Part shown: positions 1-64,000 of the stretch, piece after piece | Layout of the letters: each line of letters begins with the position of its first letter | Numbering within the stretch: position 1 is the stretch's first letter | NCBI GenBank assembly: GCA_902801155.1 | Contig: CADCHG010000003.1 | Location: 16,831-80,830, forward strand | DNA from: an uncultured Prevotellaceae bacterium | Lineage (GTDB): Bacteria > Bacteroidota > Bacteroidia > Bacteroidales > Bacteroidaceae | Direction: 5' to 3' | Length of the DNA stretch: 64,000 bases | The notes under the pieces: generated by a model | Told to the model about the DNA's origin: nothing | The model's database searches: none | Seen by the model: only the letters and a program-made list of their open reading frames with translations | Program-made: the position numbers and the translations under genes

Positions 1-1747
1 TGGCAAGTTCTTCGGAAATCTCTACACGAGTACCGATAGGCAACTGTACGGAAACACCGATACGACCTGAGTCGTTGGCTGGGAAGAACTCAGACTTGAT
101 GCCGAATATAGAGGCAAGGCTGATAGACACGACAAAGAGGCATAGACAAGAGATGATAACCGTTGCACGATGACGTACAGCCCAGTTGATGCGTCTCTCA
201 TACCAGTCGTCAAGATTATCGAGACCATTGCTGATAGGTGTGTATATCTTCTTGAACAAACCGCTCTGGCGCTTCTTCAACCTAAGCATCAAAGAACAAA
301 GCATAGGGGTGAAGGTGAGGGCTGAGATTGTAGAGATGGTCATGATGATACACATCATCCAACCCAGCTGCTTGAAGAGCACACCTGCCATACCCGTTAC
401 CATTGTCAATGGGAAGAACACGGCTATCATGGTCAATGTAGAAGCGACAACGGAGATAGCAACCTCCTGTGTGGCATGAACGGCAGCCTGCTTTGGAGAA
501 GAGCCACGCTCGATATGCGTTGTCACGTTCTCAAGTACCACGATGGCATCATCCACCACGTTACCGATAGCGATTGAGAGACATGACAGGGAAATCATGT
601 TGAGTGAACCGCCCGTTGCATACAGATAGATGAATGAAGCTATCAGAGACATAGGGATGGTGATGACGATAATCATCGTAGCACGCCATCTGCCGAGGAA
701 TATGAATACCACGAGAGCCACAAAGAGCATAGCGTAGGCTATTGTTTCCTCAAGAGAACCGATAGTATTCAGAATGTTGTCTGAGGTATTAACGATGATA
801 CCCAGCTTAACGTCTGGCGGAAGGTTCTTCTGCAGTTCTGGAATCTTCTGCATCACAGCATCAGAGATAGCCACAGAGTTGGCACCTGACTGCTTCTGAA
901 CGATAATCATAGCACCCTGAACACCGTTGGTGAATGTCTTCTGAGAACGCTCCTGAAGGTTATCCACAATACGTGCCACATCCTTCAGATATACGTTTAC
1001 GCCATTGTGAGAGCCCACGATAACGTTGTTCATCTCACTTGGGTCGCTGAACTCACCCTCTACGCGGACGGTAAATGTCTGTGTACCTACATCCACCGTA
1101 CCGTTGGTGATATTGCGGTTCTCAGCGCTGATGGCAGAGCTGACCTGCAAAGGAGAGAGACCGTAAGCCTCCATCTTGCGAGGGTCGAGGTAGATGTTAA
1201 TCTCACGCTCAGGAGCACCAGAGATACTTACAGAACCTACACCATCGATACGTGCCAATGGGTTTGCCACACCATCGTCCAGAATCTTATAGAGAGCCTG
1301 CTGTGATTCCTTTGCCTGCACAGAGAGCATCATGATAGGAATCATATCGGTAGAGAACTTGAACAAGACTGGTTTCTGCGCTTCGTCAGGAAGTGAGTTT
1401 GATACCATGTCAAGTTTGTCTCGCACGTTGTTTGTCAACGCATCAATATCATATCCGTACTCAAACTGAAGTGTGATTACAGATACGTTCTCACGAGAGT
1501 TACTTGTGATATGCTTTAAATGCTCCACTGAGTTCAAGGTGTTCTCAAGCGGGCGTGTAACGTTATTCTCAATATCATTAGCCGACGCACCGTTGTAGTA
1601 CGTCATGACCATGATCGTGTTGGTATCAATATCCGGATAAAGGTCAATAGGGAGCTTTATCAGGGAGAAGATACCGAAAATGATGACTGCCGCAAAGCAG
1701 AGGCTTGTCATAATCGGTCGTTTGACCGCGCCTTCGTATAAGGTCAT
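1..1747 (-). CDS. RND efflux permease, AcrB/AcrD/AcrF family (5' part; runs off the window)
   Basis: Manual translation from ATG at 1747: MTLYEGAVKRPIMTSLCFAAVIIFGIFSLIKLPIDLYPDIDTNTIMV...DIENNVTRPLENTLNSV, a typical AcrB N-terminus. Lies downstream of the adaptor and TolC genes. Absent from the ORF track, presumably because its stop codon is outside the window. Confidence 0.93.
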   Translation of the reverse strand, partial: MTLYEGAVKRPIMTSLCFAAVIIFGIFSLIKLPIDLYPDIDTNTIMVMTYYNGASANDIENNVTRPLENTLNSVEHLKHITSNSRENVSVITLQFEYGYDIDALTNNVRDKLDMVSNSLPDEAQKPVLFKFSTDMIPIMMLSVQAKESQQALYKILDDGVANPLARIDGVGSVSISGAPEREINIYLDPRKMEAYGLSPLQVSSAISAENRNITNGTVDVGTQTFTVRVEGEFSDPSEMNNVIVGSHNGVNVYLKDVARIVDNLQERSQKTFTNGVQGAMIIVQKQSGANSVAISDAVMQKIPELQKNLPPDVKLGIIVNTSDNILNTIGSLEETIAYAMLFVALVVFIFLGRWRATMIIVITIPMSLIASFIYLYATGGSLNMISLSCLSIAIGNVVDDAIVVLENVTTHIERGSSPKQAAVHATQEVAISVVASTLTMIAVFFPLTMVTGMAGVLFKQLGWMMCIIMTISTISALTFTPMLCSLMLRLKKRQSGLFKKIYTPISNGLDNLDDWYERRINWAVRHRATVIISCLCLFVVSISLASIFGIKSEFFPANDSGRIGVSVQLPIGTRVEISEELA

Positions 1748-1776
1748 AGTTTATTTACTATTTAGCTATTTACAAT

Positions 1777-2787
1777 TTACTTTACCACCTTAACCTTCTT
1801 GCCTTCTGCAAGACGGGCCTGACCTGCTACTACTACCTGCTGGCCGTCCTCTACACCTGAGAGAATCTCGTAGTTTGTGCCGATATGCTTGCCGAGCACA
1901 ACTTTGTTGTATGAAACGGTGCTTGTGCTTGGATTATAGACATACACGTAACGGTCGCCGGCACCAATCTGCTTTACAAGTGAGAGGTCTGGAACAACAA
2001 CGTGGTTCTGGTTGCCGTAATTCACGGTCACGCGGGCGAACATACCCGGACGTACCTTCTGCTTTGGGTTGTTTATAGTAACCTCGACAGGGAAGGTATG
2101 TGTAGCTATGTCGATAGAAGGAGAAACGGTTGTAATCTTACCTGTGAAGGTCTCGCCTTCGTATGAGTCAAGTGTAAGGTTTACTGACTGTCCCTTCTTA
2201 ACGTCCTTGTAGTGTATCTCTGATACGTTCATCACAACCTTTACTGGGTTTGTCTTCTCGATTGTGAGGATAGGAGCACCACCATACATATCGCCGTTGT
2301 CATAGTTACGTGCTGTTACTACACCGCTCATAGGTGCATAAAGCTGGGTGTTGCGTGACATCTGGTTGTACTGTGATTCCATAACCTCGATCTGCATCTT
2401 GGCATTGTCATACTCTGCCTTTGATGCGCCACCTACCTTGTAAAGCTCGCTTGTGCGGTTGAATTCTACCTTCTGGTTGTCAATCTGAAGCTTCAACTGG
2501 TTGAGGCTTGAAGCGTCAAGCTGAACGAGCAACTGTCCCTTGCTAACCTGATCGCCTACGTCAACGAGAATTCTCTCAATACGGTAAGCCATGTTAGGAG
2601 AGATGTTGTTCTTTAGGTCACTCTCTACTGTTGCTGTGTATTCCTCTGTCTGGGCAATACTCTCGCTCTTTACTGTTGCGAGTTTTACTTCAACAGCCAA
2701 ATCGGCTGCTTTCTTATCATCTTTCTTTTCTCCGCATGAGCAGACAAATGCTGCTGCAAAAATCGGTATGATATATTTGAATTTCAT
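1777..2787 (-). CDS. RND efflux periplasmic adaptor (MFP) lipoprotein
   Basis: Lipobox (FVCSC), lipoyl-like GDQVSKGQLL and APMSGVV motifs, RPGMFARV; lies between TolC and AcrB-type genes. Confidence 0.93.
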   Translation of the reverse strand: MKFKYIIPIFAAAFVCSCGEKKDDKKAADLAVEVKLATVKSESIAQTEEYTATVESDLKNNISPNMAYRIERILVDVGDQVSKGQLLVQLDASSLNQLKLQIDNQKVEFNRTSELYKVGGASKAEYDNAKMQIEVMESQYNQMSRNTQLYAPMSGVVTARNYDNGDMYGGAPILTIEKTNPVKVVMNVSEIHYKDVKKGQSVNLTLDSYEGETFTGKITTVSPSIDIATHTFPVEVTINNPKQKVRPGMFARVTVNYGNQNHVVVPDLSLVKQIGAGDRYVYVYNPSTSTVSYNKVVLGKHIGTNYEILSGVEDGQQVVVAGQARLAEGKKVKVVK

Positions 2788-2874
2788 ATTATATAATTTT
2801 CACTTGCTTTAGCTTGATGAGCTTCAGCGAATAATTCTCAATTGTCAATTTTCAACTTTCAACTTTCAATTAGT

Positions 2875-4215
2875 TTACTCTCTTCCCAAAGTGTAGTCGA
2901 GATCTGCCTTGTTTGTGAGATAGTCATAGATGCTCTGACGATAGGTCAACTCTGCCTGTGTAAGAGCCGTCTCACTCTGGTTGAGTTCAAGGATTGTGCC
3001 ACGACCTACATCATATCTCTTAGCCGAGATTGTTACGGCCTTGTCTGCCTTGCGTACAGCTTCGCGATCTGACTCCAGCTTTGCGATTGTAGTGAGCATG
3101 TTCTGGCGATAGCTCTGTGCTGCCATTGAAAGCTGACGTATAGTGTTTGTGCGAGTATCTGCCAACTTCTCTATCTGAATCTTGTTACTCTTCAGCTTTG
3201 TCCAGTTGCTTGCCTGGAAAATAGGAACTGTAACAGAAAGGGCAAGTGTTGAACTTGGAGAATACCTATAGTTGAACACATTCCAATTCTCGTTTGAGTA
3301 TGATGTATATGAACCCTGAAGTTGCATACCGACTGTTGGAAGGAAGTTGGTACGCAACAGCTTATTTGAACGCTCAAGCATACTCTGGTTCATGTCAAGC
3401 TGACGAACCGAGGTGTTGTTTGAAAGCTCGTTCTCGTTGACCTCTGCCTTGGCAAGTGTAAGATTCTTCTCGTATGCCTTGAGAGAGTCCTTGATGTTTA
3501 TGTCAATATTGGTTGTTACGCCCATGAGAACCTTCAGACGAAGTAGTGCGAGGGTGAGACCTGTCTCGGCGCTTGTCACGCTTGAACCCATAGAGCGCAT
3601 CTGAACCTCTGCTGTAATCTTGTCGTATTCGCTCACCTTGCCGACTTGGAATTTCTTGTCAACAACCTCGTAGTTCTCCTTGGCTACATTGTAGCTGCGC
3701 TGGATCACGTCGCGGCTGTCCTTTGAGAGAAGGGCTGCGTAGTATGCCTTTGTAACCTGATTGATGAGGTCAAGGCGTGAGGAACGAGCCTTTTCCTGAG
3801 CAAGAAGGATGTCCTCCTTGGTCAGTTTCATGTTCTGATAAACTGCTGGGGCATAGATAGGCAAAGTCATGGTAAGACCACCAGTAGCGGTCGTAGTACC
3901 ATCAGAACCCATCTTGAATTCTCCCATAGCTGTCTTGATTGCAGCCACCTGAATACTGTGCGAGAGTGAAAGGCTTGCACTTACAGAAGGCAGAAGTGCC
4001 TGCCATGCTTCCTTATCGGCAATCTCTTTTAATTGAATGTCTTTGTCGGCTACTTTTATCGTCGGATTCTCCGCCAGCGCTATCTCTATAGCTTTCTTGA
4101 GGTCGAGATCCATATTTCCGACAGATGCTGCTCTGTTTCCTTGCGCGTGTGATATGTTCGGCGTAGCAAGCGAAACAAGGGCAGAGACAATAAGTGTCAT
4201 GCACTTTTTGTTCAT
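2875..4215 (-). CDS. TolC-family outer membrane efflux protein
   Basis: Signal peptide from MNKKC (ATG 4215 preferred over 4287 because the -7 box lies at 4258-4265); LKKAIEIALAENP and RYDVGRGTILEL motifs. Confidence 0.9.
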   Translation of the reverse strand: MNKKCMTLIVSALVSLATPNISHAQGNRAASVGNMDLDLKKAIEIALAENPTIKVADKDIQLKEIADKEAWQALLPSVSASLSLSHSIQVAAIKTAMGEFKMGSDGTTTATGGLTMTLPIYAPAVYQNMKLTKEDILLAQEKARSSRLDLINQVTKAYYAALLSKDSRDVIQRSYNVAKENYEVVDKKFQVGKVSEYDKITAEVQMRSMGSSVTSAETGLTLALLRLKVLMGVTTNIDINIKDSLKAYEKNLTLAKAEVNENELSNNTSVRQLDMNQSMLERSNKLLRTNFLPTVGMQLQGSYTSYSNENWNVFNYRYSPSSTLALSVTVPIFQASNWTKLKSNKIQIEKLADTRTNTIRQLSMAAQSYRQNMLTTIAKLESDREAVRKADKAVTISAKRYDVGRGTILELNQSETALTQAELTYRQSIYDYLTNKADLDYTLGRE

Positions 4216-4364
4216 TGTGTCTATTATAATCTTTGGTTTAACTGAAAAAACTTTGTGCAAAGGTAAAGTTTTTTCACCATATATCATCCATGTTATAATA
4301 TTATTAATATTATTTAACAGATGCAGATTGCCAAAATCGGTAAAAATGACTATTTTTGCACATT

Positions 4365-5003
4365 ATGCGGTATAAATCATTCATAATCTCGTCCATTTTC
4401 TTGCTCTTTTGCCTTGCTGTTGAGGCGAAGGATGCTAATCCCAAGTCTGGCACTATGACGGCAACCGAACTTTTTAATAAGGTGTATAATCTCGTCTTCG
4501 GTCCTCAAGGCTCGGCTCTGTCATATAAGGTCAATATCATAGGTCTTTACAGAACCGAGGGTAACATCGTTTACAAAGGCAAGAAACTGCATTATTCCGA
4601 GGCCCGATATATGGCTTGGGAAGATGGGATAACCGCCTATATGGTTGATAAGAAGAAACAGCAGGTGAATATCTATCGTTTTGATGATGACAACAAAGAC
4701 AAGTACCTTTCCAAGTTCAAGTATGACGTCAAGAATTTCGATTACTCCTATGTTACGGAAGGCGATTTCTATCTTGTTACGGCAAAGGTCAAGAATCCGA
4801 GTTTCTTCGGCATCAGGTCGGTTACGGCAAAGGTTCGCAAAGACAACCTGTATCCTGTGAGCCTTACTATCAAATTAGCTCTTCTTCGCACTACTGTTCA
4901 GATATCAAATTTCAGAAGCGGTAAGATTGCCGACAGCAATTTCGTCTTCCCGAAAGAGAAATTCAAGGGCTACCAGTTTATTGACCATAGGAACGAGAAG
5001 TGA
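4365..5003 (+). CDS. LolA-like outer-membrane lipoprotein carrier fold protein
   Basis: Signal peptide; GNIVYKGKK, WEDG.TAY..DKKKQQVNI and C-terminal FVFPKEKF...IDHR resemble Bacteroidales LolA-like proteins. Confidence 0.65.
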   Translation: MRYKSFIISSIFLLFCLAVEAKDANPKSGTMTATELFNKVYNLVFGPQGSALSYKVNIIGLYRTEGNIVYKGKKLHYSEARYMAWEDGITAYMVDKKKQQVNIYRFDDDNKDKYLSKFKYDVKNFDYSYVTEGDFYLVTAKVKNPSFFGIRSVTAKVRKDNLYPVSLTIKLALLRTTVQISNFRSGKIADSNFVFPKEKFKGYQFIDHRNEK

Positions 5004-5024
5004 TTTTGATTAAAAAATGGATAT

Positions 5025-5165
5025 ATGGACGACAAGATGCGTAAGCCAACTTCAGACGAGTTGCGACTTATAGAATATTTGGCAAATAAGGCTGATTATG
5101 ATTTAAGTGCGGATTTCCGTGAACATATTTATATCCAGCCCAACGGCAACGTCTTGGGGGGATGA
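5025..5165 (+). pseudogene. Truncated gene remnant (46 codons) cut by the REP-flanked transposase element
   Basis: MDDKMRKPTSDELRLIEYLANKADYDLSADFREHIYIQP then reads into the first REP hairpin and stops. The N-terminus recalls DUF6984-like proteins (from memory, unverified). Confidence 0.5.
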
Positions 5166-5826
5166 ATAGAATACAAACAACGGCCTGAAAGGCCAACGAG
5201 CACCCAGCCCAGGGTATCACCCTGGGAATAATTAATTACAAATCTAATAACGCCCTGTAAGGGCAAAAGCATTACAATTATGGCACAATCGCTATGTAAA
5301 ATATATTTGCATATCATCTTCCATGTGAAGACAACCAGTCCGCAAATTGCCAATGAGCATCTGGAACGTATGCATAGCTATATAGGACAGTTGGTCAATA
5401 CTATTGGCTGTAATGTAATCCGTGTGGGCGGTATTGGTGATCATGTTCATATTGTATGTGTGCTATCGAGAAATGAGAATGTTTCACATCTTGTGGAAGA
5501 GATTAAACGCAATAGTAGCCGATGGATAAAGACATTAGCCCCGATTTATGAGCATTTTGCATGGCAGAGTGGCTATGCGGTCTTTTCTGTCAGCCAATCG
5601 CAAGTCGATAAGGTGATTGATTATGTTGTCAATCAGGCAGAACACCACAAGAAACAGAGTTTTCGAGAGGAATATCTGAATTTTTTACGACTATATAACA
5701 TAGAATATGATGATAGATATGTTTTATCCGATTGAATGCTTTTGCCCTTTCAGGGCGTAAGGAGGACGATACTCAAAACCCAGGGCGATGCCCTGGGCTG
5801 TGCGCAACCCCTGCCCTTTCAGGGCG
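5136..5826 (+). mobile_element. IS200/IS605-superfamily (REP-associated, RAYT-like) element: tnpA flanked by alternating palindromic repeats
   Basis: Left hairpins at 5136-5158, 5182-5194, 5205-5226 and 5251-5273; right hairpins at 5735-5757, 5779-5800 and 5813-5826. CGCCCTGTAAGGGCAAAAGCATT (left) is the reverse complement of AATGCTTTTGCCCTTTCAGGGCG (right) with one mismatch. Confidence 0.85.
5280..5735 (+). CDS. tnpA: HUH Y1 tyrosine transposase (IS200/IS605 TnpA / RAYT-like)
   Basis: YLHIIFHVK, DHVH (HUH motif), FAWQSGYAVFSVS and the catalytic-Tyr segment YVVNQAEHH; 151 aa; no tnpB. Confidence 0.93.
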   Translation: MAQSLCKIYLHIIFHVKTTSPQIANEHLERMHSYIGQLVNTIGCNVIRVGGIGDHVHIVCVLSRNENVSHLVEEIKRNSSRWIKTLAPIYEHFAWQSGYAVFSVSQSQVDKVIDYVVNQAEHHKKQSFREEYLNFLRLYNIEYDDRYVLSD

Positions 5827-5902
5827 CAATTTGGCAGTATTTTATTACCGTATAGGTCTATTTCTCATTCCCATAACGGGCTTTCTTCCTTGCAAGAAAG
5901 TC

Positions 5903-6038
5903 CGCTTTTCTTTACCTCTTCCTCCTAAGATCATCCATCAGTCCTCCATCGTTTGTCCATCGCTACTCCATCGAAACGATGGACTTGCGATGGAGTAACG
6001 ATGGAGTAACGATGGAGTATCTACGGACTTAAGACGAA
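5903..6038. repeat. Palindromic 11-bp-unit repeat element, copy A
   Basis: TCCATCG units followed by inverted CGATGGA units at 11-bp spacing, ending TACGGACTTAAG; direct copy at 7830-7915. Confidence 0.85.
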
Positions 6039-6409
6039 GAAATAACGGATTTTGTGCTATTAAATAGCGGTTTGACGGATAGATGTTCATTCCTGTTTTT
6101 AAGTATCTATTCGGCGATTATTGCATAGCTTGATAGTTGAATCTATGTAATATTATGCAAAAATGTGAAATAAGTGTTATTTATTGTGAAAATAATAGCA
6201 AATGTGATATATTATTTCTATATTTGCAAACGTTTTTCGATGCACTTGCATCAATGCTGTCCTTTTAGAATACGTAATTGTTTGCACATCAGGATGAAAT
6301 GAAGACGATTAAGTTTTTTACAATCATCTACTGAAGTTGAATTTTATGATTTAAAATCATAGTTTATATTTTTTTTCAAACTTTAATTTATTAATTTTAT
6401 CAAACCAAA

Positions 6410-7648
6410 ATGAAAAAATTTTTACTTGTTTTATCATGTTGCCTGGCAACATGGTGTAGTGTTCTGGCTGGACCGAAGAGTTCTCCAGAAATTAGTTTGA
6501 TGCAGGCAAGTGCACCTGCGGCAACAAATTATCCTGCTGTGATAAATAGTGCTTATCACGATCCATACAAACATGTAATTGTAGTGAATTGTGATCAGAA
6601 TAATTCTGGTTCTTTGGCTTTTTTTAGGGAACTCGGAGGTAATCGACCGGAAATTTATAGGGATAAAAATTCATCAATAGGTAAAGGCAAGACTGTAGAG
6701 ATACCACTCGAACGTGAATGGGAGTTGGCCGAGGGCATTACAATTTTGATTTCTGTTGGTGATGGTGTTAATATTTGTGGTGGAAGATATGTAAGACTGG
6801 AACATCCAAACGCAGATGCAAAAATTAGCAAGATTTCTTATATCCCTGCAAGTAAGAAAGTTAGGGTGGAATATTCTATAATTAATCCTAAATCTGATCT
6901 CTGTTATATAAGGGTGACTAAGGATCGTTTAAATGGTCAGGAAATTGTCCCTAAAACAAATATTTCTTCAAGTTCGACTGTGTTTGAAATTCCTTCATCA
7001 AAATTCACAAAAGGTGCACTTTATTGTGTTGAAATATCTGTCGGGAGCAGCGTAAAGAAATATCAAAACTATATATTTGATAACGTACGTAGTGGATATA
7101 TGGGTAAGGTGTCTTTCGATGATGTTAGTCCACGTATCGTATTTAATTATAACATCAAGAATGCTAGTAATCCTTATATTGCTATAAAGCAAGGCTCAAA
7201 AGATGGACCAGTTGTTAAGAAAATTCAAATTGAAAATACTAATGGCGATTATAAAGACGCTTTCCTTTATAGCTATAGTACAGTTTTGAAAGAAAAAACA
7301 ACTTATGTAGCTGGTCTGTATGATGGATCAGAGGATTTGCGTATTTTTAGCGAGTATTTCAGAATTCCTGAAAAGAAAAAGGATAATTACACTTATAATT
7401 TTATCTGTCCTTGGGATCCAAATATTAACATGTTTCATATTATACTAAGCAAAAATGTTGATCCTAATGTTAAAGTAAATATTTGGGTTGAACCAATGAA
7501 TGGTGGTACATATCAATATACAGTTTCTAATGGTGATCCTAAAGAGGATTATTATTTTGGAATGCCGTCTTGGTGTAAAGGAAAATATTATGTTGTAAGA
7601 GTTAGGTGGACAAATGGAGAAGAATGGTCATGTCTAATACTGCCCTAA
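6410..7648 (+). CDS. Secreted hypothetical protein with repeated beta-rich (Ig-like) modules
   Basis: Signal peptide MKKFLLVLSCCLATWCSVLA; internal similarity KVRVEYSIINPKSDLCYIRV vs RIVFNYNIKNASNPYIAI; visibly AT-rich; own TATATTTG box near 6219 and a downstream terminator. Confidence 0.75.
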   Translation: MKKFLLVLSCCLATWCSVLAGPKSSPEISLMQASAPAATNYPAVINSAYHDPYKHVIVVNCDQNNSGSLAFFRELGGNRPEIYRDKNSSIGKGKTVEIPLEREWELAEGITILISVGDGVNICGGRYVRLEHPNADAKISKISYIPASKKVRVEYSIINPKSDLCYIRVTKDRLNGQEIVPKTNISSSSTVFEIPSSKFTKGALYCVEISVGSSVKKYQNYIFDNVRSGYMGKVSFDDVSPRIVFNYNIKNASNPYIAIKQGSKDGPVVKKIQIENTNGDYKDAFLYSYSTVLKEKTTYVAGLYDGSEDLRIFSEYFRIPEKKKDNYTYNFICPWDPNINMFHIILSKNVDPNVKVNIWVEPMNGGTYQYTVSNGDPKEDYYFGMPSWCKGKYYVVRVRWTNGEEWSCLILP

Positions 7649-7716
7649 TATACAATGTGACTGCAAACTCTTTTGAACTTCTTATTTAAATTTGATTTTT
7701 AAATGTTCTAATATAG

Positions 7717-7748
7717 ATGGTGGGCGCTCTAATGCGCTCACCATTTTT
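7717..7748 (+). terminator. Intrinsic terminator
   Basis: ATGGTGGGCGC-loop-GCGCTCACCAT stem followed by a T tract. Confidence 0.75.
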
Positions 7749-7829
7749 ATGTTTTTTCTCTCACGTTTCAATCATTTGCCTCCCTCGTTTCGTTTTTCGC
7801 AACAAATAAACTTTGTCCATGTTAGTTTT

Positions 7830-7915
7830 CGTTTTCTTTAGTCCTTCCTCCTAAGATCCTCCATCAGTCCTCCATCGTTAGTCCATCGATGGAGTATCTA
7901 CGGACTTGAGGCGAA
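7830..7915. repeat. Palindromic 11-bp-unit repeat element, copy B (internally deleted)
   Basis: CTTCCTCCTAAGATC.TCCATCAGTCCTCCATCGTT.GTCCATCG/ATGGAGTATCTACGGACTT.AG.CGAA matches copy A without its central units. Confidence 0.85.
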
Positions 7916-8002
7916 CAAAGAACGATTTTTTTCATTACCGAATTTGGTCGTTTGGGAAAATGTTGTTATCTTTGCACGAAAATAACATCAACCTAAAACA
8001 AT

Positions 8003-8200
8003 ATGGAAAAAATTAAGCCTATTCTGAAGATTATAGGAATTGCTATTGTTACATTTATAGCATTATTGGTCTTTGATCTGTTATGTCGTGTCATAATGGA
8101 CGCTTTTGGTGTTTCTGTACCCAGATATGTGCGTGAGATAATTAAGATATTGATTTTGGTAGCGGTGTTATGGAAATATGTCTTAAAAAAAAGAAATTGA
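8003..8200 (+). CDS. Small 2-TM membrane protein paralogous to the N-terminus of the downstream CPBP protease
   Basis: 65 aa; aligns with residues 1-65 of 8237..9073; TATCTTTG box just upstream. Confidence 0.75.
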   Translation: MEKIKPILKIIGIAIVTFIALLVFDLLCRVIMDAFGVSVPRYVREIIKILILVAVLWKYVLKKRN

Positions 8201-8236
8201 TTGCTTTTATCCGGAAAAAAATAACCTAAATCAATT

Positions 8237-9073
8237 ATGGAAAAATTTAAGCCTGTTCTCAAATTTTGTGGGATTTATATTGTGACAGTCATTGCATTAG
8301 TGGTTATGGATATGTTTTACCGTGCTATGATAGATGTCTTTGGCATTACAGTTCCGAAATCCGCATTTGATACGGTAATAGCAGAGAGTTTTATTTTGGT
8401 TTCTGTAATAGTCGCATGGAAATATGGCTTGATAGACTTGCCTTTAGAATTTAAGAATGGCAGAGATACGTTGTCTAAAAATGCACTTTCATTATTTGCG
8501 GGCGTTTTATGGGTGGTAGTTATAAAGTTTCTGCAATATATACATATACCTGACAATGTTGATTTTAATGTTGATGGCCCAAAAGATGTTTTACTGATCT
8601 ATAGTCATCTTTCAGAAACGTGGTTTGGCTTGTTTATGGTCGGCATAGGGGGACCTTTGACAGAGGAATTGTTTTTTCGGACAGCAGTTCTTGGGTTGAT
8701 GTTACGGAGTGGTGTAAAACCATGGGTGGCTATTGTGTTGTCGGCTTTTTTGTTTGGTATATTCCATCTTAATGTTTGGCAATTCGTTGGTTCGGGGTTG
8801 TTTGGCTTAATGATTGGATATATTTACTACAAGACGAACAACATATTGGTAGTAATGATAATTCATATCTTTAACAATACTTTTGGGGTTGTCTTACTTG
8901 GAATGGCTATTTGGAAATTTAATGCCCCAAATGTTGTAGGCATATCCATAAGTGTGGTATTTATGATTGCTTTTGCCATAGCTGGTGTTTTAGTCATGAA
9001 ACGTTTCTGTTCTCAATATCCCCAACCTCAATTTGTGGAAAATGATGAGTCTGACGAGCAGGTAATGGAATAG
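8237..9073 (+). CDS. CPBP family (Abi/CAAX type II) intramembrane metalloprotease
   Basis: EELFFR, FGIFH and HIFNN motifs; multiple TM helices. Confidence 0.92.
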   Translation: MEKFKPVLKFCGIYIVTVIALVVMDMFYRAMIDVFGITVPKSAFDTVIAESFILVSVIVAWKYGLIDLPLEFKNGRDTLSKNALSLFAGVLWVVVIKFLQYIHIPDNVDFNVDGPKDVLLIYSHLSETWFGLFMVGIGGPLTEELFFRTAVLGLMLRSGVKPWVAIVLSAFLFGIFHLNVWQFVGSGLFGLMIGYIYYKTNNILVVMIIHIFNNTFGVVLLGMAIWKFNAPNVVGISISVVFMIAFAIAGVLVMKRFCSQYPQPQFVENDESDEQVME

Positions 9074-9161
9074 TGCTAAATGAATTTCTCTTTTCTTACC
9101 ATCTTTCTTTAGAATGGCACGCCCTTTGTTTATTCAGGATAAATTATAAACAAAAAAAATA

Positions 9162-9767
9162 ATGGAAGAAAAGGAAATAAACATAGAGGAACTGCTGAAA
9201 AAGGCTGAGAATGAGCAGGAAGCAAAGGCTCCTGAGTCTGAAGAGAACGTTAACGCTGAGGCTGCGACTGACACAAATGTCACAGAAGAAGAGACAAAGA
9301 CTGACGAAGAGTCAGCACCTGCTGACCCTTTGGCAGAACTCCAGAATCAGGTAGAGGAACTCAAGAAGGAAATGCTCTACAAGCAGGCTGAGTTCGAGAA
9401 CTACCGTAAGCGTACTATCAAGGAGAAGGCTGAGCTTATCCTCGGTGGTGGTGAGAAGACCATCAAGGAGATTCTGCCTGTGCTCGATGATTTTGAGCGT
9501 GCTCTTGCCGATAAGACAGAAGACCCTAATGCTATTCGTGAGGGTATGCAGCTTATTTTCAACAAGTTCGTTTCTACACTCGAGAAACTGGGTGTGAAGA
9601 AGATCGAGACTGAGGGTGCAGACTTCAATGTGGATTTCCATGAGGCTATCGCACTTGTTCCGGGACTTGGTGATGAGATGAAGGGTAAGGTTATCGATTG
9701 CACAAAGACCGGTTACATGCTCAATGATAAGGTAATACGTCACGCACAGGTAGCTGTGGGTCAGTAA
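9162..9767 (+). CDS. grpE: Nucleotide exchange factor GrpE
   Basis: AEFENYRKRT, LPVLDDFERA, FHEAI, GYMLNDKVIRHAQV. Confidence 0.97.
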   Translation: MEEKEINIEELLKKAENEQEAKAPESEENVNAEAATDTNVTEEETKTDEESAPADPLAELQNQVEELKKEMLYKQAEFENYRKRTIKEKAELILGGGEKTIKEILPVLDDFERALADKTEDPNAIREGMQLIFNKFVSTLEKLGVKKIETEGADFNVDFHEAIALVPGLGDEMKGKVIDCTKTGYMLNDKVIRHAQVAVGQ

Positions 9768-9788
9768 TATAAGGAAAGGGAGAATTTT

Positions 9789-10955
9789 ATGGCAAAAAGA
9801 GACTATTACGAGGTGCTTGGCGTTGATAAGTCGGCAAGCGCAGCAGAGATAAAGAAAGCCTACCGTAAGTTGGCTATCAAGTATCATCCTGACAAGAATC
9901 CTGGCAACAAGGAGGCTGAGGAGAAGTTCAAAGAGGCTGCTGAGGCGTATGCTGTGCTTTCTGATGAGCAGAAGCGTCAGCAATATGATCAGTTCGGTTT
10001 CAACGGTCCTAACGGCTTTGGCGGAGACGGTGGCTTTGGTGGCTTCGGAGGTGGATTCTCTATGGATGACATCTTCTCAGCATTCGGCGACATCTTCGGA
10101 GGTCATAGCGGCTTCGGAGGTGGTTTCGGCGGCTTCGGCAGAGGTGGTGGTCGTCAGCAGCACCGTGGAGCAGACCTTCGTCTGAAGGTGAAGCTTACTC
10201 TGCAGGAGATTTCAACAGGTGTTACGAAGAAGTTCAAGGTTCGTAAATACGTTACCTGTGATTGCTGTCACGGCTCTGGTGCAGAGGCTGGTAGCGGTAC
10301 AGAGACTTGTAACACATGTCACGGCTCAGGCTATGTGGTTCGCTCAAAGCAGAGCATTTTTGGAATGATGCAGACACAGAGCCCTTGTCCTACTTGTGGT
10401 GGCGAGGGTACTGTAATCAAGAATAAGTGTAAGAAATGTAACGGCGAGGGCGTTGTCCTTGGCGAGGAAGTAGTTGAGGTCAACATACCTGCAGGTGTTC
10501 AGGACGGTATGGTTGTGAATGTTGCAGGCAAGGGAAATGCCGGCAAGCGCAATGGCGTGAACGGAGATATTCAGGTGTTCATCACAGAAGAGCAGAACGA
10601 TGTGTTTGTTCGTGACGGCAACGACTTGATTTACAATCTCTTGCTCGACTTCCCAACAGCCGCTCTTGGTGGCGAGGTTCTTGTTCCTACGGTTGACGGA
10701 CATCAGGCAAAGGTTACGATACAGCCAGGTACTCAGCCTGGTACGGTAATGCGACTTCGTGGTAAGGGACTTCCTGCTGTTTCCGGCTACGGCTATGGCA
10801 CAGGTGATATTCTCATCAACGTCAGCATATACGTTCCTAAGACACTCAACAAGGATGAGCGCAAGGCTATCGAGGCTCTTCGCGAGAGTGAGAACTTCCA
10901 GGGCGACAAGCAGACGAAGAAGTCAATCTTCGACAGATTCAAGAATTATTTCTAA
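9789..10955 (+). CDS. dnaJ: Chaperone DnaJ
   Basis: J domain with HPD, G/F-rich region, four CxxCxGxG repeats. Confidence 0.98.
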
Positions 10956-10984
10956 TAAGAAATAAGGGCTAATTTATCGCCTTC

Positions 10985-11058
10985 CGGCTCGCTCCCTACG
11001 GGGGAAGTCCGATGTTGATAACATCGGAGTATGTGTCAGGAGCGGGGGGAGAGGCCGC
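10985..11058. repeat. Composite palindromic repeat (intergenic copy of the element found inside nspC)
   Basis: 31-bp core AAGTCCGATGTTGATAACATCGGAGTATGTG (11005-11035) is identical to 14245-14275; flanks CGGCTC...CCTACGG and GAGGCCGC are shared. Confidence 0.9.
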
Positions 11059-11066
11059 TTTTTAAT

Positions 11067-12332
11067 ATGAACTATTCAGAGACATTAGAATATCTATACA
11101 CAAGCACCCCCGTTTTTGAGCGAGTGGGTGCTTCTGCGTATAAGGAGGGCTTGGAGAATACCATAGCCCTTGATAATCATTTCGGTAATCCGCATACCCT
11201 TTACAAGACCATCCACGTAGCTGGAACTAATGGTAAGGGCTCAACCTCACATACCCTTGCGGCAATACTCCAGAGTGCAGGCTATCGTGTAGGACTATAT
11301 ACCTCTCCGCATCTTGTGGATTTCTCTGAGCGAATCCGCGTGAATGGAGAGCCTATAAGTCATGAGTATGTCGTTGATTTCGTGCGTGATAATAAGGATT
11401 TCTTTGAACCACTTAATCCTTCTTTCTTTGAAATCGTTACGGCTATGGCTTTCCGCTATTTCGCTGAGAAACACGTAGATATAGCCGTTGTTGAGGTGGG
11501 ACTTGGCGGTCGTCTTGATTGCACAAATATCATTTCTCCAGTCTTGTCGGTTATCACAAACATCTCATTTGACCATACAGGTTTTCTTGGTGATACTCTT
11601 GCGAAAATAGCCGTAGAGAAGGCTGGAATCATCAAGCCTAAGACTCCAGTTGTGATAGGAGAATATTTGCCTGAGACTCTTCCTGTATTCCGTCAGAAAG
11701 CTGAGGAAATGAATGCAGAACTGATACTTGCGCAGGATAGGGTAGGGCAGTATTCTGTTCCCGAATTCCAACTTAAGGGAGCGTGTCAGGAACGTAATCT
11801 TCAGACAATTCTAACGGCTGCCCATGAACTTATACGTCTTGGCATTCTCTCTGATGAAAAGCCTATACTAGAGGGCTGTGCCCGCGTCTGTGACTTAACA
11901 GGTCTTCGTGGCCGTTGGGAAACTCTCTCAGAATCACCTCTTACTATATGTGATACTGGTCATAACCTTGCTGGATGGGAATTCCTTGCTCCCCATATAT
12001 ATAAGGTGTATGAGGAAAAGAAAGCGCAGAATCCAGATACAAGGCTTCGTATAGTCTTTGGAATGGTTGATGACAAGGATATCAATTCGGTTCTTTCGCT
12101 CTTGCCGAAGGATGCTTGCTATTATTTTTGTCAGGCTTCCACCCATAGGGCTATACCTGTGGAAAAGGTGGTTGCGTTGGCTGCAGAGCATGATCTTAAA
12201 GGTAAGGGCTTCCCTTCTGTCGTGGAGGCTTATGAAAAGGCAAAGGAAGATGCCTCTGATGCTGATTTCATCTTCGTAGGAGGTAGTAGCTATGTGGTTG
12301 CTGATCTCTTGTCCTCTTCACTTTTTCAATAA
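11067..12332 (+). CDS. folC: Folylpolyglutamate synthase/dihydrofolate synthase
   Basis: HVAGTNGKGS, YTSPHL, EVGLGGRLDCTN, DTGHN. ATG 11067 preferred because the upstream ATG lies inside the repeat. Confidence 0.95.
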   Translation: MNYSETLEYLYTSTPVFERVGASAYKEGLENTIALDNHFGNPHTLYKTIHVAGTNGKGSTSHTLAAILQSAGYRVGLYTSPHLVDFSERIRVNGEPISHEYVVDFVRDNKDFFEPLNPSFFEIVTAMAFRYFAEKHVDIAVVEVGLGGRLDCTNIISPVLSVITNISFDHTGFLGDTLAKIAVEKAGIIKPKTPVVIGEYLPETLPVFRQKAEEMNAELILAQDRVGQYSVPEFQLKGACQERNLQTILTAAHELIRLGILSDEKPILEGCARVCDLTGLRGRWETLSESPLTICDTGHNLAGWEFLAPHIYKVYEEKKAQNPDTRLRIVFGMVDDKDINSVLSLLPKDACYYFCQASTHRAIPVEKVVALAAEHDLKGKGFPSVVEAYEKAKEDASDADFIFVGGSSYVVADLLSSSLFQ

Positions 12333-12408
12333 AAAAGAGACAAATCCTTGTTTTTACGGAAAAAATCACTATCTTTGCACTCAATAATAATCATTAAAAC
12401 TGTTTTCT

Positions 12409-13122
12409 ATGACACCACACATTAATGCCAAGGATGGTGCTTTTGCAAAGACCGTTCTTATGCCGGGTGATCCGCTTCGTGCAAAGCTTCTGGCAGATAC
12501 ATTCCTTGAGAATGCTGAACTCGTAACTGACGTTCGTAATATATATGGCTATACAGGCACTTATAAGGGCGTTCCTGTAAGCGTTATGGCTTCTGGCATG
12601 GGTATGCCGAGCATCGGTATCTATTCTTGGGAACTGTTCTCTTTCTATGGTGTAGAGAATATCATCCGTATAGGTTCTGCTGGTAGCTATTCTGCTCAGC
12701 TTGACGTGCTTGACGTGGTTCTTGCTAAGGAGGCTTATAGCGAGTCTTCATTTGCTAAGACTTTGAGCGGATATGATAAAGATACAATCATTCCGAGCAA
12801 GAGTGTGAATGATGTTATTATACAGGCAGCAAAGGATGCAGATATTGAGTGCAAACTTGCGCGTGTTCATTCATCTGACGTCTTCTATACTAAGGAATCA
12901 TGGCAGGATATCCATGCACGTACCAAGTGCGACTGTGTGGAGATGGAGGCTTTTGCCCTCTTCCATAATGCTAATGTCCTTGGCAAGAATGCCGCTTGTC
13001 TGCTTACCATCAGCGATTCCTTCGTGAATAAGCGAGAACTGACTTCTGACGAGCGTCAGAACTCATTTAAGAACATGATGACCGTAGCTCTTGAGGCTGC
13101 AATAAGACTTTACCAGAAGTGA
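12409..13122 (+). CDS. deoD: Purine-nucleoside phosphorylase, DeoD type
   Basis: MTPHI, MPGDPLRAK, GMGMPSIGIY, IIRIGSAG, VEME motifs. Confidence 0.95.
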   Translation: MTPHINAKDGAFAKTVLMPGDPLRAKLLADTFLENAELVTDVRNIYGYTGTYKGVPVSVMASGMGMPSIGIYSWELFSFYGVENIIRIGSAGSYSAQLDVLDVVLAKEAYSESSFAKTLSGYDKDTIIPSKSVNDVIIQAAKDADIECKLARVHSSDVFYTKESWQDIHARTKCDCVEMEAFALFHNANVLGKNAACLLTISDSFVNKRELTSDERQNSFKNMMTVALEAAIRLYQK

Positions 13123-13247
13123 AAAGTGAAGAGTGAAGAGTGAAAAATTTGAATTACCTTTTATTGCGATAATTTTATTATCGACTATAAACTGCAATAC
13201 AAACTTAAATTTTTCACTCTTCACTTTTCACTCTTCACTTTTCACTT
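13117..13247. repeat. Inverted heptamer-array element: (RAGTGAA)4 ... (TTCACTY)5
   Basis: The arms are reverse complements ending in AAATTT and enclose a ~55-bp spacer; the left arm supplies the deoD stop codon. Confidence 0.9.
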
Positions 13248-13269
13248 GAGCTATGCGAAAGTTGAAAAA

Positions 13270-14535
13270 ATGAAAGTAAATCCCGAAACATACGAAGGAC
13301 TTACTCATCCGGCATACGTGTTGGAAGAGAAGCGTCTGCGCAGAAACCTTGCCCTCATTCTTGATGTGGCTGAGCGCTCAGGTGTTGAGATAATCCTTGC
13401 ATTCAAGGCGTATGCCCTTTGGAAGACCTTCCCGATCTTCCGTGAGTATATATCAAGTACTACGGCTTCAAGTCTTTCTGAGGCTCGCTTGGCGTATGAG
13501 GAGTTTGGCGCTCCTGCACATACATTCTCTCCTGCATATACGGACTATGAGATTGATGATATTGCGCGGATGTCGAGTCATCTAACGTTCAATTCGCTTT
13601 CGCAGTATGAGCGATATCATAATCGGGCAAAGGCTGTTAATTCGGCTATAAAGCTTGGTGTACGTGTAAATCCTGAGTATTCCGAGGTGGGTACTGATAT
13701 TTATAACCCTTGTGCTCCTGGCACTCGCTTTGGCGTACTTGCTGAAGACCTTCCAGATAAGCTTCCGGCGGATATAACGGGTTTCCATTGCCATTGTCAT
13801 TGTGAGAGCGGTTCTGACGTCTTCCAACGCACTCTCGTACATATAGAGGAAAAGTTCAGTAAGTGGTTTCCGCAGCTAGAATGGATAAACTTCGGCGGCG
13901 GACATCTTATGACCCGTGCTGATTATGATGTTGAGCTACTTGTCTCTATCCTTACTGATTTCCGTAAGCGTTATCCAAACCTCAAGGTCATTCTTGAACC
14001 AGGTTCTGCCTTTGGTTGGCAGACTGGTCCTTTAGTCTCTCATGTTGTTGATATAGTAGAGAATCACGGCATTCGTACGGCTATTCTTGATGTCAGCTTC
14101 ACTTGCCATATGCCTGACTGCCTTGAAATGCCTTATCATCCTGCTGTTCGTGGGGCAGAAACTATAGAGAATGCTTTGGATCGTTTAGAGGGTGACTACA
14201 TTGGTGGCGTTAGCGGCTCCCTTCCTACGGAGAAGGGTGAGGGAAAGTCCGATGTTGATAACATCGGAGTATGTGCAAGAGGCCGCAGTTCCTTCCTCTA
14301 CCGTCTCGGCGGAAACAGTTGTCTCTCTGGCGACTGGATGTCAGCGTGGCGTTTTGATCACGAGCTTCAGATAGGTGAGACCATCATTTTTGAGGATATG
14401 CTTCATTACACCACAGTAAAGACATGTACCTTCAATGGTATAAGTCATCCTGCAATCTGTCTTTTGCGTGAGGATAACGAGCTTGTAACCCTACGTGAGT
14501 ATTCCTATGAGGATTATCGAGATAGAATGGATTGA
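13270..14535 (+). CDS. nspC: Carboxynorspermidine decarboxylase carrying an in-frame repeat insertion
   Basis: LAFKA (PLP lysine), INFGGG, LEPG, HMPDCLEMPY, GGNSCLSGD, HYTTVK motifs. Confidence 0.93.
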   Translation: MKVNPETYEGLTHPAYVLEEKRLRRNLALILDVAERSGVEIILAFKAYALWKTFPIFREYISSTTASSLSEARLAYEEFGAPAHTFSPAYTDYEIDDIARMSSHLTFNSLSQYERYHNRAKAVNSAIKLGVRVNPEYSEVGTDIYNPCAPGTRFGVLAEDLPDKLPADITGFHCHCHCESGSDVFQRTLVHIEEKFSKWFPQLEWINFGGGHLMTRADYDVELLVSILTDFRKRYPNLKVILEPGSAFGWQTGPLVSHVVDIVENHGIRTAILDVSFTCHMPDCLEMPYHPAVRGAETIENALDRLEGDYIGGVSGSLPTEKGEGKSDVDNIGVCARGRSSFLYRLGGNSCLSGDWMSAWRFDHELQIGETIIFEDMLHYTTVKTCTFNGISHPAICLLREDNELVTLREYSYEDYRDRMD

Positions 14536-14653
14536 TATAAATCAATCCGCATGGAAATAAGAATGATTTTTTCATTGTATCATTCTTTTGTTTCAAAAAT
14601 AATTACTACCTTTGCACTCGCAATTGAGAAATCAATGGCAAATATAACCAAAT

Positions 14654-14728
14654 GGTGGATGTAGTTCAGTTGGTTAGAGCGTCAGATTGTGGTTCTGAAT
14701 GTCGTGGGTTCGAGCCCCACCCTCCACC
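14654..14728 (+). tRNA. tRNA-His (GTG) with encoded G-1; CCA not encoded
   Basis: Cloverleaf: anticodon arm TCAGA-TTGTGGT-TCTGA, T arm GTGGG-TTCGAGC-CCCAC, discriminator C; upstream TACCTTTG box. Confidence 0.96.
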
Positions 14729-14731
14729 CTT

Positions 14732-14766
14732 AAAAGCGTAGGTCTTTTTTAGGACTTACGCTTTTT
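14732..14766 (+). terminator. Intrinsic terminator after tRNA-His
   Basis: AAAAGCGTAGGTC...GACTTACGCTTTTT stem with a T tract. Confidence 0.8.
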
Positions 14767-15390
14767 CTTTTTGTTTGGGAAAGAATACGTCGTTATACTT
14801 TTAATATAAGGTGAGTCGATGAATTTCCATATAAACAGATAAATCCGTTTCCTTTTCGCTTCGTATATTCTTAGAGCTTGGCTATAACGATAAGATACTC
14901 CTTGGCGATAGATGTTTGGAATATTGGAAATATGAGTCAAAAAAACTCTTGAAATATCCTTCCTGAGAATTTAATATTTCCGACCATGTGTAAGGCTGCT
15001 TGAAAATATTCGATTCTCACGCGGCGGAAAAGTTGAAAAGTTGTTGCTTATGGACAAATTTGAAGATTGAGAATTGGGAAAATATGAACAGTATTGTTCT
15101 TTAGGCGTTAGTCCTAACATCGAATATAGCACTCTATTGAAGTGTTAAATGTTCACTTTTTATCAGTTTTTTGTTCAAAATTGTTAAATTTTCTATGTTT
15201 TGTGCTTAAACGTAGTTAGAAAGCGTGTAATTTTGTGGAAGTTTGTGTTACATATTGGATAGTCTCCTTTTAAGGCTTTGAATATTAAGTGGTTATGCTT
15301 TTAAATTTTAGAAAATGTAACAAATATGAAAGTGTCAAAAATTGTGAAAAAGTGTGTTTTTTACAAATATAAAATATACCAAACAAAAAA

Positions 15391-15457
15391 TGTAACAAAT
15401 GAGTATTGTATATGTAACAGCTGGATTTGTCTAAAATATATTAAAAGTGTACCTTTG
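15391..15457 (+). promoter_or_regulatory. susC1 promoter: TGTAAC direct-repeat pair, -33 TTTG and -7 TACCTTTG
   Basis: TGTAAC at 15391 and 15413, TTTG at 15426, TACCTTTG at 15450; the same spacing occurs upstream of susC2. Confidence 0.75.
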
Positions 15458-15529
15458 TAACCAGTTTTGTAGATCAACCTAGAAAAATTTTTAAAAAAAA
15501 CCAAATTATTAACTTAAACTTATCGAAAA

Positions 15530-18500
15530 ATGCGAAAACTTGAAAAGTTGGGAACTTGGAGCAGAACATTTCTCCTCCTTTCCGTCCTTTGCTTCTTTAC
15601 AGTACTCGCTCAGGCACAGACTGTAAAAGGTGTCGTAAGAGACCAGAACGGCGAAGCTGTCATCGGAGCGACTGTTAAGGTGTTAGGTGCCAGAGGTGGT
15701 ACTGTAACTGACAACAAAGGACAGTATTCAATTGATGCGCCATCAGGTTCTATCCTCACGGTTAGCTATGTTGGTTATCTGACAAAGCAGATACGTCTGA
15801 GAGGCGAGAATATGGTTGACGTAACTCTTATGGAAGATAACACAACCCTTAATGACATCGTTGTCATTGGTTATGGTACTCAGAAGAAATCAGACCTTAC
15901 AGGTTCTGTGGCTTCTGTAAAGGCAGAGGAACTGAAAGGCCTTTCTACAACTGATGCCGGAGCTGCACTTCAGGGTAAGGCTTCTGGTGTTCAGGTCTTG
16001 AATGGTTCTGGTAAGCCAGGTGAAGGTGCTAAGATCCGTGTCCGTGGTTATTCTTCTAACTCTGATCAACTTGAACCTCTTTATATTGTAGATGGTCTTA
16101 AAGTAAGTAGCATCCAGTATCTTGACCCATCAATGATTGAGTCTATGGAAGTGTTGAAGGATGCTGCTTCTGCTGCTATCTATGGTATTGAGGCTGGTAA
16201 CGGTGTCGTACTTATCACTACTAAGAGTGGTCAAAAAGGTACAGGTACCATTAATTATACTGGTAAGTTCACTAACCAGATGTTAGGTCATACTCCAGAG
16301 CTCCTTAACGCTTCAGAGTTCAAGGACTGGATGACTATGGTGCAGGGTGCTAATAACACTATCAACAAGGATATGGAAACATATCAGAAACAGTATGGTT
16401 GGGATCCTAACACTGATACAAACTGGCTTGACGAGTTCTTTGAGGATACTTGGGCTGCACAGCACACTCTCACCTTCCAGGGTGGTAACGACCGTGGCTC
16501 TTATTTCCTGAGCACAAGCTATGTAAATCAGGACGGTATCGTTAAGGGTAACAAGGATAAGTATGAGCGTCTTACAGCTCAGATTAATGCTGACTATCAG
16601 ATCAAGGATTGGTTGAAGATCGGTACAAACACATCTATCGAGAAGTGGTCTTCACGTGGCATTTCTCAGAATGGTTATGGTTCAGCATTCGAAATGCTTC
16701 TCGTAATGGATCCTCTGACTCCTGTATATTGGACAAACCCAAGCCAGATGCTTGAGACATATCGCGATTACTACAATAATCCAGATAGTAAATATAAGCT
16801 CTATGGCGATGAGAATGGACAGTATTCAACATCTTATTTCAACCAGCGTCTCGCTGGTGGTCACCCATTCACTCAGCGTGATCGTGCTCAGCAGAAAGAT
16901 AGCGGTATTAACGTAAACGGTTCTGCTTTCATGAACATCACTCCAACGAAGTGGCTTACATTCACATCTCGTCTTGGCTATCGTCTCTGGTTCAACAACC
17001 AGACTAACTATGATGAGCCATACTATATCAATGCTCAGGGTGGTGCACAAAATGGTCGTAGGCTTTTTGATAAGAAGGGACATGGCACATTCTACCAGTG
17101 GGATAACTTCGTTAACTTCAATGAGACATTCGGCAAGCACGGTCTTTCTGCAATGGCGGGTATGTCATACCAGCAGTACGACGATGACTTCTTGCAGGTA
17201 AATATTACAGGTTCTGATATCCTCAAGGATTATGGTCCAAACTTCAGATATCCAAGGAGTGTAAAGACTGGTGGTGACACAACTATTAGTCCTGATGGTG
17301 TGACAGGTACAAGTCGTAGCCTCTCATATTTCGGTCGTTTGATTTATAACTTCGATGATCGTTATAGCTTGCAGGGTAACATTCGTACTGATGCGAAAGA
17401 TCTTTCTACACTTGGAAAGGATAATCGTTGGGGTACATTCTACTCTGGATCTGCAGCTTGGACATTCTCTAATGAATCATTCTTCAAGAATGCAGTTGAC
17501 TCAAAGATTATGTCATTTGGTAAGATCCGTGTATCTTGGGGTAAAAACGGTAGCTTAGGTCCTTTGTCTGGTCGATATGCATATACCGCAGGCCTTAATA
17601 CTAATGGCTCATGGTATAACTATGGACCAACAAATGCTGTAAATTATGGTTCTAAGCCAACTAACATTGCCAACCCAAATCTTACTTGGGAGGAATCAAC
17701 ACAGATTGACCTTGGTGCTGACTTCCGTTTCTTGAACAGTCGTCTCTCTCTCGGTGTTGACTGGTATAAGAAGCAAACCGTGGATCTTCTTCTTTCTGCT
17801 CAGATCGATAAACTCTCAGGTTTCGATTCAATGTATAAAAATGCCGGTAAGATTGAGAACACTGGTCTTGAAATCGAGCTTTCTTGGAAGGACAATATCG
17901 GTGACTTCAAGTATGGCATCTCCGCTAACATGGCAACTATGAAGAATAAGGTTATCGAGCTTAGTGATGATTGCCAGCTTATCTCAGGTGGAACTGTAAG
18001 TGGTGCTAGCCCAGCATCTATTACTTGCTATACAGAGCCTGGACACCCATTGTGGTATATGCGTGGTTATAAGTTCGCTGGAGCTGACGCAGAGGGTAAA
18101 CCTCTCTTTGAGCATTATGAAAATGGTCAGGTTACTCTTGTAAATAGTCCAACACCTTCTGATTTGACAGATATCGGTTCTGGTTTTGCTGATGTTACTT
18201 ACGGTATCACTCTTAATGCAGAGTATAAGGGTATTGACCTCACAATCTTCGGTACTGGTGCTGCAGGTAATGATGTATTCTACGGTCTCTATCGTACAGG
18301 TTACAACAATATAGCCAAGGGCGTTTACGACGACTTCAAGTCTGGCAAGTTAGGTGATGCTTCTATGGCTGCTGGTGTTGCAGAGCAGTTCTACCAGTCT
18401 TCTGCTATGGTATATGATGGTTCATACTTCAAGATCAAGCAGATTCAGCTCGGTTACACATTCCCAAAGAGCCTGACTCAGAAGGTTGCTATCGAGAATC

Positions 18501-18658
18501 TCCGCGCTTACATCTCTCTTGATGATTTCTTCACATTTACAAGCTATCCAGGTCTTGACCCAGAGACTACCACTTCTGATTATAACTGCCCAGGTCTTGA
18601 TAGAGGTGCATACCCAATCATGAAGAAGATGGTTCTTGGTGTAAGTGTTACATTCTAA
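15530..18658 (+). CDS. susC: SusC/RagA-family TonB-dependent transporter (1)
   Basis: N-terminal extension, VVIGYGTQKK, PLYIVDG, LKDAASAAIYG...NGVVLITTK, NPNLTWE, C-terminal F. Confidence 0.97.
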   Translation: MRKLEKLGTWSRTFLLLSVLCFFTVLAQAQTVKGVVRDQNGEAVIGATVKVLGARGGTVTDNKGQYSIDAPSGSILTVSYVGYLTKQIRLRGENMVDVTLMEDNTTLNDIVVIGYGTQKKSDLTGSVASVKAEELKGLSTTDAGAALQGKASGVQVLNGSGKPGEGAKIRVRGYSSNSDQLEPLYIVDGLKVSSIQYLDPSMIESMEVLKDAASAAIYGIEAGNGVVLITTKSGQKGTGTINYTGKFTNQMLGHTPELLNASEFKDWMTMVQGANNTINKDMETYQKQYGWDPNTDTNWLDEFFEDTWAAQHTLTFQGGNDRGSYFLSTSYVNQDGIVKGNKDKYERLTAQINADYQIKDWLKIGTNTSIEKWSSRGISQNGYGSAFEMLLVMDPLTPVYWTNPSQMLETYRDYYNNPDSKYKLYGDENGQYSTSYFNQRLAGGHPFTQRDRAQQKDSGINVNGSAFMNITPTKWLTFTSRLGYRLWFNNQTNYDEPYYINAQGGAQNGRRLFDKKGHGTFYQWDNFVNFNETFGKHGLSAMAGMSYQQYDDDFLQVNITGSDILKDYGPNFRYPRSVKTGGDTTISPDGVTGTSRSLSYFGRLIYNFDDRYSLQGNIRTDAKDLSTLGKDNRWGTFYSGSAAWTFSNESFFKNAVDSKIMSFGKIRVSWGKNGSLGPLSGRYAYTAGLNTNGSWYNYGPTNAVNYGSKPTNIANPNLTWEESTQIDLGADFRFLNSRLSLGVDWYKKQTVDLLLSAQIDKLSGFDSMYKNAGKIENTGLEIELSWKDNIGDFKYGISANMATMKNKVIELSDDCQLISGGTVSGASPASITCYTEPGHPLWYMRGYKFAGADAEGKPLFEHYENGQVTLVNSPTPSDLTDIGSGFADVTYGITLNAEYKGIDLTIFGTGAAGNDVFYGLYRTGYNNIAKGVYDDFKSGKLGDASMAAGVAEQFYQSSAMVYDGSYFKIKQIQLGYTFPKSLTQKVAIENLRAYISLDDFFTFTSYPGLDPETTTSDYNCPGLDRGAYPIMKKMVLGVSVTF

Positions 18659-18680
18659 TTAATTTAAATCGAATAGAAAT

Positions 18681-20438
18681 ATGAAAAAGATAATATTTTC
18701 AGTAGCTTTGCTTGCAGCTGGTGTTGCTTTTACATCATGCTCTGAGAATTTGCTCGATACTGAGCAGAAAGGAGTTGGCGACTCAAATAGCTTCTATAAG
18801 ACTGATGCTGATGCCAAGTCTGCTGTTACAGCTATGTATGCTACATATATTGATGAGATTGCAGGTAATGAAGGTATTTGGAATGCATACCTCACGGGTA
18901 TCAACTATCATTCAGATGATGTGCTCGCTGCTGGTGGTGGTACGGATGACCATTTGGACTTCCGTATCATGAATGAGATGCGTTATGATGCAAGTTCTGC
19001 TGCTCCAAATAAACTTTTCAACCACATATACAAGGCTGTCTATACGTCAAACGTAATCCTTCAGTATTTCGGTGGATCTGCAGATACTCCTGCCAAGAAG
19101 AAGGCTGTTGCTGAGGCAAGGGTAATGCGTGCATGGGCACATATGCTTGCTGCGCAGGTTTATTATCAGCCACCATTGGTTGACCATATCATTGGACTTG
19201 GTGAATATGTTGGTAATGAAACATCTCAACAGGATATTTTCAACTGGTGCGTAAAGGAGTGTGAAGAGTCTATTGCTGATCTTCCAGACCGTAATGGACC
19301 AAACGACAAGGAAGGTGCTTGGGTTGTAACTAAGGGCTTCGCTCAGTTCGTTGCAGGTAAGTCTGCTCTCTTCGCAGGTGACTATAAGAAGTGTGCAAGT
19401 GTAATCAAGCCACTTGTTGAGTCTTCTAATTATGCTCTTGTTCCTGGTGAGAAGTTCCGTGACCTCTTCCATGTAGAGGGTGACGGTTGCTCTGAGAAGA
19501 TTTTCGAGTTCAACTATAAAACAAACACTGCTCCTGCAGGTGGTTCTGATGCTTGGCGTACAGGTAACGGACGTGGTCGTTGGATGGTTGCAAACGTATT
19601 CAACTGGCGTGGAGATGATATCGTAGGTGGCGGTAAGGCTCCAAAGATCTGTTCAACAGGAGGATGGGGCGGTGCTGCTATCCAGCAGGATTTCGCTCAC
19701 AAGATGCTTGCCAATGATGGCGACAGCTATCGTCGTAAGGCTACATTCCTCACTTCTGACGAGTTCTTCTATGATGAGGATCTCTGTGGTTGGAATTCTG
19801 ATGTTCAGAATGGCAAGCATTTGACTCTTGAAGAGAAGAAGTTCGATAAGAACCGTGGTATTAATAAAGAATCATTCTCTCGTAGTGACGTGATGGAGGT
19901 TAAGATGATGATGCATCCAAATGATGCGGACCTCTCAGTTGGTGACAACTGTAATAACACTAACGTATGTCTTGCTCGTCTTGCTGAGGCTTACCTCATC
20001 TATGCAGAGGCTTGTATCCAGAATGGTGATCTTGCTGAGGCACAGAAGTACATTAGAATGATTCAGGATCGTGCTGGTTCACAGACAAAGACGGAGAGTA
20101 TAGCTTCTAAGGAAGAGGGTATGAAGATCCTTATGGACGAGAAGCAGTATGAGCTTTGGTTCGAGGGATGCCGTTGGTTCGATATCGTTCGTTGGGGTAT
20201 TGCTAAGGAGTGCTTCGACAAGGTACTTGACCAGATTCCATACCAGACTGATGAGTACACAACTTCAAATGGTGCAAAGCCTCACAAGCTCGCTTATACT
20301 GTAAAACATCCATTTGCAAAGATCGGCGTATCTCTCAAATTTACTGAAGGTAAGAACGAGTACTGGCCACTTCCACAGGATGAGTTGGATGTAAATCCAA
20401 ACTTGCATCAGGTACGTGGTTGGAAGAATAATAATTAA
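18681..20438 (+). CDS. susD: SusD/RagB-family lipoprotein (1)
   Basis: Lipobox FTSC; RLAEAYLIYAEA and ELWFEGCRWFDIVRWG motifs. Confidence 0.96.
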   Translation: MKKIIFSVALLAAGVAFTSCSENLLDTEQKGVGDSNSFYKTDADAKSAVTAMYATYIDEIAGNEGIWNAYLTGINYHSDDVLAAGGGTDDHLDFRIMNEMRYDASSAAPNKLFNHIYKAVYTSNVILQYFGGSADTPAKKKAVAEARVMRAWAHMLAAQVYYQPPLVDHIIGLGEYVGNETSQQDIFNWCVKECEESIADLPDRNGPNDKEGAWVVTKGFAQFVAGKSALFAGDYKKCASVIKPLVESSNYALVPGEKFRDLFHVEGDGCSEKIFEFNYKTNTAPAGGSDAWRTGNGRGRWMVANVFNWRGDDIVGGGKAPKICSTGGWGGAAIQQDFAHKMLANDGDSYRRKATFLTSDEFFYDEDLCGWNSDVQNGKHLTLEEKKFDKNRGINKESFSRSDVMEVKMMMHPNDADLSVGDNCNNTNVCLARLAEAYLIYAEACIQNGDLAEAQKYIRMIQDRAGSQTKTESIASKEEGMKILMDEKQYELWFEGCRWFDIVRWGIAKECFDKVLDQIPYQTDEYTTSNGAKPHKLAYTVKHPFAKIGVSLKFTEGKNEYWPLPQDELDVNPNLHQVRGWKNNN

Positions 20439-20474
20439 GACTTTGACAGAAAGTTAAATTCTTATAAATAAATT

Positions 20475-20513
20475 ACACCGGATTAAGTATCATGCTTGAT
20501 CCGGTGTTTTTTT
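20475..20513 (+). terminator. Intrinsic terminator after susD1
   Basis: ACACCGGATTAAG...CTTGATCCGGTGT followed by a T tract. Confidence 0.85.
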
Positions 20514-20584
20514 ATGCACTTTAGCGTTATTCTGCCTATTCAAAATGAACGTACTTCTAAGATGCGATCTAACTTACGATAATG

Positions 20585-20787
20585 TAAGTCCGTTATAAGT
20601 CCATTGTAAGTCCGTTATAAGTCCGTTGTAAATCCGTTGTAAGTCCGTTGTAAGTCCGTTCCAGATCCAATCCTATTTCTCTTTTTGAAGCGAAGGTAGA
20701 GCGAAGGTAGAGCGAAGGATGAACGAAGGCATATAGAAGGATGAACGAAGGTATAAAGAAGGGAGAACGAGGGTATAACGAAGGGTA
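20585..20787. repeat. Two 11-bp-period tandem arrays
   Basis: 7 x TAAGTCCGTTR-like (20585-20661) and 9 x ARCGAAGGNNN-like (20689-20787). Confidence 0.9.
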
Positions 20788-20799
20788 CGCATTATGATA

Positions 20800-20909
20800 T
20801 AAAAAAGAACCACATCTCACGACGTGATTCTTCTAAATCGTTAAAAAACTAACCATAAAACACGGATATTGTTTATGATCCGTCTAACATTGTATTATTT
20901 TTAGGAATC
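20800..20909 (-). ncRNA. Candidate ~110-nt small RNA
   Basis: Minus-strand promoter TTTG-N20-TACATTTG (20946-20915), internal hairpin ACGGAT/ATCCGT, 12-bp terminator stem with GTGA tetraloop and T tract; no credible ORF. Confidence 0.65.
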
Positions 20910-21110
20910 TGATGCAAATGTACAAATAATACACCTTATTTCCAAAATATGATGTTTCATTATTATATTGCAACGTCACAAATGACACAAAGTGATATAA
21001 TTGTAATATAGATGCGTGTTATATGTAACAGATAGGTAAATATTGTGTTTTAAGTATGCTATTTTGTAAAAGTATATGGTTGGGATAAAATAGTATAAGT
21101 GAAAAGAATG

Positions 21111-21177
21111 TGTAACAAATTATTTTTGATTTTGTAACGCTTTTATTTGCGAGTTTTTAATAATATTTGTACCTTTG
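21111..21177 (+). promoter_or_regulatory. susC2 promoter: TGTAAC direct-repeat pair, -33 TTTG and -7 TACCTTTG
   Basis: TGTAAC at 21111 and 21133, TTTG at 21146, TACCTTTG at 21170. Confidence 0.75.
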
Positions 21178-21248
21178 CGACCGAAAATTTGTAGAATCAA
21201 CCTGAAATTTTTTAACAATTTAATTCATTAACTTAAACTTATCAAAAA

Positions 21249-24200
21249 ATGCGAAAACATGAAAAGTTCGGAACTTGGATCAGGTCATGCCTTATCCTTT
21301 CCATTCTTTGCATCTTTGCAGTTTGCGCTCAGGCTCAGACTGTATCGGGTATCGTAAAAGACTCAAGCGGTGAAGCTATCATCGGTGCTACCGTGAAGGT
21401 GTCAGGCTCAAATGGGGGTGCTGTCACCGATGCTAAGGGACACTATTCCGTTTCTGCTTCACGCGGGTCAATTCTAACCGTAAGCTACATTGGCTATCTC
21501 ACAAAGCAGGTTCGTCTTAGTGGCGAGAATGTAGTTGATGTTGTACTTCAGGAAGACAACACAACCTTGAACGACGTTGTTGTCGTTGGTTATGGTGTTC
21601 AGAAGAAAAAGCTCGTTACAGGTGCTACTGTACAGGTAAAGGGTGATGACCTCGCAAAGCTCTCTACAACATCTGCTCTCTCTGCTATGCAGAGCCAGAC
21701 TCCTGGTGTTTCAATTATGCAGAACAGTGGCCAGGCAGGTGAAGGCTTTAAGGTAAATATCCGTGGTATCGGTACTACTGGTAACTCTGATCCATTGTAT
21801 GTTATCGATGGTGTTGCCGGTGGTAGTCTTAACGACCTCAACCCTTCAGATATCGAGTCTATCGACGTATTGAAGGACGCTGCATCAGCTGCTATCTATG
21901 GTGCTCGTGCTGCTAACGGTGTAATCCTTGTGACAACTCGTCAGGGTAAGTCTGGCAAGATTCAGGTAAGTTATGATGGTTATATTGGTAAGCAGTATCT
22001 TGCTAAGGCTCCAGATGCTCTCAATGCTCAGGAGTATGTATATAGCCGCAAACTCCGTGAATTCAACGGTGGAGCTGCAGTTCCAGAGTGGGAGCAAAAA
22101 CTTCCTGCTTCTATCTACCAGAAGCTTCAGAATGGTTGGGAAGGAACTGACTGGATTAATGAATCATATCATAAAGGTGCTGTGACTCAGAACCATTCAA
22201 TTAGCTTGGCTGGTGGTACTGAGGCATCAAAGTTCAATATGGGCTTTGCATACACAGGTCAGGATGGTATCCTCGGTGGTGAAACTCAGTCACAGTTCGA
22301 TCGTTACAATGTACGTATAAACTCTTCACATGCTATCCTGCGTTCTAAGTCAGGATTTGATGTAATCACAATAGGTGAGAACTTGAACTTAAACCGTACT
22401 TCTCGTCGTGGTATTTCACAGAGTAATATGTATTGGAACAATGTTCATGACCTCTTGAACGCTAACCCATTGCTCCCAGTTTATGATGAGAATGGCGATT
22501 ACTATACTAATGCTCAGATGGCTGCTAATGGCTGGACTCTCGGTTCAGCTGTTAACCCAATGGCAATTGCTGCTACTACAAGCCAGGGCTTGAACGAAAG
22601 CAATACATGGAATGTTAATGCAAGTGCTTATTTGGAGATTCAGCCAATCAAGAACTTGATCTTCAAGTCTCAGTTCGGCTATCGTTATGGTTTCAACTCT
22701 TATCATTCTATGGGAAGAATACATGCTTCAGGTACTAATGTAGCTGACCAGGATCAAGCTTCTCAGTCTATTAATTTGTGGTCCAATATTTCATTGGAGA
22801 ATACTTTGACTTATACATTCGACATAAACAAGCATAATGTCAATGTTGTAGTAGGTCAGTCTGTAGAGCAGAATGGATATGGCGAGAGTCTTAATGCTTC
22901 TGGCAATAATCTCCTCTTTGGTGATAGTTGGAAACACGCTTATGTAAGCAACTCACAGATCAAGAAGTTGGCTGATGTTTCAGTTGGAGGAAAACCAGCA
23001 GGCGATAGTTCACTTGCATCTTTCTTCGGTCGTGTAAGCTACAACTACGATGAGAAGTATATGTTCCAGGCAACAGTACGTACTGATGGTTCTTCTAATT
23101 TCGCTGAAGGTCATCGTTGGGGTACATTCCCTTCTGCATCTGTTGGTTGGGTATTGTCAAATGAGAAGTTCATGGAGAGCACGCAGTCTGTTATGAACTT
23201 CTTGAAGCTTCGTGCATCTTGGGGCCAGAATGGTAACTGTAACATTGATAACTTCCACTATGTTACACAGGTAGGTTTTTCTACTGCTAATAGCTATTTC
23301 TTTGGTGTAGGTAACCACGAGGAGGCTACTACTGGTGGTTCATTCAATGTTCTCGGTAACCCAGATGTTACTTGGGAGACATCAGAGCAGATTGACCTCG
23401 GTATTGATGCCCGTTTCCTTGACAGCCGACTTGGTTTGGCATTCGACTGGTATAAGAAGACAACAAAGGACTGGCTCGTTCGAGCTCCAATCTCTGCTGT
23501 ATTCGGTATCGGAGCTCCATATGTTAATGGTGGTGACGTAGAGAATACAGGTATTGAGCTTGCTCTCAACTGGAACGATCAGCTTGAGAATGGTTTGCGT
23601 TATGGCGCTTCTGCTAACCTGACATACAATAAGAATGAGGTAACAAAGCTTGCTAACTCTGAGGGTATCATCCATGGTCCTGGCGCTGTATGGCATCAGT
23701 TGGAGGGTGAGATCTATCGTGCACAGGTAGGTCAGCCTATCGGTTACTTCTATGGTTACAAGACTGCTGGTGTGTTCCAGAATGGTGAGCAGATTGCAGA
23801 GTTCTCTAAGAAGTATCAGGATAAGGTGCATGGTGGCAATGACAAGTTGCGTCCTGGTGACTTGATCTTTGTTGATGCTAATGGTGATGGTAATATTGAT
23901 GACAATGACCGTACATTCATTGGTGATCCTCATCCAGATGTAACTCTTGGTCTTAGTGCAAATGTTGCTTATAAGGGCTTCGATTTCTCTATTACTGGTA
24001 ATGGTTCATTCGGTCATCAGATTCTTCGTACTTGGGCTAATCAGGACTTCCTTGAGCAGAACCTCAACAAGAAGATTGTTTACGGCTCATGGAAAGGTGA
24101 AGGCACAAGCGATAAGCTTCCTATCTTCGATGGCTTCGATACTCCAAACTGGAAGAATATGTCTTCTGCAATGCTTGAGGATGGTGACTACTTCCGTATT

Positions 24201-24431
24201 TCTAACATAACTCTTGGTTATGACTTCAAGAACGTTTGGAAGAATTGCCCATTCAGCCAGCTTCGTATGTATTTTGCAGTAAACAACCTTTGTACATTCA
24301 CCAGCTATACAGGTATGGATCCTGAAGTCGGCTCTGATGGTGGTTCTGGTAGTTCTTGGGCTGCAGGTATTGATACTGGTGTATATCCTGCTCCACGTAC
24401 CTACTTGCTTGGTTTCAACATTAAGTTCTAA
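21249..24431 (+). CDS. susC: SusC/RagA-family TonB-dependent transporter (2)
   Basis: VVVGYGVQKK, PLYVIDG, LKDAASAAIYGARAANGVILVTT, NPDVTWE, C-terminal F. Confidence 0.97.
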   Translation: MRKHEKFGTWIRSCLILSILCIFAVCAQAQTVSGIVKDSSGEAIIGATVKVSGSNGGAVTDAKGHYSVSASRGSILTVSYIGYLTKQVRLSGENVVDVVLQEDNTTLNDVVVVGYGVQKKKLVTGATVQVKGDDLAKLSTTSALSAMQSQTPGVSIMQNSGQAGEGFKVNIRGIGTTGNSDPLYVIDGVAGGSLNDLNPSDIESIDVLKDAASAAIYGARAANGVILVTTRQGKSGKIQVSYDGYIGKQYLAKAPDALNAQEYVYSRKLREFNGGAAVPEWEQKLPASIYQKLQNGWEGTDWINESYHKGAVTQNHSISLAGGTEASKFNMGFAYTGQDGILGGETQSQFDRYNVRINSSHAILRSKSGFDVITIGENLNLNRTSRRGISQSNMYWNNVHDLLNANPLLPVYDENGDYYTNAQMAANGWTLGSAVNPMAIAATTSQGLNESNTWNVNASAYLEIQPIKNLIFKSQFGYRYGFNSYHSMGRIHASGTNVADQDQASQSINLWSNISLENTLTYTFDINKHNVNVVVGQSVEQNGYGESLNASGNNLLFGDSWKHAYVSNSQIKKLADVSVGGKPAGDSSLASFFGRVSYNYDEKYMFQATVRTDGSSNFAEGHRWGTFPSASVGWVLSNEKFMESTQSVMNFLKLRASWGQNGNCNIDNFHYVTQVGFSTANSYFFGVGNHEEATTGGSFNVLGNPDVTWETSEQIDLGIDARFLDSRLGLAFDWYKKTTKDWLVRAPISAVFGIGAPYVNGGDVENTGIELALNWNDQLENGLRYGASANLTYNKNEVTKLANSEGIIHGPGAVWHQLEGEIYRAQVGQPIGYFYGYKTAGVFQNGEQIAEFSKKYQDKVHGGNDKLRPGDLIFVDANGDGNIDDNDRTFIGDPHPDVTLGLSANVAYKGFDFSITGNGSFGHQILRTWANQDFLEQNLNKKIVYGSWKGEGTSDKLPIFDGFDTPNWKNMSSAMLEDGDYFRISNITLGYDFKNVWKNCPFSQLRMYFAVNNLCTFTSYTGMDPEVGSDGGSGSSWAAGIDTGVYPAPRTYLLGFNIKF

Positions 24432-24460
24432 AAAATCATTATAGAAAAATAATAGAAATT

Positions 24461-26206
24461 ATGAAAAAAATAATTATAATGGCAGCTGCTGCACTTCTTA
24501 CCTTTACCTCTTGCGAGGATTTCCTCGATTCACAAGACTATACAGGTAAGAACAGCACCAACTTCCCATCTACTACAGAGGACGTTGATAAGATGGTTGC
24601 AGCTGTTTACAAATCATGCTTCTATGGCCCGTTCCAGGGTAACAGCCTTGAACAATACTTCTCAGTGGCAAATCTTATGTCTGATGATATGTATGGTGGT
24701 GCTGGTCTTGGTGACCCATGGTGGCAGGCTCTTGACAAGCTCATGTATGCACAGACTAACCAGATGCAGGATCTTTGGTCTTATGGATATGAGACCATCG
24801 CCCGTGCTAATGCGGCTTTGTCTGTAATTGACAATATCGCTGACGAGGAGGTTCGAAAGCAGACAAAGGGAGAGCTGCTTTTCATGCGTGCTTACACCTA
24901 CTATAACCTTGTTCTTGCTTTCAACAATGTTCCATTTGTAGAGAAAGCTCCAGAGACAGTTGCTGAGGCTCAGGTAGTTCCAGAACAGGTTGAGGGTAAG
25001 GAAATCTTCAAGCACATTGCTGATGATATCTATGAGGCTACATCTATTATGCCTGCTTACAAGTATGATGGTTGGCAGAAGCTTCCTTTCGGTAAGGTTA
25101 GCCGTTGGGCTGCTGAAGCATTCCTTGGTCGTGCTTTCCTTTTCTACACCGGTTTCTATGGTGAGTCAAGCTGGCCTAAGACAGATGGTAGCGCTATTGA
25201 CAAGGATTATGTGTCTAAAGCATTGAAGGATTGTATTGACAACTCTGGTCACGATCTTCTTCCTGACTATCGTTCACTTTGGGCTTACTCAAATCAGTAC
25301 ACAGCAAAGGACTATGATTATGTAAGTGATATGTTAGATAAGGGTACTTGCTATCAGGAAGGTAATAAGGAGGTTCTCCTTGCTATCAATTTCCAGTATC
25401 AGTCTGCGTGGTCTGCAGAACTCCACCTTACTAATCAGTATGGTCTGTTCTTCGGTATCCGTTGTGATGGTAACAACCAGGATGATGACCGTTATCATGT
25501 AGGTACTGAAACTTCTGTATATCCTTTCAGCACAGGTTGGGGTTGTGGTACTGTTGCAACCAACCTTGTTAATGATTGGAAGAAGGCTGAGCCAAACGAT
25601 CCTCGTTTTGATGCTTCTATCCTTGATATGAGCAAGACAAAGCTTGATCCAGGTACTTTCTCTGATGCTGTTGAGTTGACTATGTATCATCAGAAGAAGA
25701 TTACTTCTGTTCGTTCTTCAGGTGGAACCAAGTACTCTTGGTCTATCGATGCAATGGGTTCAGATGGTAATGGTAACTATCAGGCTTCAAACTGTACTCC
25801 TTTGACAATCTATCGTTTTGCAGATGTTCTCCTTATGTACTCTGAGCTTAACAAGGATGCTGCTCCTCTGAATCGTGTTCGTGCACGTGTAGGTTTGCCA
25901 GCAGTTGAATATACAGAGGAGAATCTCCGTAACGAGCGTCGTTGGGAGTTGGCATTCGAGGGTAGCCGTTGGGATGACCTCCGTCGTTGGGGTATCGCAG
26001 CTGAGGCTCTTTCTAAGCAGACAGGTGGTGTCATGTATAATCAGGGCAAGGCAACTACTATGACCTATAATAACTATGCAGCTCGTTACAATGCGACTAA
26101 GGGTTTCTATCGTATTCCAAAGTCTCAGATTGACCTTTCTGGTGGTAAGTACAAGCAGAATGCTGGTTGGGAAGACGATGCGGCTAATCAGTTCGGTGGT
26201 TATTAA
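24461..26206 (+). CDS. susD: SusD/RagB-family lipoprotein (2)
   Basis: Lipobox FTSC; RFADVLLMYSE and ERRWELAFEGSRWDDLRRWG motifs. Confidence 0.96.
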   Translation: MKKIIIMAAAALLTFTSCEDFLDSQDYTGKNSTNFPSTTEDVDKMVAAVYKSCFYGPFQGNSLEQYFSVANLMSDDMYGGAGLGDPWWQALDKLMYAQTNQMQDLWSYGYETIARANAALSVIDNIADEEVRKQTKGELLFMRAYTYYNLVLAFNNVPFVEKAPETVAEAQVVPEQVEGKEIFKHIADDIYEATSIMPAYKYDGWQKLPFGKVSRWAAEAFLGRAFLFYTGFYGESSWPKTDGSAIDKDYVSKALKDCIDNSGHDLLPDYRSLWAYSNQYTAKDYDYVSDMLDKGTCYQEGNKEVLLAINFQYQSAWSAELHLTNQYGLFFGIRCDGNNQDDDRYHVGTETSVYPFSTGWGCGTVATNLVNDWKKAEPNDPRFDASILDMSKTKLDPGTFSDAVELTMYHQKKITSVRSSGGTKYSWSIDAMGSDGNGNYQASNCTPLTIYRFADVLLMYSELNKDAAPLNRVRARVGLPAVEYTEENLRNERRWELAFEGSRWDDLRRWGIAAEALSKQTGGVMYNQGKATTMTYNNYAARYNATKGFYRIPKSQIDLSGGKYKQNAGWEDDAANQFGGY

Positions 26207-26227
26207 TTATTAATTATTAGAAATGAT

Positions 26228-26932
26228 ATGAAAAAAATATTATTATCTTTAGCTGCAGTATTCTCTCTTGTACTCACATCTTGTGATCCAGTTGAGGATT
26301 TCACGGAAAATACAGCTTCAAATTTTACCGGTGATCAGATTGATGCCACTCTCGTTCAGGAAGATGGTGATAACCTTGTAAAGGTTACTGTTCATACATC
26401 TGGTACTGCTCAGATCTCAAATGGTAAGCAGACTATCAAGGCTAACTATGCAGACTTGATTATGCGTGAGATGGGTGAAAATACTATTTATATCAAGATG
26501 CTTAATGCAAAAGGTGAAATAGTAGAAAAGCAGTATCCTATTACTGTTACTAAGATGACTCATGAACTTCCTGTTCTTGAGACTGTTATTTGGCAAGGTG
26601 AGGAAACTGGTGGTTCATGGTCTGGTACTCTCCGTTTCTGCGTTGGTCAGACTAACGAAGGTGTATTGCCTTGGCTTGACGATGACACTTATGACTGGAT
26701 GGTCGGTAAGAAGTTGAGCCTTGACATCTCTGCAGCAGATCCAGGTGCTACTCTCCGTATCACAACTGGTTGGTGGTCAACAAACCTCTTGGACGATATT
26801 CCAATCGAGAGTGCTCCATGCAAGATTCAGTTCACCATGACTCAGGACTTTGTTGATGTTTGTAAGACTCAGCATTTGCTCTTCACAGGTAATGGTAATT
26901 ATACAATCACCAAGTTCTATTACGAACTGTAA
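26228..26932 (+). CDS. Surface lipoprotein, probable glycan-binding protein (SusE-positioned)
   Basis: Lipobox LTSC followed by an acidic export-signal-like stretch; Trp-rich beta C-terminal domain; directly after susD2. Confidence 0.7.
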   Translation: MKKILLSLAAVFSLVLTSCDPVEDFTENTASNFTGDQIDATLVQEDGDNLVKVTVHTSGTAQISNGKQTIKANYADLIMREMGENTIYIKMLNAKGEIVEKQYPITVTKMTHELPVLETVIWQGEETGGSWSGTLRFCVGQTNEGVLPWLDDDTYDWMVGKKLSLDISAADPGATLRITTGWWSTNLLDDIPIESAPCKIQFTMTQDFVDVCKTQHLLFTGNGNYTITKFYYEL

Positions 26933-26952
26933 TATCTGTGTGGTATAAAATG

Positions 26953-27050
26953 TATTTGACTGTGACAACAGTCACAGTCAAATATTAAATAACAAAATCA
27001 GGTATCAATATTTTGGCTATAATCATATAGTAAAGATGTTGATACCTGAT
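26953..27050. terminator. Two strong hairpins after the susC2 unit
   Basis: Perfect 14-bp stem TATTTGACTGTGAC/GTCACAGTCAAATA and a long stem ATCAGGTATCAA.../...TTGATACCTGAT. Confidence 0.6.
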
Positions 27051-27063
27051 ATTTATATTAAAA

Positions 27064-28365
27064 ATGAAACGAACTATAGAATACAGCATCTCTTGTATTG
27101 TTGGAATTATAGTATATCTGTTTTGGGCGATTCCATTTAGAGGTATGCTTAATTTTCATGAGGAGTTTCAGTTGTTCCAGACTGATTCCGACTATTTCTT
27201 CTCTCACTTTTTACACAAGGGAGGGATTTCAATTTACATTTCAGAGTTCTTGGTTCAGTTCTATAATAACTATTGGATTGGAGCCTTGATAATTGCTTTT
27301 GAGTTTGTCTTGATTCAAAGGTTAACTCTTGGTATCTTAAGGCGCATCCGTCAGTCATGGGGTAGTAAGCATGAATATTTAGTTTATTGTGCATCATTTA
27401 TTCCTATGACTTTATTGTGGATAGTCTTAGGCGATGTCAATGTAATGCATTCTTTGATTGTGGCTGTGATTATTGCATTACTATTGATTTTTATATTGAT
27501 TCGAATATTCAATAATAAAATATATAAGTATGTAGGTTTGGTTGTGGCAGTTTGCTTTTTTATTTGGACTTCGGGTACAAACCACTATCGCATTCCGTCT
27601 ATGATATTGGATATGCCCAATGTCTATAATGCGAAAACCATCGAACTGCTTGATTATGATCTTCTTGTGAGAAGTAATCGCTGGGATGATGTTATCCATA
27701 AAGCAGAAAAGCAACAGCCTGATTTACCGCTAAGTGTTTGTGCTACCAATCTTGCATTGGGAATGACAAATCAGTTGGGAAGTCGTGCCTATCAGTTTTA
27801 CCAGAATGGTCCGGAAGGTCTCTTCCCTTCATTTAACAAGGATCCTTTCTCTACACTTACTACTGCTGAAGTGTATTTTCACTTGGGATTGATCAATACA
27901 GCTCAGCGCTATTACTTTGAGGCTATGGAAGCAGCGCCGAATTATAAGAAGAGTTGTCGATGTATTAGACGGCTTGCCGAAACAAATCTTATAAATGGTC
28001 AGTATGATGTTGCTCGTAAATATCTTCATATTCTTGAAAAGACTCTATTCTACAAGAAGTGGGCTCATCGAACTTTAGCAATGATTGATAGTGGAGATAA
28101 ATCTGTTAGTGCGCATCCTTTATATGGTAGACTTCGAAGCATGATACTCAAAGAAGACTTTCTTTATAGTGATCGTGAGGTCGATAAGATTTGTGGACGT
28201 TTGGTATTACAGAATCACGAAAATATTCTTGCTATGCAATATTTTCTTCTTTATCCTGTATTGGAAAATAATTACCAAAAGTTTGTGCAATATATGAATC
28301 TTATCAGAGAAGAGGTTCCAAATAGTCATGGGCTTGCTTCTTTCCAAGGATATCTACGCAAATAA
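27064..28365 (+). CDS. DUF6057-like membrane protein with TPR-like C-terminus
   Basis: HEEFQLF, YISEFLVQFY, INTAQRYYFEAME and RLAETNLINGQYDVARKYL; N-terminal TM helices. Confidence 0.75.
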   Translation: MKRTIEYSISCIVGIIVYLFWAIPFRGMLNFHEEFQLFQTDSDYFFSHFLHKGGISIYISEFLVQFYNNYWIGALIIAFEFVLIQRLTLGILRRIRQSWGSKHEYLVYCASFIPMTLLWIVLGDVNVMHSLIVAVIIALLLIFILIRIFNNKIYKYVGLVVAVCFFIWTSGTNHYRIPSMILDMPNVYNAKTIELLDYDLLVRSNRWDDVIHKAEKQQPDLPLSVCATNLALGMTNQLGSRAYQFYQNGPEGLFPSFNKDPFSTLTTAEVYFHLGLINTAQRYYFEAMEAAPNYKKSCRCIRRLAETNLINGQYDVARKYLHILEKTLFYKKWAHRTLAMIDSGDKSVSAHPLYGRLRSMILKEDFLYSDREVDKICGRLVLQNHENILAMQYFLLYPVLENNYQKFVQYMNLIREEVPNSHGLASFQGYLRK

Positions 28366-28379
28366 AATACTTGATTGAA

Positions 28380-29846
28380 ATGAAAGAATTCTTTACTTTT
28401 GTCGCTATAGCTCTATGTGTTTTGTTCGCTTCTTGCACTAACATGCCAGAGAATGTAACTAAGACAGATAGTTTGCCTCCAATTTTCCCTGATTATACTG
28501 ACGTGACAATTCCTGTTGGCATTGCTCCTCTTAACTTCAATGTTATGGGACATGTGGATTGTGTTGACGTAGTTGTTAAAGGAAGTAAGACTGGAGAACT
28601 TCATGTAAATGGTGAATGGGCATCTTTCGATTTAGATGAATGGCATGAGCTTGTATCTGCAAATAGAGGTGGAAAACTTACGCTAACGGTTTGTGCAAAG
28701 ATTGATGGGAAATGGATTGGTTACAAAGACTTTGATATTTATGTTAGTAAATATGAACTCGATGAGTGGGGATTGACTTATCGCCGTATTGCCCCAGGTT
28801 ATGAGATTCATAGCCAAATGGGTATTTATCAGCGTGATTTGAGTACATTTGGCGAATTTTCTATTATCGACAACAGCGAGACATATGGCATGTGTGTTAA
28901 CTGTCATGCGTCAAATCGTACTAATCCTGATAAGTTCGTATTTCATGTGCGAGGAGATCATGGAACCACATTGATACAAATGTCAGATCGTAGAGAGCTG
29001 TTGAAAGCAAAGAATGACAGGTTGGGGGGCTCGATGGTATATCCTTATTGGCATCCTTCGGGAAAGTATTGTGCATTTTCAACCAACCAGACGAGACAAG
29101 GCTTTCATGTTTCAGATCAGAATCGTATAGAGGTGTTTGATCTCTCCTCTGATGTATTTGTTTATGATCCAGTAAAGCGTGAAATTATCTCTGATTCTTT
29201 GATTTCAACAAAAGATTGGTCTGAGAATTGCCCGGTATTCTCACCTGATGGAAAGAAACTTTACTTCATCACTTGTTTCCAGCAGTCATATCCAATGCAC
29301 TACAAGGATGAAAAATACAATCTCTGTAGTATTGATTTTGACCCAAAGACTGCAATTTTCGGGGATAGGGTAGATACCTTGTTTAATGCAGTAGCAAAGG
29401 GCAAGAGTCTTACTTGGCCAAAACCATCGTATGATGGAAGATTCATTATGTTCACTCTTCTCGATTATGGTTATTTCAGTATTTGGCATAAGGAATCAGA
29501 ACAATGGATTCTTGATCTGAAGACGGGTGAGTCTCGTCCTGTAAATGAGATTAATAGCAATGAAGCTGACAGTTATCATAACTGGAATACTAACAGCCGT
29601 TGGATTGTTTTTACTTCAAGACGTGCTAACGGCCTGTATTCTCAGTTGTTCCTTGCATCTATTGATGAGAAAGGTAAAGCAACAAAGCCATTCCTTCTAC
29701 CTCAGGAGAACCCTCAGAAGTATTACGAAGAGACATTGTATTCATTTAATACTCCTGATTTCACGAAAGTCAAGGTACACTTCGATAGTTCTGCTGCAAT
29801 TCGTGAAATCGAAGGCGACCAAAGAGTTGCTACAAAAGTAAGATGA
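28380..29846 (+). CDS. TolB/PD40-like beta-propeller lipoprotein with a CxxCH motif
   Basis: Lipobox FASC; PIFPDY, CVNCH, YPYWHPSGKY, PVFSPDGKKLYF, SYHNW...WIVFTSRR. Confidence 0.8.
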   Translation: MKEFFTFVAIALCVLFASCTNMPENVTKTDSLPPIFPDYTDVTIPVGIAPLNFNVMGHVDCVDVVVKGSKTGELHVNGEWASFDLDEWHELVSANRGGKLTLTVCAKIDGKWIGYKDFDIYVSKYELDEWGLTYRRIAPGYEIHSQMGIYQRDLSTFGEFSIIDNSETYGMCVNCHASNRTNPDKFVFHVRGDHGTTLIQMSDRRELLKAKNDRLGGSMVYPYWHPSGKYCAFSTNQTRQGFHVSDQNRIEVFDLSSDVFVYDPVKREIISDSLISTKDWSENCPVFSPDGKKLYFITCFQQSYPMHYKDEKYNLCSIDFDPKTAIFGDRVDTLFNAVAKGKSLTWPKPSYDGRFIMFTLLDYGYFSIWHKESEQWILDLKTGESRPVNEINSNEADSYHNWNTNSRWIVFTSRRANGLYSQLFLASIDEKGKATKPFLLPQENPQKYYEETLYSFNTPDFTKVKVHFDSSAAIREIEGDQRVATKVR

Positions 29847-29943
29847 ACGTTTGTTTTTAATTGCTCCAACACATTTCGACGGTCATAACGATGAATTTCG
29901 CCAGAAAATAGGTGTGCGCAAATAAAATAACGTTAATTCGACG

Positions 29944-29981
29944 AAAACGGTAATCTCACTATCTGTGATATTACCGTTTTT
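29944..29981. terminator. Bidirectional terminator between convergent genes
   Basis: AAAACGGTAAT.TCAC...GTGA.ATTACCGTTTT. Confidence 0.75.
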
Positions 29982-30002
29982 GACAGTAATGCCGAGTGAT
30001 GT

Positions 30003-30647
30003 TTACATTGCAGGCTTGATATTCAGATTAACACCGAGCGACTGCTCACTGTCTATAATCGTCCAACTGCCAGTAGGATAGATGTGTTCTACGCGTTTCT
30101 GATAGCCACGATCTATCAGTTCATTAACCACGGCATCACGGCGGTCGCCAACAGCAAAGCCGAGATGATGCACACCATAACCATGCTCCTTTATAAATTC
30201 GTTATAGGTGCTTGGATTATCGTCTAATATCTGGTGCAACTCAATGATGAATCCCTGCGGAGCCATGATAGACGCAAGTTTTAAACCATATTTATAATTC
30301 TTGCCGTAGTACATCAGACTCGGGTCTGTTGTATCAACCGTTTGATGCACCCTAATCTCTGGCACAGGAACATTAAGAATCTGAGCCCATTCGCGGGCTG
30401 CGACTTCGATATCCTCAACGATAATGGCTATTTGGATGAAATTCTTCAATTCCAATGGATTGACCATCACGCCGCGATCAGCTTTCAGCTCCAGTTTATG
30501 GTTTTGAGCTTCCCAAAGGTCAGGGTTGGTAATTTGTAGCGAGTCCTTTACTGTCTCTGCCGTCTCCTTGCTCTGTGGAGCGTTTGAAGTGCATGAAGTC
30601 ATCATTAGGATAGCCGTCATGCTTGAAAGTAAAACGTTCTTTTTCAT
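30003..30647 (-). CDS. VOC-family (glyoxalase/methylmalonyl-CoA epimerase-like) lipoprotein
   Basis: Start MKKNVLL...MMTSC lipobox; QIAIIVEDIE, IELHQ, GYGVHHLGFAV. Confidence 0.8.
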   Translation of the reverse strand: MKKNVLLSSMTAILMMTSCTSNAPQSKETAETVKDSLQITNPDLWEAQNHKLELKADRGVMVNPLELKNFIQIAIIVEDIEVAAREWAQILNVPVPEIRVHQTVDTTDPSLMYYGKNYKYGLKLASIMAPQGFIIELHQILDDNPSTYNEFIKEHGYGVHHLGFAVGDRRDAVVNELIDRGYQKRVEHIYPTGSWTIIDSEQSLGVNLNIKPAM

Positions 30648-30654
30648 TGTCGAT

Positions 30655-31506
30655 TTATGCTTTAGCTTGAGGTGAATCAGGGTCAATCATCATCAGTTCC
30701 ACTTTGTTCCCGTCTGGGTCATGAATCCATGCCTGCCAGTTCTTGTCAGATGAGGTCTTAGGTTCTTGGTCAATCTCTACACCGATGTTACGCAGACGCT
30801 CCACATCGGCTAACAAATCATCAGTTTCAAGACACAGGTGCTGGAAACCGCGCGAGTTCCAACCGGTATTAGGGTTATCGCCTTCACCATTAGGAATCAG
30901 CTCCAGATATACTCCGTCAGCCATTCTCACATAATGCAGCCAAGGCTTGCCATTATCGTCATTCTGTATTCCTACGAGCTTCATTCCCAGTTTGTTACAA
31001 TAGAAATCGAGTGAAGCCTCAATATCCTTGCATACAAAGCAGGCATGACCTATTCCCACATATCCCTCGCGTCCAAATTCATAAGGAGCCTCGTTACTCT
31101 GCATCTGTACTGATTCGGGTGTGTATTCCTGTAGTTCTATGCCGTTGCCGTCAGGGTCGTAGAGCCACAGGTTCAGGCATCTGCTCTTCTCATGTTCTGG
31201 TTCAGGCGAGTCGATGTAACCTTTTTCGTAAATCTCCTGCAATGTCTTACGGATGTTGCCAACCGTAACGCAGAGGTGGTTATAGCCTGTTTTCTTGAAG
31301 TCGAAAGCATAGTCGCGGTCATTCTTTCCGTCGTAGAAAAGCTCAAGGAAATGACCTTTGCATATCTTCAGATACACAATCCACGGATCGCCATTCTCTT
31401 TATGTAGCTCGAACACTTTCTTCCATCCGAACACGTTGTTAAAATACGCTACTGTCTTGTCCATATCCAATGGATTCAAGGCAATATGAGCAATGTCTTT
31501 TATCAT
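30655..31506 (-). CDS. Tandem two-domain VOC/glyoxalase-family protein
   Basis: Two repeats of H...ELF/ELI...HLC...DPDGN.IEL/VEL. Confidence 0.9.
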   Translation of the reverse strand: MIKDIAHIALNPLDMDKTVAYFNNVFGWKKVFELHKENGDPWIVYLKICKGHFLELFYDGKNDRDYAFDFKKTGYNHLCVTVGNIRKTLQEIYEKGYIDSPEPEHEKSRCLNLWLYDPDGNGIELQEYTPESVQMQSNEAPYEFGREGYVGIGHACFVCKDIEASLDFYCNKLGMKLVGIQNDDNGKPWLHYVRMADGVYLELIPNGEGDNPNTGWNSRGFQHLCLETDDLLADVERLRNIGVEIDQEPKTSSDKNWQAWIHDPDGNKVELMMIDPDSPQAKA

Positions 31507-31755
31507 AAAGGTGTTTTTTTTATAGTTGTTTATGTCAGTTATAATATATCTACCTTAACGCATTTGATACTCAGTCAAATGCTTCTCCTTTAATCTTCTG
31601 CAAATATACGAAAATATATTCAATAACCAATCATCTTTGCAATTTTTTACCAATAACTATTAACAATCAAACGCGAAGGCGCGGAGAAAATATGATAAAG
31701 TGGATAATGCAAGTTTTTGGGGATATTTCTTTTACCTTCCTTCTCCCTTTCATGG

Positions 31756-31860
31756 AACGGACTTACAACGGATTCATAACGGTATTACAACGGACTTAAG
31801 ACTGGCTTGATTCTTCAGTGTCGGAAAGTATGATGTTGATACTGTCAGAGTATGTGTCAG
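31756..31860. repeat. 11-bp array (4 x AACGGACTTAC-like) plus a degenerate copy of the nspC-type core
   Basis: Array at 31756-31799; AAGTATGATGTTGATACTGTCAGAGTATGTGTCAG at 31826-31860 (6 mismatches in 35 bp vs 11005-11039). Confidence 0.8.
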
Positions 31861-31948
31861 ATTTAGAGAATCCTTCTACTCAAATTATATCCTTTTGTCT
31901 CTGATTTTGGGTATAATTATATAGAGGGTTACATTAAATGATGATACG

Positions 31949-31978
31949 AAAAAAGGCTCGCACAAATGGCGAGCCTTG
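31949..31978 (-). terminator. Intrinsic terminator of the minus-strand housekeeping run
   Basis: AAGGCTCGC/GCGAGCCTT stem with a T tract on the minus strand. Confidence 0.8.
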
Positions 31979-31991
31979 ATGTTATGTTTTT

Positions 31992-32975
31992 TTAATCGAC
32001 TTTTGCACCGGAAAACTTTACATACTTGATTTTCTTACCGGAAGTGATTTTGGGTTCCTTCCATTCTCCGTCGAGTACACAGATAGTGGATTTTGCATAG
32101 ATAGGTACATTGTTGATAGCAGCCTGAAGGGTCATGTAGTTTCCGAAACCCTTGGCAGATACGATAAAGTCATAGTGACGGACGTATGGCTTTAGTTCTG
32201 GACAAGCCTCTGCCATTGCATCAACAAGTAGTTCGGCAACACGATGTGCTCCGTATTCGGTATAGTGGGTGTTGTCCTTGCTCTTCTTGTCTGCGCTCAG
32301 CATGTGAAGAAGCTTTGCGTTGGTAGGACCTAGACGACTTTCGAGATCTGCAGTAATCTTTGTTGCATCGACAAAAGGTACACGGAGTTCACGAGCAACA
32401 TACTTTGGCGTTATTGCGTATGCTCCGTGGGTGTCCTTTAGCTTCTCGCTATTCTCTATGTCCACATCGTCTGACGAGCCTTTCTTGCTGCGAGCCTCGT
32501 TCACCGTTTCACGGTCTATTCGCTTTGTGAATTCGCAGCGAACCACAGGATTCATCACAATAGGGGTTGCACCCTTGCCGAGTGCTCCACGACAGAACAT
32601 ACGGATGTTGTCGTCGAAGGTGAGGCCAGCGATAGTGTGACGCTTGTCGCCTATCTTACCTTTTTCATCGTTATGTCCAAACTGGATCACAAGGTAATCA
32701 CCAGGTTTCATATCGTCAAGAACTTTCTGCCAATGACCTTCATCAATGAATGATTTCGTTGAACGTCCGTTGAGTGCGCGATTGTCAATATACACTTCCT
32801 CGGCGAAGAACCCTTGAAGTGCCATTCCCCAACCACGCTCACGTCCTTCCTTTTCAATGTCTTTATTGGCCATTGTGGAGTCACCTATGAGATAGATGGT
32901 GAACGCTTTGTTGGATGAGGTCATCGTGACGAGTGTCATGATGCTCATGGCGATTATTGTGATGAATTTACGCAT
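31992..32975 (-). CDS. SGNH/CE12 rhamnogalacturonan acetylesterase-like protein with a short pectinesterase-like tail
   Basis: GDSTM, GRSTK, FGHNDEK and DNTH catalytic blocks; tail GFGNYMTLQAAINNVP resembles the start of CE8. Confidence 0.85.
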   Translation of the reverse strand: MRKFITIIAMSIMTLVTMTSSNKAFTIYLIGDSTMANKDIEKEGRERGWGMALQGFFAEEVYIDNRALNGRSTKSFIDEGHWQKVLDDMKPGDYLVIQFGHNDEKGKIGDKRHTIAGLTFDDNIRMFCRGALGKGATPIVMNPVVRCEFTKRIDRETVNEARSKKGSSDDVDIENSEKLKDTHGAYAITPKYVARELRVPFVDATKITADLESRLGPTNAKLLHMLSADKKSKDNTHYTEYGAHRVAELLVDAMAEACPELKPYVRHYDFIVSAKGFGNYMTLQAAINNVPIYAKSTICVLDGEWKEPKITSGKKIKYVKFSGAKVD

Positions 32976-33027
32976 AACGTGAATAATTACTAAATACGAA
33001 TGACGAATTACCTATTTACTCTAACCC

Positions 33028-34413
33028 CTAACCGATTGTTGCAATAAGCTGCTCTGGTGTTACGAGTGTCTGCTCACCTGTTATCATGTTCTTGAGGGTT
33101 ACTTTCCCCTCTGCAATCTCATTGTCTCCAGCAAGGGCTACATACGGAATCTGCTTTGCATTAGCATAGCTCATTTGTTTCTTCATCTTTACAGAATCAG
33201 GGTAGATTTCCGTGCGTATGCCGTTTGCACGCGCCTTATTGGCTATTGGGAGGCAATAGGCAGTTTCCTTTTCTCCAAAGTTGATGAAGAGAAGCTGTGT
33301 GGCAGTCATTGCATCCTTTGGATAGAGGTCGAGCTGGTTGAGAACGTCGTAGATACGGTCTGCTCCGAATGAGATGCCGACACCTGATAGTCCTGGCATT
33401 CCGAAGATGCCTGTGAGGTTGTCGTAGCGTCCGCCTCCTGTGATAGAGCCGATCTGAACGTCGAGAGCCTTTACCTCGAAGATAGCACCAGTGTAGTAGT
33501 TGAGACCGCGTGCGAGGGTGAGGTCGAGCTGGAGTTCGTTCTTGAGAACAGATGTGCTACCCTCAACATATCCCTTCATTGAATCGAGTGAAGAGAGGAT
33601 ATAGCGACATTCCTCAACACCCTTTATGCCAGTTTCGGAAGAAGCGAGTACCTCTGCGATAACGTTGAGCTTCTCCTCGTTTGTTCCTTCGAGCTTGATG
33701 ATAGGCTGAAGCTTCTCAATGGCCTCTTCTGATATGCCGTCAGCACGAAGTTCATCGTTAACGGCATCGAGACCAATCTTGTCGAGTTTGTCAATGGCAA
33801 CGGTGATATCCACGATCTTGTCGGCTTCACCAATCACCTCTGCAATACCAGAGAGTATCTTACGGTTGTTGATCTTGATCTGCACGCGGATACCGAACTT
33901 TGTGAATACGGTATCTACAATCTGCATAAGCTCGACCTCGTTGAGAAGGGAGTCAGAGCCTACAACGTCGGCATCACACTGGTAGAACTCGCGATAGCGG
34001 CCTTTCTGCGGACGGTCAGCACGCCATACTGGCTGTATCTGATAACGTTTGAAAGGAAGCTGAAGTTCTTCACGATGCTGTACTACATAGCGTGCGAATG
34101 GAACTGTGAGGTCGTAGCGAAGACCTTTCTCGCAGAACTTGGCCGCAAGTTTCAGGGTGCTTGTATTTGCTACCTCATCGGCAGTCATTCCGTGGAGGAA
34201 ATCTCCTGAGTTAAGAATCTTGAAGAGGAGCTTGTCGCCTTCTTCTCCATACTTACCCATGAGGGTTGACAGGTTCTCCATGGAAGGAGTCTCTATCTGT
34301 GAGAATCCATAAAGGGCATATACATCCTTTATGGTGTTGAAGATATAGTTGCGCTTCGCCATCTCGACAGGACCGAAATCGCGAGTGCCCTTTGGTATGC
34401 TTGGTTTTGCCAT
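33028..34413 (-). CDS. hisS: Histidine--tRNA ligase
   Basis: [50 protein letters not shown]. Confidence 0.98.
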
Positions 34414-34428
34414 GTTTAAATTAAGTGA

Positions 34429-34458
34429 CCCCCTCCCTCGGGAGGGGCGGGGGAGGGG
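34429..34458. repeat. C/G-tract REP-like palindrome
   Basis: CCCCTCCCTCGGGAGGGGCGGGGGAGGGG; related elements at 53043-53177 and 63862-63997. Confidence 0.7.
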
Positions 34459-34467
34459 TGTTTTCTC

Positions 34468-35745
34468 TTACTTTCTAACGATAGTCTGATCGCGGTCAGG
34501 ACCGATAGAGATGATGGTGATTGGAGTCTCAAGCTCAGTCTCAAGGAACTTGATGTAGTCCTTGAACTGCTGTGGGAACTCGTCCTCGCTTGTGTACTTT
34601 GTCATATCAGTTTGCCATCCTGGGAGTTCGGTATAGACAGGTTCGATACCCTTCTCGATGTCGTATGGGAAATCGCGTGTCTCAACACCGTTTACCTTAT
34701 ATGCTGTACAAGCCTTGATTGTTGGGAATGTGTCAAGAACGTCAGACTTCATCATGATGAGCTGTGTAACGCCATTGACCATGATAGAGTAACGGAGAGC
34801 TACGAGGTCAATCCATCCGCAACGACGCTCACGACCTGTAACGGCACCATACTCATGACCGATGTCACGCATCTTCTTGCCAGTCTCATCGAAGAGCTCT
34901 GTTGGGAACGGACCTGCACCAACACGTGTGCAGTAAGCCTTCATGATACCGAACACCTCACCAATCTTGTTAGGACCGATACCAAGACCTGTACATGCTC
35001 CTGCGCAGATTGTGTTTGAAGATGTTACGAATGGATATGAACCGAAATCAACGTCGAGCATAGTGCCCTGAGCGCCCTCTGCAAGCATTGACTTGCCAGA
35101 CTTGAGAATCTTACCAACCTCATGCTCAGAGTCAACAATCTGGAACTGCTTGAGGTATTCTACACCTTCCATCCATACCTTCTCGGTCTCAGCAAGTGCA
35201 GCCTCGTCATACTTGAAGTCGAGGGCTTTGAGAAGCATGATGTGACGAGCCTTGTGAGCTGCATATTTCTCTTCAAAGCCATCGAGGATATCACCTACAC
35301 GAAGACCGTCGCGTGATGTCTTGTCGGTATATGTAGGACCGATGCCCTTGCCTGTGGTACCAACCTTGTTCTTGCCCTTGAGTGACTCGTAGGCAGCATC
35401 AAGAAGTCGGTGGGTAGGCATGATGAGGTGAGCTTTCTTAGAGATATGGAGACGCTCCTTGAGTGAATGTCCGCTCTTCTCAAGATCCTTAGCCTCTCCC
35501 ATGAAGAGGTCTGGAGCAAGAACAACGCCATTACCGATGATATTAACCTTACCACCCTGGAAGATACCAGAAGGGATAGAGCGGAGGACATATTTCTGTC
35601 CTTCGAACTCGAGAGTGTGACCAGCGTTAGGACCACCCTGGAAGCGTGCTACTACATCATACTTAGGGGTCAGTACATCGACCACCTTTCCTTTACCTTC
35701 ATCGCCCCACTGCAAACCGAGCAGGACATCTACTTTACCGTTCAT
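34468..35745 (-). CDS. purA: Adenylosuccinate synthetase
   Basis: QWGDEGKGK, RFQGGPNAGHT, EGAQG, TGRERRCGW. Confidence 0.98.
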   Translation of the reverse strand: MNGKVDVLLGLQWGDEGKGKVVDVLTPKYDVVARFQGGPNAGHTLEFEGQKYVLRSIPSGIFQGGKVNIIGNGVVLAPDLFMGEAKDLEKSGHSLKERLHISKKAHLIMPTHRLLDAAYESLKGKNKVGTTGKGIGPTYTDKTSRDGLRVGDILDGFEEKYAAHKARHIMLLKALDFKYDEAALAETEKVWMEGVEYLKQFQIVDSEHEVGKILKSGKSMLAEGAQGTMLDVDFGSYPFVTSSNTICAGACTGLGIGPNKIGEVFGIMKAYCTRVGAGPFPTELFDETGKKMRDIGHEYGAVTGRERRCGWIDLVALRYSIMVNGVTQLIMMKSDVLDTFPTIKACTAYKVNGVETRDFPYDIEKGIEPVYTELPGWQTDMTKYTSEDEFPQQFKDYIKFLETELETPITIISIGPDRDQTIVRK

Positions 35746-35778
35746 TTTTATTTTTCTTTATACTTTATACTTTACTCT

Positions 35779-36987
35779 TTAACCTTTAAGAGAAGATTTA
35801 TACCAATCGAAGAGTTTCTGAACACCATCCTCGATCTCAACCTTATGAGTCCAGCCGAGAGAGTGGAGCTTGCTCACATCAATGAGTTTACGCATTGTGC
35901 CATCAGGCTTGTTTGAGTCGAAGATAACCTCGCCCTTGAAGTCAACAGCCTTTACAACGAGTTCTGAAAGCTCACGAATAGTGAGTTCCTTACCTGTACC
36001 TACGTTGATATGACAGTTGCGAATCTCGCCAAGTGATGGGATTGCACCGCCACGACCTGTAGAGTGGTTACGGTCAACTACACCGTCAGCCTTTACACCA
36101 TAGTGTACGCTTGAGTATTTCTCGATACCGATGATATCCTTGAAGTCAACGTTGAGCAGTACGTGAACTGATGCATCTGCCATATCTTCTGACCAAAGGA
36201 ACTCACGGAGAGGCTTACCTGTTCCCCAAAGAGTAACCTTGTTGTTCTCGATTCCGTAGAATGCCAGTATCTTGAGAATAAGAGCTTCGTCTGAGTTGCC
36301 GTCGATGACATAGCGTACGGTCTCGCCATTCTCCTTCATATTGGCACCAACAGGACGGATGGTGAGGTCGGCACGGATAGAAGTCCAGTCGCCGTCATGA
36401 ATGAGCTTTGCGAGATATACCTTACGCATCATGGCTGGCATAACGTGTGAGTTCTCGAGGTGGAAGTTATCGTTAGGACCATAGAGGTTTGTAGGCATAA
36501 CTGCGATATAGTTGGTGCCGTACTGCAAGTTGTAAGACTCGCACATCTTGAGTCCTGCAATCTTTGCGATTGCATATTCCTCGTTGGTATATTCAAGCTC
36601 AGATGTGAGGAGGCAATCCTCCTTCATTGGCTGTGGAGCATTCTTTGGATAAATACAGGTAGAACCCAGGAAGAGAAGTTTCTTCACGCCATGAGCATAA
36701 GCCTCACTTATTACGTTGCATTGAATCTTCATGTTCATCATCATGAAGTCTGCACGATAGAGTGAGTTTGCCATGATTCCGCCAACAAATGCAGCTGCAA
36801 GTACTACGGCATCAGGCTGTTCCTCATCAAAGAACTTCTTTACCGCATACTGGTCTGTGAGATCCAGTTCCTTATGTGAACGACCGACAAGGTTCTCGTA
36901 GCCACGAGACTTGAGGTTGTTCCAGATAGCAGATCCCACGAGACCGTGGTGACCTGCTACATATATTTTACTGTTTTTATCTAACAC
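35779..36987 (-). CDS. fcl: GDP-L-fucose synthase
   Basis: AGHHGLVGSA, VGGIMAN, LGSTCIYP, YAIAK, PTNLYGPNDNF; GTG start. Confidence 0.96.
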   Translation of the reverse strand: MLDKNSKIYVAGHHGLVGSAIWNNLKSRGYENLVGRSHKELDLTDQYAVKKFFDEEQPDAVVLAAAFVGGIMANSLYRADFMMMNMKIQCNVISEAYAHGVKKLLFLGSTCIYPKNAPQPMKEDCLLTSELEYTNEEYAIAKIAGLKMCESYNLQYGTNYIAVMPTNLYGPNDNFHLENSHVMPAMMRKVYLAKLIHDGDWTSIRADLTIRPVGANMKENGETVRYVIDGNSDEALILKILAFYGIENNKVTLWGTGKPLREFLWSEDMADASVHVLLNVDFKDIIGIEKYSSVHYGVKADGVVDRNHSTGRGGAIPSLGEIRNCHINVGTGKELTIRELSELVVKAVDFKGEVIFDSNKPDGTMRKLIDVSKLHSLGWTHKVEIEDGVQKLFDWYKSSLKG

Positions 36988-36999
36988 GATTATCGATTT

Positions 37000-38112
37000 T
37001 TACTTAACGATACCCTTTTCAAGATACTCTGCAAGGTTTGTACGAACCTCTGCTGCAACAGAGTCTGCCTTTACCTTTGCCATATCGTGCTGAACCATGA
37101 TCTCAACAAGCTGCTCGAAGCTTGTTGTCTGTGGATTCCAACCGAGTTCCTTCTTTGCCTTTGTTGGGTCACCCCAGAGGTTTACAACGTCTGTTGGACG
37201 GTAGAAATCCTCTGAAACCTCAACGAGAGTCTTGCCGATAAGTTCCTTAGGACCGTCAACGCAGATACCCTTCTCGTTGATGTCCTTGCCCTCGAACTTA
37301 AGTTCGATACCAGCAGCCTTGAATGCTGCGTATGTGAATTCACGAACAGAGTGCTGTACACCTGTTGCGATTACGAAGTCCTCAGGTGTCTCGTGCTGAA
37401 GGATGAGCCACATACACTCTACATAGTCCTTTGCATAGCCCCAGTCACGGAGAGAGTCGAGGTTACCGAGGAAGAGTTTGTCCTGCTTGCCTTGTGCGAT
37501 ACGAGCGGCAGCAAGAGTAATCTTACGAGTTACGAATGTCTCACCACGGCGCTCTGACTCATGGTTGAAGAGGATACCTGAGCAGCAGAACATATTGTAT
37601 GCCTCACGATACTCCTTGATGATCCAGAAACCATAGAGCTTGGCAACTGCGTATGGAGAGTATGGATGAAATGGAGTCTTCTCATTCTGTGGAACCTCCT
37701 CAACCTTACCGTAAAGCTCTGATGTAGAAGCCTGATAGATACGGCAAGTCTTCTCAAGATGGTTTGTACGAACTGCCTCAAGTACACGGAGAACACCTAC
37801 AGCGTCAACGTCAGCAGTGAACTCAGGAGCATCGAATGAAACCTGTACGTGTGACTGTGCTGCGAGGTTATAGATTTCGGTTGGCTGCACCTTACCTACG
37901 AGCTTAACGAGTGACATTGAGTCGCTCATATCTGCATAGTGGAGATGGAAGTTTGGTGTACCCTCAAGATGTGCGATACGCTCGCGGAAATCTACTGATG
38001 AACGGCGGATAATACCGTGAACCTCATAACCCTTGGCAAGAAGGAACTCTGAGAGATATGAACCGTCCTGACCTGTAACACCTGTGATTAATGCAATGTT
38101 TTTCTTTTCCAT
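37000..38112 (-). CDS. gmd: GDP-mannose 4,6-dehydratase
   Basis: [37 protein letters not shown]. Confidence 0.98.
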
Positions 38113-38154
38113 TTTTATTTCGTTTTTTTATTATTTATTTCTATTCTTTGTTCT

Positions 38155-39216
38155 CTATTTTGAGAATTCCTTGATTCGCTGTTCGTCTGCGAGTTTGCAG
38201 ATAAGAAGACGTCCGTCCCTTTCTGCAACTATATATCCATCAAGTCCTTGGATTGCAACCTGTTTGGCACCTTCTACATTGACTATGCAGTTGCTTGACT
38301 CGAAGATCTTTACGTTTTGGCTGATGATGGCGTTGCCTTCATCGTCCTTCTTAGAGAGAGTCTGAAGTGAACCCCATGTGCCGAGATCGCTCCAACCGAA
38401 GTCTGCAGGGAATACGAATATTTCCTCAGCTTTCTCAAGAATGGCATAGTCAACGCTGATATTCTCGCACTCAGGATATTTCTCGTCAACAATCTTCTGT
38501 TCTTCAGGTGTTCCCATTACAGGGATAATCTCTTCAAATGTAGCGGCAATAAGTGGTTGGTACATACGGAATGCGTTTACGATAGTACGCACGTTCCAGA
38601 TGAAGATTCCTGCATTCCAGAAGTAGTAGTTATGTGAGATATACTCCTTGGCCGTCTCGAGATTTGGTTTCTCACGGAAAGAATCAACACGGAAGATTTC
38701 CTTGTTGCGCAGGCTTTGCTGAGCAAGATCTGCCTGAATATAACCATAGCCAGTCTCTGGGCGTGTTGGTTTCATTCCAAGTGTTATTATTGCATCAGTT
38801 TCACTTGCAAAATTGAGTGTGCTCAAGATGACGCGCTGGAACTCTGCTACGTTCATCACTATATGGTCACTTGGAGTAACGACTATGTTTGCGTTAGGAT
38901 CCTGTACCTTGATTCTCCAGCTTACGTATGCTATACATGGAGCTGTGTTTCTGCGGCATGGTTCACTAAGGATATTGCCACGAGGAATTTCTGGTAACTG
39001 CTCTGCTACTGTCTCTACGTATGCAGCATTTGTTACAACCCATACATTCTCTGCTGGGCATACACCCTTGAAACGATCATAGGTAAGTTGCATGAGAGAG
39101 CGTCCCACGCCAAGTACATCGATAAACTGCTTTGGCTTATCTTCGGTACTCATTGGCCAGAAGCGGCTTCCAACGCCACCTGCCATAATTACAAGATGAT
39201 TATGATTCTCAGCCAT
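38155..39216 (-). CDS. manC: Mannose-1-phosphate guanylyltransferase
   Basis: MAGGVGSRFWP.S...PKQF, EP.RRNTAP, PETGYGYI, FREKP, WSDLGTW. Confidence 0.95.
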   Translation of the reverse strand: MAENHNHLVIMAGGVGSRFWPMSTEDKPKQFIDVLGVGRSLMQLTYDRFKGVCPAENVWVVTNAAYVETVAEQLPEIPRGNILSEPCRRNTAPCIAYVSWRIKVQDPNANIVVTPSDHIVMNVAEFQRVILSTLNFASETDAIITLGMKPTRPETGYGYIQADLAQQSLRNKEIFRVDSFREKPNLETAKEYISHNYYFWNAGIFIWNVRTIVNAFRMYQPLIAATFEEIIPVMGTPEEQKIVDEKYPECENISVDYAILEKAEEIFVFPADFGWSDLGTWGSLQTLSKKDDEGNAIISQNVKIFESSNCIVNVEGAKQVAIQGLDGYIVAERDGRLLICKLADEQRIKEFSK

Positions 39217-39264
39217 AATGTTTCTAACAAGTTTTCCCTTTTTTATTTTCAATTTTCAATTCGT

Positions 39265-39705
39265 TCAATCCTCCATAAGGTGTTTCATGAAATCATCAAG
39301 ATCCTTTTCAAGATTTTCCATGAATGCTCCACCTATTATAATAGTGTCGTCTGTATCTGCAATGAACAGTTCATCGATATGTTCGCCTGTTTCTGTCTCA
39401 AGGACAAAACTATATGGCATTATTATGCCCATTGATGAACCGAAGCCGTCATTAAGTAATAACTGTCGGAGTGTCTTGGCTGCCTTTTGATAGAACTGCT
39501 TTTCATCCTCCTGATTGTCAATCCATTCGTCAACAACAATGCGAGTAATCTCTTGCTCGTCGTCGTCATATACCATGACGTCACCCGTTTCCTGATTGAT
39601 ACGGATGTGGATGTCTGTCATCACTGTAGGCTCTTCTGCCTGTGGAAATTTCTGCGACACCTTATTAAGCATTCGCGAAAGCTGTGACTGAATTTTTTCT
39701 GCCAT
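39265..39705 (-). CDS. Acidic hypothetical protein
   Basis: 146-aa ORF in line with its neighbours; no recognised motif. Confidence 0.75.
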   Translation of the reverse strand: MAEKIQSQLSRMLNKVSQKFPQAEEPTVMTDIHIRINQETGDVMVYDDDEQEITRIVVDEWIDNQEDEKQFYQKAAKTLRQLLLNDGFGSSMGIIMPYSFVLETETGEHIDELFIADTDDTIIIGGAFMENLEKDLDDFMKHLMED

Positions 39706-39745
39706 GACAATTTCTTTATACTTTCAACTTTATACTTTCAACTAT

Positions 39746-40459
39746 CTAACTAAAGTACTCATCCAACTGCTTGTTGGCAGCACCATCGCTATTATCTATG
39801 AAAGATAGAATTTTACCCTTTTCCATTAGTGCCACATGCGTAGAGATATCTACGGTATGGTTCAGGTTGTGACTTGATATCAAGAGCGTAGCACCTGTTT
39901 CCTCGTGATACTCCATAAGGAGTTTCTTTAGCTTGTTCTGACTTGATGGGTCAAGGAAGTTGAAAGGCTCATCAAGTATCACGATTTTTGGACGTGCAAG
40001 GAGTGCTGATACTATACCCACTTTCTGCCTGTTACCAGCAGAGAGATCTCTAATCAGTTTCCCTGCTCCTATTATCTCCTCCGTGAGGAATTCCGAATAT
40101 CGCTCTACGGTGGTCTTCACAGTCTCCTCAGGAATCTCATTTACCTTACCAACAAAGAGAAAGTACTCTTCTGGTGAAAGGAAGTCGATGAGGAATCCTT
40201 CGTTTACGTATGCTCCGACAAAGTGTTTCCATTCTTCGCACTTTGCAGGATTCAGGATTTCATCTTCTTCCGACTTACTCAACCCGATTTCTCCGTCTGT
40301 TGCTTTTATGAGGTCGAGAATGAGTCTGAAAAGGGTGGTCTTACCAGCACCATTGTTCCCGACGAGACCTAGGATGGTTCCATCGGGAATAATAAGTTCT
40401 GGAATATCTACGGCTCTTTGCTCTCCGTAGTCCTTTGTCAGATTTGTCGCTTTAATCAT
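39746..40459 (-). CDS. ABC transporter ATP-binding protein
   Basis: GNNGAGKTT, LSAGNRQK, ILDEP, SSH; start MIKAT just after the secA stop. Confidence 0.93.
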   Translation of the reverse strand: MIKATNLTKDYGEQRAVDIPELIIPDGTILGLVGNNGAGKTTLFRLILDLIKATDGEIGLSKSEEDEILNPAKCEEWKHFVGAYVNEGFLIDFLSPEEYFLFVGKVNEIPEETVKTTVERYSEFLTEEIIGAGKLIRDLSAGNRQKVGIVSALLARPKIVILDEPFNFLDPSSQNKLKKLLMEYHEETGATLLISSHNLNHTVDISTHVALMEKGKILSFIDNSDGAANKQLDEYFS

Positions 40460-40464
40460 GTAGA

Positions 40465-43400
40465 TTAGATGTTCTTTCCGTGACAGTTCTTGAACTTCAG
40501 GCCTGAGCCGCATGGACATGGATCATTTGGACGAGGCATCTTATCCTTTATAATAGGAGTGCGAGGCTGCTGCCTTGCTGAAGGATCGTTGTATTGTGGA
40601 CGCTCCTTGTCTTGTACTGGACTACCGTCGCCTTGAAGCTCGTCATGCTGTGTCGTCAGCTTTGGCTGTTCACGCTTTGGCTCCTCTGCAGGTGCCTGAT
40701 GCATCATATCCATTGGAACGTCAGGCTGCTGCTGATGAATGCGGGCACGTGTTAAGGTCATAGAGATGGTATCGTGCATCTCGTTGATCATGTTGTCCCA
40801 AAGCTTAACGCTCTCAAGTTTGAAGATGAGGAGAGGGTCCTTCTGCTCGTAGCTTGCATTCTGTACAGAGTGACGGAGCTCATCCAACTGACGGAGGTTC
40901 TCTTTCCAGTTATCGTCGATGGTGCGGAGCATAATCATCTTTTCGAATTGCTTGATGATGTCCTTGCCCTCAGACTTGTAGAGCTCCTGAAGGTCGAATG
41001 TCATATTGTAAATAAGACGACCGTCGGTAATAGGAATTGCGATGCGCTGGTATTCGTTACCGTGGTTCTCTGCAATGTCCTTAATAACAGGCCATGCCAT
41101 GTTATGAATACGCTCCGTACGGTTCTTGAACTCTGTCATTACTGCCTGGAATGCCTTTTCCTCCAACTGCTCCTTGCCTAATGTAGAGAATTCCTCTTCT
41201 GTGAATGGGATATCCATAGCAAACACTTTGAGGTACTGCTCCTTGCATCCGGCAAAGTCGTTGTTGTTCAATATAGAGGTTACACGATCCCAGAGCAGAT
41301 TCGTGATGTCCATTCCTATACGTTCTCCCATAAGGGCATGGCGACGGCGCTCATAGATGACGGTACGCTGCTTGTTCATAACGTCATCATATTCCAGCAG
41401 ACGCTTACGGATGCCGAAGTTGTTCTCCTCAACCTTCTTCTGAGCACGCTCGATACTCTTTGAGATAAGTGGGCTCTCAATTCTCTCGCCCTCCTCAAAG
41501 CCGAGACGGTCCATAACCTTTGCGATACGCTCAGAAGCGAACAGACGCATCAATTTGTCTTCGAGAGATACATAGAAAACAGAAGACCCCGGGTCTCCCT
41601 GACGACCGGCACGACCACGGAGCTGGCGGTCAACACGACGGCTCTCGTGACGCTCTGTACCGATAATTGCAAGACCTCCGGCAGCCTTTACCTCTGGAGT
41701 AAGCTTGATATCAGTACCACGTCCAGCCATGTTTGTAGCGATGGTTACTGCACCAAGACCGTTTACGGATCTACCTGCCTCGGCAACAATCAAAGACTCG
41801 CGCGCGTGTTCCTTAGCGTTAAGTACATTGTGAGGAATGTTCCTCATCTTCAGCATTCGGCTGATAAGTTCTGAAATCTCAACCGATGTAGTACCAACGA
41901 GAACTGGACGTCCTGCGTTTCTCATTGCCTCGATTTCCTCGATAACGGCTGTATATTTTTCGCGTGCTGTCTTATACACGCGGTCATCCATATCATTACG
42001 CAGAACCTTGCGGTTAGTCGGAATCTCCACAACGTCGAGTTTGTAGATATCCCAGAACTCACCAGCCTCCGTACTTGCCGTACCAGTCATACCTGCGAGT
42101 TTGTGGTACATACGGAAGTAGTTCTGCAATGTGATTGTTGCGTATGTCTGTGTAGCAGCCTCTACCTTTACGTGCTCCTTTGCCTCTACTGCCTGATGAA
42201 GCCCGTCACTCCAGCGACGGCCTTCCATGATACGACCAGTCTGCTCATCAACTATCTTTACCTGACCATCCATTACGACATACTGGTCGTCCTTGTTGAA
42301 CATTGAGTATGCCTTTAGAAGCTGCTGGATTGTGTGAACACGCTCTGACTGGATTGCATAGTGCTGGAAATACTCATCTTTCTTCATCAGTCTCTCCTCG
42401 TCTGACAGAGACTTGTCAGCTTCAAGAGCCGAGAGCTGTGCCGTGATGTTTGGAATCACGAAGAGTTCCTTATCGCCAATCTGACTTGACAGCCATTCTA
42501 CACCCTTGTCTGTGAGTTCTGCAGAGTTTGACTTTTCGTCGGCTACGAAGTACAGAGGCTTTACGCATTCAGGCATCCTACGGTTGTTGTTCTCCATGTA
42601 GTATTCCTCTGTCTTCAGCATACCAGACTTGATGCCTTCCTCTGAAAGGAACTTCAGCAATGGACGGTTCTTTGGAAGAGACTTGAATGAACGGTACAGG
42701 GCAAGGAAACCTTCATCGAGTTTTTCCTTGTTGTTCGTCTTCTGTCCCTCGGCAATGAGAGTCTTAGCGTCTGCGAGATATTGTGTGGCAAGCTTTCTCT
42801 GAACAGCAACGAGCTGCTCAACGAGAGGCTGGTACTCTTCAAACATCTGTACGTCGCCCTTTGGAATAGGACCAGAGATGATGAGTGGGGTACGGGCATC
42901 GTCAATAAGTACAGAGTCTACCTCATCCACGATGGCGAAGTTGTGACGACGCTGCACGAGATCCTCAGGCTGCATAGCCATGTTGTCGCGGAGGTAGTCG
43001 AAACCGAACTCGTTGTTTGTTCCGAATGTGATATCTGCCTGATAGGCTCTGCGACGAGCCTCTGAGTTTGGCTGATGTTTGTCAATGCAATCTACGGAAA
43101 GACCGTGGAACATATAGAGTGGCCCCATCCACTCGGAGTCACGCTTTGCAAGGTAGTCGTTCACAGTTACTACGTGAACGCCGTTGCCTGTAAGTGCGTT
43201 GAGGAATACCGGACATGTAGCTACCAGAGTCTTACCCTCACCTGTCGCCATCTCGGCAATCTTACCCTGATGAAGCACGATACCACCGAAGAGCTGCACG
43301 TCATAATGGATCATCTCCCACTTGAGGTCATTGCCTCCTGCTGTCCAATGGTTGTGATAGATAGCCTTGTCGCCGTCAATGGTAACAAAGTCCTTGCTTG

Positions 43401-43824
43401 GGTCTGCTGCAAGTTCGCGGTCGAAATCTGTTGCTGTTACGATTGTTTCCTCGTTCTCAGTAAAACGACGTGCTGTATCCTTTACGATGCTGAATACTAC
43501 TGGGAAGACTTCATCCAGAGCGACTTCGTATTTTTCGAGTACTTCCTTGTCGAGCTTGTCTATCTCTGCAAAGATGCTTTCGCGCTCATCGATAGGAGTA
43601 TCTTCAATTTTTGCCTTCAGTTCTTCGATCTGCTTCTTCAGGTCGTTTGCGGAATTCTGTACGTATGCCTGTATCTCCTTGGACTTTGCACGGAGCTCAT
43701 CGTTAGAGAGAGCCTGAATGGCAGGATATGCAGCCTTTACTTTCTCTACGAGTGGCTGTATCTTCTTTATGTCACGGCTTGCCTTATTGCCGAAAAATGC
43801 TGATAATATTGCGTTGAAATTCAT
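40465..43824 (-). CDS. secA: Preprotein translocase subunit SecA
   Basis: [41 protein letters not shown]-terminal SEC-C CPCGSG.KFKNCH. Confidence 0.99.
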
Positions 43825-43970
43825 ATCTGGTTTGGGTGTATTCTATTTACCGAAACGGTAATTGACTGCAAAAATAATATTTTTTTTTCAAATATGCGAA
43901 TAAAACTGTGATTATTTGAGAAAACAGTATGTATTTATTACATAAACCTTTTTTTTAGGCTGAAAAAGAC

Positions 43971-45560
43971 CTAAAATAAAGGCAATGACTTGCAGCCGTT
44001 CGGGGCACGAATACGTAATGACTTTGATATGGTTGGCGCAATTCTGTCTGTGCTTACGACAGTCTCTACATGACTGGCTTTTACACCTGATCCGTAGAAG
44101 ATGATTGGGAATATTACTGCCGATGGGGTAGGGTTGAACTTCTCGCCCGTATTCTCATTGACGACTTGCCATCCTGGAGCAACCTCACAGATGATGTCTC
44201 CCGACAATGTTAGACTATATCCGTTCCTGATTTTCTGCAGGTTCTCGTTAGTTGAGGAGAGAATGTTCTCGGATGTCTGAACATCCCTTACTCCCTCACT
44301 CAGGAAAAGGAAGTCGCGAGAACGTTTAAGTATCTCAGAGAGACTTAGTTGCTGTTGCTCTATGAGTTTGTGATTGAGATAAATCTGATTGTGATAGACG
44401 GCGTCTACATATTGTCCCTTGCCATAGACGTTGGAAAGGTACATGTTGAGCAGATTTGAAGTGCGGTTGATGTAGAAAGTACCAGAAGGTATGCCATATT
44501 TGTCATAATCAACATCCTCTATTTCCGAGTAGCCTGTTGATGACAATACGAATAGCACCTGTCCCTTGCCAAGACGGCTCTCAAGTGTCTCTATTATGCG
44601 ATTTAGCTCATGGTCAAGGCGCATGTATGTATCTTGAAGTTCGGTTCTGTTGCTTGAGAGAACACTCTCCAAAGGCTTGCCTGCATAGTATTGTATGCAC
44701 AAAAGGTCTGTCACATCGTCAGTTCCGAGACCATTGTCCTTCTGGCACTTTAGAGCCATGAGTGATACTTCCTCATTGACAAGCGCACTTCGCTTGAAAT
44801 CAATGAATTTCCTCTCTCCCGTGAATGGGTGTGAAAATGATTTCTGCATTCCTTCTCCCATGAACAGGCTCAGTGTTTCTCCAAGACCGCTCAAAGGCGA
44901 CCATTTGAGGCTTTTCAGCTTGTCTGCAATAGGGAAGTTTGCGGTTACTCCCATAGCCCATTGATCGGCTGCAAGAGCGTATGCGCTGGTAGTTGTCCAA
45001 CGTCCTGTGTTATCGTCAATCCAGAGCGCGAGATTGCCTGCGTGACCTGCGCTTATAATTGCTGCATCGCGTTCAGGACCAATACTATACACCTTTGACA
45101 TCCCGTTGGTGAAGACCTTAAGTTCGTCGCCGATTGTTGTTGTCATCAGGTTCTTGGCAGAAACGGCATCACGACCTTGTCCTGCCTTGATGTTCTTGTC
45201 TTCCACACAGCCCGTTCTACGGAGAGACTTACGGTCTATCCATGAGTTACTTACAATACCATTGTAGTAAGGCGTTGCGCCGGAAACGATAGTGGCTGTA
45301 GCTGAAGAGCGGTCGGCAGGGAAATAGTCGTTTATGGCTTTCTCATAAACGAGCCCATCCCTCATAAGACGCTTGAAACCACCGTCACCATAGAATCGTT
45401 CGAATATCTGAAGGTAGTCGGAACGCAACTGGTCAATCGTGATGTTGACTACGAGCTTAGGCAGTCCGCTTTCCTTCATCTGGGCAGCAACCTCGTTGGT
45501 GCACATACTCGCTACGAGGAGCGCGGTCAGATATCTGTATATGTTTGATGAATTCTTCAT
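43971..45560 (-). CDS. Alkaline phosphatase superfamily (PafA-like) protein with a degenerate active site
   Basis: PKLVV.ITIDQLR.DY, GGFKRL, TTIGDELK, DRIAPTI; nucleophile and several metal ligands appear replaced. Confidence 0.8.
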   Translation of the reverse strand: MKNSSNIYRYLTALLVASMCTNEVAAQMKESGLPKLVVNITIDQLRSDYLQIFERFYGDGGFKRLMRDGLVYEKAINDYFPADRSSATATIVSGATPYYNGIVSNSWIDRKSLRRTGCVEDKNIKAGQGRDAVSAKNLMTTTIGDELKVFTNGMSKVYSIGPERDAAIISAGHAGNLALWIDDNTGRWTTTSAYALAADQWAMGVTANFPIADKLKSLKWSPLSGLGETLSLFMGEGMQKSFSHPFTGERKFIDFKRSALVNEEVSLMALKCQKDNGLGTDDVTDLLCIQYYAGKPLESVLSSNRTELQDTYMRLDHELNRIIETLESRLGKGQVLFVLSSTGYSEIEDVDYDKYGIPSGTFYINRTSNLLNMYLSNVYGKGQYVDAVYHNQIYLNHKLIEQQQLSLSEILKRSRDFLFLSEGVRDVQTSENILSSTNENLQKIRNGYSLTLSGDIICEVAPGWQVVNENTGEKFNPTPSAVIFPIIFYGSGVKASHVETVVSTDRIAPTISKSLRIRAPNGCKSLPLF

Positions 45561-45577
45561 TCTTTCAACTTTACACT

Positions 45578-46738
45578 TTATTCTTTAATCTTTAGTCTTT
45601 GACTCTTTATTCCACAAACAATCCTTACAAGCAAAGATGATGCCAAAATATTCATTCCTTCGGCATACGACTGAAAAATATTTCCGATGAAGAACAGAAT
45701 GACCATTGCAAGTGCCACATTCCAGCGATGCTTCCATTTCGTCCAAGGTGATATTAGGTAGAACCAAAGCGGGTTCAGAATAAGTAGCTGTAGATTGATC
45801 TGTACGAATGGATGGTGACTGAAAACCATTACAAGAGGCAACAAACCTGCAATTCCGCAAATGTAGAAAAGTATGACGTCAAACCAGCGACCAGAGGTCT
45901 TCTTGTATATTGTCCACACTACCGCCAATGCCAATATGACAATTGCGAACATTGTAGGTGTTAGCGGAAAATCAGGCATAGGTTCAAATTGAGGGTGCAC
46001 ATCTTTCAGAAGCCAGAAGGCACTATCAACAAGTGCCACTTGCTTTCCGTCGGCTCTCGTTATCAAAGCCGAGTCGAAGTCGGCTGCAAGGATTTCCGGA
46101 AGGAACTCCCTTTCTGAATGAACGGTGTTGCGATCGGCTCTTAGTCCGATAACAAGGTCATTGCCAGCCTTGCACCATTTGTATTTGTTTGTCTTCCAAT
46201 GAAGAAGGTCGCGGAACGTCTTTTCTCCTCTCTGCTGAAAAGTCTTAATGCAACTGGGCTTTCCGTCGATATTGGCGAGAATGATATCCCTTGCCCTTGT
46301 CGTACAGTTGTCGTAGATGTAGTTGTAGCGATAGACACGGTTCTCTGGACGATAGTTCTCGTCGAGGGCTTTCATAATGCGAGCCTTCTCTGTTTCCGTA
46401 AGGTTGAGCCTCTGCTGATAAACGGGACTTCCGTAGTATTCGTATTCACGAAGGAAGTAATCCGTCGGGACTATAGCCATTGTATAGTCGGTGAAGCCGA
46501 GGACGAACTTGGCAACAAAATTCGGCTGGGATGCATCGAATACTCCCCAGTTGATGGCAACATCCATATTTTGCTCCGTATCTACAACCCTTAACGCCGT
46601 GTGTCCATAGAGACTATAGATCTGGGCGTGCGGTTTGCAAGTCAGCAAACTTATTTCCGTCTTTGCGGACACTCTAATTGCAAAAAGTGTCAAAAAGACC
46701 ACGATTGTCGTGTAAAAATATACTATATTTCGTTTCAC
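45578..46738 (-). CDS. lnb: DUF4105-domain membrane protein, Lnb-like lipoprotein N-acyltransferase
   Basis: SLLTC.P...YSLYGHTALRV, NWGVFD, YRYNYIYDNCTTR (His/Cys), C-terminal TM bundle; GTG start. Confidence 0.75.
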   Translation of the reverse strand: MKRNIVYFYTTIVVFLTLFAIRVSAKTEISLLTCKPHAQIYSLYGHTALRVVDTEQNMDVAINWGVFDASQPNFVAKFVLGFTDYTMAIVPTDYFLREYEYYGSPVYQQRLNLTETEKARIMKALDENYRPENRVYRYNYIYDNCTTRARDIILANIDGKPSCIKTFQQRGEKTFRDLLHWKTNKYKWCKAGNDLVIGLRADRNTVHSEREFLPEILAADFDSALITRADGKQVALVDSAFWLLKDVHPQFEPMPDFPLTPTMFAIVILALAVVWTIYKKTSGRWFDVILFYICGIAGLLPLVMVFSHHPFVQINLQLLILNPLWFYLISPWTKWKHRWNVALAMVILFFIGNIFQSYAEGMNILASSLLVRIVCGIKSQRLKIKE

Positions 46739-46839
46739 GATGCAAAAATAACTTTAATTTATCACATTTCGTGCGATTATTTCATTTTTTTTCGATAATT
46801 TTGCACCCTGTAATCAAAAAACGGTCAAAAAACAGATAA

Positions 46840-48117
46840 ATGAAGAAAATATTTGCTGCAATGAGCATTGCTTTGCTCGCAACTCCGGCTTTGGCTCAGA
46901 GTGGAACAAACTCTCCATATTCTCAGTATGGAATTGGCGTGCTCTCAGATCAGGGTAACAGTTTCAATAGAGGAATGAATGGCGTTGGCTTAGGTCTCCG
47001 TCCACACAATCAGATAAACTATCTTAATCCAGCTTCATATTCGGCTGTTGACTCCCTTTCCTTTATCTTTGACGCAGGTTTTTCTCTTCAGATGACCAAC
47101 TTCAAGGAGGGCAAAGTGAGCAAGAATGCCAAGAATGCAAGCTTTGAATATGCTGTTGCCGGATTTCGTGCTGCTCCCAATCTTGGCGTGGCTTTTGGTA
47201 TCCTGCCTATATCAAATGTTGGATATCAGTTCTCAAATACCAGTATAGCATCGCTTGATGACGGAACCTCGACAGCCGTATCTTCCAAATATTCAGGCAC
47301 AGGAGGTCTCCATGAGGCGTTCGTAGGTTTGGGATGGTCTCCTGTCAAGGGCTTCTCATTCGGTCTCAATGGCGGTTATCTCTGGGGTGAAATGGAGCAT
47401 ATTATCGAGAACTCATATACTGACTCTTCAGCAAAGAGCCTGAAGAAAAAACGCAATTGCAGTATAGGTAGCTATAAGCTTGACTTCGGTGTTCAGTATC
47501 AGCAGAACCTGAATGACAAGGATGTCATTACCGTTGGTGCTACATATGGTCTGGGGCATAGTCTTAATGCCGATCCTACTTTGTCAATCATAAGTTCTGG
47601 TAGTGTTAGTGATACTACCGAGTTTGTTGCTCATGATGGTATTGACTTCCCTTCACAGATTGCAGCCGGAGTTTCTTATGCTCACGGTACGAAGTGGACC
47701 GTAGGACTTGACTATACCTTGCAGCAATGGGCAGAGGCAAAGTTCCCTGAGGAGCAAGGTAACTCTTATGTGTCAAAGAAAGGCTTGTTCATGGACAGTC
47801 ATAAGATAAATGCCGGCTTCGAGTATTGTCAGAATCCTGAGGGACGTAGCTTCATGTCTCGCATTCGTTATCGTCTGGGTGCAGGATATTCTACTCCTTA
47901 TATCAAGGTTGGCGGCAAGGATGGTCCGAGCCAGTTGTCTGTCAGCGCCGGTGTCGGTGTACCTATCGTGAATGCTTTCAACAACCGTTCCATGCTCAAC
48001 GTGAGTGCTCAGTGGGTTCGTAATGATGCAAGCGGTTTGATCAAGGAAAACAGTTTCCGCATCAATATCGGCTTTACCTTCAACGAACGTTGGTTTGCTA
48101 AGTGGAAGTTCGAGTAA
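46840..48117 (+). CDS. Outer-membrane beta-barrel protein (FadL/OmpP1-like)
   Basis: Signal peptide; TNSPYSQYGIG, NPASYS, C-terminal FNERWF; upstream of lptC. Confidence 0.75.
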   Translation: MKKIFAAMSIALLATPALAQSGTNSPYSQYGIGVLSDQGNSFNRGMNGVGLGLRPHNQINYLNPASYSAVDSLSFIFDAGFSLQMTNFKEGKVSKNAKNASFEYAVAGFRAAPNLGVAFGILPISNVGYQFSNTSIASLDDGTSTAVSSKYSGTGGLHEAFVGLGWSPVKGFSFGLNGGYLWGEMEHIIENSYTDSSAKSLKKKRNCSIGSYKLDFGVQYQQNLNDKDVITVGATYGLGHSLNADPTLSIISSGSVSDTTEFVAHDGIDFPSQIAAGVSYAHGTKWTVGLDYTLQQWAEAKFPEEQGNSYVSKKGLFMDSHKINAGFEYCQNPEGRSFMSRIRYRLGAGYSTPYIKVGGKDGPSQLSVSAGVGVPIVNAFNNRSMLNVSAQWVRNDASGLIKENSFRINIGFTFNERWFAKWKFE

Positions 48118-48118
48118 G

Positions 48119-48790
48119 ATGAAGATGACTATAGGCAATCCTAGCAGAGCGGTTCCATTGTGGTGCTTTTGCATCATGATGGTTCTCTCATTTATTGCCT
48201 GTAACAACCCGAAGGAGCATACGGCACCTGCTATCTATGCCCGTGACTCTGTTGCTATGATGACCAGCTATGGAGTTAATACGCTCATAAGCGATTCTGG
48301 TGTTATGAAATACCGCATCGTGACAGAACGTTGGGAGGTAAATGAGAATGTGAACCCTAAGCGTTGGATTTTCCGTAGGGGACTGTTCCTTGAGCAGTTT
48401 GATGAGAAATTCCATGTTGAGGCTTATATTCAGGCAGATACCGCCTATTGCTTCACGGAGCAGAATCTATGGCATCTTATTGGTAATGTTCGCGTGCGCA
48501 CGATAGACGGTCTTAAATATAGCTCTGAGGAACTGTATTGGGACCAAAACAGGCACGAGTTGTATTCTTATAAGTTCAGTCGTCTCGTAACCCCGGAACG
48601 TGAGATGCAAGGTTCGTATTTCAGAAGTGACGAGCAACTTCGTCGCTATTTCATCACCAATTCCAAGGGCTCGTTCCTGAAGAGCGATATGTTCAAGGAA
48701 GATACTACGACGCAGAAGGCTTCTACTGACACTTCAGCTGTTGTTCCTCCTAAGCGTGGAATGACAATGCCTCATAGAAAATTGAATTAA
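48119..48790 (+). CDS. lptC: LPS export periplasmic protein LptC-like
   Basis: TLISDSG..KYRI, F..GLFLEQFD, ADTAY, LW.L.GNV, SEELYWDQ. Confidence 0.8.
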   Translation: MKMTIGNPSRAVPLWCFCIMMVLSFIACNNPKEHTAPAIYARDSVAMMTSYGVNTLISDSGVMKYRIVTERWEVNENVNPKRWIFRRGLFLEQFDEKFHVEAYIQADTAYCFTEQNLWHLIGNVRVRTIDGLKYSSEELYWDQNRHELYSYKFSRLVTPEREMQGSYFRSDEQLRRYFITNSKGSFLKSDMFKEDTTTQKASTDTSAVVPPKRGMTMPHRKLN

Positions 48791-48791
48791 T

Positions 48792-50051
48792 ATGCTGATA
48801 CCTTCTATATTGATAACAATGCTTTTCTCCGCGTTCTTCTCGGGCATGGAGATAGCCTTTGTGTCAAGTAATAGGATGCTGGCTGAGGTGAACAGAGAGA
48901 AAGGAAGTATCACGGATCGTGTTGTGTCGAAGTTCTATCGCCATCCTAATATGTTTGTCTCCACTATGCTTGTTGGCAATAACATAGCGCTTGTAATCTA
49001 TGGCATCCTGATAGCACGACTCTTTGACGCAACTATTTTTGCCGGGCTCTCTGAGGCTGCAAAGGTGTCGGGCGACACGATACTCTCCACATTGATAGTC
49101 TTGTTTACCGGAGAGTTCCTTCCAAAGACCATTTTCAAGGCAAATGCCAATAAGTGCCTGAGAGGTTTTGCATTGCCTGCATATCTCTGCTACATAGTGC
49201 TTTATCCTATTTCACGCCTGTGTGCTGTATTATCAAAATTACTGCTCCGTACCTTTGGCGTGAAGATGGATAAGAAGGAGGCTCGCGAGGAATTTTCCAA
49301 GGTTGACCTCGACTATCTCGTACAGCAGTCTATTGATCAGGCAGGCGATGATGCGAAGATTGACGAGGAAGTGCGTATATTCCAGAATGCGCTCGACTTT
49401 TCTGATACGAAGGTAAGGGACTGTATGGTTCCGCGAACCGAGATAAGGGCTGTCTCAACTGACAGTACTGTGGCAGAGCTTCGCCAGATGTTTATCGAGT
49501 CAGGGCACTCTAAGATTGTAGTTTATGAGAACGATATTGACAATATCATAGGGTATATCCATTCTTCGGAGCTGTTCCATGACTTGAAGGATATCAAGGG
49601 GGCTGTCCGTCAGATGCCTTTTGTGCCCGAGACAATGGCTGCAAAGACGCTGATGCACACATTCCTTCAGCAGAAGAAGAGCCTTGGCGTTGTGGTTGAT
49701 GAGTTCGGAGGTACAAGCGGTATTGTGGCTCTCGAGGATATCGTTGAGGAGATATTCGGTGATATCGAGGATGAGCACGACAGCACCAACTATATATGCC
49801 ATACCACGAGCGATGGCGATTATATCATCTCTGCCCGTATGGAGATTGACAGGGTGAACGAAACTCTGCATCTCTCGCTACCGGAGTCTGACGACTACAA
49901 GACTATCGGTGGACTTATCCTTGACCGTTATCAGAGCTTCCCTAAGCTTAACGAGGTCATTACCGTGGATGATAAGTTTGAGTTCAAGATTCTCAGGAGC
50001 ACAAGAACCAAGATTGAACTCGTGAAACTGAAACTTGTAGGTGAGGAATAG
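48792..50051 (+). CDS. HlyC/CorC-family (DUF21-CBS-CorC) membrane protein
   Basis: SAFFSGMEIA, GEFLPK, MVPRTEI, VVDEFGGTSG..LEDIVEEIFGDIEDEHD. Confidence 0.93.
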   Translation: MLIPSILITMLFSAFFSGMEIAFVSSNRMLAEVNREKGSITDRVVSKFYRHPNMFVSTMLVGNNIALVIYGILIARLFDATIFAGLSEAAKVSGDTILSTLIVLFTGEFLPKTIFKANANKCLRGFALPAYLCYIVLYPISRLCAVLSKLLLRTFGVKMDKKEAREEFSKVDLDYLVQQSIDQAGDDAKIDEEVRIFQNALDFSDTKVRDCMVPRTEIRAVSTDSTVAELRQMFIESGHSKIVVYENDIDNIIGYIHSSELFHDLKDIKGAVRQMPFVPETMAAKTLMHTFLQQKKSLGVVVDEFGGTSGIVALEDIVEEIFGDIEDEHDSTNYICHTTSDGDYIISARMEIDRVNETLHLSLPESDDYKTIGGLILDRYQSFPKLNEVITVDDKFEFKILRSTRTKIELVKLKLVGEE

Positions 50052-50075
50052 AATGCTTTTTCTTCGATTGTAGGG

Positions 50076-50141
50076 AACGGACCTGGAACGGATTTGTAAC
50101 GGACTTGAAACGGATTTACAACGGTATTACAACGGACTTAC
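50076..50141. repeat. 11-bp array (6 x AACGGACTTAC-like)
   Basis: Same unit as 31756-31799 and the reverse complement of 20585-20661. Confidence 0.9.
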
Positions 50142-50434
50142 AACTGTGACGCTCATAGGCTTTTGTTTTCTTGTGTGCAAAGGTAAGAATGTTTTTTTGG
50201 AAAATGTAAGAAAAATGCAAAAAAATGTTTGTTTTGCACATAATATTTAAAAGCATCTACACTTACAGCGGAGGTAGCGAATCTAAAGCGAAGGCGAGAT
50301 AAACTATAAGAAATGCCTTTGTAGCAAAGCATAAACAACTCCTATGCAAATCCCATATAACTCCCACTTCAAATAAGAGTAGCATAAGAGTAACATAAGA
50401 GCTATATGGGAGGAAGATGGGTGAGGCAAATTGT

Positions 50435-50583
50435 GGTCAAAGTGGTCAAGGTCAAAATGGTCATTTTCATTTTCGGAATGTGTCATTTGCTCACTATATA
50501 TAAATATTTAATATTTATATATAGTGGAGGATTTTGACAACTCCGAAATCATTTTGACCAAATGACCTAATGACCAAATGACC
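50435..50583. repeat. 149-bp symmetric element with a perfect AT-rich 17+1+17 core
   Basis: CACTATATATAAATATT-T-AATATTTATATATAGTG centred on 50509; four GGTCA boxes on the left and four TGACC boxes on the right. Confidence 0.9.
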
Positions 50584-50900
50584 GCGGGGTGGTAAGTTAC
50601 ACTTTCGGATTTTTGTATTGACATTTGGGCAAATATTGATTTTTCGTCTTTGTTTTCCGGCTTTTTGGGTCATTGCCAAATAGTGGAAAAACGTGTTTTA
50701 TCTCAAATAAATGAGAAAATTGTCTTTTTCATGGAAATTTTTGCACTCAAAGTTATGTTTTTCCCTTTTTTTTACTAACTTTGTACGCAATTTGTACGCG
50801 AGTGCCAATGCTAAATCTGTTACTTGCGTGTGAAAAGGGCCTTCGGGCTTGTCAAACAGTGAAAATAAAAACAATAATAAAAACCAAATCAAACTAAAAA

Positions 50901-53042
50901 ATGGCAGTATTAGGAAAAATCAGACGCAGGGGCGTATTGCTGGTGAGCATCATCGGTCTTGGCCTCTTTGCTTTCATTGCCGAGGAGGCTTTCCGTTCAT
51001 GCGAGACTTCGAGGAACAGTGCCCGCCAGCAGATTGGCTCTGTTCTCGGCGACAAGATCACTTATGATGAATTCCAGAAGTTGGTTGACGAGTTCACCGA
51101 TGTCATCAAGCTGACACAGGGTAAGGACAACCTTACTGAGGACGAGCTCAATCAGGTTCGAGATCAGGTTTGGAATACCTATGTTCAGACCAAGCTCATT
51201 GAGGAAGACGCAAAGAAACTCGGTCTCACTGTAACCGACGATGAGATTCGTGATATCCTCAATCAGGGAACAAACCAGATTCTTCTCCAGTCTCCATTCG
51301 TGAACCAGCAGACAGGTCGCTTTGATGCAAATGCTCTCAAGCAGTTCATGAACGAGTACAAGAAGAATACTAACCCACAGTTCAAGGAGCAGTACCAGAA
51401 GATATACAACTACTGGCAGTTCATTGAGAAGACACTCCGTCAGCAGACACTCGCTCAGAAGTATCAGGTGCTTCTCGGTCATACATTCTTCTCTAACCCA
51501 GTTGAGGCAAAGCAGAGCTATGATGAGGAGACAAAGGAGTCTGCCATCGAGCTTGCTGCATTCCCTTACTCTTCAATCGAGGATAAGGACGTACAGGTTT
51601 CAGATGCAGACCTCAAGGCTAAGTACAATGAACTGAAGCCACGTTTCAAGCAGTATGACGAGACACGCGACATCAAGTATGTTGCTGTTCGCGTAAAGGC
51701 ATCTGCAGGCGATAAGGCTAATCTAATGAAGCAGACAACGGAATATGCTGCTCAGCTTGCTACTGCAGAGGATCCTTCTGAGGTTATCCGCAAGTCAGGT
51801 TCTAACGTTGCTTACCTCGGTGTTCCTGTAAACAAGAGCGCATTCCCATCAGACATCCAGTCTCTTATCGACTCTACATCAGTAGGCACAACAACAGCCG
51901 TTAAGGAGAATGCTCAGGACAATACCTTTAACGTTCTTCGCCTCATTTCAAAGGCTGAACTTCCAGACTCTATCGAGTTCCAGGCTATTCAGGTTGGCGG
52001 TGAGACACCAGAGGAGGCTCACAAGCGTGCAGACTCTATCTATAACGCACTTTCTGCAGATGCCACACAGTGGGAGGCAATTGCAAAGAAGTACGGTCAG
52101 ACAGGTGAAAAGAACTGGCTTACTACACAGCAGTATCAGTATTCTCCTTCTCTTGATGCTGACACAAAGACATACCTCAACGCTTTGAACTATGCAAGTG
52201 TTGGTGCTCTGAAGAACATTCAGACAACAGCAGGCAATATTATCGTTAAGGTTACAAATCGCAAGGCAATGACAACAAAGTATGTTGCTGCTGTTATCAA
52301 GACTGATATCGCATTCTCTAAGGATACATACTCTCAGGCTTACAACAAGTTCTCTCAGTATGTTTCAGAGAACCAGACAATCGAGAATCTTGAGAAGAAT
52401 GCCAAGAAGTACGGCTATACTGTAGAGACTGCTACTGATACACGTACTACACAGCACTACGTTGCAAACCTCCGTGCTACCCGTGAGGCTCTCAAGTGGA
52501 TATTCGACTCTAAGGAAGGTGCTGTTTCTCCTCTCTATGAGTGTGGCGAGAATGACGCTCTCCTCGTTGTTGGTCTTACAAAGATTCATGAGAAGGGCTA
52601 TCGTTCGCTTGACGATGAGCAGATCAAGGAAATCGTTAAGGCTGAGGTTATGAAGGATAAGAAGGCAGAGAAGATTATTGCCAAGGTTGCAGGTGTGAAG
52701 AGCATAAAGGATGCACAGGCTAAGGGTGGTAAGGTAGCTTCTATTGATCAGGTGTCATTCTCAGCTCCAGTATTCGTTCAGATTGCAGGTTCTTCAGAGC
52801 CAGCTCTCAGCGGTGCCGTAGCAGCAACAAAGGTTGGTCAGTTCTCTGCAAAGCCAGTTAAGGGTAATGCCGGTGTATATCTCTTCCAGGTGAAGAATAG
52901 CGGTGCTCGTGCTGGTGTCAAGTTCGACGCTAAGTCACAAGAGGCTAAGCTTGCTCAGCGTAACATGCAGATGGCTGGTAACTTCATGCAGGAACTTTAC
53001 ATCAAGGCTGATGTAGTAGACAACAGGTATCTGTTCTACTAA
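50901..53042 (+). CDS. PpiD-like periplasmic chaperone (SurA N-terminal and rotamase-like domains)
   Basis: MAVLGKIR...LFAFI anchor, LGLTVTDDEI, ADSIYNAL, C-terminal DNRYLFY. Confidence 0.85.
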   Translation: MAVLGKIRRRGVLLVSIIGLGLFAFIAEEAFRSCETSRNSARQQIGSVLGDKITYDEFQKLVDEFTDVIKLTQGKDNLTEDELNQVRDQVWNTYVQTKLIEEDAKKLGLTVTDDEIRDILNQGTNQILLQSPFVNQQTGRFDANALKQFMNEYKKNTNPQFKEQYQKIYNYWQFIEKTLRQQTLAQKYQVLLGHTFFSNPVEAKQSYDEETKESAIELAAFPYSSIEDKDVQVSDADLKAKYNELKPRFKQYDETRDIKYVAVRVKASAGDKANLMKQTTEYAAQLATAEDPSEVIRKSGSNVAYLGVPVNKSAFPSDIQSLIDSTSVGTTTAVKENAQDNTFNVLRLISKAELPDSIEFQAIQVGGETPEEAHKRADSIYNALSADATQWEAIAKKYGQTGEKNWLTTQQYQYSPSLDADTKTYLNALNYASVGALKNIQTTAGNIIVKVTNRKAMTTKYVAAVIKTDIAFSKDTYSQAYNKFSQYVSENQTIENLEKNAKKYGYTVETATDTRTTQHYVANLRATREALKWIFDSKEGAVSPLYECGENDALLVVGLTKIHEKGYRSLDDEQIKEIVKAEVMKDKKAEKIIAKVAGVKSIKDAQAKGGKVASIDQVSFSAPVFVQIAGSSEPALSGAVAATKVGQFSAKPVKGNAGVYLFQVKNSGARAGVKFDAKSQEAKLAQRNMQMAGNFMQELYIKADVVDNRYLFY

Positions 53043-53177
53043 AAAGCCCCCCAGCCCCCCAAGGGGGAGCCTTTTATATAGTAATGTCGCTTATGATAAT
53101 TCGTATGAAAGCCATAAGCGACATTTTTTATTGGCATTACTATAAAAAAAACTCCCCCTTGGGGGGTGGGGGGCTTT
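53043..53177. repeat. Nested palindrome (REPIN-like) enclosing the terminator of the PpiD-like gene
   Basis: Outer arms AAAGCCCCCCAGCCCCCCAAGGGGGAG/CTCCCCCTTGGGGGGTGGGGGGCTTT; inner TATAGTAATG/CATTACTATA and AATGTCGCTTATG/CATAAGCGACATT. Confidence 0.85.
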
Positions 53178-53283
53178 AATATATTATAATAAGGTAACTC
53201 CTTTTATCAAAAAAAATTAAATCCGCTCTCAGAAATCCATCGGGGAACGGATTTTTTTGCAGTATCGATATTTTTTTGTACCT

Positions 53284-53429
53284 TTGCACTCGCAAAATCG
53301 AAACGTGCGCCAGCCGTTGGGCTGACACGCACTTTTTGCTTCGTGCGAGGATGCCTCTCGCACGTTGCACTCGCAAAATGAAAACGTGCGCCAGCCGTTG
53401 GGCTGACACGCACTTTTTGCATCATGCGA
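53284..53429 (+). repeat. Two 65-bp direct repeats (81-bp period), each forming a hairpin, in the lptD leader
   Basis: TTGCACTCGCAAAAT..AAACGTGCGCCAGCCGTTGGGCTGACACGCACTTTTTGC.TC.TGCGA at 53284 and 53365. Confidence 0.9.
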
Positions 53430-53450
53430 AGTTTTCTTTGCACCAGCAAA

Positions 53451-56345
53451 ATGCGCAGTCGTTTTACTATATTCGTGCTTACTTTTGTCATTGTCTTTGC
53501 AATGGCAAATACTCGTGTGTCGTTCTTCAAGGTTGTGAAGAATGATACGGATACTGTCGTCCCTGGCAGTAAGCATGATACCGTCAAAGTGGATTCCGCT
53601 ATTACTGAGAAAATATCTATTGATACGGCTTTGGCACAGGCAATAGATACGCTCGACTCCCTGCATCGTGCCATTTTCCTTCGTAATAAGGCGATTGACG
53701 ATTCCATAAGGCTTGATTCTCTTAACAGAAAGAAAAAGAACGGAATAGACGCTCCTGTGGAATATACCGCAGATGATTCTCTTGTGTATTTTGCCGGCAA
53801 TAAGATGGCACATCTCTATGGTTCATCGACGGTGAAGTATGAGAATATGGATCTTGCTTCGGAAAAGGTTGCCATAACGCTTGATTCAAGTCTTGTGCGT
53901 GCAACTGGAGTCTATGACACAACCACACGCGAGAAGGTTGGTACACCCGTGTTCAAGATGGGCTCTGACACGTATGAGAGCGATACCATGGCTTTCAATT
54001 TCAAGACGAAGAAAGGACTTATCGCTTCTGTTTATACTGAGCAGGAGGACGGATACCTTACGGCAGAGCGCTCAAAGCGTGACAAGGAAGGAAACCTGTA
54101 TCTAAAGCACGGTCGATATACTACCTGTGACGAGGAGCATCCCGACTTCTATCTCGCCCTTTCTCGTGCCAAGGTTCGTCCTGGCAAGGACGTTGTGTTC
54201 GGTCCTGCGTATCTTGTTGTGCAGGATGTACCGCTTCCTTTTGCCATCCCGTACGGTTTCTTCCCATTCTCCAAGTCATATTCAAGCGGTTTCATCATGC
54301 CGACATACGGTGATGAGAGCGCCAGAGGCTTCTATCTTCGTAATGGTGGCTATTACTTTGCCATTTCCGACCGCATTGACCTGAAACTCACGGGTGAGAT
54401 CTACACCAAGGGGTCTTGGGGAATAGCGGCAGCATCCAGCTATCGTAAAAGATACAGGTACTCAGGTTCGTTCGATGCCTCTTATCTGGACACACGTAAT
54501 GGTGACAAGGGAATGCCTGACTATACAAAGACAACGAATTTTAGGATACAGTGGTCGCATCGTCAGGATGCCAAGGCAAATCCTTATAGCAATTTCTCGG
54601 CAAGTGTGAACTATGCAACTACGAATTATGAGCGGAATAATCTTACCTCATACTATACTCCGGAGTTGCTCGCACAGACAAACCGTGGTTCTTCCGTGTC
54701 ATGGAGCACGCAGTTCTCAAGTATCGGTCTTAGTCTTTCATCGTCTTTCAATATTGATCAGAATGTGAAAGATTCCACCATTTCGCTTACTCTGCCTAAT
54801 CTCAGTATTTCGATAGCCCGTTTCTCTCCTTTCAAGCGAAAGTATGCAGTGGGTAATGAGCGATGGTATGAGAAAATCAGTTTGTCATATACCGGACAGA
54901 TCTCCAACTCCATCAGAAATTGCAAGGAAGACATGTTGCTTAAGTCCAGTTTGAGTAGGGATTGGAATAACGAAATATACCACAGTATTCCTATCAGTGC
55001 AACATTCTCTCTTTTCAATGCCATTAACCTTACACCATCAATCAACATAAGTGATCGTATGTTTCTCAGAACACTTGAGAAGAGATGGGAAGGGAACAAG
55101 CAAACTGGAAAGTATGAGGAAAAAACCGAAATACATGATGGGTTTGCAAACGTGTTAGATGGTAATGCGTCAATCGGTGCCAATACCACCCTGTATGGTA
55201 TGTTTTTGCCTAATAGAAAGATATTTGGCGATAAGGTTCAGGCTATCCGTCATGTCTTCACACCATCGGTGTCATTCACGTACACACCAGATTTTGGCTA
55301 TTTGCATTCATATATGAAAATTGCTGACAATGGTGAAGAGTATATTGATTACTATTCTCCGTATGAAAACTATAGTCCTGTAAGGGGAGCGTCTGGTTCT
55401 ATTTCAATGCAGATAAAGAACAATTTGGAGATGAAGGTGAAGTCTGACAATGATACTACAGGTTTCAAGAAAATATCGCTCATTGATGAACTCAGCGCGG
55501 ATATGTCATACAATCTCTTTGCAACGGAACGTCCATGGAGTGATCTTAATACTAATTTACGACTGAAGTTAGGAAAGAACTACACATTCAGTCTTCGTGC
55601 CTTATTTAAGACCTATGCAATAGGCAGAAAGGATAATGGAATGACAGTCCAGAGTAGTTCTACGCATTATAGTCGGGGACATTTCGGACGTTTTACGGGA
55701 ATATCGCAGAACATATCATATACGCTTAACCCTGAGAAAATCAGGAAACTCTTCGGAGGCGGAGACGATAAGAAAAAGAAAGATGACGACGATGATGAGC
55801 GTGATGATGATTATGACACAGGATTGGATACAAACGTGGATCCCGTCATGGCGAAAGGTCAGAATGCTGTTGCAGATAAAGGTGTTAAGGCTGAGACCGA
55901 TGATGACGGCTATATGCGTTTCTCCATGCCTTGGAGCCTTACTTTCAGTTATGGTATAACCATGAGTGAGGATCCGTCGAAATTCATCCCATACAAGAAT
56001 GGGAAGACTGTGAAATATAAAGATACTGATGGTAAGGTGATAGATATCGAAGGTGGATATTATGGCTACAAGTTCACTCAGAATCTGAACTTCTCAGGAA
56101 ACATTCAGCTTTCCGAAGGCTGGAATATATCATTCAGATCTGGTTATGACTTCGATTTCCATAAACTCACCTTGACGACAGCCTCCCTGCAACGTGATCT
56201 GCATTGCTTCTCCATGGCGTGCAGTGTGTCGTTGGCTCCATACACAAGCTATAACTTCTCGTTCCGTTGTAATGCCGCTACGCTTACTGATGCCCTCAAG
56301 TATGACAAGCGTTCTGGGTATTCCAACAATGTGAGGTGGTACTAA
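53451..56345 (+). CDS. lptD: Putative LPS assembly protein LptD (Bacteroidales type)
   Basis: PVEYTADDS, YTTCD..HPDFY, PYGFFP, SGFIMPTYG, RDLHCF motifs; start uncertain (53424 or 53451). Confidence 0.85.
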   Translation: MRSRFTIFVLTFVIVFAMANTRVSFFKVVKNDTDTVVPGSKHDTVKVDSAITEKISIDTALAQAIDTLDSLHRAIFLRNKAIDDSIRLDSLNRKKKNGIDAPVEYTADDSLVYFAGNKMAHLYGSSTVKYENMDLASEKVAITLDSSLVRATGVYDTTTREKVGTPVFKMGSDTYESDTMAFNFKTKKGLIASVYTEQEDGYLTAERSKRDKEGNLYLKHGRYTTCDEEHPDFYLALSRAKVRPGKDVVFGPAYLVVQDVPLPFAIPYGFFPFSKSYSSGFIMPTYGDESARGFYLRNGGYYFAISDRIDLKLTGEIYTKGSWGIAAASSYRKRYRYSGSFDASYLDTRNGDKGMPDYTKTTNFRIQWSHRQDAKANPYSNFSASVNYATTNYERNNLTSYYTPELLAQTNRGSSVSWSTQFSSIGLSLSSSFNIDQNVKDSTISLTLPNLSISIARFSPFKRKYAVGNERWYEKISLSYTGQISNSIRNCKEDMLLKSSLSRDWNNEIYHSIPISATFSLFNAINLTPSINISDRMFLRTLEKRWEGNKQTGKYEEKTEIHDGFANVLDGNASIGANTTLYGMFLPNRKIFGDKVQAIRHVFTPSVSFTYTPDFGYLHSYMKIADNGEEYIDYYSPYENYSPVRGASGSISMQIKNNLEMKVKSDNDTTGFKKISLIDELSADMSYNLFATERPWSDLNTNLRLKLGKNYTFSLRALFKTYAIGRKDNGMTVQSSSTHYSRGHFGRFTGISQNISYTLNPEKIRKLFGGGDDKKKKDDDDDERDDDYDTGLDTNVDPVMAKGQNAVADKGVKAETDDDGYMRFSMPWSLTFSYGITMSEDPSKFIPYKNGKTVKYKDTDGKVIDIEGGYYGYKFTQNLNFSGNIQLSEGWNISFRSGYDFDFHKLTLTTASLQRDLHCFSMACSVSLAPYTSYNFSFRCNAATLTDALKYDKRSGYSNNVRWY

Positions 56346-56601
56346 GGGTTCCCGATGGGAAGTAATTGACTTGCTTCAGCTTGTTGAGCCTAGCGAAATT
56401 TTGTAGTCGCCCTGATAATTTTCAATTTTCAATTATCAATTTTCAATTTTTTATAAAAAAAAGTCTTAATCCTTTGTTTTAACGAAAAAAAGTTGTATCT
56501 TTGCCACTGAAATACCAAAAATGAAATAACAAAGGCACAAAAAGGTTCAAAGATTTTTGTCTTTAGTCCTTAGACCTTAGTCTTAATTAAAAAAATTACT
56601 T

Positions 56602-57345
56602 ATGAAGATAACAGTAAAAATCACTTTGATTCTAATCTGCTTTGCATGCTCCTTGGTGATGCATGCACAGGACGCCATAGTCTATGACTATCGTCTTGAT
56701 CAGAAAGCCCTCAATGACTCAAAGAATCCTATTCCTTCTGAGATTCGCAATGCTCCATTGTTCGGCAAGACCATCAATGTGTTTGGTGCCAGTCGTGCAC
56801 GCAATAACCGTAAGGAGGTTACTGACACATGGCATTGCAAGCTTGCGCAAAAGTATCATATGCTCTATCGTAACTATGCGCGTAACAACTGCTGTATAGC
56901 ATTCGACCGTCGTAGGGAGCGTTGGAGTGCCCCTATCAACGAGTTCTATGAGGAAATGGATACATGTGACTATATCCTACTTATCGGTGGTCACAGTGAT
57001 GCAGAGCAGATTATCAAGGGTAAGGGAACTCTTGAGGAGTTCGAGGAAGGATATGCCAAGCTCCTCCGTGGCTTTGTCAAGAAGGAGCCGGATGCAAAGG
57101 TTGCAGTCTTCACCCCTTGGAATATTAAGAATCCTCCTTATCCTGATATTACCCGCATAATGGTTGAACAGGGGCGTAACTTCTCTATACCTGTTTTTAA
57201 CTGTGCGACACAAAGCGGAATATATGTCTGGGATCTGGAATTTGCTCGACGGTACTTCCATTCGTATCAGGACAATACTCACCTGAATGCCAGGGGGCAT
57301 GACCTGTTCTATAATAAGGCAGAGAAATTCATGCTGGGGCTTTAG
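56602..57345 (+). CDS. SGNH/GDSL hydrolase-family protein
   Basis: Signal peptide; block I FGAS (GDS variant), GGHSD, DNTHLN. Confidence 0.8.
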   Translation: MKITVKITLILICFACSLVMHAQDAIVYDYRLDQKALNDSKNPIPSEIRNAPLFGKTINVFGASRARNNRKEVTDTWHCKLAQKYHMLYRNYARNNCCIAFDRRRERWSAPINEFYEEMDTCDYILLIGGHSDAEQIIKGKGTLEEFEEGYAKLLRGFVKKEPDAKVAVFTPWNIKNPPYPDITRIMVEQGRNFSIPVFNCATQSGIYVWDLEFARRYFHSYQDNTHLNARGHDLFYNKAEKFMLGL

Positions 57346-57409
57346 GGAAGTTGAAAATTGACAATCGACAAAGAATACCATTCAATAGCGATTGGAATTA
57401 AATAAAATG

Positions 57410-57460
57410 CAAAGACGCAGAGCCACGAGGCGTTAAAACCTCAGAGTCTCTGCGTCTTTG
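57410..57460. terminator. Hairpin between convergent genes
   Basis: CAAAGACGCAGAG...CTCTGCGTCTTTG with T/A tracts. Confidence 0.65.
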
Positions 57461-57524
57461 TTTTTAATTCATTATCAATTTCCATTATTAATTATCCATT
57501 AAGCCTAAGCTAAGCATTAGGCTT

Positions 57525-58928
57525 CTACCACGCCCTCTTCGCCTTCAATTCTATGTATTTGCTTAGTATGCCGAAGGAGAGAGCCTCTGGATGTATGGAA
57601 AGACAGTAGATGCCGTTTTGCTGAAGGGTGTCGGCTATAAGTTGTTTTTGGTTCACCATGTCTTTGGCGAGGGTACTCTCCACGCATAGGGAGTGTGTTC
57701 TGCCTATATACTTTGTTCGCAAGTTCATCAAGCTAAAGCTAGTTCTTCGCTTGGGCTCATCAAGCTGCGTAAATCTACTTTCATCTAACCCTTTTCTACT
57801 TTCTGCCATGTCTTCAAGTTCACGGTCAAGGCAGTTTACTATAACAAGACAGTTGCGTGAAGAAATACGCTTGAAGAACTGCAACTGACGTTCAAGGACT
57901 GATATAGTAGGAATCTCAGTATATAGGAATATCAGACTTCTGCGCTTTACGTTACGGTCTATTACAAGACAGAGCTGCTCAATGTCGCTCTCGCCATACT
58001 CCGTGTCAAGAGCATATAGTTGCTGCATTATACTGTTGAACTGCGGTTTTCCTGCCCTCGGAGGCAGAAAACTTATCCCCTTGGGACCGTATGAGCAGAC
58101 GCCTACGCAGTCTGACTCCCTTTCCAAAGCGGAGTAGGACACGAGCAGAGAGGCATTAATGGCATGGTCTTGAAGAGATAGGGAGTTAAAGGTGCGTTGC
58201 ATGGCTGTCCCGCAGTCAATCACGTTGATGACGTGCTGTGAACGCTCATCCTCGTATTCATTCACCATGGTATGCCCTGTTCTTGCCGTCGCCTTCCAGT
58301 TTATGGTACGTATATCATCGCCTGTCACATACTCTCTAATATCACGGAACTCGGTCTTGTTGGCAGGCAATTGCCTCTTGTGGTTTCCTGTTGATATTGT
58401 CTGTCGGGACCGCACCAGTTCGTCCTTCTCGCGGAGTCTTGAGAATGCAGGATATACATCAACCTCCTGTCCTTCCGGTTGGAGTATTATTCTGCGTTCA
58501 AGCAGTCCAAGACATGATGCATAGACGAGAGACCTGCCAAGTAGGAAATGTCCCCTTTTGCAATTGAAGATTGAAAGTTGAGAATTGAAAGTAATCCTAT
58601 CTTCACTTTCCATCTTTATTTTTTCATTCTCCTTTTGGTGAAATTCAGATGGTATCTCGTCAATGACGTAGGCACTCATAATCCATCCTTTTCTTATTTT
58701 GAAAGATATGGAATATACGTTTTCTTCGCCAAGGTCGAGTTTTGAGGCAATATCCCTTCCGCCATCGATATGCAGCAGCATTAGCAGCACGGTATCAATA
58801 GCCGATGCCATGACAAACAGGCATAGCAATACGAGTGCTATGCCATACAGCGCATCGACCATCACACCAAGGGCTGATATGGTTGCAATGGCAAACAGGA
58901 TAATGAAAAATCGCTTTTTTATGAACAT
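57525..58928 (-). CDS. DUF58 (VWA-like) protein carrying two repeat-derived segments
   Basis: EFRDIREYVTGDDIRTINWKATAR, VNEYEDERSQ, IDCG motifs; follows MoxR. Confidence 0.92.
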   Translation of the reverse strand: MFIKKRFFIILFAIATISALGVMVDALYGIALVLLCLFVMASAIDTVLLMLLHIDGGRDIASKLDLGEENVYSISFKIRKGWIMSAYVIDEIPSEFHQKENEKIKMESEDRITFNSQLSIFNCKRGHFLLGRSLVYASCLGLLERRIILQPEGQEVDVYPAFSRLREKDELVRSRQTISTGNHKRQLPANKTEFRDIREYVTGDDIRTINWKATARTGHTMVNEYEDERSQHVINVIDCGTAMQRTFNSLSLQDHAINASLLVSYSALERESDCVGVCSYGPKGISFLPPRAGKPQFNSIMQQLYALDTEYGESDIEQLCLVIDRNVKRRSLIFLYTEIPTISVLERQLQFFKRISSRNCLVIVNCLDRELEDMAESRKGLDESRFTQLDEPKRRTSFSLMNLRTKYIGRTHSLCVESTLAKDMVNQKQLIADTLQQNGIYCLSIHPEALSFGILSKYIELKAKRAW

Positions 58929-58948
58929 GGAATTCTCGCGGAAAAATT

Positions 58949-59917
58949 TCAATTTTCAATTGCCACGCTGTCTATAATCTGCTTTACGAGTTGTGATACG
59001 GTCATGCCGTTAAGCTCTGCCTCTGCCGTAAGCGTCACTCTGTGGGCAAGTACGTAAGGAGCTAGGAAATGAATGTCATCGGGAGTGACGAAATCCCTTC
59101 CTGATAGTATGGCATGAGCCTTGGCAGTCTGCAATAGTGCGATGGAAGCACGTGGAGAGCCTCCAATCCACGTATAGGCAGAGTTGCGTGTGGCTGCAAC
59201 GATATTACACAGATACTTCATCAATGAATCATCTACCACCACATCTTTGAGCATATTCCTGAGTGTTCTGAGTTCGTCCAGTGTGAGTACAGGTCTGTCG
59301 AAGCGTACCTCATGCAATCTGTTGCCCTGATGATACTCTTGAAGGATCTTCAGTTCAGACTCCACTGAAGGATATCCCACGGTAACTTTTAGGAGGAAAC
59401 GGTCCATCTGAGCCTCTGGCAGACGGTAAGTACCCTCTTGGTCAATAGGGTTCTGCGTTGCCATCACCATGTAAAAGTCGGGTAGGGGATAGGTGGTACC
59501 GTCGAATGTAACCTGTCTTTCCTCCATACACTCAAACAGGGCAGCCTGTGTCTTAGCAGGGGCGCGGTTAATCTCATCCACAAGCAGGAACTGCGTAAAG
59601 ACAGGTCCCTTGCGGAAGGTGAAGTCCTGCGTCTGGGTGTTTAGGATTGATGTACCTACAACATCGGTAGGCATAAGGTCTGGAGTGAATTGCAGGCGCT
59701 TGAAATCTGCGCTTATAAGTTGTGCGAGCGTCTTTGCCATAAGTGTCTTTGCCACTCCTGGTACACCCTCAAGCAAAACGTGACCATCGGCAAGAAGAGC
59801 AGTGAGCAAAAGCTCAAGAACCTCATCCTGTCCTTTTACAATACTGTTGACTGCATACTTCAATTCTGCAATCTTGGAGTTGAACTCCGTTAGGTCTATA
59901 CGTGATGAATATTCCAT
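58949..59917 (-). CDS. moxR: MoxR-family AAA+ ATPase
   Basis: GHVLLEGVPGVAKT, QFTPDLMP.D, DEINRAPAKTQAAL, ATQNP..QEGTY.LPEAQMDRF, SPRAS. Confidence 0.96.
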   Translation of the reverse strand: MEYSSRIDLTEFNSKIAELKYAVNSIVKGQDEVLELLLTALLADGHVLLEGVPGVAKTLMAKTLAQLISADFKRLQFTPDLMPTDVVGTSILNTQTQDFTFRKGPVFTQFLLVDEINRAPAKTQAALFECMEERQVTFDGTTYPLPDFYMVMATQNPIDQEGTYRLPEAQMDRFLLKVTVGYPSVESELKILQEYHQGNRLHEVRFDRPVLTLDELRTLRNMLKDVVVDDSLMKYLCNIVAATRNSAYTWIGGSPRASIALLQTAKAHAILSGRDFVTPDDIHFLAPYVLAHRVTLTAEAELNGMTVSQLVKQIIDSVAIEN

Positions 59918-59930
59918 ATTTTTATTTTTT

Positions 59931-59990
59931 TTCGCTAAGGCTCAACAATCTGCGCAAGTTTTTCGCATAGCTGTCAAGCTAAAGCAAGTT
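59931..59990 (-). repeat. Tandem pair of ~30-bp AACTTGCTTTAGCTTGATGAGCCTAAGCGAA-type repeats
   Basis: Other copies at 2802-2831 (+), 56369-56397 (+) and in-frame in DUF58 at 57716-57775 (-). Confidence 0.8.
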
Positions 59991-59993
59991 TCC

Positions 59994-61343
59994 TCAATTG
60001 ATTGTATCTAATTGTTCCAGACAAAGCCTGTACGACTTGGCATCCACCTGTACCCCGCTTGCTGTCAGCTCCTCCAGAGTGGAGAGCACCTCCTTGACGC
60101 GTTCCTCATTGAGTCCTCTGTTTGCTGCCAGGATGCTTGCAAACTGTGATACTTCAGAGAAATCCCTTGTCCGCATATCAAAGTAGAACTCCTTGCGAAG
60201 TTTGTAGAGCAGCACACGCTTCTCTATGCGCAGCAGTTCACGGTAGTCCGTGTCGTCTGTGTATATTGTGGCAAGATGTCTGATAAAGTTAATGTTTGAG
60301 TTCTGCACCTTTTTGTTCACATTCTCAGGTCTGCGTCTGCGTCGTGTGTTGAAGATGATGGCAAGGGCAAGGGCTGCGCACAACAGCCATAGGAACAGAG
60401 CGGTGGCAGGATGTTTAAGCAGAACCATGAACGGGGTGCCGTCAGTGTCATTTTCATCCTCATAGTCATTGTAGATGATAATCAGAGGCAGTGACTTGTC
60501 AAACGTACACTCCATGATATGCTCCATGCCAATACGCAGATCCTTATTCTGCACAGCATAGTTGGTGAAGAATAAATGGTTGTTGAAGCTTAGTGTGATA
60601 CATCCTTTTCCTATATCCCTCCTTGCTGCCACGTCCCATTTGTCGTTAAAGGATATGAGCGGTGTGTATGAGCCTAAGGGAAGGTCACCGTAAAAATCAC
60701 AGTATTCGTCTGCTATTACTATGCCGTCTTCTGTGGTGTCGTTCTGTAAGCTGTCCTCCTGTAAAATACAGATAGTCTCTGTCACCATATTCTCCCATAC
60801 CATGATAGAGTCTGGTTTGCCGTTCGACTTTTCGCACAGATACAGACTTATACGGCTTATCTCGTTTTCCCTGTCAAGGAAGTCCTGAATGTTGAAGTAA
60901 TCGCTTTCTCCTCTCCATGTCTCGATAAGCAGACGTCGCGCTATTTCATACTCCATATCGGCAATAAGCACTCTGTTGCCTGTGTTTGCCATGCTTATGA
61001 GCTGAAAGATATGTGCTGAGTCTGCCACCTGATATCCGGAATTGACAAACAGGTAGTTAGCCTTTTTCTTCCCGAATTTGGCAAAGGCGGAATCTGCATC
61101 AGCTTCAACATACAGCTTTCCTTTCCAATAGTCATGCAGATACTCGTCAAGATATTTCGCCCCAAAAGGCTCTTTCGACTTCGTGCTGCCCATCTGTTTT
61201 TCGTCCCATTCGTATTGCGGTATCTGGTCATAGAGTCGCTTGCCATAGGGAATTAGGAGAATACATACGATGCAGATGCCAGCCGCAATGTATATCCATG
61301 TGGCGTGCCTGTTCAGGAAGTTCATGCTTTTATTCATGCTCAC
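59994..61343 (-). CDS. DUF4350-like membrane protein
   Basis: N-terminal TM, YEW...SKEPFGA, GKG.ITL...FFTNY, C-terminal TM followed by RRRRRP; MoxR cluster context. Confidence 0.7.
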   Translation of the reverse strand: MSMNKSMNFLNRHATWIYIAAGICIVCILLIPYGKRLYDQIPQYEWDEKQMGSTKSKEPFGAKYLDEYLHDYWKGKLYVEADADSAFAKFGKKKANYLFVNSGYQVADSAHIFQLISMANTGNRVLIADMEYEIARRLLIETWRGESDYFNIQDFLDRENEISRISLYLCEKSNGKPDSIMVWENMVTETICILQEDSLQNDTTEDGIVIADEYCDFYGDLPLGSYTPLISFNDKWDVAARRDIGKGCITLSFNNHLFFTNYAVQNKDLRIGMEHIMECTFDKSLPLIIIYNDYEDENDTDGTPFMVLLKHPATALFLWLLCAALALAIIFNTRRRRRPENVNKKVQNSNINFIRHLATIYTDDTDYRELLRIEKRVLLYKLRKEFYFDMRTRDFSEVSQFASILAANRGLNEERVKEVLSTLEELTASGVQVDAKSYRLCLEQLDTIN

Positions 61344-61944
61344 CTCCTTCCTCTGTCATTGTGCACAGGGTATTGCCGATGGCTGTCACATCATCAAGCA
61401 GTTCCTTGCTTGCAGGGTAGTGTCCGTATTTTATATACAGGAAAGCCATGGTTATCTCCCTGAGCTTGTCTGCACCCCACTCTAATTCCCTTACATACAT
61501 CATTGGAGTCTTCGTGGGTTGCCACACTATCCTCTTCATATTGTCAAGCCTTTGGAGAGTCATAAGATAGCGCAGATGTATGGCAAGTGCGAAGTCGCCA
61601 TCATTAACCGCCTTCTGAATTTCCTGAACGAAGTTATGTCCCCTGATATCAGCATCCTCCGTGGAACCCATTTCCGTGTTGGATGAGAAATACTGTGAAT
61701 CGATGGCTTCAACGGTAGGAGCACGATAGAAACTGCCAAATTCCTTATATATAATCCAGCCAATAAAGCATATCAGGAATACCCACATAAGTATCTGGAT
61801 AACATCGAGCACACCCTCGGGAACATGTATGCTGAAGATAGACCTGAGCAAATCGCTGATAGCATTGTTGAAGTCTATCTTCTCTGTCTTCGAGAGTCGG
61901 AGGATGTCCTCTTCGTAGTCTGGTATGTCGGAAATGTATATCAC
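61330..61944 (-). CDS. DUF4129-like membrane protein
   Basis: TM helix, then GDFALAIHLRYL..L..L...IVWQPTKT...Y..E and F..IKYGHY; GTGA overlap with the upstream gene. Confidence 0.75.
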   Translation of the reverse strand: MIYISDIPDYEEDILRLSKTEKIDFNNAISDLLRSIFSIHVPEGVLDVIQILMWVFLICFIGWIIYKEFGSFYRAPTVEAIDSQYFSSNTEMGSTEDADIRGHNFVQEIQKAVNDGDFALAIHLRYLMTLQRLDNMKRIVWQPTKTPMMYVRELEWGADKLREITMAFLYIKYGHYPASKELLDDVTAIGNTLCTMTEEGGEHE

Positions 61945-62768
61945 TTACCTTGCTGATTTATTCTTTGTTTCTTCCTTGCTTCCTTTTCTGCTTTCTTCTC
62001 CTCTTCACACATCATGCAGTGACCATAGAAGAAGTGCGTGACAATGATTGATATCATGCCGGCAAAGACGTAGCCCACTATCAGGCATTCCAGTATGAGG
62101 CTAATCTGTGTTTCTGAGTCGTTTAATATCCTTGTTATGAGGTCTTTCAGTGCCGGTGATATATATAGTGAAAGTATTCCTGCAAATGATATAATCAACA
62201 GGGTAGGACCTATAATCATCGACATCGTGATTATACTGACTCCGAGAATCATGAACATCAGACTTACGAAGTTGGAAAACGATAGCGTTACCGCATTGCC
62301 TATAGCCGACATCATACCATTCTCGCTGTTTCTATGATGTATCACAAGTGCCATGTTCCTTATCGAGTCAATGAAGAATGGAGCTGCAATTGTCATAGAG
62401 CAGAGAAAACTCGCAGCAACACTTATGCCGCCGATTACAATGGCACTTATGAAGTAGCTCTTCCACAGTTGCCATAGCTCTAACAGTTTTGGTAGTCGCT
62501 TTGGATAGTCGAATTCCTCTGCGTGCTCTGCCACATACATCATCATCGAAGGGACTGTAGGGATGAGAAGTAATGCAACAAAGGCAATCCCAAGCGAGAA
62601 GAGTATGCTCTTCAAGAAGATTATGTTCGCCAGTTCGATGACGGCAAGAATTAGCACAGGCTTCACGGCAAGTTGCATGGCAAGCCTGCTGTGGGTCACA
62701 ATCCACTGGCAGCCCTCCGTAACAACCTGTCCACGTTCCCTTATCTTGTATATCTCCGATTCAGCCAT
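61941..62768 (-). CDS. Integral membrane hypothetical protein
   Basis: Multiple TM helices; overlaps both neighbours. Confidence 0.75.
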   Translation of the reverse strand: MAESEIYKIRERGQVVTEGCQWIVTHSRLAMQLAVKPVLILAVIELANIIFLKSILFSLGIAFVALLLIPTVPSMMMYVAEHAEEFDYPKRLPKLLELWQLWKSYFISAIVIGGISVAASFLCSMTIAAPFFIDSIRNMALVIHHRNSENGMMSAIGNAVTLSFSNFVSLMFMILGVSIITMSMIIGPTLLIISFAGILSLYISPALKDLITRILNDSETQISLILECLIVGYVFAGMISIIVTHFFYGHCMMCEEEKKAEKEARKKQRINQQGK

Positions 62769-63720
62769 TGTCTTTCTTTCCTAATTGTCTTGGCAACAAT
62801 ATTATATAATACACGGAGAATGCAAGACCTGCTACCATAAGCAGTATTCTGACAGCCATAGGCCATTCCTGATGCCTCGTGATGAAACTCTCAATGAATC
62901 CTGCTATCATAAAGAACGGCATCATGGCAAGAGCCATTGTCAATGCCTCCTGTGCCGATTGCATCAGGGCTTTCATGCGTGTCTGTTTCCCGGGGAAAAA
63001 CCATCCCATTCCCAATTGCATTCCTGCGGCACTGCATACTATTGCTGCCGGCAACTCCAGTGAGCCGTGCTCATTTGGAGCTATTAGGGCATCTGTAAGA
63101 TATCCGTTCTGGGCAAAGAATGTTGTGAAGCAGCCCATCATCGTACCGGTTGTTATGGCCATGTAGATGGTGTAGAATGGGGTCAACAGTCCGGATACGA
63201 AGTAGTGAAGGCCTACAAACATATTGTTGGTAGTGATTTTGAAGTACATTTCCACCTCGCCCTCACTGCCGTATATTCCCATTGGATTCCCGCTTTTGAT
63301 GTTGTTCATTGTCTCCTGATAGTATGCTCCAGAGAAGAACGCCTCGAAATAGCCAGTATCAAGGCATTGTGACATTACACCGATACCCCATCCGATAAGG
63401 AACAGACAAAGCGAGAACATCAGAAAATGCCTGCTCCTGTAGAATGACATTGGTACAGTATGTTTGAAGAAATGCAACAACTCCGTCCACCTCTGTGGCT
63501 GTCGCCTGTATAGTATGTGGTGAAACTGCAAGGCAAGGGCGTTGAGATCCTTGCAGACCTGTGTCTCAGGGTAGTGGCTCTGCGCATAGGCAAGGTCGCT
63601 GCATACTGAGAGATAGGCCTGACCGAGTTCATTGGGAGAGTATAGCTTCCAACCGTCAAGCATGTTCTGATACCTGTCCCATTGATATTTATTCTTGGAT
63701 ATAAATCGCCCTTCTGTCAT
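62761..63720 (-). CDS. Stage II sporulation protein M (SpoIIM/DUF95)-family membrane protein
   Basis: M.E..FI..N...W, DLAYAQSHYP, NI..GNPMGIY, HGSLEL, AGFIESFITR. Confidence 0.88.
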   Translation of the reverse strand: MTEGRFISKNKYQWDRYQNMLDGWKLYSPNELGQAYLSVCSDLAYAQSHYPETQVCKDLNALALQFHHILYRRQPQRWTELLHFFKHTVPMSFYRSRHFLMFSLCLFLIGWGIGVMSQCLDTGYFEAFFSGAYYQETMNNIKSGNPMGIYGSEGEVEMYFKITTNNMFVGLHYFVSGLLTPFYTIYMAITTGTMMGCFTTFFAQNGYLTDALIAPNEHGSLELPAAIVCSAAGMQLGMGWFFPGKQTRMKALMQSAQEALTMALAMMPFFMIAGFIESFITRHQEWPMAVRILLMVAGLAFSVYYIILLPRQLGKKDNG

Positions 63721-63861
63721 TGTTTTGTCTAAGGTCTAAAGTCAAAAGTCTAAGGTCTAAAGCTTTCGTCTTTTGCCTTTTTTGACTGCGAAAATACAAA
63801 AATTATTTTGAAAATGATGCTTTTTCCATTTATTTTTCTTACTTTTGCCGTAAAAAGTGAA

Positions 63862-63997
63862 AAAGCCCCCCGCCAGCTCTTTCTACTTCCCCCCCAAGGA
63901 GCGAGGAAAAAGTTTCCTTATCTCGTTTATGAGGGTTAGTTACTAACATTCCCCTCGCCCCTTGGGGAGAGGGTGTCCGTAGGACGGGTGAGGGGCT
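63862..63997. repeat. C/G-tract REP-like inverted pair
   Basis: Right arm CCCCTCGCCCCTTGGGGAGAGGGTGTCCGTAGGACGGGTGAGGGGCT; degenerate left arm AGCCCCCCGCCAGCT...CCCCCCAAGGAGCGAGG. Confidence 0.7.
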
Positions 63998-64000
63998 ATT

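Follow-up and report, generated by a model that had tools for sequence, protein, structure and literature searches.

What is the palindromic sequence that interrupts nspC in this Prevotella genome, and does it add a segment to the protein? A sequence-only reading of the window, i.e. the whole stretch of 64,000 nucleotides analysed here (C3:16831-80830 of assembly G000), had noticed that part of nspC matches an element of the dnaJ-folC spacer, and proposed that a repeat family was adding protein sequence in this lineage. The source genome G000 is a MAG (81% complete, 2.76 Mb, 89 contigs, 44% GC), and it was compared with the genomes of three sister species, G055, G149 and G212; the four are close kin, with NspC identities of 93-95%. 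The reading that we prefer is that window positions 14207-14286 are a lineage-specific, two-tier palindromic mobile repeat. We give it a probability of about 0.8, a joint figure that covers the insertion into nspC, the kept frame and selection, the later 9-nt indels, the gain and loss of a 33-nt core, and translation, and does not extend to the enzyme that would move the core. The features concerned are listed in Table 1.

Table 1. Repeat-associated features of the window, and abundance of the host hairpin classes in the source genome (G000).
Feature	Position in window	Strand	Copies in G000	At least 60 codons deep in ORF	Basis
nspC, carboxynorspermidine/carboxyspermidine decarboxylase, 421 aa	13270..14535	+			PF00278, 36gy_A, AF2, orthologue alignment
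Class-A host hairpin, left arm, in nspC	14207..14244	+			Alignment with intergenic class-A copies and with G055 and G212 nspC
33-nt mobile core unit in nspC	14245..14277	+			31/31 identity, covarying stem, presence/absence at orthologous hosts
Class-A host, right-arm remnant, in nspC	14278..14286	+			Alignment with G212
Class-A host hairpin, left arm, dnaJ-folC spacer	10974..11004	+			Found at the orthologous G149 site without the core
33-nt core unit, dnaJ-folC spacer	11005..11037	+			Found in G000 and G055 but not in the G149 host
Class-A host hairpin, right arm, dnaJ-folC spacer	11038..11057	+			RNA fold -39.5 kcal/mol, z=-2.95
Degenerate core copy, intergenic, 6 mismatches, weakened stem	31826..31856	+			nhmmer E=4.4e-7
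Host class A (GC-rich hairpin)			78 (9-11 with core)	23%	
Host class B			about 52	25%	
Host class C			25	4%	
Host class D			98	0%	
Host class E			96	8%	
Random 40-nt positions				58%	

The interrupted gene was characterized through its product. Its start was placed at the conserved ATG 13270 by alignment with 22 orthologues; a longer ORF runs from a TTG at 13246. NspC matches PDB entries 36gy_A (E=3e-166) and 3n29 (E=3e-96) as well as Pfam family PF00278, and both full-length similarity and catalytic motifs place it among the fold-type III PLP decarboxylases. The columns of these motifs (K46, H173, E243 and C351-x-x-x-D355) are invariant across 23 NspC orthologues. The best PDB matches of the AlphaFold2 model are structures of carboxynorspermidine decarboxylase (CANSDC), with a TMt of 0.87 to 3n29. 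Outside the loop discussed below, dN/dS is 0.016-0.042 in all six species pairs (dS 0.56-0.98), and the gene is under strong purifying selection. Its surroundings contain two further features. Just upstream of the start, an inverted repeat of 130 nt (13117-13247) has tandem GTGAARA heptamers on its left side and their complement on its right. Its DNA fold has -36.8 kcal/mol (z=-10.6), and related arrays number about 19 in G000. A tRNA gene (58.5 bits) is found at 14655-14728, about 120 nt downstream of nspC.

The match between nspC and the spacer is exact over 31 of 31 nt (14245-14275 and 11005-11035), reaches 32 nt with one mismatch, and is equalled in none of 100 dinucleotide shuffles. The element had been described as a counterpart of the dnaJ-folC repeat with a 31-bp core and a hairpin closed by a GAT loop, and this description is confirmed; the ORF is intact and its translation agrees with the peptide quoted at the time. 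The repeat falls in a loop bounded by the motifs VRGA and YRLGG. This loop, which the sequence-only reading took to be much shorter in Bacteroides NspC, has 47 residues in G000 NspC compared with 6-25 in 23 orthologues of the same genus and order and 4 in the closest solved homologue (36gy_A). No loop in this range of 4-25 residues offers an equally long but unrelated segment. In G055 and G212, nspC is interrupted by this element at the identical site. The G149 site is uninterrupted, and its loop of 22 residues is shorter by 25 residues (75 nt); it is not a clean empty site, as the flanking loop residues differ too. The proposed in-frame insertion of a dispersed palindromic repeat is borne out by this distribution.

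Comparison of the three interrupted genes shows that the element has changed since it was acquired. Relative to G212, the G000 copy has 9 additional nt in the left arm, an insertion also seen relative to G055, and 9 nt fewer in the G-run of the right arm; the G055 copy lacks 9 nt at its right end. All three indels within the element are thus of 9 nt, and the G212 copy looks, from the alignment, to be nearest to the original insert. A class-A host hairpin with its core landed as a unit in the hypervariable loop of NspC, i.e. the nspC copy arrived as a composite. Host hairpins also move with the core aboard, because several loci share composites whose junctions are identical. In the AlphaFold2 model, residues 305-339 have a pLDDT below 50 and the rest of the fold is confident. 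The repeat-derived residues are 315-339. The insert is modelled with low confidence as a loop, on a decarboxylase fold that is normal elsewhere, in line with the loop position that the structural check was meant to establish. We infer that the insert is translated into about 25 extra residues, probably disordered and exposed at the surface, and that it is tolerated and not useful.

The core is a unit of 33 nt, composed of a conserved hairpin of 31 nt and two variable nucleotides. Its order is 5' AAGTC, a 9-bp stem, a 3-nt loop (GAT), 3' GAGTATGTG and the two variable nucleotides. The stem is paired in 93.5% of the cells of an alignment of 24 distinct core variants, compensatory double changes affect 4 of its 9 pairs, and the observed covariation score was reached by none of 500 shuffles. 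The 3' tail, of 7-9 nt, is the most conserved part of the core. It is intact in 34 of 35 copies of a list that was not conditioned on the tail; its invariance in core alignment A3 is partly circular, the search pattern having demanded the tail. The tag preceding the stem is GAAG in most copies; a minority TAG variant preceded by G yields GTAG (23 of about 170 core occurrences). No CGTC tag was found at either end of the core in the core alignment. Five of the six reading frames of the core are open, and the nspC unit encodes K-S-D-V-D-N-I-G-V-C-A.

This core is far from unique to the two loci compared above. G000 contains 35 copies at no more than 6 mismatches, 12 of them exact; 30 copies are found at no more than 2 mismatches of a 28-nt pattern, 38 by nhmmer, and about 45 when a second subfamily is added, so that the possibility of a core occurring nowhere else in the genome is discarded. 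The degenerate third core suspected at 31826 is a real member of the family (6 mismatches, E=4e-7). The second subfamily numbers about 13 copies in G000 (contigs C4, C19, C33, C35, C42, C44, C72 and C73), mostly within host class E. Its tails are identical to those of the first, its stem is different and covarying, with 8 bp around a 5-nt loop. The largest number of copies, 58, was found in G055, which is 99% complete. Among 201 sampled genomes of the genus, only G000, G055, G149 and G212 possess the family, and outside these four it was seen only in rumen or gut Prevotellaceae MAGs. A metagenome scan with a tail pattern of 14 specified bases returned 124 matches, mostly due to chance; 14 passed a hairpin filter, 6 were judged to be members, and no further core subfamily appeared among the 124. 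An Rfam scan of window positions 9000-16000 at E<=1 gave no match at the nspC or spacer copy, and reported only a tRNA and spurious miRNA matches on a separate long hairpin. As a separate observation, a longer repeat with arrays of AACGGA-type 11-mers encloses core-bearing class-B copies (G000:C11:235, C35:483, C74:7928 and window 31756-31799). Class-B copies with core in this array repeat are located at contig ends, where they probably break the assembly.

The second level of organization is given by the host hairpins. Class A, the first tier at nspC, is a GC-rich hairpin of about 40-45 nt, and each of the classes A-E is much more numerous without the core than with it. At least five host classes contain the core, which occupies three positions within class A (following the G-run of the loop, following that of the right arm, and in a reverse-oriented host); the left flank of the core is a G-run in every class from A to E. 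Three orthologous sites allow filled and host-only states to be compared directly. The TrmO site is filled in G000 and G055 and host-only in G212, with a difference of exactly 33 nt. The CobB site is filled in G000 and host-only in G149, again with a difference of exactly 33 nt, and it is also filled in G212 according to protein alignment and DNA match. In the non-coding dnaJ-folC spacer, which is filled in G000 and G055, host-only in G149 and devoid of the whole element in G212, filled and host-only states differ by 34 nt. None of the three sites shows a target-site duplication, and the junction ambiguity is 1 nt. These alignments show that what has come or gone at orthologous host hairpins is the core, as one discrete unit of 33 nt. 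It inserts immediately 3' of a G-run, mostly in or beside the loop of a tier-1 hairpin, without duplication of the target.

The earlier suggestion that the core moves on its own is therefore retained on account of the host-only and filled states at TrmO, CobB and the spacer and of the five host classes, but not on the evidence then given for it. The apparent shift of the core within its host between nspC and the spacer is an artefact, caused by the two later 9-nt indels in the G000 nspC element. Composites with identical junctions at several loci imply that the hosts also move while carrying the core. The spacer raises a question of annotation as well. The longest folC ORF begins at ATG 11031, within the repeat core; the ATG at 11067, 9 nt after the end of the right arm of the host, has been kept in all four species, even in the one free of the element, and is likely the true start. 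In G212, where the GC-rich element is absent, this spacer is filled by heptamer arrays like GTGAARA.

The core was found in frame in three further genes of G000, TrmO-like, CobB/CbiA-like and RsmB-like, by six-frame analysis and ORF lists, and each of these copies is an insertion according to orthologue alignment. The TrmO/YaeB-like gene reads the core in the same frame as nspC, the CobB/CbiA-like gene in the second forward frame, and the RsmB/NOP2-like gene in a reverse-strand frame. A frame survey of 171 unique core copies, drawn from G000 and nine related MAGs, placed 27 of them at least 60 codons deep within an uninterrupted frame; long open frames abutting the core in different frames number at most 8 (P=1.4e-7 against an expectation of 1/3). 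Taken together with the 9-nt indels of nspC, this bias suggests that a copy inside a gene survives only if it leaves the reading frame passable, and hence would be translated. The proposal that the family adds protein sequence in this lineage is thus extended from nspC to unrelated genes. Other repeats are found in some of these genes. The N-terminal region of the RsmB/NOP2-like methyltransferase (L033, G000:C9:7000-10000, ORF 624-2174 on the minus strand) has received several insertions of different GC-rich repeats; its orthologues in sister species carry different repeat sets at the same places, and class-A hosts are found in both orientations. The TrmO orthologue of G149 (L164, G149:C70) has at the class-A site a different insertion, about 40 aa longer and made of other GC-rich repeats. 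The TrmO loop appears to be a repeated landing site for GC-rich repeats. For the other in-frame repeat pointed out by the sequence-only reading (DUF58, 57716-57775), no close copies were found in G000 at up to 4 mismatches.

The distribution of the element was confronted with a tree built from dnaJ, folC and nspC, i.e. ((G000,G055),(G149,G212)). The presence of the nspC insert in G000, G055 and G212 means that it predates the split of those lineages, and its absence from G149 requires, given this tree, one loss or two gains. More generally, G149 alone lacks the nspC composite and the CobB core, and G212 alone lacks the spacer host; these conflicts with the tree oblige one to assume precise losses or repeated gains. 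Conservation is also unusual. The nspC core is identical over 31 of 31 nt in three species at dS 0.56-0.8, for which the neutral expectation is about 2e-7. Across orthologous pairs, one outlier pair being removed, host arms are about 98% identical compared with about 93% for the mostly coding flanks; in this test the arm result alone is usable, the core part being circular as loci were chosen by their core. A simple ancient insertion followed by neutral decay would not predict such near-identity of core and arms. It could result from selection on the hairpin, from conversion among copies or from re-insertion at a hot target.

Intergenic copies are located between tandem genes in 25 cases and between convergent genes in 4 cases, never between divergent genes (P=2e-4), and they show no strand bias relative to the flanking genes (11 same, 14 opposite). 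An enzyme acting in trans would recognise the hairpin and the conserved single-stranded tails on DNA. By analogy with known systems, peel-and-paste by an HUH/Y1 enzyme (RAYT or IS200/IS605-like) may move the core, a suggestion that we hold at clearly less than even odds. The only Y1 gene of G000 is at 5280-5735, 9 kb from the nspC copy, and encodes a RAYT-like IS200-like transposase (PF01797). It is bracketed, like a REPtron, by inverted GC-rich hairpins of two types (5170-5270 and 5740-5830); neither type is related to the core, and they number only 2 and 6 copies in G000. PF01797 has no match in G055, and clustering of the genes neighbouring about 170 copies revealed no recurrent transposase or gene family beside the core. 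The association with Y1 is weak in these three respects, and a Y1 enzyme therefore receives only a minority of the probability. The regions between direct core pairs in G149 and G055, considered as a possible autonomous parent element, contain only ordinary housekeeping genes. The core does not conform to a classical MITE mobilised by a DDE enzyme, since filled and host-only sites differ by a clean 33 nt, the junction is ambiguous by no more than 1 nt, and the target is not duplicated. The lack of duplication and the fixed, seamless 3' insertion target at a G-run are those of PATE-like elements, i.e. miniature elements derived from IS200/IS605. A bolder and rather doubtful extension would see in the 33-nt unit an ultra-small mobile element of an undescribed kind, which homes to hairpin loops or G-runs under a non-RAYT enzyme, stays near-invariant and repeatedly writes an 11-residue cassette into the proteins that bear its hosts. 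This would imply seamless insertion and excision without duplication, and an invariance across species maintained by selection or conversion.

Four other explanations have to be weighed against the two-tier mobile repeat, and two of them concern the nature of the core. It might be a GTAG-type REP mobilised by a RAYT, i.e. an ordinary REP/REPIN system that happens to strike genes. The succession of tag, 9-bp stem, short loop and tail fits this architecture, the minority variant places GTAG directly before the stem, a RAYT-like gene lies in the window, intragenic REPs are documented, and REPs are likewise found between tandem and convergent genes (PMC3733652). We nevertheless consider it unlikely: most copies have GAAG and not GTAG, the Y1 gene is flanked by hairpins other than the core, as a REPtron would not be, G055 harbours its 58 copies without a PF01797 match, and most copies are solitary and lie within other hairpins instead of forming inverted REPIN doublets. 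Somewhat less likely again is an immobile core, that is, a conserved functional hairpin (a protein-binding site, or a stabiliser or terminator of RNA) which spreads only with its hosts, the host-only sites being secondary deletions. The strict conservation of core and arms reported above, the recurrent same-junction composites and the position of intergenic copies downstream of genes are all compatible with such a role. What speaks for mobility is that the same unit of 33 nt makes the difference at three independent host-only sites, with a microhomology of only 1 nt, whereas slippage deletions would end at the base of the hairpin, which these do not; moreover the same core is found in five unrelated host classes and at three class-A positions. 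The lack of strand bias goes against a strand-specific RNA role, and there is no Rfam match.

The two others concern the insert in nspC itself. It could be absent from the mature protein, either cut out of the mRNA or bypassed during translation as in T4 gene 60 and the yeast mitochondrial 'byp' elements; the hairpin is stable, and 33 nt is a multiple of three that keeps the frame either way. This is very improbable, as neither removal nor bypass accounts for the bias of 27 to at most 8 in favour of frame-preserving, stop-free states, or for indels of the nspC copy that are all of 9 nt; the element has no pair of take-off and landing codons and no internal stop, and no ribozyme or intron model matched in the Rfam scan. 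Mis-assembly of a repeat into nspC, or decay of nspC into a pseudogene, would be conceivable for an 81%-complete MAG in 89 contigs. We regard it as scarcely credible, given that two independently assembled MAGs contain the same insert at the same site, and that the ORF is intact with a dN/dS of about 0.02 and every catalytic-motif column conserved. The preferred reading thus remains a translated composite of host hairpin and mobile core.

These results extend repeat-derived protein segments from Rickettsia and a few REP-rich taxa to abundant, free-living rumen Prevotella. The empty, host-only and host-plus-core states observed at orthologous sites of sister species, in genes and in spacers, constitute a natural experiment. 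It makes testable how very short hairpins choose their targets and move without a linked transposase, how enzymes tolerate such inserts, and why the elements remain almost identical beside synonymous sites that are near saturation. On the practical side, the repeats break MAG assemblies, mislead start-codon calls (as for folC) and inflate the loop diversity of protein families.

Several known systems bear comparison with this family. In yeast mitochondria, short GC-rich hairpins known as GC clusters, including the 'byps', invade AT-richer genomes and enter protein-coding genes too. Those clusters belong to an organelle, and ribosomes bypass many of them, whereas ordinary translation is favoured for the Prevotella core.

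The sequence-only reading had drawn the analogy with Rickettsia palindromic elements (RPEs), in-frame palindromic repeats within genes (Ogata et al. 2000, 2002) that are reviewed in PMC10969869. RPEs are likewise dispersed palindromes, both intergenic and in frame in unrelated housekeeping genes, which contribute peptide segments and leave the host genes functional, with several families per genome. The behaviour of the Prevotella family is the same: its copies are intergenic and in frame in unrelated genes, they are absent from orthologues, and the host genes are intact. The analogy holds to this extent; it has to be widened, since intragenic repeats of the RPE type also occur outside Rickettsia (PMC3733652). 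Common descent is not indicated, since the core has no CGTC tag and only 4 of the 201 Prevotella genomes, together with related MAGs, possess the family. Judged by their descriptions, RPEs share no apparent sequence similarity with the core. RPE-1 measures about 150 bp, compared with about 75-80 nt for the composite and 33 nt for the mobile core, and the RPE description consulted includes neither two-tier nesting nor a polymorphism between host-only and host-plus-core states. The short RPE-4 and RPE-6 are CGTC-tagged (PMC3733652), unlike the core. The organisms also differ, an obligate intracellular alphaproteobacterium on one side and a free-living rumen Bacteroidota on the other.

REPs of the GTAG and CGTC superfamilies have been reported within genes of Opitutus, Rickettsia, Xanthomonas and others (Di Nocera et al. 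2013, PMC3733652). The same study records CGTC REPs from Bacteroidetes, and the CGTC REPs are among the families that lack a dedicated transposase. The core resembles them as a tagged hairpin of 20-40 nt with a stem of 8-9 bp, a small loop and an unpaired tail, and some of these REPs lie within known genes, where they encode 20-30 aa. It differs from them by its tag (mostly GAAG, in a minority GTAG, never CGTC), by a long tail of 7-9 nt that is its most conserved part, and by its occurrence mostly as single units inside other hairpins and not as dimers or BIME-like arrays. With the REP/REPIN-RAYT and IS200/IS605 systems (PMC2817692, PMC3733652) the core shares a hairpin with conserved single-stranded flanks, insertion beside a short specific sequence, the lack of target duplication and seamless presence or absence. 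The differences are that no RAYT is flanked by the core, that G055 has no detectable Y1 gene and that the core is a single hairpin instead of left and right ends. No description of a Prevotella or Bacteroidetes equivalent, or of a hairpin-in-hairpin core, was found in the literature searched. Intragenic palindromic repeats are thus already known. What is new here is a lineage-restricted family with a mobile core nested as a hairpin in a hairpin, and its distinctive features are the separate mobility of the 33-nt core, the nesting, the three-state orthologous sites and the strong conservation of sequence.
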